Made by a program: the position numbers and the translations under genes. DNA of 32,000 bases from Pyrobaculum aerophilum str. IM2. Its GTDB lineage: Archaea; Thermoproteota; Thermoprotei; Thermoproteales; Thermoproteaceae. This document shows, in pieces, positions 1 through 32,000 of this stretch. The notes below the pieces were generated by a model that was not told the DNA's origin, made no database searches, and saw only the letters and a program-made list of their open reading frames with translations. Where the stretch lies: contig NC_003364.1 of assembly GCF_000007225.1 (NCBI RefSeq), positions 1 to 32,000 on the forward strand. The letters run 5' to 3'. How positions within the stretch are numbered: the first letter of the stretch is position 1; each line of letters starts with the position of its first letter.

Positions 1-957
1 GTGTTGGGTAATTACTTGACGTCTGCCTTGCGCGAGGCTGGCATAGACTGCCTCTGCCTCCCCAGACACTTCAAGTGCAGGGGAGATATTGCGCAGTGCG
101 CGGCCGTGTGGACGCTCGTGGGAAGGTATAAGATATGCCCCGGCGAATGCTCCGGCGTGCCCGTCGCCGAGATTGACGGCGTTGTTTTTTTAAGGCGCGG
201 GGGCGGGAGGACTTGCGGCTGGGAGCTGGGGAGGCGTTGTGAAAACCAGGTGGAAGTGCAATTCAAACCGCCGGCGTGGCCAATAATCGTTGTGGACTTG
301 TCTCTCTGGGAGGAGCACACAAGGGGGGAAAAACACGAATTAGTGGAACAAATTCTGGCGACGCTGGGGGCTGTGAGGCGGTTTTTGTGGGACGGCAACC
401 TCTGGATTACAAACGCCTCCGGCGAGTTCATAGAGCTTCTTAATTTACACGCCAGAGGCCTTGTGCACAAGATGGGGGTATTTGACAAAATGCCGCAACT
501 GGAGAACCCGGTGGTCCTCGACCCCGAGGGGCCGTGTCTATTCACCGAGGAGGTAGCGAGGGGCTATTCTGAGTTTATAATAGGGGGGATTGTGGACAAG
601 GAGAGGACGGCGAAGTCCGCCACGGCGAGGCTCGCGGAGCTCATAGGCGTGTCTAAAAGGTGTAGAATTGAGCTAAGGGGTTCCCGCGTGGGGGTCCCCG
701 ACAGGATTAACAAAATTGCAGAGATTGTGTTGAGGACGTGGGCCGGCGAGCCGTTGGAAAAGGCGATTTTGGCGACGCAGGCAAAAAGAGACAGAGTATA
801 CCGCTTAATGTGGGAAATACAAAAAAGGGCTGGGAGATCGCAAGGGGGCTATTTAACTCTGAGCAGAAAGGCGCTTGAAGAGGCCAATTGGCTCGGGGCG
901 CCGTGGGAGGAGGTGGAGCTGGCCTTGAGGAAACTCCGCGTGAAAATTCTCGACTAG
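1..957 (+). CDS. trm10: SPOUT-class tRNA N1-methyltransferase, Trm10-like (start at or just upstream of window edge)
   Basis: The ORF is open from base 1 (318 codons). Motifs WPIIVVDLSLWEEHT, VVLDPEG, FIIGGIVDK and LRGSRVGVPDRINKI match my recollection of archaeal Trm10 (m1A9/m1G9) SPOUT enzymes. By-eye recognition only. Confidence 0.6.
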   Translation: MLGNYLTSALREAGIDCLCLPRHFKCRGDIAQCAAVWTLVGRYKICPGECSGVPVAEIDGVVFLRRGGGRTCGWELGRRCENQVEVQFKPPAWPIIVVDLSLWEEHTRGEKHELVEQILATLGAVRRFLWDGNLWITNASGEFIELLNLHARGLVHKMGVFDKMPQLENPVVLDPEGPCLFTEEVARGYSEFIIGGIVDKERTAKSATARLAELIGVSKRCRIELRGSRVGVPDRINKIAEIVLRTWAGEPLEKAILATQAKRDRVYRLMWEIQKRAGRSQGGYLTLSRKALEEANWLGAPWEEVELALRKLRVKILD

Positions 958-1427
958 GCCCTAGCCGCCCTTTTGATAAAAGCCACCACCTCCTCTATAT
1001 CTCTCCTCACCATTTCCTCGCTGGCGTATCTAGAAACCTCAGCGTCGCCGTCAAGGCCGTTGTATTGAAACTCGTGCAAGTCCAGAGCCAGCTCCACCAT
1101 CAGCCTCAACTCCCTATCGCCGACGATAGCCGCCACCTCCCGCATGCGCGATGTGGGCATTACGGCAATTATCCACTCTCCCCTCTCTACCACTTTGGCG
1201 GGGCTAATCCTGCGCCTGCCCGGAAAAGCCGCCACTATTCTATCTCTGTGCGCCGCGGCGACGGCCGCCAAATAGGCCTTGACGGCTTGAAACGCCTTAC
1301 CAGCGGCGTTTCGGATGAGGCCGTTTTTTAAAAACTCCTCGGCCAGCTCGGCCTCGTACAACGCCTCTTTTAAGCGGTCTCGCCGGTACTTTTCTAAATC
1401 CACCCAAGGCTTGGAGAGAGCAATCAC
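954..1427 (-). CDS. PaREP1-family (HEPN-like helical) protein
   Basis: 157-aa ORF. The N-terminal KPWVDLEKYRRDRLKEALYEAELAEEFLKNGLIRNAAGKAFQAVKAYL resembles the PaREP1 multi-copy family signature of Pyrobaculum as I recall it. Its stop shares the palindromic CTAG at 954-957 with the convergent upstream gene. Confidence 0.55.
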   Translation of the reverse strand: MIALSKPWVDLEKYRRDRLKEALYEAELAEEFLKNGLIRNAAGKAFQAVKAYLAAVAAAHRDRIVAAFPGRRRISPAKVVERGEWIIAVMPTSRMREVAAIVGDRELRLMVELALDLHEFQYNGLDGDAEVSRYASEEMVRRDIEEVVAFIKRAARA

Positions 1428-1470
1428 GATAAATGCCGCGGGTAAAAATTTAAAACTTTCCCCACGCCTC

Positions 1471-2397
1471 TCACCCTCTCAACGCCTCTTTTAAAACGCG
1501 GTAGGCATTGCGCCACGCCACCGCCTCGATTTCCTCCTCCGTGAAGCCGACCTCTCTTAACGCGTTTATGAAGTTCGGAATCTTATCCGCCGACTCAAGC
1601 CCCTGGGGAGTAGCCGAGATGCCCAGGTAGTCAGTCCCCAGCGCCAGCACCTCTACTCCGAACTTGTCCTTCACATACGCCGCGTGTCTGGCCAAGTCTC
1701 TAGGGGTTGGGCTCTGGGAAATTGTCCCGGGGATAAAGGTAAGCCCCAAGACGCCGCCGTTGTCTAACAACGCTTTTATTACGTCGTCGTCTACATTTCT
1801 GGGGTGGGGGTTGACGGCGCGGACATTCGCGTGGCTGATAACCACCGGCTTTTTAGCGATTTTCAACACGTCGAGGGCCGTCTGTTTGCTGGCGTGGGCT
1901 AAGTCCACCACCATGCCCAGCCTCTGCGCCTCCTCTACTAGCTCCTCCCCTGAGGCGGTCAGCCCTCCATCTCTCCTCGAGTAACAAGAGTGGCCCCATT
2001 TATTGTCTAAATTCCACGTAATGCCAACGGCCCTGACTCCCATTTTGTACAGAAGGCGGAGATCCTCTACCGTATACAAGACGTCGGCGCCCTCCAACGC
2101 GATGAGGAATTTAACCCCAGGGGCGTACAAGTCACCCCTCCCCTCCACGAGCTTGACGCCGTGTCGCTCGGAAATTGTGTAGTACACCTTTAACCCCTCT
2201 AAAATCAGCTCTCTGCTCGGAGTCCAGGAGCCGTAGGCGTTTACAAATGGGAAAACCGCCGCGAACACTAAATCCACGCCGGCGCGGCGGAGCTTGGGCA
2301 AGTCGCTCTGCCTCCCGCCATAGTCCTGGTCAAATGGAGGGGGGTTTAAAGAAGTGAGGAAATAGTAGGCGATGTCTTGGTGGAGATCAACAATCAT
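1471..2397 (-). CDS. membrane (renal-type) dipeptidase, peptidase family M19
   Basis: 308 aa. It has an N-terminal DLHQD, then VISHANVRAVNPHPRNVDDDVIKAL and LGTDY(L)G motifs typical of M19 dipeptidases. Confidence 0.85.
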   Translation of the reverse strand: MIVDLHQDIAYYFLTSLNPPPFDQDYGGRQSDLPKLRRAGVDLVFAAVFPFVNAYGSWTPSRELILEGLKVYYTISERHGVKLVEGRGDLYAPGVKFLIALEGADVLYTVEDLRLLYKMGVRAVGITWNLDNKWGHSCYSRRDGGLTASGEELVEEAQRLGMVVDLAHASKQTALDVLKIAKKPVVISHANVRAVNPHPRNVDDDVIKALLDNGGVLGLTFIPGTISQSPTPRDLARHAAYVKDKFGVEVLALGTDYLGISATPQGLESADKIPNFINALREVGFTEEEIEAVAWRNAYRVLKEALRG

Positions 2398-2610
2398 GCT
2401 GGCTCACCGGCAAGAAATACGCAGAAAGCCATGCCCCTTATTCCCCCACCCCAGTTCCAATAAGCGTTACGAAGACTGTCGAAGCCCGTCGTTGTGCTTA
2501 TTATTGACATGACGGGTTATAATAACATATTTTAAAACAAACCAACTTGAACTACGCCTTTTTTCAGTGAAGTCGCTGTTACTAATGCCTCAAGCGCTTG
2601 TATGGAGAAG

Positions 2611-2624
2611 ATTATACTATATAG
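2611..2624 (+). promoter_or_regulatory. TATA-like box for the ATPase gene (leaderless spacing)
   Basis: attatactatatag lies about 16-29 nt upstream of ATG 2640. The same spacing recurs at many genes in this window. Confidence 0.45.
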
Positions 2625-2639
2625 GATTTTGGAAGTACA

Positions 2640-3797
2640 ATGAGTCTTTCTTTGAGCCTTAAGAACTTCGGCCCTGTAATCAACGGGAAGATAATTGTGA
2701 AACCAATGACAGTATTTATAGGACCTAATGCCTCAGGCAAGTCGTATACAGCCATGGCGTTATATGCGTTCTATTCCGGCCTTACGAGGTCATACGCCTT
2801 GCCAAGGCTGGCGTGTGCGGAATACTCTAGAAAAAAGAAATGGGAAGAGTATCTACAGTGGCTTCAGAAGAGAGCAGTGAACGTCGTGGAAAAAGAATTC
2901 AGGAGGGTGTTCGGACTAAATTTACAAGACCTTACTACTAGAGGTGCTAGCGGAGGTGAGCTCATCTTGACAGTTAAACATCGCAGAGAACGTGTGAAAT
3001 ATATTCTAAAGTGGCCTGATGTATCGCTTAAAATTGAGGGTTTAAAGTGCTCTAAACGCGGCGGAAACAACGTCTCTGCGCTGTTTGACTACCTACGCTC
3101 AAGAGTACTCTACTTGCCGGCTTCTAGAAGCGGCCTTGTTCAGACATACGGCTTTTATGTAGATCTAGTGATAAGAGTCGCAGAAGAGCTTCCAATTACT
3201 GGGGTAAGGCTTGTGCCTCTCCCCGGCATAGTAGGCGACTTCCTCCGCTGGCTTTTAGTGCCACCTATGGAGGAAACACAGCTTTACCAATTGTTTAGAG
3301 AAAAGCTTGGCGTGGATGTCGAGCGGAAGGAGAGAGGCGTTGTCGTAAGGTTTGACGGGCTGGAAATGGATATAAGGAATTCGCCGTCTGGTATCGCCGA
3401 ATTGGCGCCGCTTGGCTTAATGCTACGCCATGGCATAGTCAAGAAAAAATATATGATTATCATAGAGGAGCCAGAGGCCCACTTACACCCTGAAATGCAA
3501 GTTAAGACAATGGACTTGTTGGCAGAGCTGGCGGCAAGGGGGGTTAGGCTCATACTAACAACTCACAGCGATTTAATGTTAAATAGGCTGAGCAATATAG
3601 TGTTGGAGGGCAAAATATTAACTCGGAATAAAGTCGCTGTCTATTTGTTTAAGCGGGAGGGCAATGGCTATATTACGGAGAGAATAAAAATAGGTAAAGA
3701 AGGAATACCTGACGACGAATTTCTACGCGTGTACGACCAACTTTACAAAGAGTATATGAGCCTAATTTATGCATCACAAGTACGTGAAAGTGGATGA
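2640..3797 (+). CDS. ABC/SMC-like ATPase of the AAA_15/AAA_21 (OLD/RloA/AbiL-like) type, no nuclease domain
   Basis: 385 aa. Walker A is GPNASGKS (aa 28-35) and a signature-like SPSGIAELAPL lies at about aa 248-258. Walker B is YMIIIEEPEAHLHP (aa 271-284) and the H-loop is LTTHSD (aa 306-311). The gene is AT-rich with A/T-ending codons, unlike its neighbours. Confidence 0.8.
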   Translation: MSLSLSLKNFGPVINGKIIVKPMTVFIGPNASGKSYTAMALYAFYSGLTRSYALPRLACAEYSRKKKWEEYLQWLQKRAVNVVEKEFRRVFGLNLQDLTTRGASGGELILTVKHRRERVKYILKWPDVSLKIEGLKCSKRGGNNVSALFDYLRSRVLYLPASRSGLVQTYGFYVDLVIRVAEELPITGVRLVPLPGIVGDFLRWLLVPPMEETQLYQLFREKLGVDVERKERGVVVRFDGLEMDIRNSPSGIAELAPLGLMLRHGIVKKKYMIIIEEPEAHLHPEMQVKTMDLLAELAARGVRLILTTHSDLMLNRLSNIVLEGKILTRNKVAVYLFKREGNGYITERIKIGKEGIPDDEFLRVYDQLYKEYMSLIYASQVRESG

Positions 3798-4143
3798 TTA
3801 CACAATTAGACTGCCTGAAGGGTTGCGTCTAATTGACCTGGCGCTGTTAGATAGAGAGGAAAGCAGAGGAAAAAAGGCCGATTATAAGGTCACTTTTAAT
3901 AGCAAATGCGGCGAAATTATTTTAATTGAAGTCACAGGAGTGCCTGAAATACGGAATATCAGGAAAGTAGAAGCTCGTGGCGTAGTGGTTAAGATAATAC
4001 ATCACAGCGGCGGCGTGAGAACCCCCGTGTATCAATTAGCGCGCAAATATAAAATCGCACTATTAAATTGCAGTAGTAATAATTATATAGACTTAGAATT
4101 AGTATTTATAAATTATTATAAAGAACTATATAATAAATGTTAA
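3769..4143 (+). CDS. small basic protein of unknown function, translationally coupled to the ATPase
   Basis: 124-aa ORF from ATG 3769. Alternative GTG starts at 3784 and 3790 give a GTGGATGA overlap with the ATPase stop at 3795-3797. I recognise no motif, and the C-terminal third is encoded by extremely AT-rich DNA. Confidence 0.55.
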   Translation: MHHKYVKVDDYTIRLPEGLRLIDLALLDREESRGKKADYKVTFNSKCGEIILIEVTGVPEIRNIRKVEARGVVVKIIHHSGGVRTPVYQLARKYKIALLNCSSNNYIDLELVFINYYKELYNKC

Positions 4144-4315
4144 GTATACTTAAATAATTTTTAATTTGGAGAGATGATACTAAGCTTCTTATTAAAAGCA
4201 GATGCTATACTCATCCCCGCCGACGACTGCAAGTAGTCGGGAGGAATGCCCAGCATAGAGAAACTAAAACCGAGCCGTGGAGAAACTTATTGGCAACTTG
4301 AAGCGCCGCGAGGCT

Positions 4316-4456
4316 TTAAGCGCCGCTCTCTAGCTCTTCAATTATTTCGCGGAGTTCGTCTAAGGCCTCCTCAGCAGTTTTGCAATCGCCGTCTTCAACC
4401 GCGGCTTCTAAAAGATCTGCAACGTCTCTCAGCCTCTTGGCCAGTTCTCTGGACAT
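4316..4456 (-). CDS. possible 46-aa acidic helical micro-protein
   Basis: Not in the ORF track; hand translation gives MSRELAKRLRDVADLLEAAVEDGDCKTAEEALDELREIIEELESGA*. A TATAAAG box (4476-4482, minus strand) lies 20-26 nt upstream of its ATG, right after the queE stop. Confidence 0.35.
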   Translation of the reverse strand: MSRELAKRLRDVADLLEAAVEDGDCKTAEEALDELREIIEELESGA

Positions 4457-4482
4457 GGGAATTGAGAAACGGCGTCTTTATA

Positions 4483-5151
4483 TCACTTCCCCCTGGCGTT
4501 TCCCCACGCCATTATGTGCAGTCTAGGCGTTACTCTAAACCCCCCTCTCACGGCCGCGTCCCATATTCTGCGCAACGCCTCGCCGTGTTCCTCAGGGCTC
4601 TCCGCCATGGGCATTAAAAACACGCGGCCTCTCGGAATGCCGTAGGCGACCACAAACCGCTCTACCTCCTCCACATCATCGGCGTTGCTGACGACGAATT
4701 TAAACCACGCCTTAGGGCTTGAGGCGTAGAAGGGGCTGAAGGGGGCCTTGACCCCGGCGTTGGAGAGCTTCGGCGACACGTCGTAGAAATCCACACAGCG
4801 GTCTAACTCCGGAGTGGGCGGATACGCGCCGCTCGTCTCCACTTCCACAGAGCCCAGAGCTCTCAAGGCGCACGCCAGCTCCTCAAGGCCCCTCCTCTGC
4901 CATATTAACGGCTCTCCTCCCGTCACAACCACGTGTCCCACAACGCTAAGGGCTAAGGCCTTGGCCACTATCTCCTCAACGCCCATCTCAACGCCGGCGT
5001 TAAAATCCCAGGAGTACTTAGTGTCGCAGTATATACACCTAATGGGACACCCGGCCAGCCTCACAAACACCGCAGGCCTCCCCAAGTTAATCCCCTCCCC
5101 TTGGAGAGAGGCGAATATTTCTAAAACCCTCACGCGGGGTGTTGCCGACAT
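4483..5151 (-). CDS. queE: 7-carboxy-7-deazaguanine synthase (radical SAM)
   Basis: 222 aa. It has an N-terminal FASLQGEG, a radical-SAM cluster motif CPIRCIYCDT, and an overall QueE-like layout. Confidence 0.85.
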   Translation of the reverse strand: MSATPRVRVLEIFASLQGEGINLGRPAVFVRLAGCPIRCIYCDTKYSWDFNAGVEMGVEEIVAKALALSVVGHVVVTGGEPLIWQRRGLEELACALRALGSVEVETSGAYPPTPELDRCVDFYDVSPKLSNAGVKAPFSPFYASSPKAWFKFVVSNADDVEEVERFVVAYGIPRGRVFLMPMAESPEEHGEALRRIWDAAVRGGFRVTPRLHIMAWGNARGK

Positions 5152-5640
5152 TTATTGACTCTTTCCCCCAAATTTAAGCCTCAACTTCCCCACCTCTTTT
5201 AACACCATTGAAATATAGCCCTCTGCCCTTTCCCTGTCTATGCCCCTCTCCGCGTATATGTACTGCAAAACGTCCACGTATTTCTTAAACTTCTCGTTTA
5301 GCCTCTTCCAGGGTATTCCCCTAAGCCTCTCGGCCAGCTCTTTATCTGCCGGGAGCTTGCCCCCCGCCATGAGACACGCCAGTATGGGATATCCAATATA
5401 TCCCCGGTAAATAGTCCCGTTGTCATTACTATACGCGTATTCTCCCTCAATAACTACGGTGTATGTTTTGTCCCCCTCTGAGGAGACCACTTCACAACGG
5501 CCCCCTCCCAGCACTTTAACACGGCCGTCAGCAACAGCACCCAATGCCTCAAGGACTTTTATCTTGGGAGGCAGGCGGAGATACACGAAAAGCACCACCC
5601 ACACCTTTATTAACATTTCGCCGGGGATTAGCCATTGCAA
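5152..5640 (-). CDS. conserved hypothetical protein tightly coupled to queE (probable true start GTG 5586)
   Basis: Its stop abuts the queE ATG with no gap (5152-5154 / 5151). A TTAATAAAGG box (5604-5613, minus strand) sits about 23 nt upstream of in-frame GTG 5586, which argues for a 144-aa product. No family recognised. Confidence 0.6.
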   Translation of the reverse strand: MQWLIPGEMLIKVWVVLFVYLRLPPKIKVLEALGAVADGRVKVLGGGRCEVVSSEGDKTYTVVIEGEYAYSNDNGTIYRGYIGYPILACLMAGGKLPADKELAERLRGIPWKRLNEKFKKYVDVLQYIYAERGIDRERAEGYISMVLKEVGKLRLKFGGKSQ

Positions 5641-5758
5641 TAACGCGCATGACCAAATCGTTCAACGTGACAAATATTTTAGTCAAAGAAGCTGTCAAGG
5701 GAGTTAGAAAAAATCTATATAGTTTTTAAACCATTTGTGAGCAAGTCTGTTAGTTCAT

Positions 5759-6184
5759 CTATATTTTTGACAACAGCTCGCCTATGCGCCTAATTCTCTC
5801 TCTGTAGGGGGCTATTCGGTCTGGCTCAGTGATTGCGACGTCTGTTATATACATGGCCCAGCTCTCCAACTCGTCTATTATTTCAGCTATACTCCTCGGC
5901 GCGCCGAGCCTCGGCCCGCGGATCCAGGGTATGAGCTTTACCGCGCTCCTCCCGCTTTCTGTCAACTCGTACCTCCCGTCGGGCCTCTTACTCACTAAGC
6001 CCTCTGCCTCTAGTTGTTTCAACAGAGGGTATACAGAGCCCGGAGAGGGCCTCCAAAAGCCCCAAGTGAAGTCCTCCACAGCTCTAATAATCTCAGCCCC
6101 ATTCATCGGCCGATCTGACAGTAGCCATAAGACAACCTCCCTCAGCCCTCTCCTGCTGATGAACGCCCAGGGAGGCGGGCCCAT
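5759..6184 (-). CDS. PadR-family winged-helix transcriptional regulator
   Basis: GAEIIRAVEDFTWGFWRPSPGSVYPLLKQLEAEGLVSKRPDGRYELTESG is the PadR wHTH pattern. I chose the start at internal ATG 6184 (aa 21 of the track ORF 5759..6244) because an AT-rich box at 6203-6216 lies about 25 nt upstream. Confidence 0.8.
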   Translation of the reverse strand: MGPPPWAFISRRGLREVVLWLLSDRPMNGAEIIRAVEDFTWGFWRPSPGSVYPLLKQLEAEGLVSKRPDGRYELTESGRSAVKLIPWIRGPRLGAPRSIAEIIDELESWAMYITDVAITEPDRIAPYRERIRRIGELLSKI

Positions 6185-6399
6185 GTGTTTACAATTTCCT
6201 CTGTTTAAAAATTTTTCGATTCCGATATCGGAAAAATAATTCAAGAGGCCAATGGGCTAATCTAAGAGCAGCCGGTCAGTTGCGGCATTTTTCGCGTCTC
6301 GATGTGTCTGCGCAACGCGTAATTCCTTGGCCAGTTGCGCTCAACAACGCCCTGGGCCCGCGGCGTTAATCGCTAAAAGGCAGTCTGCCCCGTGAGCTT

Positions 6400-7134
6400 T
6401 TAAAGCACTACTAGTTTTTTGAAGAGATCTGCTCTGTCAATGCGGACTCCTCCGAATTTCGAGTTCAAAATGACGACGCGCCCCTGGATCTCCACGCCGG
6501 ACAGGTCAAGCCTGTCCCCCGTGGATTCCACAATGCGAATATCCCCCTCGACGCGGGAGTTAGCCAACGCCACGTCGCCTTTTACTCTGTACAGCGAGAT
6601 TGAATACGCCTCAGCTCTTATACGTACCTCCCCCCTCACTTCCTCTATTAGCGCCTCCCCGACTATCCGCGCGTCTGTGAGGGACACAGCCCCGCTTATA
6701 CCTCCCGCATAAACGTGCCCGCCCGCCGCTATGCCGTCGCCGTTTACATCGCCCTTGACGGACTGTAACATCGCCGTCTCCAGCCTGGCCCCCGTTAGGA
6801 ATACGGCGCCTACCACTTCATTTATAAAGACGTGTCTGAACTTCGCCCCGCGTAAATCGACGTCGCCTTTCACGCTGTGGATATAAACGTCTATCCCCCT
6901 TGCCTCCGCCAGATCTACATTGCCAGTGACAAATTGAACTGCCAGGGGGCCGTATATCCTGGCGCCCCTTAGGCGGGGGGAGACGTCGACAACCTCGCCG
7001 CCGGGCAGATTGCACTTCTCGCAGTCCGGGAGGAACTCCAGCCGTCTTCTACAAGCCTTGTCCCTTACGCAATTAGGGTCGTGGTAAGGGCAGAAGCCGC
7101 TCTCCAGCGCCGGCCTGCCGCAAAAGCACTTCAC
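6400..7134 (-). CDS. Cys-rich zinc-ribbon N-terminus fused to a beta-helix (pentapeptide/bactofilin-like) repeat protein
   Basis: 244 aa with a GTG start at 7134 and an AT-rich box at 7150-7162. The N-terminus is CFCGRP..CPYHDPNC..C..C.KC. About 9 degenerate repeats follow, of the type VKGDV.L.GA+ / L.GARL..A.L. Confidence 0.7.
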   Translation of the reverse strand: MKCFCGRPALESGFCPYHDPNCVRDKACRRRLEFLPDCEKCNLPGGEVVDVSPRLRGARIYGPLAVQFVTGNVDLAEARGIDVYIHSVKGDVDLRGAKFRHVFINEVVGAVFLTGARLETAMLQSVKGDVNGDGIAAGGHVYAGGISGAVSLTDARIVGEALIEEVRGEVRIRAEAYSISLYRVKGDVALANSRVEGDIRIVESTGDRLDLSGVEIQGRVVILNSKFGGVRIDRADLFKKLVVL

Positions 7135-7159
7135 ACGGGGGCAAAAACCATAAATTTTT

Positions 7160-7835
7160 TAACATACACAGCTTCGACTGAGCCGTGAAGATCCGGAGTA
7201 CCACCGACGGTGAGGAAAACCCGCCCCTACTTCTTCCCCCTTCTTCCCTCCTAAGTATTCCGCGCGTTGAACATCCTCAGCTTTAGGCAAACTCTTATAT
7301 ACACCCGGTTTCCTCGTATTCTTTATAAATGGCGTTGGCGATTTTTTCAAGCTCCTCCAGTCTTTTTCCAACAGCTTTATTAATCTCCTCCTCACCTCTC
7401 CCGCGTATTATTTCGACTTGAAGACCGGCACTGGGGATTTGAGCGACCCTATGAAAGGGCGGCTTCGGGCGCTGTGATAATCCCTAGCGGCGAGGAAGTC
7501 AATTAAAGTCTCTTGATAGTTGTAAAAGCCGCTGGCCAGCGACCTTGCCTAGGAACAGCTTAAAAGACCTCGTCTCTTGCTCTAGCGCCGTAACTGTCTT
7601 TTTTAGAGGCATAAGAGGCTTTACCTCTTGTTCCAGCGACGTTATCTGCTTTAAAGATGCGGCCTCTTGCCCTAAGGAATCCGTTGTCTTAACTGGTCTA
7701 TCTCACGAGCCACGTGTTGTATTTGAGTCTTAACCTCTGCCTCTAGCAGTTTAAGGCTTTCCGCCACTTTACAATTCTGCCGTTCAGTGTGTAGTACAGT
7801 AGGACTACAGCTATTAACGGCGCTAGTGCGATGAG
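7160..7835 (-). pseudogene. probable decayed gene: TM helix plus coiled-coil segments scattered over three frames
   Basis: No intact ORF except an Arg/Lys-rich 78-aa one. The minus strand reads, in successive frames: KALWQLIALAPLIAVVLLYYTLNGRIVKW; AESLKLLEAEVKTQIQHVAREIDQLRQRIP*; SLGQEAASLKQITSLEQEVKPLMPLKKTVTALEQETRSFKLFLGKVAGQRLLQLSRDFN*; and EEEINKAVGKRLEELEKIANAIYKEYEETGCI*. Confidence 0.3.
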
Positions 7836-7913
7836 TTGCCAGAGCGCCTTAACTGCTATACAGATTCTGTTAAAAATTATATCGGGGATTGTTTACACGT
7901 GGCAGTCTTTCTC

Positions 7914-8318
7914 ATGTCTATTAAGCCTAAATTCGGCGAGGAGATCCTCAAGGGGCTCAAGAAGTACGAGTTGAGGAGGCTTGTGGGGCCTTTAGTGGAG
8001 CCGGGGGATTTGCTTTATTTGTACTTTACAAAGCCCGCTGGCGCTGTTATAGGCCGCTTCACGGCCGGCATAGTCTTCCTCGTCCCCGCGGGGAGTATTT
8101 CAAGGCTTTTGGGCGAGCTAGGGGATGTTGGAATTGGCGCCGAGGATTTGGAGTACGTCAAGGGGGCTAAATACGCCATGTTAATTCAAGTGAAAAACCC
8201 AGAGGCGTGCACAGCCCCCGTGAGGCTCAGCGATGCGGGCCTCCGCCCCCCGCCCAGTTACAGGAGGCTTAAGGGGGAAGGGGCCGAGGCGCTGTCGAGA
8301 CTGTGCGTAAGGAGTTAA
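7914..8318 (+). CDS. ASCH (PUA-like) domain protein
   Basis: MSIKPKFGEEILKGLKKYELRR is the canonical ASCH N-terminus. I chose internal ATG 7914 rather than the track start at 7836; an AT-rich ttaaaaattatat lies upstream. Confidence 0.6.
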   Translation: MSIKPKFGEEILKGLKKYELRRLVGPLVEPGDLLYLYFTKPAGAVIGRFTAGIVFLVPAGSISRLLGELGDVGIGAEDLEYVKGAKYAMLIQVKNPEACTAPVRLSDAGLRPPPSYRRLKGEGAEALSRLCVRS

Positions 8319-9208
8319 ATGCAACGTATCTCCCCGGCGTCTTTTTGCGGCTTGTAGCCGCTGGGCAGACTCAGCTCTTTTACAAATTGGGCGACTCTTC
8401 CGCAAGACTCAGGAACGCAGACGAAGTCAAAGGCCTCGTCTAGTAATTTGTAGAAGTTGAGGCCGTATTTCTCAGCCACGTGTCTAACCGTCACGGTGTA
8501 GTCCGCCCCTCCCGAAGCGACTTTTATAGCTGCGTCGTCGTGAGTAGTCGCTATGTCGCTGTAACCCGGGGCGGCCCTCGGCACCACGCCGATTTCCGCC
8601 AACAGCCGGTCGATATGCGTCCTAGTTCCAGTCCCCGGCGGTCTGTTCACAAGCCTCAGCCCCCTTAACTGCGCCAAATCCCTAATCTCAACTCTGGAGG
8701 CCACGCCGACTTCTCTCATAAACCCCGCGACTAGACAGAGGTGGGGGCCGTACTTTTTCACAAACTCCCAGTTGTCGCCTAAGTGTATCCCCCCGAAGTG
8801 GGCGAGGCCTCCTGCCACTAGGAGAAAACCCTGCATAGAGCCCACGAAATAGGCCTCGCCGCCTTCCAGCGCTTTTTCAACAACGGGATCGTGACTGCCG
8901 GCGTATATAAAATCGGAAAGCCCCAGCACCATTCCCCTCTTGGCTATTTCAGCCATGTACCTCTTTAAAAGGCCCCGGCCCTCCGCCGTGAGCCTCGCCC
9001 CTCCCCTACGCCGCGGCTCAACTAGCTTAATTTTCAAGGCCCTCTCGGCCCTGGCCAACATATTCCACACGCTGGTGTAGGGCATTCCCACTGTTCTGGC
9101 CGCCCCGGAGATAGAGCCTGTGATCTCAACGGCGAGTAACGTCTTAAAAAACTTCATTCCCAGCTCCACGCCTCCCGCCACCACTTTAAAGTCGGGCTTG
9201 AACTCCAC
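8315..9208 (-). CDS. ModE-like HTH plus periplasmic-binding-like domain regulator (molybdate/tungstate responsive)
   Basis: The N-terminal FFKTLLAVEITGSISGAARTVGMPYTSVWNMLARAERALKIKLVEPRRRGGARLTAEGRGLL matches the ModE N-terminal HTH pattern. A C-terminal domain of about 200 aa follows. The gene is divergent from tupA. Confidence 0.75.
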   Translation of the reverse strand: MEFKPDFKVVAGGVELGMKFFKTLLAVEITGSISGAARTVGMPYTSVWNMLARAERALKIKLVEPRRRGGARLTAEGRGLLKRYMAEIAKRGMVLGLSDFIYAGSHDPVVEKALEGGEAYFVGSMQGFLLVAGGLAHFGGIHLGDNWEFVKKYGPHLCLVAGFMREVGVASRVEIRDLAQLRGLRLVNRPPGTGTRTHIDRLLAEIGVVPRAAPGYSDIATTHDDAAIKVASGGADYTVTVRHVAEKYGLNFYKLLDEAFDFVCVPESCGRVAQFVKELSLPSGYKPQKDAGEIRCI

Positions 9209-9242
9209 AAAAACTATTTAAGGACGCGGTTATTAACTCTAT
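9209..9242. promoter_or_regulatory. 34-bp divergent promoter region (regulator <-> tupA)
   Basis: tatttaag (9215-9222) is about 25 nt upstream of tupA ATG 9243. ttaataa (reverse complement of 9231-9237) is about 26 nt upstream of regulator ATG 9208. Confidence 0.5.
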
Positions 9243-10184
9243 ATGTCCAAAATAGGATATCTGATAATAATTATCGTCGCCATAGTCGCCGTAGCGGCGC
9301 TTCTGGCCATTCCCAGACCACAAGCGCCTATGACCCAAACGCCTATGGCCCAAGCCTCCACCTCAACGACAACGCCGCAGAAAATCGTGCTATACATGGC
9401 CACAACCACTAGCGTAAAAGACACCGGGCTTCTCGACGTGTTAATCCCAGATTTTGAGAAATGGGCGGCGTCCAGGGGGTATAACATAGAGGTTAGATAC
9501 ACGGCAGTGGGCACTGGGCAGGCCTTGGCAATGGCGGCAAGGGGGGATGTGGACGTGGTTATAGTCCACGCCCCGTCTTTAGAAAAACAGTATCTCGAAA
9601 ACGGGACTTTGAAGTGCAGAGACGTTATTGCGTACAACTTCTTTATAATTGTGGGGCCGAGGGACGACCCTGCCGGCGCCAAGAGCTTAACAGCAACGGA
9701 GGCGTTTAGGCGAATTGCAGAGGCCAAGGCCCCGTTTGTCTCCAGGGGGGACCGCTCCGGCACTCATTTAATGGAACTATCCCTTTGGAGAAGGGCAATT
9801 GGGAGAGAGCCTGATCCAAAAAACGACACTTGGTACATCTCGGCGGGGGCGGGCATGGGCCAGACCCTCCTCTTGGCCAATGAGAAAAGTGCCTATACTC
9901 TGTCAGACACGGGGACTTGGCTGAGGTATAGGGACAAGTTGCCGCAACTGGACGTGATAGTGCAGGCGGCTCCGGATTTAATAAATATCTACAGCTTTTC
10001 AATTGTTAAGCTTTCAAATGCCACTAGGCTCATGGCGCAGTACATGAAGACCAGGGGGCTGGAGGTGATTGGCAACTTAACCATCAACGGCGTTTCCCTC
10101 TTTACTCCTATAAACAAGGCTGATCCCAAAGCGATGGAGTGGATAAAAACAGCTATATTCGGCCCTAGCTGTGTTGAGCGATGA
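9243..10184 (+). CDS. tupA: tungstate ABC transporter substrate-binding protein
   Basis: An N-terminal TM/signal (YLIIIIVAIVAVAALLAI) is followed by TTTSVKDTGLLDVLIPDFE, VGTGQALAMAARGDVDVV and FVSRGDRSGTH..E..LW, motifs of the TupA family as I recall them. Confidence 0.8.
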   Translation: MSKIGYLIIIIVAIVAVAALLAIPRPQAPMTQTPMAQASTSTTTPQKIVLYMATTTSVKDTGLLDVLIPDFEKWAASRGYNIEVRYTAVGTGQALAMAARGDVDVVIVHAPSLEKQYLENGTLKCRDVIAYNFFIIVGPRDDPAGAKSLTATEAFRRIAEAKAPFVSRGDRSGTHLMELSLWRRAIGREPDPKNDTWYISAGAGMGQTLLLANEKSAYTLSDTGTWLRYRDKLPQLDVIVQAAPDLINIYSFSIVKLSNATRLMAQYMKTRGLEVIGNLTINGVSLFTPINKADPKAMEWIKTAIFGPSCVER

Positions 10185-10818
10185 GCTGATCGGCATTGTC
10201 CTAAACACGCTTTATGTGTCCACAATCCCTGTCTTTATCTCCGCGTTAGTGGGGACTCCAATAGCTCTGTTTTTACACCTAAGGGGCGGGAGGACGGCGC
10301 TTGTTTTTAAAATGGCCTTTAACGGCCTCATAGGCATGCCCACAGTCCTCCTGGGCCTCCTCTTATACCTTTTATTGAGCAGGTCGGGGCCTTTCGGCTG
10401 GCTGAACTTGCTCTATACGCTAGACGCAGTGGTTATCGGCCACGTTTTCTTAATCTTGCCCCTATACATAGCCTACGTACTAACGGCGTTAGAGGCGGTG
10501 GACCCCAGAATTAAAGAACTGGCGGCGATGTTTAACCTCTCCGCGCTTAAGAAAGCCTCGATATATTTCAGAGAGGCGGCTGGGGGTATAGCCGGCGCGG
10601 CCGCCGCGGCGTACGGAAGGGCAGTGGGAGAGCTGGGCTTAGCCCTTATGCTCGGGGGGGATATTCGGTATAGAACAAGGGTTTTAACCACTGCAATTGC
10701 CCACGAGACTATGCTGGGCAATTGGGACGCCGCAATTCAACTGGGCGTAGTGCTCTTGGCAATATCAGTGGCTATTAGCGCGGTTGTGACGGCGCTGGGA
10801 TTTCGGTATAGGGGATGA
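10171..10818 (+). CDS. tupB: tungstate ABC transporter permease
   Basis: 215-aa polytopic membrane protein with a MetI-like fold. It overlaps tupA by 14 nt and tupC by 4 nt. Confidence 0.8.
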   Translation: MLSDELIGIVLNTLYVSTIPVFISALVGTPIALFLHLRGGRTALVFKMAFNGLIGMPTVLLGLLLYLLLSRSGPFGWLNLLYTLDAVVIGHVFLILPLYIAYVLTALEAVDPRIKELAAMFNLSALKKASIYFREAAGGIAGAAAAAYGRAVGELGLALMLGGDIRYRTRVLTTAIAHETMLGNWDAAIQLGVVLLAISVAISAVVTALGFRYRG

Positions 10819-11417
10819 TCAAGGCCGTAGCCTTAGGCAAGAGGTACAACGACGTCTACGTTTTTAAAAACGTGTACATTGACTTGCCGCAGAGAGGCCT
10901 CGTGGCCTTAGTGGGCCCCAACGGCTCCGGCAAGACCACTTTGTTGAAAATATTCGCCATGTTGACAGAGCCTAGCGAGGGCGAGGTGTACATCCTCGGC
11001 GCGCCTTGGCGGGAGGCCCGGGTTAAACACAGAGGCCGCGTCTTATATGCCCACCAAGAGCCACTGGTCTATTCGGGCACTGTGGAACAGAATTTAATAT
11101 GCAACGACGACGACGTTTTAGAGGCGCTCGGCCTCAAAGGCTTAATGCGGCACAAGGCGAAGGGCTTGTCGGGCGGTTATAAAAAACTGCTCACTGTGGC
11201 CAGAGTGCTCGCGTGTAAGCCTCAAATAGCCCTGCTCGACGAGCCCACCGCCTATTTAGACCCCGGCAAAAGGCAAGGCCTCTTGGAGTATTTAAATGAG
11301 TACGCGAAAAAATCACTAGTCGTCTGGACAACCCACTACCCCCCAGAGGCCGACTCCTCGGAGCAGGTTTACGAGATTAGAGATGGGAATTTGAGGCTGC
11401 TCAAAAGCCGCATATGA
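10815..11417 (+). CDS. tupC: tungstate ABC transporter ATP-binding protein
   Basis: Walker A is GPNGSGKTT, the signature is LSGGYKK and Walker B is ALLDEP. It is a short 200-aa ABC ATPase. Confidence 0.8.
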   Translation: MIKAVALGKRYNDVYVFKNVYIDLPQRGLVALVGPNGSGKTTLLKIFAMLTEPSEGEVYILGAPWREARVKHRGRVLYAHQEPLVYSGTVEQNLICNDDDVLEALGLKGLMRHKAKGLSGGYKKLLTVARVLACKPQIALLDEPTAYLDPGKRQGLLEYLNEYAKKSLVVWTTHYPPEADSSEQVYEIRDGNLRLLKSRI

Positions 11418-11424
11418 GGCGCGT

Positions 11425-12159
11425 TTATAACAGCCTCCTGCCGCCGTCGGCTGGTATCACGGCACCTGTGACCCAGCTTGCCTCGTCTGTTAAAAGCCAT
11501 ATCACCACTTTGGCGACCTCCTCAGGCGGGGCTTGCGGGGCTCCCAGTGCCACTGTATAGCTCCTCCCCGGCTGGAAGTCTTTAGCCATGCCGCCCGGCG
11601 CCACGGCGTTTACCCTAATTCCCCTCTCCAACAGCTCAGCCGCCAGCGCCTCCGCCGCTCTGGCCGTGGCGGCTTTCGCGGCGACGTAGGCCACATGCCT
11701 AGGCCAGGCCTTGTAGGCGCCGCCCACAGACGATATTAGCACAATTGAGGATCCCCTCCCCATTAGGGGCAGGAAGGCCCTCACGGCGTATATATGCGCC
11801 TTTAAGTTTTTGTTCAGCATATCCTCCAGCTCAGCCTCGCCCAGCTCCTCCACTGGCTGAGACGTGTAGCACCCGGCCGTCACCACCAAGCCGTGGAGCT
11901 CTGGAAATACGCGCCGCACCTCCTCTCTCGCCCTCTCGGCCTCTTCCAGCCGGGAGAAGTCCTTGGGAGAGACGTGCAACACGCCGTATTTTGAGTACTC
12001 CGCCTTAAGTCTCTCAAGAAACTCGGCGCTTCTGGCAAAGGCATACACCGCCGCCCCCTCTCTTAAGGCCATGTAAACCACGGCCGACCCCAGCCCGGGA
12101 CCCACCCCAACAATGGCGATATTCCGTCCCTTCAGTCTCATAACTATCCCGATTTCCAC
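11425..12159 (-). CDS. short-chain dehydrogenase/reductase (SDR) family oxidoreductase
   Basis: The Rossmann motif is IVGVGPGLGSAV, the catalytic YVAAKAA is YxxxK, and NAVAPGG is present. Confidence 0.85.
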   Translation of the reverse strand: MEIGIVMRLKGRNIAIVGVGPGLGSAVVYMALREGAAVYAFARSAEFLERLKAEYSKYGVLHVSPKDFSRLEEAERAREEVRRVFPELHGLVVTAGCYTSQPVEELGEAELEDMLNKNLKAHIYAVRAFLPLMGRGSSIVLISSVGGAYKAWPRHVAYVAAKAATARAAEALAAELLERGIRVNAVAPGGMAKDFQPGRSYTVALGAPQAPPEEVAKVVIWLLTDEASWVTGAVIPADGGRRLL

Positions 12160-12174
12160 ATTAAAAAGTGGAGG

Positions 12175-12450
12175 TTACTTGAGCTCCTCCTCCGTCCGCC
12201 TCTTCTTAACGGCCATGTCGAAGACAATCCAATTGCGGTACCACTCCTCGTTCACCGCCCTAAGCTCTGAGAGTATCATCTTAGTCAGCTCTTTGGCTGT
12301 TACGTTTTCCCTATCCATTACCATACACTCAATTTTACGCGCAATTCTCCTAGCCACGTCCACCGGCGCGCCTGCTTTTAGAACGCTGACAACAATTTTC
12401 TCAGGGATAAACTCCTCAACTCTTCCATCTCTCTTAACCACTTTAACCAT
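12175..12450 (-). CDS. stand-alone ATP-cone domain protein
   Basis: VVKRDGRVEEFIPEKIVVSVLKAG...A..I...I is the typical ATP-cone start. 91 aa. Confidence 0.75.
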   Translation of the reverse strand: MVKVVKRDGRVEEFIPEKIVVSVLKAGAPVDVARRIARKIECMVMDRENVTAKELTKMILSELRAVNEEWYRNWIVFDMAVKKRRTEEELK

Positions 12451-12552
12451 GTATAATCTTAATAGGATATTTATTTATTACTACGTTATATGACGGCGCG
12501 CGTTGATCCACAAGCCGCGGTAACGTCTTAATATACATTACATGTTATCTCT

Positions 12553-13302
12553 GTGCACTTGAGGGAGCAGCTGTCGCGAATTTACAAATATCTAGAACTG
12601 CTGGCTCAAAGACTTCAGACAGGAGGCGATATATTTGCCCTTGAGAGATTGGCGGAGTTAGTGGCGCAGTCTACGCTCGATCTAGCGGCGATGTGGATTG
12701 CGTTTGAGAAAGGCGAGAAGCCCGCGACGTATAGAGACTTGGCGCTATTTCTCGCCCGAAAAATAGGCGGATATGAGGAGTTTTTAAGAGGCCTTGTCGC
12801 CTTTCGCAATATAATTGTCCACAGATACTACCACCTTGAGGAAAAGAAGGAAATGGAGGCCTTCAGAGAAATTGTGAATACAATGCCCAGAGTCCTCGAG
12901 GCCATTGAGTCAAAGTTGCCTGGGGATCCATGTATTGAAGAACTGGGCGGCCTTGCGCCTGTGTTTGAAAAACACGGAGTGGATTACGCAGTAGTTTTCG
13001 GCTCTCTCGCAAAGAGGGGGTGCGGCCGCGACGTAGATTTAGCGGTGAAGTTCACGACTGAAAAGGGCTTGTGGAGTTTAGCGAAACTAGTAGCTGACGT
13101 CGCCGAAGGGCTTGGGCTGGACTACAATCAAGTAGACGTCGTGGATATAGACGCCGCACCCCCTGCGCTGTTGCTCTCAATATTAGAAGGCGTCCCTATA
13201 TATAATGAGGAGAGGGCCAGGCGGGACTTGGCACGTAGATATGTGGAGCTCCTCGACGTGGGGGAGACTTGGGAGGAGGCCCTACGGCGGCTGAGGACTT
13301 AA
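12553..13302 (+). CDS. single-chain fusion of HEPN (DUF86/HepT-like) and minimal nucleotidyltransferase (MntA-like)
   Basis: The N-terminal half has AFRNIIVHRYYH (R-x4-6-H HEPN motif). The C-terminal half has VVFGSLAKRGCGRDVDLAV (GS...DxD NTase) and VDVVDIDAAPPALLLSILEGVPIY. Confidence 0.7.
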   Translation: MHLREQLSRIYKYLELLAQRLQTGGDIFALERLAELVAQSTLDLAAMWIAFEKGEKPATYRDLALFLARKIGGYEEFLRGLVAFRNIIVHRYYHLEEKKEMEAFREIVNTMPRVLEAIESKLPGDPCIEELGGLAPVFEKHGVDYAVVFGSLAKRGCGRDVDLAVKFTTEKGLWSLAKLVADVAEGLGLDYNQVDVVDIDAAPPALLLSILEGVPIYNEERARRDLARRYVELLDVGETWEEALRRLRT

Positions 13303-13323
13303 AAAACACCCGTCTCAATATAC

Positions 13324-14655
13324 GTGTACAAAGTCCGTATAAGGGGGATCTTCGCCACTGCGCTTACAAAACTAGCGCTTGAGTGGGGGTTTAAAATTGT
13401 ACAGCCAACTGGCAAAATCCTCCAGCGGTTTCAAATAGAAGCCGACTACTCGCCTCCCGACCTCACAGTTAAAGACCACGAGTCGAAAACTGGCGTCGTG
13501 GTGCTGGGGAAGTGCGAGGCCTTTGAGTCCTTTCTCCAAAGACTTGGGGAGTCCCTAGACCCAATAGTGGCCAGGGCCAGAGCCGGCGTAAAAGAGGTGT
13601 TCTCCGGGAAGGCCGTGGGGGAGCACGAGGTGGAGGGCCCACGCGGCGAGGTGTTTAAAGTGCCTGCACGCTACGTCTTAACGCCGGGAGGCACTGGCGT
13701 GTTCACAGTGGTGAAGCCCCCCGTTGGGCCTGTGAGCGGAGTCGCCGCCCCCGAAATAGCAGTTGAGGGGGATTACGTGGAGCTTAACACGTCAGGCAGA
13801 GTGACTTTCAGCGAGCACATCCCCCAGGAGGATAGGCTGAGGCTGGGCATTTTGGCGGAGACTAGGCTGAAACAATACGCCTCAATAGGCCTCAGGTTTA
13901 AATCCTCTGCGAAATACGCCGACGAGGAGCAGATTATAAAAGAGGCGGAGGTCCTCTACCGGGAGTTATTACAGCTGTCACATGGCGGGCCTCCTGGGGC
14001 TGTGTTGAGGAGGGGGAATTGCTTCGCCGTTGTTTTATTCGATAGACGCTCTAAAGAGGTTTTAGACTCCGCCAGGGCCTCGGCGGTGCCCACGGTGAGG
14101 GGTCACCACGCCTTAAGAGCACAGGGCCTGGGGAAGTGCCTAGATCTCCTAGACTACACAGGCGCTGATGTTTACGAAAAAGCCGTTGAGTTCCTCTCCA
14201 GAGGCCCCGTGCTTATTTACCACGTCAAGCCCTGGGGCGAGGTGGTGAAAATGAAGGGAGAGGCCCTAGGAGTGAAAAACGGGGTCTTAGTGGTGAAAAG
14301 GCCTTTAAAGCCCGGCGGCGTTTTAGACGGAATTGGCGTGAGGATAGAAAGGGGGTTTTACGCCTTGACGTGCATCCCCCGCGACGCCAATTACGTAGTC
14401 CACACTTATTACGACGGCTCTAACAACGTCGTGGGGACTTATATCAATATAAACACAACGCCCGAGTGGGGCCGGCGAGTGATATACATCGACCTCCTTG
14501 TGGACAAGACATACGCCGGAGGCGTGGAAAAAGTGTTAGACGTGGATGAGTTTGAAAAATACAAGGAGTACTTCCCCCAGCGTTTGAGAAACCCCCTGCA
14601 GCTCGCCCCCAGCGGTAGGCTGGAGTGCACAGCCGAGGGCCTTGTTGTGCGTTAA
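13324..14655 (+). CDS. fau-1: FAU-1 / RNase E-G-like RNA-binding ribonuclease (DUF402 C-terminus)
   Basis: GTG start. The N-terminus YKVRIRGIFATALTKLALEWGFKIVQPT matches the FAU-1 family start as I recall it. 443 aa. Confidence 0.7.
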   Translation: MYKVRIRGIFATALTKLALEWGFKIVQPTGKILQRFQIEADYSPPDLTVKDHESKTGVVVLGKCEAFESFLQRLGESLDPIVARARAGVKEVFSGKAVGEHEVEGPRGEVFKVPARYVLTPGGTGVFTVVKPPVGPVSGVAAPEIAVEGDYVELNTSGRVTFSEHIPQEDRLRLGILAETRLKQYASIGLRFKSSAKYADEEQIIKEAEVLYRELLQLSHGGPPGAVLRRGNCFAVVLFDRRSKEVLDSARASAVPTVRGHHALRAQGLGKCLDLLDYTGADVYEKAVEFLSRGPVLIYHVKPWGEVVKMKGEALGVKNGVLVVKRPLKPGGVLDGIGVRIERGFYALTCIPRDANYVVHTYYDGSNNVVGTYININTTPEWGRRVIYIDLLVDKTYAGGVEKVLDVDEFEKYKEYFPQRLRNPLQLAPSGRLECTAEGLVVR

Positions 14656-14683
14656 TTTTATAGCCTTATAATAATACATTGCC

Positions 14684-14884
14684 GTGGAGAAGACCACAAT
14701 AGCCGTTTCGAAAAAACTGTGGCAAGAGCTTCTCAGCGAGAAGGAGAGGCTAGCGGCTAAGACCATGGAGGAGGCCATTAGCAAAATTCTACAAGAGTAC
14801 AGAGAGTTAAAGAGGAGAATTGCTATACTTGAAATAATTGAAAAAACCGGGCGGAGGGCTTTACAACAGTGGAGGAGTTGCTAG
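14684..14884 (+). CDS. vapB: VapB-type antitoxin (C-terminus possibly frameshifted at an A6 run)
   Basis: GTG start, 66 aa, helical, immediately upstream of the PIN gene. After the A6 run at 14841-14846 the current frame reads TGRRALQQWRSC*. The +1 frame reads [26 protein letters not shown] and ends at 14925. Confidence 0.5.
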   Translation: MEKTTIAVSKKLWQELLSEKERLAAKTMEEAISKILQEYRELKRRIAILEIIEKTGRRALQQWRSC

Positions 14885-14897
14885 AGGACAGGAAGAA

Positions 14898-15275
14898 ATG
14901 GGGGCTTCCCAGAGAGCACTCCTAGACACCAGCGTTTTAATAGAGATTTTAGACAAGGGGAGGCTCTCCCTTTTGCCCAAAGACCCCTACCTCTCAGTTA
15001 TTTCAATATATGAATATATCCGGTACAAAAGGGATAGGCATTTTTACAAGGAGAGGCTAGAGGAGGCGTTCTCAGTCCTCGGCTTAACTAATAAAGTTAT
15101 TGAACGCGCCGCCGAGATCTTCGCGTCTTTAAAGGCGAGAGGCGTTGTTGTTAGTGATAACGACGTTTTTATTGCCGCCACGGCTGTTGCCTACGGCCTC
15201 CCGCTGATTACAAAGGACAGGTATTTTTTAAAAATTAAAACTGCCGCTGGCCTAGACGTCGTTTTTATAGACTAG
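14898..15275 (+). CDS. vapC: PIN-domain ribonuclease toxin
   Basis: I chose internal ATG 14898 ([18 protein letters not shown]). The PIN acidic residues are in [18 protein letters not shown] and TKDRYF. Confidence 0.8.
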
Positions 15276-16158
15276 CCAAGGCGCCCTCTGTAATAGACGC
15301 GATTTTTACCTCAGCCCTCAGCCCCTCCTCTGCATATGCCCTTAACACTGCGTCCCTCACAGCCTCAGCCTCCTTCTCGTTGACTAACGCTATAACTGAG
15401 GGGCCCGCCCCAGAGAGAGAGACGCCGAGAGCCCCCGCCTCAAAGGCGTATTTCCTCACCCGGGCGTAACCCGGCACGTATGGGGCCCTCGCCGCCTCTA
15501 CTACTTCGTCTTCCATACCCCTGGCCACGAGCCGCGGATCCGACAGGGCGAGGCCGGCAATTAAAGAGGCGACTCTCGCCGTCTGTCTGACATAAGTTTT
15601 AAACTCCACCGACTTGGGCAACACCTCCCTCATGACTTTAGTCTTATTCGGCATGGGGGGCACCTCGGGGACTCCCACTACAAAAATCAAGCGCGGCGAG
15701 AACTTCACGTAGTCAATAGGCGATAGGGAGGTCAAGACCACAGCCCCTCCCAGGGCGGCCCCGGCCACGTTGTCAAAATGGGGGCTTCCGGCCGCGGCGG
15801 TTTCGCCGTAGCCTGCGGCCTCAATAACCGCCCGGGGGTCAGTCTTAATCCCCGCCTCTCTTATAAAAGCCGCCAGCGCCGCAACTGCGGCAGCGCCGCT
15901 ACTGCCGAGCCCCCTGGCAATGGGGATGTTGTTCTCCACCTCAACCTCCACCCCCCTGCAAATGCCGGTTAGTTCAAAAAACTTTTTAAAACTCCTGGTA
16001 ACTGTGTTCTCCGGCCCTGGGTCATAGCCCTTAAATTTGACGTGGACGCCGCACCCGGACCCCACAGCGGTGTATGCCTCGGCAAAATAGGCGTCGTGAG
16101 CCACTGCGACGATGTCAAAACCGGCCCCGAGGTTGGCGCTGGTCGACGGTGCCTTCAT
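15265..16158 (-). CDS. thrB: homoserine kinase (GHMP kinase)
   Basis: It has [13 protein letters not shown] at the N-terminus and [11 protein letters not shown] (GHMP motif II). 297 aa. Confidence 0.9.
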
Positions 16159-16786
16159 ATAATTGCCACTGCCTCACGGGGCCTCCGCTCCCCCCGGCTA
16201 TTTTCAAGGGAAGCGCAACGAATTGCCCCCGCCTCCCCACCACGGCATCTAAATTAGTGAGGTTTTCAAATATCAAAACCTCCCGCTTTAATAACACTTT
16301 ATGCACGTCAAAAGGCTCTCTATCAGGGCTGGGGGAGTCCAGGCCCACGGCGTTTACCCCCAGCTCAGCCAGGCGCTCTGCCAGCTCAACAGAAATCTCG
16401 GGGTACTCCAGCCACTTCTCCGTCCCGATATACTTATCAAAACCGGTTTTAATTAACACCACCCAGCCCGGCCCCAGCTCCACGCCCCTCGGCAGGGCGG
16501 CTTCGAATTCCCTAAGCTTAATAACCCCCCTCGGGGATACGTGGGAGAAGTCTAACGCGACGAATTGGCCGAAGAATTTCGAGACCTCCACCTCCTCCAA
16601 AGTCTTCCCCCCGGGTATGAAGTGGGCGGGGGCGTCCACATGTGTGGCGGTGTGTTCGTGGAAGTATAAAACGTTGCTGTAATAGCCGTGGACGTCGTAT
16701 TTAGTCCAGTTCAAAATCGCCGGCTTGGGCGACCCGGGGAATACCCCCATGCCGCTTTTTAACGCCATGGTTAAGTCTATATACAT
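16115..16786 (-). CDS. cyclase-family protein (kynurenine formamidase-like); 3' end probably frameshifted
   Basis: It has [12 protein letters not shown] and GLDSPSPD motifs. The start is set to ATG 16786, with a CTTATATAGG box at 16805-16814. The current C-terminus overlaps thrB by 44 nt. One extra G after AGG (16174-16172) would give ...GGPVRAVAII* and an ATGA overlap with thrB. Confidence 0.8.
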
Positions 16787-16904
16787 TGGCCGTAAATGAG
16801 CCTTCCTATATAAGTTTTTCACGGGGTATATATGGCGGAGGCAAAAGCCTAATACTACCTTGTACACTTGTTAAATCAATATAATATAAATATTATCAAA
16901 TTAC

Positions 16905-16917
16905 TGTTATAAAAAAG
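16905..16917 (+). promoter_or_regulatory. TATA-like box upstream of candidate ncRNA
   Basis: tgttataaaaaag is centred about 23 nt upstream of the first paired base (16934), inside a 60-bp almost pure A/T stretch. Confidence 0.4.
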
Positions 16918-16933
16918 ACATTACTATATACAA

Positions 16934-17074
16934 CCCACGGCGTCTGGCCGCCCCCGGGCCTAAGCCTCCGTGGCCCAACCACGGGGGTGACAGGGGGATA
17001 AACCGGCGGCGCTGGACGGGAACCCCCGCCCGGCGTTGCCGGCTAAATCGGCGCCGACGGCCAGGCGCCGTGGG
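16934..17074 (+). ncRNA. candidate structured non-coding RNA, family unknown
   Basis: A GC-rich 141-nt island lies between AT-rich flanks. 16934-16950 pairs with 17058-17074 (17 bp: 16 Watson-Crick plus one T16943-G17065 wobble). An internal 9-10-bp hairpin at 16965-16987 has a CCCAA loop, and a small hairpin lies at 17030-17042. The wobbles would be A-C mismatches on the other strand, which favours the + strand. ccttttct follows. No plausible ORF. Confidence 0.45.
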
Positions 17075-17080
17075 CCTTTT

Positions 17081-18223
17081 CTATTCATATCTAAGGGCTT
17101 CCACTATGTTTACTCTACTTGCTTTATAAGCAGGCCCCAGCACGCCCAGAATATTCGCCATCACCACAATAAACGCGGAGATGACGGCTATATACGGGGG
17201 GATGGCCAATTTGAGGAATATCCCAGGGCCCACGGGGATTGACACTGCAGATATTACGAAAAGGAGCGGCGTGGCTGTGAGCACGCCAATTGTCACCACG
17301 ATCAACGCCTCTGTTATTACTAATGTCATGATGTGGCGCCGTTTAAACCCCACTGCCCGCATAATTCCAATCTCCTTAATCCGTTGCAGTAGTGAAATTG
17401 TCATGGTGTCGTAGAGCCACAGCGCCGTCACTAAGGCGCTTACTCCGGCTAGAGCCCCCAAGCCCAGTTGTGCCGTAGAGATCACTTGGCCTAGTTGTTG
17501 CGACAGTGTCTGGGGGGAAAATATAACGGCATCTGGAAAATACGGCCTTAACTTTCCCACAGCGGCCGCAGCCGTTTCGGGGCTGTCAGTCACTACGTAG
17601 ATCATGAAGTACCGGCTGTCTGGCGCCAGGGATTTGTCCGCATATATTGAGGCCCCGGCTAATGGCCCTGGCATGCCCGACAAGTCCACTACGCCCGAGA
17701 CAATGAAATCCACTGTACTCCTCTCGCCGTGAAAAACAACTGGCGTCCCCGGTTCTAGCGGCATATCGCCGTACATTTTTATAGAACTGACGAAGAGAGC
17801 CAGCGATCCGGATATGTAAAGCTGGCCGCTCCTCAAAGCCGCTCTGGGCACTAACGCCTCTGTGAGCTCAGGGGGGATGTAGTACACCGTCACGCTGACT
17901 GTAGTCCCGTCTGGTAAATTCAAGTATCCCACATCACCTGTAATAGGTATTACTGTGGCAGTCGGCAGGAGGGATTTAACCACGGAGACATCCGCGTCCG
18001 TGAGGTATCCGCTTTGCGGCAACACCCACACTGTATTTAAGCCAAGGCTTTGAAAAGCGGCGACTATAGCTGTTCTGAAAGTTTCGCCTATTGACAAGGC
18101 CACTGTCAGCGCGAGGAAGGCCATAAAAACGCCAAAAGCCGCCAATGCAGATCTCCCGACCTTCTCTCTGACTGAAAGCCAAGCCAGACTAACTAGATCT
18201 CTTAACATGCCGTCTAACGCCAA
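17081..18223 (-). CDS. FtsX/MacB-type ABC transporter permease
   Basis: 380 aa with an N-terminal TM, a large extracytoplasmic domain and a C-terminal FtsX module (RIKEIGIMRAVGFKRRHI ... PAYKASRVNIVEALRYE). Confidence 0.85.
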   Translation of the reverse strand: MALDGMLRDLVSLAWLSVREKVGRSALAAFGVFMAFLALTVALSIGETFRTAIVAAFQSLGLNTVWVLPQSGYLTDADVSVVKSLLPTATVIPITGDVGYLNLPDGTTVSVTVYYIPPELTEALVPRAALRSGQLYISGSLALFVSSIKMYGDMPLEPGTPVVFHGERSTVDFIVSGVVDLSGMPGPLAGASIYADKSLAPDSRYFMIYVVTDSPETAAAAVGKLRPYFPDAVIFSPQTLSQQLGQVISTAQLGLGALAGVSALVTALWLYDTMTISLLQRIKEIGIMRAVGFKRRHIMTLVITEALIVVTIGVLTATPLLFVISAVSIPVGPGIFLKLAIPPYIAVISAFIVVMANILGVLGPAYKASRVNIVEALRYE

Positions 18224-20180
18224 GTATTACTATCACTACACCAACGGCAATTAAGGCGAGCACGGTGTAAACTAAGGGGGCGTTGTCCTCTTTAGGAGTG
18301 GCAGTTGCTGTTGTTGCCGGCGTTGCTGACTCGTTTACAAAAATCTTCACTACTTTCTCCGCGGTATATCGGCGGCCGAGCCTGTCCCAGTACGTCGTCT
18401 CAACCCTCACCTCCTGCTCGCCGGGCTGGTCGGCAATTAGAGTAAACAGGGCGTCTCTGCTATTCTGCGGGGGCACCGACCCAATTGGAGAAGGCGCCCT
18501 CACCACTTTGACCGGCCCCGAGACGTTGAGCCGGACGTCCCTGGTCTCAACTCCCCCCGAGTTGTACAGCCTAACGTTTAGATAAAACGGCGACCCCGCC
18601 GTGAGCCGCTCCGGCGTAATGGATACCTCTAACGCCAGCGCGGGCCTCTGCGTGGCGACGAGGTATAAAGTGCCGGCGTACTCGCCGGAGATCCCAGAGG
18701 CGAGGGTGTAGGAGATTCTATAACCCACGGCCACGTTGCCCAACACGTCCGCGGGCACTTCCAGCGGCAAGTCAATGTGAGCGGCGCCGTAAATACGCAC
18801 AGAGGTCTGGGGGAAGACGGCGCCTGATGCGGGATAGAACGTGACTAAGGCCTCGGAGATGTTAACCAACGGCCTTATGGAAATCCTCACCACCTCCCTC
18901 CCACCTGCGGGGACTTCGAGGGGTTCCGCAGAAATTTCAAACGGCGTTTTTTGCGTAGCTAATAGGGTCAACGCGCGCCGCTCCGAATTGCCACTAGGCG
19001 TTACCACTACTACTTCAAAAGTCACCAGCCCTGGGTTGGGGATTATAGTGAGGTTTAAAACCGCCCGGTCTGACGCAGTAAAGGTGAGCGGAGTTGGGCC
19101 GAGCACTGCGCCTCCTGACACTGAGACTTGTCCTTCGAAAACTTCCGGATACTCGATCCGCAGGGAGACTCTATTCGCATCCCCCGCCGTGAGGACCGCG
19201 GGCTCTGCCGATATTTTAAGAAGCGGGGATGCGATTGGGTAGGCGGGGAGGAAGACTTCAAACCGGTCTGCCGCTCCTGTGTCCAGCTGAATTACCAGCG
19301 GTATGGTTATGCCCCCGCTGGGCACGTATACAGTTGCCCATATCTCCGCCTCCCCGTTTTCTAAACGGGCCGAGCTGTCCAATAAATACACCGTCCCGTT
19401 AACAGGAATTGGGTATTTTATGTAAAAGCCGACTGGGTTGTACGCCCCTGCCCTGGCCCACTCAGTCCTCTTGACCACAATGGGCGTAGGCCTGGGCCTC
19501 ACCTCAAGGGGGATTTGCCTCGTCACCAAGACCTCGCGGCCTAGGGCATCTCTAGCCCTCACGTTAACAACAAGCGCCGCGTTAAAATCCATAGGCGCCA
19601 CCACGACCTCTACGGTTAAATTCACCAAGTCGCCGGCGGCCCTCCAGGGGCCGTAGAGCTTAGCCCCAGCGGCTGAGATCTCCACAGTGCCGTTGTAGTG
19701 GTACACGTCGAAAACCCTCAGCTTAACCCTCCCCTTAACCCCGAGGTATAAGACGCCCTCGGCGGCCACTTGCGGCGAGGGGTAGTTGGGAACTGTAATA
19801 TCGACGTATTCAATCCTCTCCATGCCCTCTCTCAGAGACCCGCTCTTCTCTAAATACTTAGACTTAAACAAGACATTACATCCGGCGGATATCCCGAGGG
19901 CCTCCGCCCTTACCTTAACCACCGCCTCAAAAACCCCCGGGCCGGCGGAGGGAACTCTCAACGGCTCGGCGGATACGCCCCTGCACCCGTACAAGGCAAT
20001 TGAGACGTCGATGTGCTTGTCCGCGAGGTAAAAAGACAGCTTGTAAAGTCCTACGTCGCCTGGGAATTTGGGCACGTCAGCCCACTGGCCGCCGAGAAAT
20101 AAGTAGTCCACACTAGGCGTTAAAATAACCCCCTGCGCCGCTGAAAATACCGCTAGTAGAAAAAGCCAAATATAGCGCAT
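18189..20180 (-). CDS. large secreted multi-beta-sandwich surface protein (COG1361/CARDB-like guess) with C-terminal TM anchor
   Basis: It has a signal peptide MRYIWLFLLAVFSAAQG and 663 aa of beta-rich sequence. The C-terminus has a Thr-rich linker, the TM PLVYTVLALIAVGVVIVILGV and an RRHVKRSS tail. A TAATG overlap joins it to the upstream gene, and it overlaps the FtsX gene by 35 nt. Confidence 0.75.
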   Translation of the reverse strand: MRYIWLFLLAVFSAAQGVILTPSVDYLFLGGQWADVPKFPGDVGLYKLSFYLADKHIDVSIALYGCRGVSAEPLRVPSAGPGVFEAVVKVRAEALGISAGCNVLFKSKYLEKSGSLREGMERIEYVDITVPNYPSPQVAAEGVLYLGVKGRVKLRVFDVYHYNGTVEISAAGAKLYGPWRAAGDLVNLTVEVVVAPMDFNAALVVNVRARDALGREVLVTRQIPLEVRPRPTPIVVKRTEWARAGAYNPVGFYIKYPIPVNGTVYLLDSSARLENGEAEIWATVYVPSGGITIPLVIQLDTGAADRFEVFLPAYPIASPLLKISAEPAVLTAGDANRVSLRIEYPEVFEGQVSVSGGAVLGPTPLTFTASDRAVLNLTIIPNPGLVTFEVVVVTPSGNSERRALTLLATQKTPFEISAEPLEVPAGGREVVRISIRPLVNISEALVTFYPASGAVFPQTSVRIYGAAHIDLPLEVPADVLGNVAVGYRISYTLASGISGEYAGTLYLVATQRPALALEVSITPERLTAGSPFYLNVRLYNSGGVETRDVRLNVSGPVKVVRAPSPIGSVPPQNSRDALFTLIADQPGEQEVRVETTYWDRLGRRYTAEKVVKIFVNESATPATTATATPKEDNAPLVYTVLALIAVGVVIVILGVRRHVKRSS

Positions 20181-20659
20181 TATTTTCCTCTGGCGTTGAG
20201 AACGCCTGCCAGAATAATTGGGCCTATGAAAGTAATTACGGCCCCTAACGCGTCGTATATAGGCGGGGGGCTCGGCGGCGCCGTTGCCCCTGGCGTTACA
20301 AACAACCTCGGGACCAGCGTGATGAGCAGTAACACAATTGAGAACAACGCCCCCTTCGCGGTCCAGTGCATTTTAAGCCTATCCCAAAGGGCGGCCATGA
20401 CCAATCCCACAATTAAGTATATCACAACGCCTGAGATCACGCCGCCGAGCAACGCCCCCACCCCCATCCACTGCTCCGCGTTGAGCACAGCTGTGCGGGC
20501 CGCGTCTGCGGGCACTCCTTGTGATATGAGGACATTGTAGAGATACTCAGTGAACTTCTCCTTAATTGTTAAATACCCCAAGTAGCCCACTGCGCCTTGC
20601 AAGAGCCCAATAACAACGCCGACAAGAGCCCCCCACTTTAAACCTGTGCTTAATTTCAT
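20180..20659 (-). CDS. small polytopic membrane protein, first gene of the FtsX operon
   Basis: 159 aa with about 4 hydrophobic helices. A TATA-like ttaatatataaac (20675-20687) lies about 22 nt upstream of the ATG. Confidence 0.7.
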   Translation of the reverse strand: MKLSTGLKWGALVGVVIGLLQGAVGYLGYLTIKEKFTEYLYNVLISQGVPADAARTAVLNAEQWMGVGALLGGVISGVVIYLIVGLVMAALWDRLKMHWTAKGALFSIVLLLITLVPRLFVTPGATAPPSPPPIYDALGAVITFIGPIILAGVLNARGK

Positions 20660-20730
20660 ATACCCCCCGCGGCATTAATATATAAACTTTTTCGGAGTAA
20701 AGCCATATAAAGCCAGGCAGGAAAAGGGTT

Positions 20731-21765
20731 ATGGGAATTGACTACGTGGTGTTTTACCTCATACCCAATATAGTGGGCGGCTTTTATATGTTTATTATGG
20801 CGCTGGGGGCGGCCAAGAGGCCGAGAAGCCACGCCTATCCCCCCGTGGAGAACTACCTCGTCGTTGTAGTTACTGTGGGCGATGAGAGGGTAATGCCGGC
20901 TTTAGCGGAGACCGTGGCCCAGCTGGAGAGGCTGGGGCTGAGGTACACAGTGCTCTCCTCCCGCCCCCTCCCCATTAAAAACCACATAGTAGTGCCAAAA
21001 GAAGAGGACGGCTCTAAATACCGCGCAATTCTCTGGTTCGTTAAGAATTACGCCAGAAACGACATGTGGTATATCTTCCTTGACGACGACAGCTACCCAT
21101 TAGATACCCGATTTTTACGCGATATTGCATATTACGGAGCCAGGGGATGCGTGGCTGGCAACGGCGTGTTAGTGCCGAGGCCCGGCCGCTCAGCCCTCGC
21201 ATACGCCTTAGACTGGATTAGGTATTTCCACGACTTAACTACATACCGCTTTTCCCTCGAGGTGCTCAGAAGGCCTATATTCGGCATGCACGGGGAATTG
21301 TTAATAGTGAGGGGGGATGTGTTGAGGAGCATCTGGCCGGCTATGGGCGACACCATTACGGAGGATTTCCGCTTCGCCATGGAGCTCTTAAAGCGCAGGT
21401 ACAAGACTTTTCAAACCTCCACAAGGGTCTCAATTAAAAGCCCCAACTCCCTGAGGGACTTCGTAAGACAGAGGGCCAGGTGGGCGGCGGCTATATCAGA
21501 GGCCGCCAAGTATAAAAACGCCTATTACTTAATCCTAACGGCCTCTCCCATCGCCCTCTTCCTCTCAACCCCGGCCAGCTGGCTATACGGCTTCACAATA
21601 CCCCTCTTAATCTCCGCAGTCTACGCCTCGGTGTATATATACGGTAGCTTAAAGGCGAAAAGGTATATATTAGACGTGTGGCTAGCCTCATTTCTTGAAT
21701 TAATGGGCTTAATAATCGGCGCCGCGAGAAAGGCGAAGAACTTCTACGTAATAGACAAGAGGTAG
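20731..21765 (+). CDS. family 2 glycosyltransferase, membrane-integrated (processive type)
   Basis: It has an FLDDDSYP (DxD) motif, a QRARW (QxxRW) motif, one N-terminal TM and C-terminal TMs. Confidence 0.8.
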   Translation: MGIDYVVFYLIPNIVGGFYMFIMALGAAKRPRSHAYPPVENYLVVVVTVGDERVMPALAETVAQLERLGLRYTVLSSRPLPIKNHIVVPKEEDGSKYRAILWFVKNYARNDMWYIFLDDDSYPLDTRFLRDIAYYGARGCVAGNGVLVPRPGRSALAYALDWIRYFHDLTTYRFSLEVLRRPIFGMHGELLIVRGDVLRSIWPAMGDTITEDFRFAMELLKRRYKTFQTSTRVSIKSPNSLRDFVRQRARWAAAISEAAKYKNAYYLILTASPIALFLSTPASWLYGFTIPLLISAVYASVYIYGSLKAKRYILDVWLASFLELMGLIIGAARKAKNFYVIDKR

Positions 21766-21775
21766 CGTAAAGACG

Positions 21776-21867
21776 TGGGGCCGCCGCCGGGATTTGAACC
21801 CGGGTCCTCCCGCGGCTCGCCGCAACGGGACCACAACCCGCCATCCTAACCGCTAGACTACGGCGGC
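21776..21867 (-). tRNA. tRNA, anticodon loop TTGTGGT (GTG = His) with a ~16-nt insertion after the anticodon stem; CCA encoded
   Basis: Hand fold: acceptor GCCGCCG/CGGCGGC, D-arm GTCT-AGCGGTTA-GGAT, anticodon stem GCGGG/CCCGT, T-arm CCGGG-TTCAAAT-CCCGG, discriminator C, then CCA (21778-21776). There are 21 nt between the anticodon stem and T-stem instead of about 5; they contain the hairpin GCGG-CGAG-CCGC. Confidence 0.8.
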
Positions 21868-21884
21868 TACCCAGAGGGATGTGC

Positions 21885-21899
21885 AAATTAATAAATTTT
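21885..21899. promoter_or_regulatory. shared AT-rich TATA-like element between tRNA and HEPN gene
   Basis: aaattaataaatttt is centred about 25 nt from the tRNA 5' end (21867, minus strand) and about 23 nt from HEPN GTG 21915 (plus strand). Confidence 0.45.
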
Positions 21900-21914
21900 C
21901 CACCCCCGTCACTT

Positions 21915-22319
21915 GTGAGCTGGGAGAAGTGGGCTGACTGGCTGGAAGAGGCGGAGGACGACTTTAACGCAGCCGCCGACTTGGCCCGCCTGGGGAGGTA
22001 CGCCAAGGCGTGTTTCCTGTCGCAACAAGCGGCTGAAAAGGCGCTAAAAGCCCTATTAATTGCAAAAGCGGGTAGATACGAGCGGACTCACAGCGTCTAC
22101 GCCTTATTGCTGGCGGCGGAGAAATACGGCATACCCATTCCCCCGGAACTCAAAGAGGCGGGGGAGGAGCTAGATCGCCACTACGTCCTCAGCCGTTATC
22201 CCAACGCGTGGCCGTGGGGGCCGCCGCATGTCCACTACCGCCAGAAAGACGCAGAGAGCTGTTTAAAAAATGCTAAAAGTGTTTTAGAATATGTCAAGAG
22301 GATTCTCGGAGAGAAGTGA
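21915..22319 (+). CDS. HEPN domain protein (toxin-like partner of NTase)
   Basis: I chose the GTG 21915 start. It has WLEEAEDDFNAAADLARLGRYAKACFLSQQAAEKALKALL and ELDRHYVLSRYP, the HEPN PF05168-type pattern. Confidence 0.75.
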   Translation: MSWEKWADWLEEAEDDFNAAADLARLGRYAKACFLSQQAAEKALKALLIAKAGRYERTHSVYALLLAAEKYGIPIPPELKEAGEELDRHYVLSRYPNAWPWGPPHVHYRQKDAESCLKNAKSVLEYVKRILGEK

Positions 22320-22641
22320 GGGGGCTCCCCCGCTCTCCCCAGAGGAAATAGAAGAGGCGGTTAAAATTGCCATGGAAGCTGGCGCCGTGGCGATTTACCT
22401 CTTCGGCTCGGCGGCCCGCGGCAAATTCGTTAGGGGGCTCAGCGACATTGACCTCCTAGTAGTAACGGAGTCCCCTCCTCCCTACAGGGCTAAGACGAAA
22501 CATATAGACGCAGGGGATGTGAATATTATCTACATGTCTATACAAGAGGTATGCATAGCGTATATGCGGGGTAACAGCTTAGTGAGAGAGGCCCTTGAGG
22601 AGGGGAAGCTCGTCTGGGGGAGAGAAGTGAAGTGCAGGTAA
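22291..22641 (+). CDS. minimal nucleotidyltransferase (MNT) partner of HEPN
   Basis: AIYLFGSAARGKFVRGLSDIDLLVV is the GS-x9-DxD NTase motif. It overlaps the HEPN gene by 29 nt. Confidence 0.8.
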   Translation: MSRGFSERSEGAPPLSPEEIEEAVKIAMEAGAVAIYLFGSAARGKFVRGLSDIDLLVVTESPPPYRAKTKHIDAGDVNIIYMSIQEVCIAYMRGNSLVREALEEGKLVWGREVKCR

Positions 22642-22672
22642 AGGCGCTGAAGATATTTATTAACAGCAGAAT

Positions 22673-23020
22673 ATGCACATGGACATCTTAAGAATCGGCG
22701 TGTTTCTCATAGGAATAGCCTTGCTTATAATCGCCGTTTTGGTCACCGTAGTATATTTTGAAGTAATCAGGCCTAGAGGCGAGCCGCCGCCTTTCCACGC
22801 CTACTGCCAAGAGGGATACGTGGTCATCACTGCCAATAAAGACTTGTCAGAGGTTAAAGTAGTCGACGCAGAGGGGCGGCTCTACTGCGCCTTTGATGAA
22901 ATTAAAGCTGGTAGCGACAAGGTCTGCAGAGTTGGCAACAGAACACTTTACATTGTAGAACACAGAGGATATACCGATGTAATTTGGTGCGCCCCTAGAC
23001 GCCCCGTCGCCATGGATTAA
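22673..23020 (+). CDS. small N-terminally membrane-anchored Cys-containing protein, unknown function
   Basis: 115 aa with the TM GVFLIGIALLIIAVLVTVVYF followed by a soluble domain with 4 Cys. Confidence 0.5.
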   Translation: MHMDILRIGVFLIGIALLIIAVLVTVVYFEVIRPRGEPPPFHAYCQEGYVVITANKDLSEVKVVDAEGRLYCAFDEIKAGSDKVCRVGNRTLYIVEHRGYTDVIWCAPRRPVAMD

Positions 23021-23049
23021 TATTTAAAAAGTGGGGTTTAGGGGAGCGC

Positions 23050-23250
23050 GTGTTGAGAGTTGAGCGCAACGGTCCGTTGGTGAAATTATCTTTTGAAAAG
23101 GGGGACAGAGAGGCCGTGGCGGTGGGCCCCCTATCGGATTTGCCCGCAGTGCTGGGCCTATTCGTTGCCCAAATGGCCCGGGAGGAGTTCGCCGTAGAGG
23201 ATATATGCCAAGCGCTTAAAGAGGCGGTTGAGAAAATTAAGTCGGCGTAA
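23050..23250 (+). CDS. small hypothetical protein
   Basis: 66 aa with a GTG start and normal-looking composition. Its end overlaps the serpin stop by 14 nt (convergent). Confidence 0.4.
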   Translation: MLRVERNGPLVKLSFEKGDREAVAVGPLSDLPAVLGLFVAQMAREEFAVEDICQALKEAVEKIKSA

Positions 23251-24352
23251 AGCCGGGAGAGGGATTTACCACATGCCCTATAAAGTAAATAACGCCGCTG
23301 GTCCTGTCAGCCAAGACGAAGAGAAAAGGCTTGTCCACTACCACCTCGACGCCTCCACCCTTTGCGCATACGGGCTTGAACACGACGGCTGTCGCCGCCG
23401 CGGCCACAACTCCGTTTTCATCGGCATTGAGATATGCCCCGTGAAAGACGTCGTCTATATAAAGCCTTCTATACGCCATCTCCGTGAAGTCGGCCGTCTC
23501 AAATGCTCTGACGACGCCCATCTCCCTCAGCGCTTGTTTTACAGACCCCTTGAACTCCGCTTTAAACAGCGGCATTTCCACCCGGATCACTTGGTCGGGA
23601 AGCGTTGAGATAATTTCCCGCAGTTTTTCATACGTCAGCTCTTTTACAAAACTGGGTAGATCTCTCGGCATTATTATGTACAACGCCACCTCTGTGTTAT
23701 TAAAGGGGAGTTCCACCACAGTTAGGTCGCTAGACGCCCTGCCTCTGAGCGAGGGATCTCCACAAGAGCTCAAGTCAAGCGCTATGAAATCCGCGGGGCC
23801 CGCCCCCTTAAACTCCCGCTTGCCGACCCGCTGAAATCTATCGGGCCACCAATTCCCTTTGAAATACAACGCCGAGACTAAAACGGCGCGTACGTCCCAG
23901 CCCTCGGGATAGTCGGCTGGTACTAAATCTTTAATTAGCCCCCGCGTCTTCTCCTCCGCCCACTTGTTAATAGCCGCAATGGCGGATTTGTAATCTCTTT
24001 CAAAATCGACGTACTTAGCCTCGGCCCCGATACATCTCAACTTATTTAAATAATTAGGCTTAAAGGGGAAATCCGTCTGAAGCCACGCGGACAGGGCCTC
24101 CTCCACTCCGCGACTCGCCGCGGGGAGCACACAGGGGTCTTCGCCAAACCCGAAAACGGCCTTTAGCTCCTCCCTAGTGGCGCCGCTGGCTCCGGCGTAG
24201 GCCATGGCAAAGGCCTTGTAGACAGAGTAGGGCGACAGCACGAGGTTCTCGCCAAGTATGCCCACCGCCACTCTCTTGTAAAACTCCACGGCAAAGCGGC
24301 CGTAGCCTTCCGGCGATAGTGGAATTGGGAGCTGGCTCGGGAGGGGCCGCAA
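23237..24352 (-). CDS. serpin (serine protease inhibitor family)
   Basis: It has LVLSPYSVYKAFAMAYAGA, SALYFKGNW, the hinge ENGVVAAAATAVV and VVVDKPFLFVL...IYFIGHVVNP. The ORF has only a TTG start (24352), and its frame is closed by TAG at 24364-24362. Confidence 0.85.
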   Translation of the reverse strand: MRPLPSQLPIPLSPEGYGRFAVEFYKRVAVGILGENLVLSPYSVYKAFAMAYAGASGATREELKAVFGFGEDPCVLPAASRGVEEALSAWLQTDFPFKPNYLNKLRCIGAEAKYVDFERDYKSAIAAINKWAEEKTRGLIKDLVPADYPEGWDVRAVLVSALYFKGNWWPDRFQRVGKREFKGAGPADFIALDLSSCGDPSLRGRASSDLTVVELPFNNTEVALYIIMPRDLPSFVKELTYEKLREIISTLPDQVIRVEMPLFKAEFKGSVKQALREMGVVRAFETADFTEMAYRRLYIDDVFHGAYLNADENGVVAAAATAVVFKPVCAKGGGVEVVVDKPFLFVLADRTSGVIYFIGHVVNPSPGFTPT

Positions 24353-24968
24353 TGGGCACGACTAACACATTGACCTCGGGGTCTATACGCCTCACAGCCT
24401 CTAAAATCCTGTGGGCCTCCCCCTGGCGGCCGGCGGTGAACACGACGAGGCCGTCCACGGTGGGGGCAATTGAGAAGGCGCCTTCTCTGTACAACTCCTC
24501 TGCCCTCTCAATAATTTTTAACAACTCGCCGTAAGACCTCTTAATAGCCGTCTGGTACAGCCTCACGGTTTCGTTCTCCCACGAGAGCTCCCAGGCCCTT
24601 GAGACGTTGAACTGACGCGACGCGATGCCCCCCGGTGAGTAGACGAATACTGTTACGCGTCTGTCGGCCAGCTCTCTGATCTCGGGCTCTACGCCTATTC
24701 TCCTCAACGCCCCCAGCGCCTCTTCCACGCCGGTTTTGCTCAGAAAACAAGTGAAATTAGAGACGCCGTCTGTACACGTAAGCGGCTCGGTGGTCTTTAC
24801 AACGTCGTAATGGGCCAACGCCCCGATTTTGCCAGCCAGAGTGGAGTGGGCCTCTGCGTACTTCAACGCCCTCTCTAGAGCCTCTGTCTGGGCGAAGAAG
24901 TAGACTGTTGCGACTAACACGAGAAGCCCCACAAGCGCAATTCCCAGAAGAATCCACTGAACTCCCAT
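24174..24968 (-). CDS. membrane-anchored extracytoplasmic domain protein; 3' tail runs out-of-frame through the serpin 5' end
   Basis: Start ATG 24968 (MGVQWILLGIALVGLLVLVATVYFF) has an AT-rich box at 24988-24996. After ...NVLVVPIAAPPEPAP the sequence turns Arg/Cys-rich (RLRPLCRGVLQESGGGHTWREPRAV...), as expected for an off-frame reading of the serpin. Confidence 0.55.
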   Translation of the reverse strand: MGVQWILLGIALVGLLVLVATVYFFAQTEALERALKYAEAHSTLAGKIGALAHYDVVKTTEPLTCTDGVSNFTCFLSKTGVEEALGALRRIGVEPEIRELADRRVTVFVYSPGGIASRQFNVSRAWELSWENETVRLYQTAIKRSYGELLKIIERAEELYREGAFSIAPTVDGLVVFTAGRQGEAHRILEAVRRIDPEVNVLVVPIAAPPEPAPNSTIAGRLRPLCRGVLQESGGGHTWREPRAVALLCLQGLCHGLRRSQRRH

Positions 24969-25139
24969 GCGGATCTGCGGACTGGGGAAAATAAATCTCG
25001 CGTACTCCCAGTCTATACACAAAGCAAAGGTACAACGCAAAACTCACATTAGGCATTGACATCAACTTTCCCCTCGACCGTTGGAGAGTTGGGCTTCTTC
25101 GCTTATCTTCACATATCCGCGGTGTATGAACCACTTCCC

Positions 25140-25487
25140 TCAACTCGTTAATAGCTGTAACAACACCTCTACGGCCACTTCCACTTTTTCTAAACCCTCT
25201 TTAAGTAGCTCAACTAGTTGGTCAAGTGGCTGTGTGTGCGAAATCTCAACGGGATTTATTATAGGCAATGACATTTCCTCCGATCTCAACTCCGTTGCTA
25301 ATTTATTATACGTTTTCAAAAACTCGTTGATTTCCTCCAGGCGTTTAATTATAAACTTCTCCAACGTGTCGCTTGCGCCCCGTAACGCCTATGCTATTGC
25401 GTCCCCGGCGATATCACTTAAGAGATCAAAGGCCCTGTCTATCAAATTCACAACATCAGAATTATGTCTCGCCCGCTCAGTGTCCAT
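25140..25487 (-). pseudogene. helical ~115-codon ORF interrupted by an in-frame TAG
   Basis: ATG 25487 gives MDTERARHNSDVVNLIDRAFDLLSDIAGDAIA, then TAG at 25391-25389. The same frame continues ALRGASDTLEKFIIKRLEEINEF... to 25140. The track ORF 25140..25364 is the TTG-started remainder. Confidence 0.4.
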
Positions 25488-25781
25488 ATAAGTTGACGCT
25501 TAGGTAGTTTTAAAATTGTACGCTTACTGAAATACCAACCCATGCTGTGGCCGCTGTGTTCTCTCAGCCGTCTATGAGAGAGACCTTGTTTCAAAGCGCC
25601 TAGTTGCGTTTGGACTAAGGCCGAGATTAGAGCCTAGAGAAAACGACTATAGCAAACCCAGATGTTATCGCGGGCATGTGTTCCCCATTGCGTAGCTCAT
25701 TACTCTTTTTCTGGAAGAGATTGTAAAATTGCCTTAATTATAAAGCGCTATGAGTTAAAAAATGATGGTTATGATTTATCT

Positions 25782-27665
25782 TTATTTCGTCACTTGCCGT
25801 CTTCTACCTGCCGAAGCGACAATTACGGCCAAGCCTACGGCGGCAATTGCTATTAACACTATTACCTCAATGGGGATGCCCGCGGGGGACGGGGCAACTG
25901 TTACTGTGGCGGTCGGCGTGGGGGTTGCAGTCGGCGTAGTTACGGGCGGCGGGCTTGCGGTAGGCGTCGGCGTTTGAGTGGGAGTTGGAGTTGCCGTCTG
26001 CGGAGGCGGCGCCGGCGTGGGCGTCGCAGTCGGCGTCGGTGTAGGCGTTACAGTCGGCGAGGGGCTTGGCGTTGTGGGCGCCGGCGTCTGCTGGCCTATT
26101 TGAATTGTGATTGGCTGGCCGCCGGGAACGGCTATTTGCAGGGCTGTGGGCCTCGTGTATTTGAACTTGTAAATATATGAGGGCTGCTCCTCTAGATAAG
26201 AGGCGAGCACCCTCGTCCCGTTTATTACAATAAAGGGCACGCCCGCGTTGGGATCCTCGGCCCTCAGAACGACGGTCACAACGTCGCCAGGCAAGGGGTT
26301 TCTGGGGAGGACTCTCTCTACTTTTACAGTGGGGGCGAGGACATAGTCGCCTAGGGCAATCCACAGGGGCTTGCCCGTAATTCTAATTGTATACCTTACG
26401 TACTTCCCCAGCGGGTGTTTCTCTACTTTTACCACCTCGGCGCTTCCGTTTAGTGGCTTTACGCCGGAGTATAAGGCGGGGAGGTCGAGAGATATTACCT
26501 GCGGCAGTAGATTGCTGTCGGCGTATATCTGAGCCGCCTTGCTCCCCCACGTCACTACGGCGAAGTTTTTATATGTCCACACTTCTCTCCCCACCTCCAC
26601 GCGCCCGTCTGGGTAGACGACGTAACTCCTAAACCCGTGTGAGGTGTCAATTGAGCCGCCCAGCGTCCTGGTTGTGACGAAGTAAGTCCCGTTGATAACA
26701 ATAGTGGAGTTTCCGCTGTGTACGTGGCCGGCCATCACGAGAGACACTCTGTACCTAATGGTTAAGTTGAGGAATTTCTCAAACGCCGGCCTGTTCTGCA
26801 AGTAGCTTGTGTAGACGATGTAATAGGGCCTCCTTCCCGTGGGATCTCTACTAAGCCTATCAACGTCCTGCGGCCCTTTATAAGTCTCCACTATGTAGGA
26901 GTTTTGAAGGTAGAACGGCGGGTGGTGTATGAGGACTATTTTCACCTTGTCGGGGTACTTCCTCAGCACCTCTTCGTAGAACTTCACTTGCTCGTCTCTT
27001 AAATAGCCGTTGGCGCCGCTGTCAAGCCCAATTATTAAATAAGGCCCTACTACTCTATACCAAACGGGCGGGCCGACGAAGCGCTTGTAATTTACTAGGG
27101 GGTCGTCCCCAGCGTGGTCGTGGTTACCCGGGATTACAAATACGGGCTTAGTTATCATGGAGGCGTATTTTACAAACAGCGCATGGTGCCACAGCTGTCC
27201 CCCCACGTCGGCTTGATCGCCAGTAAAGAACACTACGTCGTACGGCCCGCCGTTTGCGATTAACACTGCGTGTATTAAGCGGTATACAGAGGCCATGTCC
27301 AGCTCAACGCCCATGTGGGCATCTGTAAATTGTATAATCCGGAGCGGTCCCGTGACGTTGCCCACCCACACAGCCTTTGGCTCGTACGCCTCGCCGCCGT
27401 TAATCACAATGTCGTAAAGCCCCAGCGGAGTGTTGGCGGGAACCGCCGCGACTATTACGTTGCCATACGCCTTAAAGCTTAGCTCGATCGGCTTGTCGAG
27501 GCCCGGCGCCGCCAGCGCCACGCTGGAAATGGTAACCGGGGCGTCCAGAGTGATGTTAAAAACGCCACCGGGGGTTACGTAGGCCGGGGCGCCCCACCTG
27601 GGGTCGACAATAGAGGCGGCTATGAGTAAAGAGGAGGCCAGGAGGAGGAAAAAGAGGTTTTTCAT
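25782..27665 (-). CDS. secreted calcineurin-like metallophosphoesterase with Thr/Pro linker and C-terminal TM anchor
   Basis: It has a signal peptide MKNLFFLLLASSLLIAAS. The MPE motifs are FTDAHMG, FFTGDQAD, VIPGNHD, LIHHPP and AGHVHSG. A (T/P)-rich stretch of about 70 aa is followed by IPIEVIVLIAIAAVGLAVIVASAG-RRRQVTK. Confidence 0.85.
   Translation of the reverse strand: MKNLFFLLLASSLLIAASIVDPRWGAPAYVTPGGVFNITLDAPVTISSVALAAPGLDKPIELSFKAYGNVIVAAVPANTPLGLYDIVINGGEAYEPKAVWVGNVTGPLRIIQFTDAHMGVELDMASVYRLIHAVLIANGGPYDVVFFTGDQADVGGQLWHHALFVKYASMITKPVFVIPGNHDHAGDDPLVNYKRFVGPPVWYRVVGPYLIIGLDSGANGYLRDEQVKFYEEVLRKYPDKVKIVLIHHPPFYLQNSYIVETYKGPQDVDRLSRDPTGRRPYYIVYTSYLQNRPAFEKFLNLTIRYRVSLVMAGHVHSGNSTIVINGTYFVTTRTLGGSIDTSHGFRSYVVYPDGRVEVGREVWTYKNFAVVTWGSKAAQIYADSNLLPQVISLDLPALYSGVKPLNGSAEVVKVEKHPLGKYVRYTIRITGKPLWIALGDYVLAPTVKVERVLPRNPLPGDVVTVVLRAEDPNAGVPFIVINGTRVLASYLEEQPSYIYKFKYTRPTALQIAVPGGQPITIQIGQQTPAPTTPSPSPTVTPTPTPTATPTPAPPPQTATPTPTQTPTPTASPPPVTTPTATPTPTATVTVAPSPAGIPIEVIVLIAIAAVGLAVIVASAGRRRQVTK
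25880..26092 (-). repeat. low-complexity GC-rich repeat encoding a Thr/Pro (PTPT) linker
   Basis: It translates as QQTPAPTTPSPSPTVTPTPTPTATPTPAPPPQTATPTPTQTPTPTASPPPVTTPTATPTPTATVTVAPS. It generates spurious long ORFs in other frames. Confidence 0.7.
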
Positions 27666-28992
27666 TACCTCCGCCTAACTGCCAGCACTGCGGCAATTAT
27701 GGCGAAAATTAAAGCAAGGGCCGTGCCGATAAACGCCACAGTCCTGGCGTTGTTGGCCTCCGCCACTGCGGCGTTTAGCTGTTGGCTCAACTGATCCACC
27801 TTTTGGCTGAGGGCGGATATCTGGCCGGACAGCCCGCTGACCTGTCCCGAAACTGCCCCCAGCTGTGATACCGAGCTTTAAGCGCGGAGATGTCGTTTTG
27901 AATCCCGGCCAGGCTGTTCTTCACCGCGGCCACGTCGCTTTTAACAGCTTGTAAATCGCTGGCGACGGAGCTCAGCCCGTTTTGAATTTGCGATATTACC
28001 TGCGCCTGCGACACCATTGTGGAGAGCTCTCTGTAATTCCCAGTGGCCCACAGCATTAAGTTCCTGAAGAACCTCGGCCCGTCTAGCGCCACGCCGTAGT
28101 AAACTGGAGCTACCATGGGCTCATAGGCGCCATACGGCGACTCGCCGGAGAGTATTAACACGCTTCCGCTCGGCATAAACTCCAGCGCCATTAAGGCGAA
28201 TACGCCCTTGTCGCCAGCGGTGTGGGCCTTACCGTCGCGCCCCTTGCCGTCAGCTGAAGTCCTGCTCTCAACTATAGTCCCTGCCGGAGTAGTGCGGGCG
28301 ATGACGAAAATGTTATTATAGTACTTCTGAACGGCGGGACTCGTGGCCGGCACCCAAGTGCCGTTGGGCAGGACCACTGCAATTGCCCCAGGCCCGTGGA
28401 AGAGCACCCTCTGCGCCATGAAGCCCAAAAAGGCCAGTTGAGGCGGCGGGTCGATTACTCCCACTACTCTATACCCTGCTCCGGCGTTGTGCTGGGGATC
28501 CTCCACAGAGACATAATCGACGCGGATGTGGGCCCCGAGGTATTCTGCGATATCGTTACACGCCACTTGCGACTCCTCAGAGCCCTGCGCCGGGTAGTCA
28601 GAGTCGGCGGCGCACCACAAGACTTTCCCTCCCGAGTCAAACCACTTCTTCAATGCGGCGAGCTCAGCCTCTGTGAGGGGCTTAGGCGGCTGGCCGAGGA
28701 TAATTACTTTAAACTGGGAGAGATCTACTGTGGACAAATCGCCTCTAAGCACAACGGCCATTTTAGTGGCGTTTAGCTTGCTGACGACGGCGTCGGGCTG
28801 GGCGCCAGGCGGCAGGAGTATATACAGCTTCGCGAAGTCAGATATTGCCAGCGGGTTCACTGTGGAGTTAACCCAGAAATCAAGCCTTTTAGTTGCCTCG
28901 CCGTGTGATAGATCTGCCAAAACCGGGACGTAGATTTGCTGGGCGGCGACGAGCGCCGCCAAGATTAACACGGGTATTATTTGGGTTCGCAT
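27665..28992 (-). pseudogene. secreted surface protein (globular domain + coiled-coil stalk + TM anchor) split by a 1-nt frameshift at 27877-27879
   Basis: The track ORF 27787..28992 ends in junk (RYHSWGQFRDRSAGCPARYPPSAKRWIS). From 27877 the -1 frame reads SSVSQLGAVSGQVSGLSGQISALSQKVDQLSQQLNAAVAEANNARTVAFIGTALALIFAIIAAVLAVRRR*. Its TAA (27667-27665) overlaps the next gene's ATG as TAATG. Confidence 0.7.
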
Positions 28993-29076
28993 GGAACAGA
29001 AAACTTCTATATTTTAAATATCTAATTCATATGATTTATACGGCCCCTCCTCAAAGATTTAAATAAGTGCTGAAAA

Positions 29077-30612
29077 TTGTTCATGCGAACTGCAACCCTT
29101 GTGGGCATCGCGGTAGCCGTCGTAATAGCCCTAGTTGCTATATACTTCGCCGCCCTGCCTCCCGCGAAGCCATCTCCGTCCACAACCTCCACACCTTCTC
29201 CCACAACACCCAGCGCCACATCTCCGCCGCCACAGCCCCCCGCCTCAACCCCGCCAACGGCCACAACGCCCACGCCCACTACAACCTCGCCGTCCCCAAC
29301 GCCTAGCCCTACGCCTCCGTCTTGCGAAAGGCTGGTGGTGTTAACCCGCCACCCCACTGATATATTAGATCTCACGAGGACGCTGTTTCTCCAAAGCGAC
29401 GTGGCCAAAAAGTACGGGATAAAAGACGTGGTGTTTAGACCCCTCGCGGCGGCTCAGTGGAGGCCTATAATAGAACAGGGACAGGCGGACGTCGCCTGGG
29501 GCGGCGGCCCCACCCTCTTCGACTCCTTGTATAAAGACGGGCTGTTGCTCCCCCTGGAGGGGGATGAGGTAAAAGTCGCAATTGCCCAAATACCCAAGAC
29601 TATTGCAGGCATGCCGATGATGCGCACAGGGCCTGATGGGAAGGTCTACTGGGTGGCGTGGGCTGTGTCCAGCTTCGGCATCACTATAAACACTAAGGTG
29701 TTAAAAACCGTGGGCTTGCCCGAGCCGAAAAGCTGGGCTGATTTAGCTTCACTGAATTACGGAAAGGGAGTCTTGCAGGGCTTCCCAGTAGCCGGCCTTG
29801 CCAGGCTGACCCAGTCAACTAGCAATACGAGAATAGCCGAGATAATCCTCCAGGCCTATGGCTGGGATCAGGGCTGGGTCGTCATTACCCTAACGGCCGC
29901 CAACGGCAAGATATTTGGCGGTAGCGAGGCGGTGAGAGACGCCGTTATTGCCGGCGACATAGGCGCGGGGTGGACAATAGACTTTTACGGCTACACAGCC
30001 CAGTTGCAAAACCCAGACACTAAATACATAATACCGCCGGACACTTCCGTCAACGGCGATCCCATCGCCGTGGTGAAAAACACGAAATGCAGGGCGGCCG
30101 CAGAGGCTTTCGTCGCTTGGGTAATCACCCAGGGTCAAGTAGTGGTCTTCGACCCTAAGATCAACAGAATGCCCGTGAACCCCAACGCGTTTAACACGCC
30201 GCAAGGACAGAAGAGGCCCGACTTAAAGGCGATTTACGACCAATTGCTCACTCTCAAAACTATTAACTTCAACGACACCCTGGCCCTCTCCGTTGAGAAC
30301 GTAGTCATGTACTACTTCGACGCGGCTATTACAGACAACGCCGACATTTTACAACAGGCCTGGGCCAAGCTGTTAGAGGCCTTAAACAGCGGGAAGATAG
30401 ACAGAGCCGCCGCGGAGGCCTTGGCGAAAAAACTAGGCGAGCCCGTAAATTTCACCGACCCAGACACGGGCGAGCAAGTCAAACTCACGCTTGAATACGC
30501 CATGAAAATCAACGACAAACTCGCCGACCCCACTTATAGAGATAAAATCTACGCCGCCTGGAGAGAAGCCGCGAGGAAGAAATACCAAGAAGTGGCCTCC
30601 CAAATTCCCTAA
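29077..30612 (+). CDS. ABC transporter substrate-binding protein (AfuA/FbpA-like family, substrate unknown), N-terminal TM + Thr/Pro linker
   Basis: It has the N-terminal TM LVGIAVAVVIALVAIYFAAL, a Pro/Thr/Ser linker of about 55 aa, then a periplasmic-binding fold (VAWGGGPTLFD, WAVSSFGITIN). Confidence 0.75.
   Translation: MFMRTATLVGIAVAVVIALVAIYFAALPPAKPSPSTTSTPSPTTPSATSPPPQPPASTPPTATTPTPTTTSPSPTPSPTPPSCERLVVLTRHPTDILDLTRTLFLQSDVAKKYGIKDVVFRPLAAAQWRPIIEQGQADVAWGGGPTLFDSLYKDGLLLPLEGDEVKVAIAQIPKTIAGMPMMRTGPDGKVYWVAWAVSSFGITINTKVLKTVGLPEPKSWADLASLNYGKGVLQGFPVAGLARLTQSTSNTRIAEIILQAYGWDQGWVVITLTAANGKIFGGSEAVRDAVIAGDIGAGWTIDFYGYTAQLQNPDTKYIIPPDTSVNGDPIAVVKNTKCRAAAEAFVAWVITQGQVVVFDPKINRMPVNPNAFNTPQGQKRPDLKAIYDQLLTLKTINFNDTLALSVENVVMYYFDAAITDNADILQQAWAKLLEALNSGKIDRAAAEALAKKLGEPVNFTDPDTGEQVKLTLEYAMKINDKLADPTYRDKIYAAWREAARKKYQEVASQIP
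29155..29322 (+). repeat. low-complexity repeat encoding a Pro/Thr/Ser linker
   Basis: It translates as LPPAKPSPSTTSTPSPTTPSATSPPPQPPASTPPTATTPTPTTTSPSPTPSPTPPS. Confidence 0.7.
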
Positions 30613-30628
30613 ACTTTTTTACCCCTGG

Positions 30629-32000
30629 TTATAACACAAAGCCGTACCTCGTCTTCAGAACTCTCGTCGTTAGTGCTATCGCCGCCACTTGTATTAATAC
30701 TAGTACTAGTCCCAGCGTGGCGGCGTCTTGCACGCCGTAAAGCCCGCTCCCAAAACGCTCGCGCATAAAGGCGGTTATGGGCATGGCGGTGTCCTGGCCC
30801 ACCCCTTTTAACACGCCGAGAGTTATGCTGAGGGACACCTCGCTCGTGACGTAAACAAAGCCAATTAAGGCGCCGCTTAGGATATTAGTCTTTAAAAGCG
30901 GGACTAGGATTTTCCTAACCACTCCAAAATATCCCTGGCCTAAGTTCATTGCCACCTCCTCCATGGACTTGTGTATTTGTTGCATTCCTGCGTATATACT
31001 CCTCACGACAAAGGGCAGTTTCCTAACCGAATACCCTATTATGAGGTAAATCTCGGGATGCGTCAAGGGGTCGAGGAGAGAGGCAAGTTGAGGATCTAAG
31101 GGCCTCAGCGCGGAGGAGAACTCGAGGGAGGTCAAGAAGTAGGCGTAGGCAATTACAAGCCCCGGTATGGCTATGGGCATTGTTGCCAAGGCGTCGAGGG
31201 CGTCAGCCGCCGGGCCTTTAGATCTGGCGGCGGCAATTGCAATGGCGATGCCGACGGCTATCATAATTAAAGTGGCCGCCACGCCGTAGTACACAGTGTT
31301 GAGTATTCCCTTTACAAACAGCAGGTTTTGAAAAACCCCCGCCACTCTCTCAACGGCGTTAGCCACGCTCACTCCCTCGGGCAACGGAGAGGTAGTCCAC
31401 CTATCTGCAAAGACCAAGCTCAATGCCCCGAGCAGTGGGGCGGCCGCGATTATCACCAACGGGAAGGCCAAGAGGTAAATCGCCGCCTTTCCCAAGGGCC
31501 CCGGGGCGTACGACTTCGGCCTCAGCTGGCGTATTAACATGGCGTATTGCCTAAGGCCCACGTATTTCCTCACGGCAAGAAAGGCGACTACTGAAATAGA
31601 CAGCAGTATTAACGCCAAGAAGGCCGCAGTGGGGCTTATCTGCCCCCTCACTTGGTCTAGGAATTTAGAATATACTTGATAGGAGAGGAGCTTCCTCGCC
31701 ACGGGGTCGTCTTGGAATATTATAGGCGCTGCCACGTCGTCAATGGCGAATATGAAGACTAATACAAACGCCGCGGCGATGCCGGGGAGAGACAGAGGCA
31801 ATACCACGTCTCTAACAGCCCTCCTCTCGTCTGCGCCGAGGTTATTGGCCACCTCCTCGAGGGTGGGATCTACTTTCGTCAAGGCGGCATAGATATTGAG
31901 GTAGGCAATTGGGAGGAACATCAACGTCTGTACTAACACCACGGCCGCCAAGCCCGAGATCTCCACCCTTAGGGGCACTCCCAACACCTCCGTCAACAGC
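30629..32000 (-). CDS. ABC transporter permease with duplicated MetI-like domains (FbpB/ThiP type), 5' end outside window
   Basis: It is a polytopic membrane protein of more than 455 aa, open to the window edge. Two permease modules are visible, and it is convergent with the binding-protein gene. Confidence 0.8.
   Translation of the reverse strand, partial: LLTEVLGVPLRVEISGLAAVVLVQTLMFLPIAYLNIYAALTKVDPTLEEVANNLGADERRAVRDVVLPLSLPGIAAAFVLVFIFAIDDVAAPIIFQDDPVARKLLSYQVYSKFLDQVRGQISPTAAFLALILLSISVVAFLAVRKYVGLRQYAMLIRQLRPKSYAPGPLGKAAIYLLAFPLVIIAAAPLLGALSLVFADRWTTSPLPEGVSVANAVERVAGVFQNLLFVKGILNTVYYGVAATLIMIAVGIAIAIAAARSKGPAADALDALATMPIAIPGLVIAYAYFLTSLEFSSALRPLDPQLASLLDPLTHPEIYLIIGYSVRKLPFVVRSIYAGMQQIHKSMEEVAMNLGQGYFGVVRKILVPLLKTNILSGALIGFVYVTSEVSLSITLGVLKGVGQDTAMPITAFMRERFGSGLYGVQDAATLGLVLVLIQVAAIALTTRVLKTRYGFVL

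Follow-up and report, generated by a model that had tools for sequence, protein, structure and literature searches.

A horizontally acquired ABC ATPase gene and its overlapping, predicted nuclease-fold partner in Pyrobaculum aerophilum: a probable archaeal variant of the PD-T4-4/PDC-M47 kind

Introduction

Apart from CRISPR-Cas, restriction-modification, and a handful of further systems, little of the antiviral defence of the hyperthermophilic Crenarchaeota has been charted. Among the described systems that pair an ABC ATPase with a separate small protein, PD-T4-4 (“ATPase, nuclease”), reported from Escherichia coli ECOR58 by Vassallo et al. in 2022, protects E. coli against T4 (PMC9519451). 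It has been classed as a PD-(D/E)xK plus P-loop system that forms higher-order complexes (bioRxiv 10.1101/2025.07.10.664194), and EcPD-T4-4 shows no activity on DNA in vitro. In HEC-02, an ABC ATPase is combined with a NERD protein, and defence requires both genes (Payne et al. preprint, bioRxiv 10.1101/2024.01.29.577857). PDC-M47 is a PADLOC candidate system without experimental validation; a literature search for PDC-M47 and for PAE0006-8 returned nothing relevant. Septu, PARIS, and Menshen share the ABC ATPase type and a common logic, in which the ATPase governs a distinct small effector. This effector is the HNH protein PtuB in Septu, the Toprim/DUF4435 protein AriB in PARIS, and NsnC, with an inPIN domain and a nuclease, in Menshen, where a DUF262 sensor, NsnA, is also present.

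Here, we analyse a gene pair in the first 32,000 nucleotides of the Pyrobaculum aerophilum str. IM2 contig NC_003364.1 (assembly GCF_000007225.1), a stretch hereafter called the window; genes and motifs are given as window positions on the forward strand. The original prediction, made from the sequence alone, had seen in this pair a candidate for an undescribed, defence-like module. We consider it probable that the pair is a horizontally acquired module of ~1.9 kb, composed of an ABC ATPase and an overlapping PD-(D/E)xK-fold partner, and that it represents an archaeal variant, with E-x-T, of the PD-T4-4/PDC-M47 kind, regulated by its ATPase and probably antiviral. Such a placement carries this kind of ABC-ATPase-plus-nuclease system into the archaea.

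An Accessory Insert between Two Conserved Genes

The whole module lies within an accessory insert of ~1.9 kb (2401–4320, with no strand assigned), which is defined by empty sites in related genomes and by its base composition. In five related Pyrobaculum-like contigs, 159–261 bp separate the gene of the radical-SAM protein from that of the M19 dipeptidase, and neither the ATPase gene nor the small open reading frame (ORF) is found between them, whereas in the window the distance is 2085 bp. Alignments against these contigs place the edges of the insert at ~2400/2401 and ~4316–4328. The GC content of the insert is 0.43 versus 0.56 and 0.54 in its flanks. The neighbours of the pair are the M19 dipeptidase gene, a 46-aa ORF, and the radical-SAM gene; there is no third gene inside the insert and no integrase or transposase beside the pair, and a search of the edges for terminal inverted or direct repeats and for target-site duplications found only short A/T-rich matches attributable to chance. 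Because the site is empty in five related genomes and the GC content is low, the module is mobile and was acquired horizontally. The pair behaves as a mobile module of defence-like character, the latter as the original prediction had proposed, and at two other loci of the family it stands beside Cas6/Csx1 genes.

A Complete ABC ATPase of the Defence Type

The first gene of the pair (2640–3797, ending in the TGA stop codon at 3795–3797) encodes a 385-aa protein of the AAA_15/AAA_21 class, resembling PD-T4-4_A, PtuA, and AriA and having no fused effector domain. Its matches to Pfam AAA_15 (4.9e-22, 79.5 bits against a gathering threshold of 32.1) and AAA_21 (1.7e-14, 55 bits against 27) are far above threshold. 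Its best sequence matches are all ATPases of defence systems in PADLOC, namely NsnB (1e-27), AriA (1.4e-25), and PD-T4-4_A (2.4e-22), followed by PDC-M47A (4.5e-20) and HEC-02A (7e-20); matches to GajA and Old are confined to the Walker B region.

The motifs of an ABC ATPase are all present, the Walker A and Walker B motifs at the positions originally claimed for them, and across 23 homologues their key residues do not vary. These are the Walker A motif GPNASGKS (aa 28–35, 2721–2744; G28, N30, G33, and K34), the segment YLPASRSG (aa 158–165, 3111–3134; Y158, P160, R163, and G165), the signature-like SPSGIAELAPL (aa 248–258, 3381–3413; S250 and E254), the Walker B motif and D-loop YMIIIEEPEAHLHP (aa 271–284, 3450–3491; E276, E277, P278, E279, H281, and H283), and the H-loop LTTHSD (aa 306–311, 3555–3572; T307, T308, H309, and S310). 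Arg163 appears to occupy the position of the Q-loop; in NsnB, too, an Arg replaces the Gln of the Q motif (PMC12065111). With Walker A, Walker B (IIIEE), the signature-like motif, and the His of the H-loop all intact, the protein is, as judged by its motifs, a catalytically intact ATPase.

An AlphaFold2 (AF2) model of the ATPase (pLDDT 86, pTM 0.87) and its Foldseek matches, which include PtuA (8EEA, 2.7e-12), Rad50 (4e-12), OLD (5e-11), and SMC heads, all with a probability of 1.00, support an ABC/SMC-head fold. In the model, the ABC core carries no coiled-coil insertion and is followed by one long C-terminal helix (aa 358–384), after which the protein ends. Profiles and model agree with the earlier description of an OLD/PtuA/AriA-type ATPase free of any effector domain. 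The protein lies outside any housekeeping clade; membership of one would, by the original prediction, have counted against it.

The Overlapping Small Gene and Its Family

The second gene (3769–4143) encodes a PAE0008-like protein of 124 aa, and its start lies within the last codons of the ATPase gene. Both genes have the positions originally given for them. There are three candidate start codons in the shared segment (3769–3797): ATG 3769 gives an overlap of 29 nt, GTG 3784 one of 14 nt, and GTG 3790 one of 8 nt. Because conservation in the family alignment begins at approximately Val6/Lys7, the start is taken to be ATG 3769 or GTG 3784. The first of the two starts proposed originally is thus retained, and GTG 3784 is favoured over GTG 3790 as the alternative.

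Searches of the small protein against Pfam, PADLOC (E ≤ 1), NCBIfam, and PDB sequences yielded no usable match, which agrees with the earlier reading that it contains neither HNH nor Toprim; the sole hit, to HAD-SF-IB (E 0.069), was dismissed. Relatives are few and difficult to detect: a word-indexed search found just two and a profile raised the number to 10, and it took an exhaustive HMMER search to collect 41 homologous cluster representatives among 1.8 billion. A scan of the genome contigs with patterns derived from the small protein found no relative. The family is rare and patchy, and so far all of its 41 representatives are archaeal.

At all of the 10 loci examined, an ATPase gene from the same clade lies directly upstream of the small-family gene, on the same strand, and overlaps or abuts it; in one copy, the partner gene is disrupted. 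In a tree of 84 leaves, the nine ATPases with E-x-T partners and one further ATPase (L006a) form a single clade of 10. The other pair at the L006 locus, whose small protein carries the motif FEVK, gave no match to the window's small protein in BLASTP and was excluded from the argument. The ATPases co-diverge with their small partners, and the linkage of the two genes is obligatory. Since the ATPase scores far above the Pfam thresholds, the small ORF has 41 relatives, and the coupling holds at 10 of 10 loci, the pair is more than a chance arrangement and the small ORF is a real gene, a conserved, overlapping partner as had been supposed.

The E-x-T pairs constitute an archaeal subclade of Pyrobaculum and its relatives together with Bathyarchaeota. 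The more distant ATPases also have a small ORF downstream, at ~70 of 79 loci, and 61 of these ORFs fall into three families in which an Asp (98–100%), a Glu (98–100%), and a Lys (80–100%) are conserved (hereafter, the D-E-K families). These distant ATPases match PADLOC PD-T4-4_A best and over their full length (up to 4e-46); among relatives in the clade, P0010 (6e-40) and L016 (4e-46, full length) score well. Their 64 partner proteins match PDC-M47B in 15 cases, PD-T4-4_B in five, PDC-M29B in four, and HEC-02B in one, and a PDB profile search with the same 64 proteins gave no match.

A Predicted PD-(D/E)xK Core with Thr for Lys

A plain HMM of the small family gave no significant match to the partners of the distant ATPases; only profile–profile comparison succeeded. 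With hhalign, the small family aligns with the largest D-E-K partner family at a probability of 96.9–97.4% (P = 3.8e-11 to 1.6e-10) with the motifs in register. The score was 34–37 with an alignment of eight sequences and 60–66 with one of 38, and the reversed and shuffled controls, for which the shallower eight-sequence alignment served, reached at most 14.3. Because a regular-expression scan for motifs proved too crude, residues were counted in alignment columns.

The segment ADYKVTF...IEVTG (3877–3939) contains the corresponding residues. Asp38 (3880–3882) holds the “PD” position, where the second core strand begins; it is conserved in at least 90% of 35 members and aligns with the 98–100% conserved Asp of the D-E-K families. 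The stretch E54-V-T56-G57-V-P59-E60 (3928–3948) comprises the (D/E)xK site, with Thr in place of Lys, and a G-x-P-E turn; in the same 35 members E54 never varies, and T56 and P59 are conserved in 90% or more. E54-V-T56 aligns with the E-L-K of the partner families, in which the Lys is 80–100% conserved. Of the close members of the small family all eight have Thr at this position, as do at least 90% of the 35 extended ones. Core strand 3 of the small protein therefore has no (D/E)-x-K, Thr standing for Lys, and most members of the family carry an extra acidic residue here (IE[DE]TG). The next parallel strand carries His78-His79 (4000–4005) at its C-terminal end, and H78 is invariant in 35 members; it corresponds to an [H/Y]-G after the same strand of the D-E-K family, in which 28 members have a residue at this position and 13 of them have His. 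Cys101 (4069–4071) is also invariant; its aligned counterpart in the D-E-K family is a Cys conserved at 75%.

The AF2 model of the small protein (pLDDT 78, pTM 0.71) shows weak fold matches to the nuclease domains of Mrr, MspJI, and Cap4. A Toprim reading, based on an E-G-like turn with HH in place of DxD, was dropped, since the homology to the D-E-K partners is significant and the model's strand order speaks for PD-(D/E)xK. Alignment and model together indicate a divergent, predicted PD-(D/E)xK-fold protein of an E-x-T subfamily. The original prediction, which could not place the effector, had noticed ADYKV...IEVTG and had set it aside for lacking the Lys. The Lys is indeed replaced, and by a fixed Thr; by profile alignment, however, the motif is the homologous PD-(D/E)xK core.

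Relationship to Described Systems

Like the window pair, PD-T4-4 consists of two adjacent, co-oriented genes, in which the gene of an ABC (AAA_15) ATPase precedes that of a small protein of the PD-(D/E)xK class, within ~2 kb and on a mobile element; in the window the two genes overlap by 8–29 nt. There are also differences. The window ATPase is ~75–100 aa shorter; deletions follow residues 64, 135, 143, and 326. Its best stretch of similarity places residues 243–327 on positions 300–384 of the 460-position model, and NsnB and AriA match it slightly better. The small protein matches no PD-T4-4_B model, in it E-x-K gives way to E-x-T with a conserved G-x-P-E turn and an invariant His, and the host is a hyperthermophilic crenarchaeon. 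Its link to PD-T4-4 is only indirect, because it runs through the hhalign match (97%) to a partner family, some members of which match PD-T4-4_B or PDC-M47B. As for PDC-M47, the window ATPase matches its A subunit and the D-E-K family homologous to the small protein matches PDC-M47B most often (15 of 64), whereas the small protein itself gives no direct match and has Thr for Lys. HEC-02 likewise combines a compact ABC ATPase (model length 338) with a partner of the PD-(D/E)xK superfamily, and the window ATPase matches HEC-02A over its C-terminal half and to the end of the model; in contrast, the small protein has no NERD match, and just one of the 64 wider partners matches HEC-02B.

Membership in Menshen, PARIS, Septu, or Gabija is rejected because their defining partners are absent, although PtuA is the best match of the ATPase among solved structures. 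None of the effectors of Septu, PARIS, and Menshen is found in or next to the window pair: there is no DUF262/ParB-like NsnA gene among the neighbours and the small protein, made up of one 124-aa domain, gives no NsnC match (Menshen); it has no Toprim, DUF4435, or AriB match (PARIS) and no HNH match or Cys/His HNH motif (Septu); and no Toprim domain is fused to the ATPase (Gabija/OLD).

By sequence comparison, the subclade belongs to the same superfamily as PD-T4-4, validated as an antiphage system in E. coli, and the PADLOC candidate PDC-M47. Because no B-subunit model matches, no model of a named system is passed by the pair as a whole, although its ATPase alone matches part of the PD-T4-4_A model, and the pair is an unmodelled variant of the known PD-T4-4/PDC-M47 type, not a new system. 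The module is, in this respect, less novel than was first thought. For annotation, further members may be recognized by the signature D…E-x-T-G-x-P-E…H-H-x-G…C in a gene that invariably follows an AAA_15/21 ATPase directly.

A Proposed Mechanism and Alternative Readings

Septu, PARIS, Menshen, and PD-T4-4 provide the analogies from which we infer complex formation, a trigger, nuclease activity with a variant site, and an antiviral role. A dimer or higher oligomer of the ATPase would keep the small protein inactive in a complex; a virus-derived cue would alter the ATP-binding or hydrolysis state of the ATPase; this change would release or activate the small protein; and the activated protein would cut nucleic acid (DNA, possibly RNA or tRNA) by means of Asp38, Glu54, Thr56, and His78. 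The compact, thermostable ATPase of 385 aa, with its 124-aa partner, could suit structural work on how such ATPases control their effectors.

The Thr may mean more than drift. It is possible, though we lean away from it, that the E-x-T subfamily is a distinct catalytic solution, either a His-assisted site with another substrate (tRNA/RNA) or a non-hydrolytic switch, and so an archaea-specific defence system, not merely a drifted PD-T4-4_B. If so, this system has been missed entirely by PADLOC, Pfam, and NCBIfam. The fixed Lys-to-Thr replacement beside an invariant His can be regarded as nature's own experiment with the active site of PD-(D/E)xK proteins.

The same replacement, found across the whole subfamily, could instead mark a nuclease fold that is catalytically dead and whose sole task is to bind nucleic acid as a sensor or adaptor for the ATPase, with any effector activity located elsewhere (a host or CRISPR-associated nuclease, or DNA clamping driven by the ATPase). 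There is a precedent for inactivated enzyme folds as binding modules, as suggested for the inactive PIN of Menshen NsnC (PMC12065111), and the inactivity of EcPD-T4-4 on DNA and the Cas6/Csx1 genes adjoining the pair at two loci (L012 and L168) would fit. We nevertheless think it rather unlikely: invariant E54 and H78, D38 and T56 conserved in at least 90% of members, and the extra acidic residue in most of them would be unusual for a dead site, and at most loci there is no nuclease gene nearby. Nor is the third catalytic position of active PD-(D/E)xK enzymes known to be universally Lys; it is, for example, Glu in BamHI and Gln in BglII.

A small, mobile, low-GC cassette of two overlapping genes might also be a selfish addiction module of the toxin–antitoxin kind, or cargo that maintains a mobile element, rather than an antiviral system, all the more since Pfam describes AAA_21 as a “putative AbiEii toxin, Type IV TA system” and one copy has lost an intact partner gene. 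This is improbable in our judgement, as no integrase, transposase, or terminal repeats accompany the pair, the nearest tested relatives, PD-T4-4 and HEC-02, are antiphage systems not reported as addiction modules, and the architecture of the ATPase is the sensor-type ABC one known from defence systems. A housekeeping role in DNA repair, with a Rad50/RecF-like ATPase and a small nuclease, is hardly credible despite the structural likeness of the ATPase model to Rad50 and SMC heads, given above all the empty site in five closely related genomes, and also the atypical GC content, the rarity and patchiness of the family (41 cluster representatives among 1.8 billion), the lack of a coiled-coil insertion in the 385-aa ATPase, and its best matches, all to defence-system ATPases.

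It should also be mentioned that the region upstream of the ATPase gene was read directly from the sequence; sigma-70 promoter scans are not applicable to archaea. An A/T-rich, TATA-like element, TTATACTATATAGG (2612–2625), lies ~20–25 nt upstream of the ATG of the ATPase gene and is possibly an archaeal promoter, which would give a leaderless transcript.

Gene Layout and the ATPase

The two open reading frames (ORFs) of the original prediction, an ATPase of 385 aa (2640–3797, + strand) and a small protein of 124 aa (3769–4143, + strand), are both present, and every motif quoted for them is found where it had been placed. The window belongs to Pyrobaculum aerophilum or to a very near relative: the product of the small ORF shares 99% identity with PAE0008 of strain IM2 and 100% with a protein of a 'Pyrobaculum sp.' The candidate start codons of the small ORF, ATG 3769, GTG 3784, and GTG 3790, all lie within the final codons of the ATPase gene, and conservation of the small family starts at about Val6/Lys7, which makes ATG 3769 or GTG 3784 the probable start. 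The nearest match of the ATPase is a relative, P0003 (99%), which comes from a Logan assembly only. No NCBI-named P. aerophilum IM2 protein is among the top ATPase matches, whereas the neighbor PAE0008 turns up; the IM2 record may annotate the ATPase in another way or contain a disrupted copy.

The ATPase belongs to Pfam AAA_15 (4.9e-22, 79.5 bits; cut-off 32.1) and also matches AAA_21 (1.7e-14). Its top PADLOC models are NsnB (1e-27), AriA (1.4e-25), PD-T4-4_A (2.4e-22), PDC-M47A (4.5e-20), and HEC-02A (7e-20), and every best-scoring model is the ATPase subunit of a defense system; in NCBIfam, there was no match near any curated cut-off. Across an alignment of 23 sequences, the catalytic residues do not vary: those of Walker A, R163 (in YLPASRSG), S250 and E254 (signature-like motif), E276 and E277 (Walker B), and H309. 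The AlphaFold2 (AF2) model is confident (pLDDT 86, pTM 0.87), and the solved structures nearest to it are Septu PtuA (8EEA, 2.7e-12), Rad50, retron-associated PtuA, OLD nuclease, and SMC heads. The protein is about 75–100 aa shorter than most relatives, with deletions after residues 64, 135, 143, and 326, and ends in a single long helix (aa 358–384). Effector domains, Toprim and HNH among them, are absent from it. This is an intact ABC ATPase without a fused effector.

Linkage of the Small Protein to Its ATPase

The small protein is unrecognized by Pfam, PADLOC, and NCBIfam. Word-indexed searches returned only 10 clusters; when 1.84 billion representatives were searched exhaustively with an HMMER profile, 41 matched at E <= 1e-3, 22 of them at E <= 1e-10. 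Ten loci carrying the family were compared (the window, L001, L002, L003/L009, L005, L012, L165, L168, L170, and L006a, a disrupted copy), and each of them has, immediately upstream and in the same orientation, an AAA_15/21 ATPase gene that overlaps or abuts the small gene. A neighbor-joining tree of 84 ATPases groups the nine that have such a partner, together with that of L006a, in one clade of ten leaves, and the two genes have therefore co-diverged as a strictly linked pair.

It should be mentioned that in contig L006 (region 7201–8200, + strand) the 438-aa ATPase P0010 (33% identity to the window ATPase) at first seemed to have no partner. A small-family gene is present there (HMM 6.5e-36), but in-frame stops and a frameshift disrupt it precisely at EDTGVPE; either it is a pseudogene or the metagenome-assembled genome (MAG) contains an assembly error here. 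Another pair, at 9357–11061 (− strand) of this PaREP1-rich contig, consists of a more divergent ATPase (436 aa) and, overlapping it, an ORF of 133 aa with the motif FEVK; this ORF weakly matches PDC-M62B (1.4e-3), and by BLASTP its similarity to the window small protein is not significant.

Homology to PD-(D/E)xK Partners and a Variant Active Site

Searched with a profile of the ATPase family, bacterial and archaeal genomes yielded 79 loci, about 70 of which have an ORF of 130–210 aa overlapping or abutting the 3' end of the ATPase gene. Sixty-one of these partners sort into three families (44, 12, and 5 members), all with the canonical PD-(D/E)xK signature: Asp and Glu are each conserved at 98–100%, and Lys at E+2 at 80%, 100%, and 100%. 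The ATPases of these distant loci match PD-T4-4_A best, several over the full length and with E down to 4e-46, while their partners match PDC-M47B (15 of 64), PD-T4-4_B (5), PDC-M29B (4), and HEC-02B (1). In the 44-member family (L013–L090), four Cys positions are conserved at 75–93% (C...C in the N-terminal part, the C of a C-D motif, and a C-terminal C-G), which suggests a structural metal site; the window family retains only C47 (75% of 8 close members) and the invariant C101.

When eight window-family sequences were aligned with the 44-member family by hhalign, the probability was 77–82% (P 2.4e-6 to 1.1e-5, score 34–37), against control scores of 13.4 for the reversed alignment and 14.3 for the best of 30 column shuffles. 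With 38 sequences, it rose to 96.9–97.4% (P 1.6e-10 to 3.8e-11, score 60–66). D38 falls on the conserved C-D, I-E54-V-T56 on I-E-L-K, C101 on the conserved Cys, and the H78/H79 strand on P-V-L-V-[H/Y]-G, where 13 of the 28 members having a residue at the [H/Y] position carry His. The motif ADYKV...GEIILIEVTG, previously set aside, thus corresponds to the nuclease core and is homologous to it. These profile comparisons establish the homology of the small partner to the PD-(D/E)xK partners.

Among 35 window-family members, E54, H78, and C101 are invariant and D38, T56, P59, and D63 are at least 90% conserved, most members having the consensus I-E-[D/E]-T-G-x-P-E. Because T56 is so widely conserved, Thr in place of Lys is a fixed trait of the family and not a recent loss. 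Four bacterial D-E-K partners (L050, L060, L064, and L074, from Rhizobiaceae, Dehalococcoidia, and Caldilineaceae MAGs) have P-I-E-L-T instead of E-L-K, a change that arose independently of the fixed Thr in the archaeal subfamily. For the small protein, AF2 modeling (pLDDT 78, pTM 0.71) gives a strand order compatible with a restriction-endonuclease-like fold: D38 starts one strand, E54 ends the next, and H78/H79 end the following parallel strand. From the standard topology of this fold, these residues would meet at one edge of the sheet. Whether the variant site has nuclease activity is a nearly even question, tilting slightly toward no.

Relation to Known Defense Systems

The ATPase type is common to Gabija/OLD, Septu, PARIS, and Menshen, but the fused Toprim of the first, the HNH partner of Septu, the Toprim/DUF4435 partner of PARIS, and the DUF262 and inPIN-nuclease partners of Menshen are absent here. 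The pair would work like PD-T4-4, described as 'ATPase, nuclease' and validated against T4 (PMC9519451), and like HEC-02, an ABC ATPase with a NERD protein in which both genes are required (bioRxiv 10.1101/2024.01.29.577857); by profile it is nearest to PDC-M47, an untested PADLOC candidate. Because no B-subunit model of the named systems detects the small protein, and because the defining Lys of (D/E)xK is absent from it, the pair is not a demonstrable member of any of them. We classify it, very probably correctly, as an archaeal E-x-T subfamily of PD-T4-4/PDC-M47-type modules of an ABC ATPase and a nuclease-fold protein. The original prediction thus holds in part: the pair has two genes, resembles a defense module, and is conserved, but its kind has been described before and it can be placed. 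Its architecture is already known and its function is predicted; it brings a bacterial kind of defense to the Crenarchaeota, with a signature missing from annotation tools and an unusual active-site variant.

In Septu, PARIS, and the predicted Menshen complex, the effector is a separate protein bound to a dimer or oligomer of the ABC ATPase, and its activity or release depends on the nucleotide state (PMC12065111); PD-T4-4 forms higher-order complexes (bioRxiv 10.1101/2025.07.10.664194). By analogy with these four systems, the ATPase may sequester or gate the small protein, a viral cue would change ATP binding or hydrolysis, and the small protein would then cut nucleic acid through D38, E54, T56, H78, and an extra acidic residue present in most members. 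In vitro, EcPD-T4-4 cleaved none of the DNAs tested, and its authors mention RNA or tRNA as candidate targets. We moderately favor this explanation as a whole, defense role included.

Insertion and Genomic Neighborhood

In five related Pyrobaculum-like contigs (dipeptidase identity 68–76%), the radical-SAM and M19 dipeptidase genes are 159–261 bp apart with nothing like the pair between them, whereas the gap in the window is 2085 bp. Spacer alignment with these contigs places the insertion at about 2401–4320; its GC content, 0.43, is lower than that of the flanks (0.56 and 0.54), and no terminal repeats, integrase, or tRNA gene was found with it. Elsewhere, the pair is flanked by glycerate-kinase-like genes and tricorn protease (L009), adjoins two ATPase_2 genes (L170), or lies amid PaREP1 genes (L165). 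CRISPR-associated neighbors occur in two examined loci: Csx1, Csx1, Cas6, and a PDDEXK_10 protein in L012 (1–7937), and Cas6 in L168 (7598–8497). The pair is horizontally mobile, and its patchy distribution over unrelated sites, as expected for accessory defense cargo, speaks strongly against a housekeeping role.

Between the radical-SAM gene and the insertion lies a 46-aa ORF (4316–4456, − strand; MSRELAKRLRDVADLLEAAVEDGDCKTAEEALDELREIIEELESGA), whose DNA is conserved in the related contigs L092, L093, and L095; in those contigs, its stop overlaps the dipeptidase start codon, and in the window the insertion has parted the two. An ORF of 123 aa (4246–4617, + strand), antisense to the 46-aa ORF and the radical-SAM gene, is probably spurious. 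A PaREP1-family gene (954–1427, − strand; Pfam 1.2e-26) separates the dipeptidase gene from a 318-aa ORF. It is present in L092, but tblastn found no counterpart in L093, L094, or L095; the genes on either side of its position are only about 13–50 bp apart in L093 and L094. This presence and absence among relatives therefore marks a second variable insertion right beside the module. Finally, the tRNA-His(GTG) gene at 21776–21867 (− strand) spans about 89–92 nt, yet matches all 71 positions of the Rfam tRNA model, which implies an insertion of about 18–20 nt, probably an intron.

Follow-up and report, generated by a model that had tools for sequence, protein, structure and literature searches.

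The DNA analysed here, a window of 32,000 nucleotides (32 kb), contains a short GC-rich block between two protein-coding genes, and the question raised by this locus is whether the block is the gene of a structured RNA and, if so, what kind of RNA it encodes. The element occupies positions 16934-17074 of the + strand (141 nt), and its GC content of 73%, compared with roughly 50–58% in the flanks, bears out the GC-rich block described in an earlier note made from the sequence letters. At 73% GC, open frames are uninformative. The neighbours named in that note were also recovered, namely a PF04199 cyclase gene that is divergent from the element and an FtsX/MacB permease gene that is convergent with it, both encoded on the opposite strand. 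The FtsX-like open reading frame (17081-18223, - strand) shows 100% identity to the Pyrobaculum aerophilum IM2 protein AAL62518, which places the window in this hyperthermophilic crenarchaeon. The note had further held that the block carries no believable open reading frame, and this is supported by comparison with relatives, in which the length of the element differs by non-multiples of three, so that a conserved reading frame is excluded. The central proposal, a candidate structured non-coding RNA, was upheld by 31 homologues, compensatory changes in helices P1 and P3, a promoter at a fixed position, a second clade and the lack of any corresponding Rfam family. Altogether, comparison of these sequences gives good support to the view that the + strand very probably carries here the conserved gene of a structured RNA with a promoter of its own.

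Folding of 16934-17074 on the + strand predicted a three-way junction that is closed by the stem P1 and bears two arms, one formed by P2 and P3 and the other by the long hairpin P4. The minimum free energy (MFE) of this strand was -104 kcal/mol, compared with -75.7 ± 4.1 kcal/mol for shuffled sequences (z = -6.97, with 0 of 200 shuffles as stable), and the - strand reached -95.9 kcal/mol (z = -4.0). When homologues were folded singly, the same architecture was obtained in nine out of nine. The features of the element and its immediate flanks are given below, where clades 1 and 2 are the two groups of homologues described afterwards.

16903..16915, + strand: promoter box ACTGTTATAAAAA, BRE/TATA-like, of the ACTGTTAwwAA type
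16930..16933, + strand: conserved 5' flank ACAA, with the form A(C/T)A(A/G) among clade 1 sequences and AC(G/A)T among those of clade 2
16934..16950, + strand: 5' strand of P1, 17 nt, partner 17058-17074; 13 distinct helices, 8/17 pairs doubly changed
16951..16955, + strand: 5' strand of P2, CCCCC, partner 16993-16997 (GGGGG); 94.8% of cells paired, scant variation
16956..16963, + strand: 5' side of the internal loop, GGGCCUAA, of the GGCCUAA type, mostly conserved
16964..16988, + strand: P3 hairpin, 10 bp, with the C-rich loop CCCAA; hairpin kept, sequence lineage-specific
16989..16997, + strand: 3' side of the internal loop, GACA (16989-16992), and 3' strand of P2, GGGGG (16993-16997)
16998..17002, + strand: junction J2/4, AUAAA, which is AUAAG in most homologues
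17003..17042, + strand: P4 hairpin, in which 13 bp are followed by an A.C mismatch that is conserved, then by 4 bp and a loop of 4-6 nt that varies
17043..17057, + strand: junction J4/1, CUAAAUCGGCGCCGA, 15 nt, holding the palindrome CGGCGCCG (17049-17056)
17058..17074, + strand: 3' strand of P1, pairing with 16934-16950
17075..17082, + strand: pyrimidine/T-rich tail CCTTTTCT, abutting the convergent FtsX stop codon at 17081

The anatomy drawn in the earlier note was partly retained and partly revised. The claimed 17-bp closing stem is present as described, since 16 Watson-Crick pairs and a single U-G pair join CCCACGGCGTCTGGCCG (16934-16950) to CGGCCAGGCGCCGTGGG (17058-17074). At up to three mismatches, the 17-mer and its complement are themselves the sole two matches in the 32 kb, where 0.17 would be expected, and two matches were reached by 0 of 100 shuffles. 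For the inner hairpin, the 10 bp and the loop CCCAA were recovered; the helix holds two wobbles rather than the single one counted before, and its true extent is 16964-16988. Two other readings had to be replaced. The 'small hairpin' at 17030-17042 is in fact the 3' strand of the longer hairpin P4 (17003-17042), which had been overlooked, and the GGGGG/CCCCC complementarity, offered as long-range or pseudoknot pairing, is the plain helix P2, with no evidence of a pseudoknot. In addition, a BHB motif that would point to circularisation is absent.

The 31 homologues, all distinct and full-length, were collected through synteny, one genome scan and one metagenome scan; they come from P. oguniense, P. 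neutrophilum, Pyrobaculum metagenome-assembled genomes (MAGs) and hot-spring metagenomes. By following synteny with FtsX, the element was recovered, without a change of position, from a MAG species of Pyrobaculum at 84% identity and from a genome resembling that of P. aerophilum at 97%, and FtsX linkage was found to be confined to these two. Because the element was missing next to FtsX in L004-L009, this linkage was dropped in favour of linkage to the cyclase. The genome scan, whose pattern consisted of the two conserved motifs GGGCCTAA..ACAGGGGGATAA, returned real matches in P. oguniense TE7 and one MAG, together with four chance matches in coding or bacterial DNA; in P. oguniense TE7 the element is adjoined by the cyclase gene and not by FtsX. 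Since P. aerophilum itself was not returned, absence from the scanned genome collection is not evidence of absence. Cyclase orthologues led to P. neutrophilum, more MAGs and JGI contigs, in which the element lies in a gap of 230–310 nt upstream of the cyclase. A first metagenome pattern, which required GGCTAAAT, gave zero matches because a required base varies in other species. A second, based on P4 and J4/1, yielded 119 matches, 25 of them real by nhmmer, while the remaining 94 loci reached noise-level covariance-model scores only. The element was not found in a scan of a viral contig collection.

Clade 1 comprises the named Pyrobaculum species and their relatives, and here the RNA is always divergent from a cyclase-GHMP kinase operon, with a downstream neighbour that varies. 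Clade 2 consists of ten loci with nine distinct sequences, none of which has a clade 1 neighbour gene nearby. For instance, at one clade 2 locus (L098), the RNA follows a DUF2192 gene, itself adjoining the gene for ribosomal protein uL16, and is convergent with a hydrolase gene. Among named relatives, this uL16 is closest to those of Pyrobaculum sp. MAGs (83–86%) and of a Thermoproteaceae archaeon (75%). The presence of the RNA in a second clade with different neighbours marks it as an independent unit rather than the appendage of one gene. It occurs in Thermoproteaceae of the Pyrobaculum lineage, a narrow phylogenetic breadth, so that some of the conservation could merely reflect recent common ancestry.

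Covariation was counted on the model-fitted alignment A3 of the 31 sequences. Overall, 96.4% of 1456 pair cells are paired, compared with 91.2% in shuffles and 37–54% in slid registers, and the covariation score of 0.203 exceeds both the shuffles (0.118 ± 0.005, with 0 of 500 reaching it) and the slid registers (0.05–0.065). In this alignment, changes on both sides were found in 12 pairs. The bulk of the signal comes from P1, with compensatory double changes at 8 of its 17 pairs; when P1 was counted alignment-free by fixed offsets, 13 different helices with 0–1 mismatches each were obtained, barring one sequence with a 1-nt deletion. P3 contributes three pairs changed on both sides among the four modelled, and it occurs in 23 distinct versions, most of which form a hairpin of 8–11 bp with a C-rich loop. 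The + strand, which the earlier note had favoured on account of wobbles, is likewise preferred by the alignment, in which 145 cells are G-U and pairing amounts to 96.4% on the + strand compared with 88.0% on the - strand.

P4 follows another pattern. Among its 18 pairs, in which 97% of cells are paired, seven never vary and eleven change on one side (G-C to G-U, U-G to U-A), and double changes are found in 0 of 18 in alignment A3. The helix includes several G.U pairs. Homologues that were recovered solely through synteny also keep its sequence with hardly any variation, and, as judged from the alignment, P4 is under sequence-level constraint beyond pairing. Parts of the junctions are likewise fixed in sequence. 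The GGCGCCG motif of J4/1 is invariant in all homologues that were found independently of it. The search pattern itself required TGGACGGG, CCGCC and GGCGCCG in the 25 sequences from metagenomes, so that only the synteny-derived sequences test their invariance; in these, all three are also invariant. J2/4, GGGGGAUAAG, is kept in every homologue but P. neutrophilum, and the internal loop has, on its 5' side, GGGCCUAA in the majority of clade 1 sequences and AGGCCCAG in those of clade 2.

Conservation also extends to the signals that flank the element. The TATA-like box claimed in the earlier note recurs in every one of the 31 homologues as AC(T/C)GTTA with an A/T-rich run behind it, and the first A of the box lies 31–33 nt before the first base of P1 in both clades, at exactly 32 nt in 27 of the 31. 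Apart from this box, the surrounding DNA is unalignable between clades, and the box occurs once in the 32-kb window. From its geometry, we infer an archaeal BRE/TATA promoter from which transcription would begin where P1 begins on its 5' side or slightly within it; archaeal TATA-to-start spacing would place this start within about 16932-16938. At the other end, the oligo-T tail described before, CCTTTTCT, is present directly after P1. In relatives, YCTTCTCT(T/C)TT stands straight after P1 in clade 1, and in clade 2 a T4 run lies about 17 nt downstream. These tails likely act as archaeal oligo-T termination sites.

Known RNA families were then considered as identities of the element. The earlier note had left it without a match among the common classes, and a scan of the whole window with Rfam 15 (4227 models) at the gathering threshold likewise returned a tRNA-His only; this gene, at 21776-21867, is also the sole ARAGORN detection in the 32-kb window. 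When the Rfam 15 threshold was relaxed to E ≤ 10 over 16800-17200, four unrelated weak matches were obtained, the best with 18 bits against a threshold of 45 bits, and six homologous loci gave no match on the element strand and no family in common. Known ribozymes were likewise without a match. For RNase P RNA, including type T, every model failed to score at E ≤ 10, both over 16800-17200 and in the six homologous loci. The element also lacks the arrangement of the long-range RNase P P4 helix, which is flanked by the conserved sequences CR-I and CR-V, as P3 is all that P2 encloses and nothing is inserted on the 3' side of the 17-bp stem, where the 3' strand of P4 would lie. For 5S rRNA, RF00001 was without a match at E ≤ 10 in the window region and the six homologous loci, and, by eye and against what we take to be the 5S consensus, neither loop C nor loop E was visible in the element. 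SRP RNA was rejected because the archaeal model was unmatched and the element has 141 nt, compared with about 300 nt and helices 5, 6 and 8 in SRP RNA. An H/ACA guide, or an H/ACA-like one of the Pyrobaculum kind, is contradicted by P3, which is an uninterrupted helix with no conserved tandem G.A motif, and by the ACA after P3, which is not conserved (AAAC, GCGC, CUAU, CAC or UUU in homologues). The C (RUGAUGA) and D (CUGA) boxes of C/D box sRNAs are absent from 16930-17082, and the Rfam C/D models were unmatched. Whole, split or permuted tRNAs and BHB-processed RNAs were discarded as well, since ARAGORN was blank at the element and P1 is continuous and bulge-free in 12 of 13 variants. Inspection by eye for K-turn, loop E, T-loop, hammerhead core, H/ACA and C/D motifs revealed none of them.

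Published RNAs of the genus were also compared. Pyrobac-1 and Pyrobac-HINT (Weinberg et al., 2010) differ from the element in sequence and locus, and RF01722 was unmatched; the motifs of that study in P. aerophilum lie at coordinates 587219, 1080081 and 1883639. A published small-RNA survey of Pyrobaculum does not mention the locus and selected RNAs of 16–70 nt, and would have missed the element for this reason. In the searchable literature, no text with the sequence strings or a description of the element was found, and unpublished genome-browser annotations may exist. Altogether, we rate the element as an RNA family outside all described ones, and its novelty lies in family membership and not in mechanism.

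The conservation pattern suggests what such an RNA may do. The struts P1 and P3 covary and the loops vary, while P4 and the junction are frozen, and this division points to recognition of a partner. According to this explanation, P1 and P3 would serve as variable struts that hold the structure at around 100 °C, and the invariant surface of P4 and the junction would be a sequence-specific recognition site, most likely bound by a protein, with the RNA acting as a ribonucleoprotein scaffold. Overall, a stable, trans-acting RNA of about 140 nt that scaffolds a ribonucleoprotein and contacts a protein partner through P4 and the junction is the preferred reading, with a probability slightly better than even (about 0.55) on the sequence comparisons. 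The ribonucleoprotein idea is drawn from the conservation pattern, as neither clade shows a protein gene that goes with the RNA as a partner.

A further feature of the RNA is a set of three near-palindromic CGGCGYYG octamers, any two of which can pair; two of them form strands of P4 (17007-17014 and 17031-17038) and the third lies in J4/1 (17049-17056). In the MFE fold, the full P4 is formed and the perfect palindrome CGGCGCCG is unpaired. In the RNAalifold model of the 31 sequences, by comparison, P4 is shorter and UGCCG-GCNAAAU-CGGCG is formed. The 7 bp at the outer end of P4 are thus in competition with another hairpin, which the palindrome in J4/1 may form with 17037-17041 according to this model. 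Compensatory changes that would back either the full P4 or the alternative hairpin were not present in the 31-sequence alignment. The octamer region may be a conformational switch, a dimerisation site or a protein site.

The octamers open the way to an alternative in which the RNA acts by base pairing or self-dimerisation, with CGGCGCCG kissing another copy or target RNAs and the rest of the molecule being a stabilising scaffold. We consider this unlikely, albeit with some points in its favour. The palindrome is perfect, invariant and exposed in the predicted MFE fold, and its near-copies CGGCGCUG and CGGCGUUG make up P4 strands, which would permit an exchange of pairing partners; RNAalifold, however, places part of the octamer inside a local hairpin, eight bases provide little target specificity and a conserved complementary target was not identified. 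The six occurrences of CGGCGCCG in the window, compared with 1.2 expected, could be counted for this reading as well, but such enrichment in coding DNA may be mere codon usage. The element is very unlikely to assist tRNA or rRNA processing in this lineage as an accessory RNA, for example as a partner that makes up for the specificity domain lacking from the type T RNase P RNA of Thermoproteaceae. Its 73% GC and its promoter style are like those of other housekeeping RNAs, and GGGGAUAAGCCGG and GCCGGCUAAAU bear what we take to be a short, weak resemblance to RNase P core motifs. Against this, zero RNase P models scored at E ≤ 10, and the topology differs, with P2 around P3 only and no long-range P4 pseudoknot. 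The element does occur solely in the lineage with the minimised RNase P (PMC3579882), although the published summary gives no indication that type T RNase P needs a second RNA.

Two further explanations do without an independent RNA. The element could be a cis-acting leader or switch of a downstream GT2 glycosyltransferase gene, or else the 3' UTR or terminator of a neighbour. This would agree with the two mutually exclusive folds, with the FtsX stop codon that the element abuts in the window, and with P. oguniense and loci L018 and L093, where the RNA lies 43–83 nt upstream of GT2 on the same strand. However, GT2 in the window is 3.6 kb away with opposite-strand genes between, it has its own promoter-like box after the T-rich tail of the RNA, and in clade 2 GT2, the cyclase and FtsX are all missing nearby. 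The downstream gene is inconstant: it may be GT2 or a hydrolase, or a convergent gene, either FtsX or an amino-acid permease with which the element overlaps by 31 nt. Furthermore, the element lies on the strand opposite to both FtsX and the cyclase, and FtsX loci of other species are without it, which leaves a cis-acting role highly improbable. A purely DNA-level element, such as a MITE with 17-bp terminal inverted repeats, a cluster of protein-binding palindromes or an origin-like feature, would account for the inverted repeats, for the palindromes CCCGGG and GGCGCC, and for the three CGGCGYYG repeats as possible DNA-binding sites. It is nevertheless extremely unlikely, as the helices are kept via G-U intermediates, which amount to A-C mismatches on the other strand and are meaningless in duplex DNA, and as a conserved, oriented promoter is present. 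The element is also syntenic and has one copy per window or locus, standing beside the cyclase operon in all clade 1 loci; a MITE is further opposed by the lack of any flanking direct repeat seen and of any match in viral contigs.

The element could also have wider significance. To our knowledge, archaea have few structured RNAs of unknown function, and Crenarchaeota almost none beyond guide RNAs. The lineage to which the element is restricted is known for a radically reduced RNase P and for unusual tRNA and guide-RNA biology. Here, the marks of a functional RNA are found together, that is, a deeply conserved promoter of its own, two strongly covarying helices, and a frozen 40-nt hairpin and junction amid drift. 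If transcription is confirmed, the element would offer a single-copy 140-nt target for a new archaeal RNA-protein complex or ribozyme and would add a family that is now missed by genome annotation pipelines. The boldest extension is that it might be the RNA subunit of a Thermoproteaceae-specific ribonucleoprotein or ribozyme and, at its most striking, a separately encoded partner that provides the substrate recognition which the minimised type T RNase P has lost. In such a case, its functional core would lie in P4 and the junction, and a working conformational switch would be made of the two competing folds at the CGGCGYYG repeats; from the sequences, this appears a long shot.

Comparison with known systems helps to place the element. 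Type T RNase P RNAs, longer by about 50 nt, resemble it in their restriction to the same lineage and in a stable terminal helix, whereas the element has no P4 pseudoknot, no P15 and no GNRA L9. Their GC content is reported as 74–78% (PMC3579882), compared with 73% in the element, and the true RNase P RNA of Thermoproteaceae is, according to the same source, another gene with a different architecture. With 5S rRNA, the element shares a size of about 120–140 nt and 5' and 3' ends that close a two-armed three-way junction, but it differs in its 17-bp closing helix and its 15-nt 3' junction. In Crenarchaeota, 5S rRNA is an independent gene. Y RNA and YrlA are similar in having a long terminal stem that the 5' and 3' ends build together, a U-rich tail behind it, internal structured modules and a length of about 100–140 nt; unlike Y RNA, the element has a continuous P1 with no conserved Ro-type bulge, and a tRNA-like module was not found in it. 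Orphan GC-rich small RNAs of hyperthermophilic archaea, the Hgc RNAs, were reportedly described by Klein et al. in 2002. Among such orphans, Pyrobac-1 (RF01722) and its like are similar to the element in standing out as GC-rich islands from intergenic DNA of lower GC content, in having an archaeal promoter of their own, in being restricted to a genus or family, and in combining covarying helices with no fixed gene association across clades. Pyrobac-1 is, however, a hairpin of about 60 nt that is unrelated in sequence and fold, and the element stands apart from the orphan GC-rich RNAs by its larger size (about 140 nt), its three-way junction and its unusually invariant 40-nt hairpin.

Homologues indicate that the cyclase gene divergent from the candidate structured RNA (about 140 nt, plus strand) begins at an ATG at 16786 (MYIDLTM...), with the GTG at 16867 being the listed start of this ORF. 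A TATA-like box is located about 25 nt upstream of this ATG, so the cyclase mRNA would be leaderless and divergent from the RNA gene, and the two promoters share an A/T-rich spacer of 147 nt. In clade 1 loci (Pyrobaculum species and relatives, in which the RNA lies beside the cyclase operon), a further motif, GTA(T/A)TAC, is conserved about 10 nt upstream of the promoter-like ACTGTTA box that precedes the RNA; it is absent from clade 2, whose loci have other neighbours. This motif may form part of the divergent cyclase promoter or serve as a regulator-binding site. The features of the window, and those of the comparison loci carrying a second promoter-like box, are as follows.

Window, 16115-16786, minus strand: cyclase ORF with the start indicated by homologues
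Window, about 16880-16900: ATATTAT, a weaker form of the GTA(T/A)TAC motif
Window, 13324-14655, plus strand: protein of 443 aa carrying a DUF402 domain at its C-terminus
Window, 21776-21867, minus strand: tRNA-His (GTG), 89-92 nt
Window, 17049, 18782, 20276, 21717, 26007 and 27504: copies of the palindromic octamer CGGCGCCG
L018, about 2255-2275, minus strand: second box, cACTGTT(T/A)(T/A)AA, preceding a glycosyltransferase (GT2) gene
L020-L025, about 2205-2225, minus strand: second box of the same form, in L020 preceding a 163-aa ORF

In L018 and L020-L025, the second box lies 2-10 nt past the 3' end of the RNA, ahead of the next gene. Since the box occurs only once across the 32-kb window, these copies may represent a duplicated promoter, a relic of rearrangement.

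The octamer is over-represented in the window (6 copies against 1.2 expected, a count reached by none of 100 shuffles), and five of its copies lie outside the RNA. This excess could reflect codon usage or, alternatively, pairing targets for the free palindrome of the RNA.

The DUF402 domain, of the FAU-1/RNase E-G-like RNA-binding family, marks the sole RNA-related protein around the RNA. This protein stays 2-3 kb away from it in nearly all clade 1 loci, a proximity that is probably plain synteny. Separately, the tRNA-His gene exceeds standard tRNA length and therefore probably contains a short intron, located close to the anticodon loop. Its CCA appears to be encoded, and the mature 5' end is preceded at a distance of about 20 nt by a TATA-like box rich in A/T.

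On the convergent side, FtsX is split in the P. aerophilum-like genome GCA_003400145 (L010, 1501-2627) into ORFs of 241 and 137 aa, suggesting that the gene is frameshifted or a pseudogene; the RNA next to it is retained at 97% identity, but with a 1-nt deletion in the 3' strand of its closing stem, P1. In P. neutrophilum (L017), an ORF for an amino-acid permease (957-2273) converges on the RNA, and its end overlaps the last 31 nt of the RNA at the 3' side (2243-2273). Similar convergent overlaps between sRNAs and ORFs have been reported for guide RNAs of Pyrobaculum.
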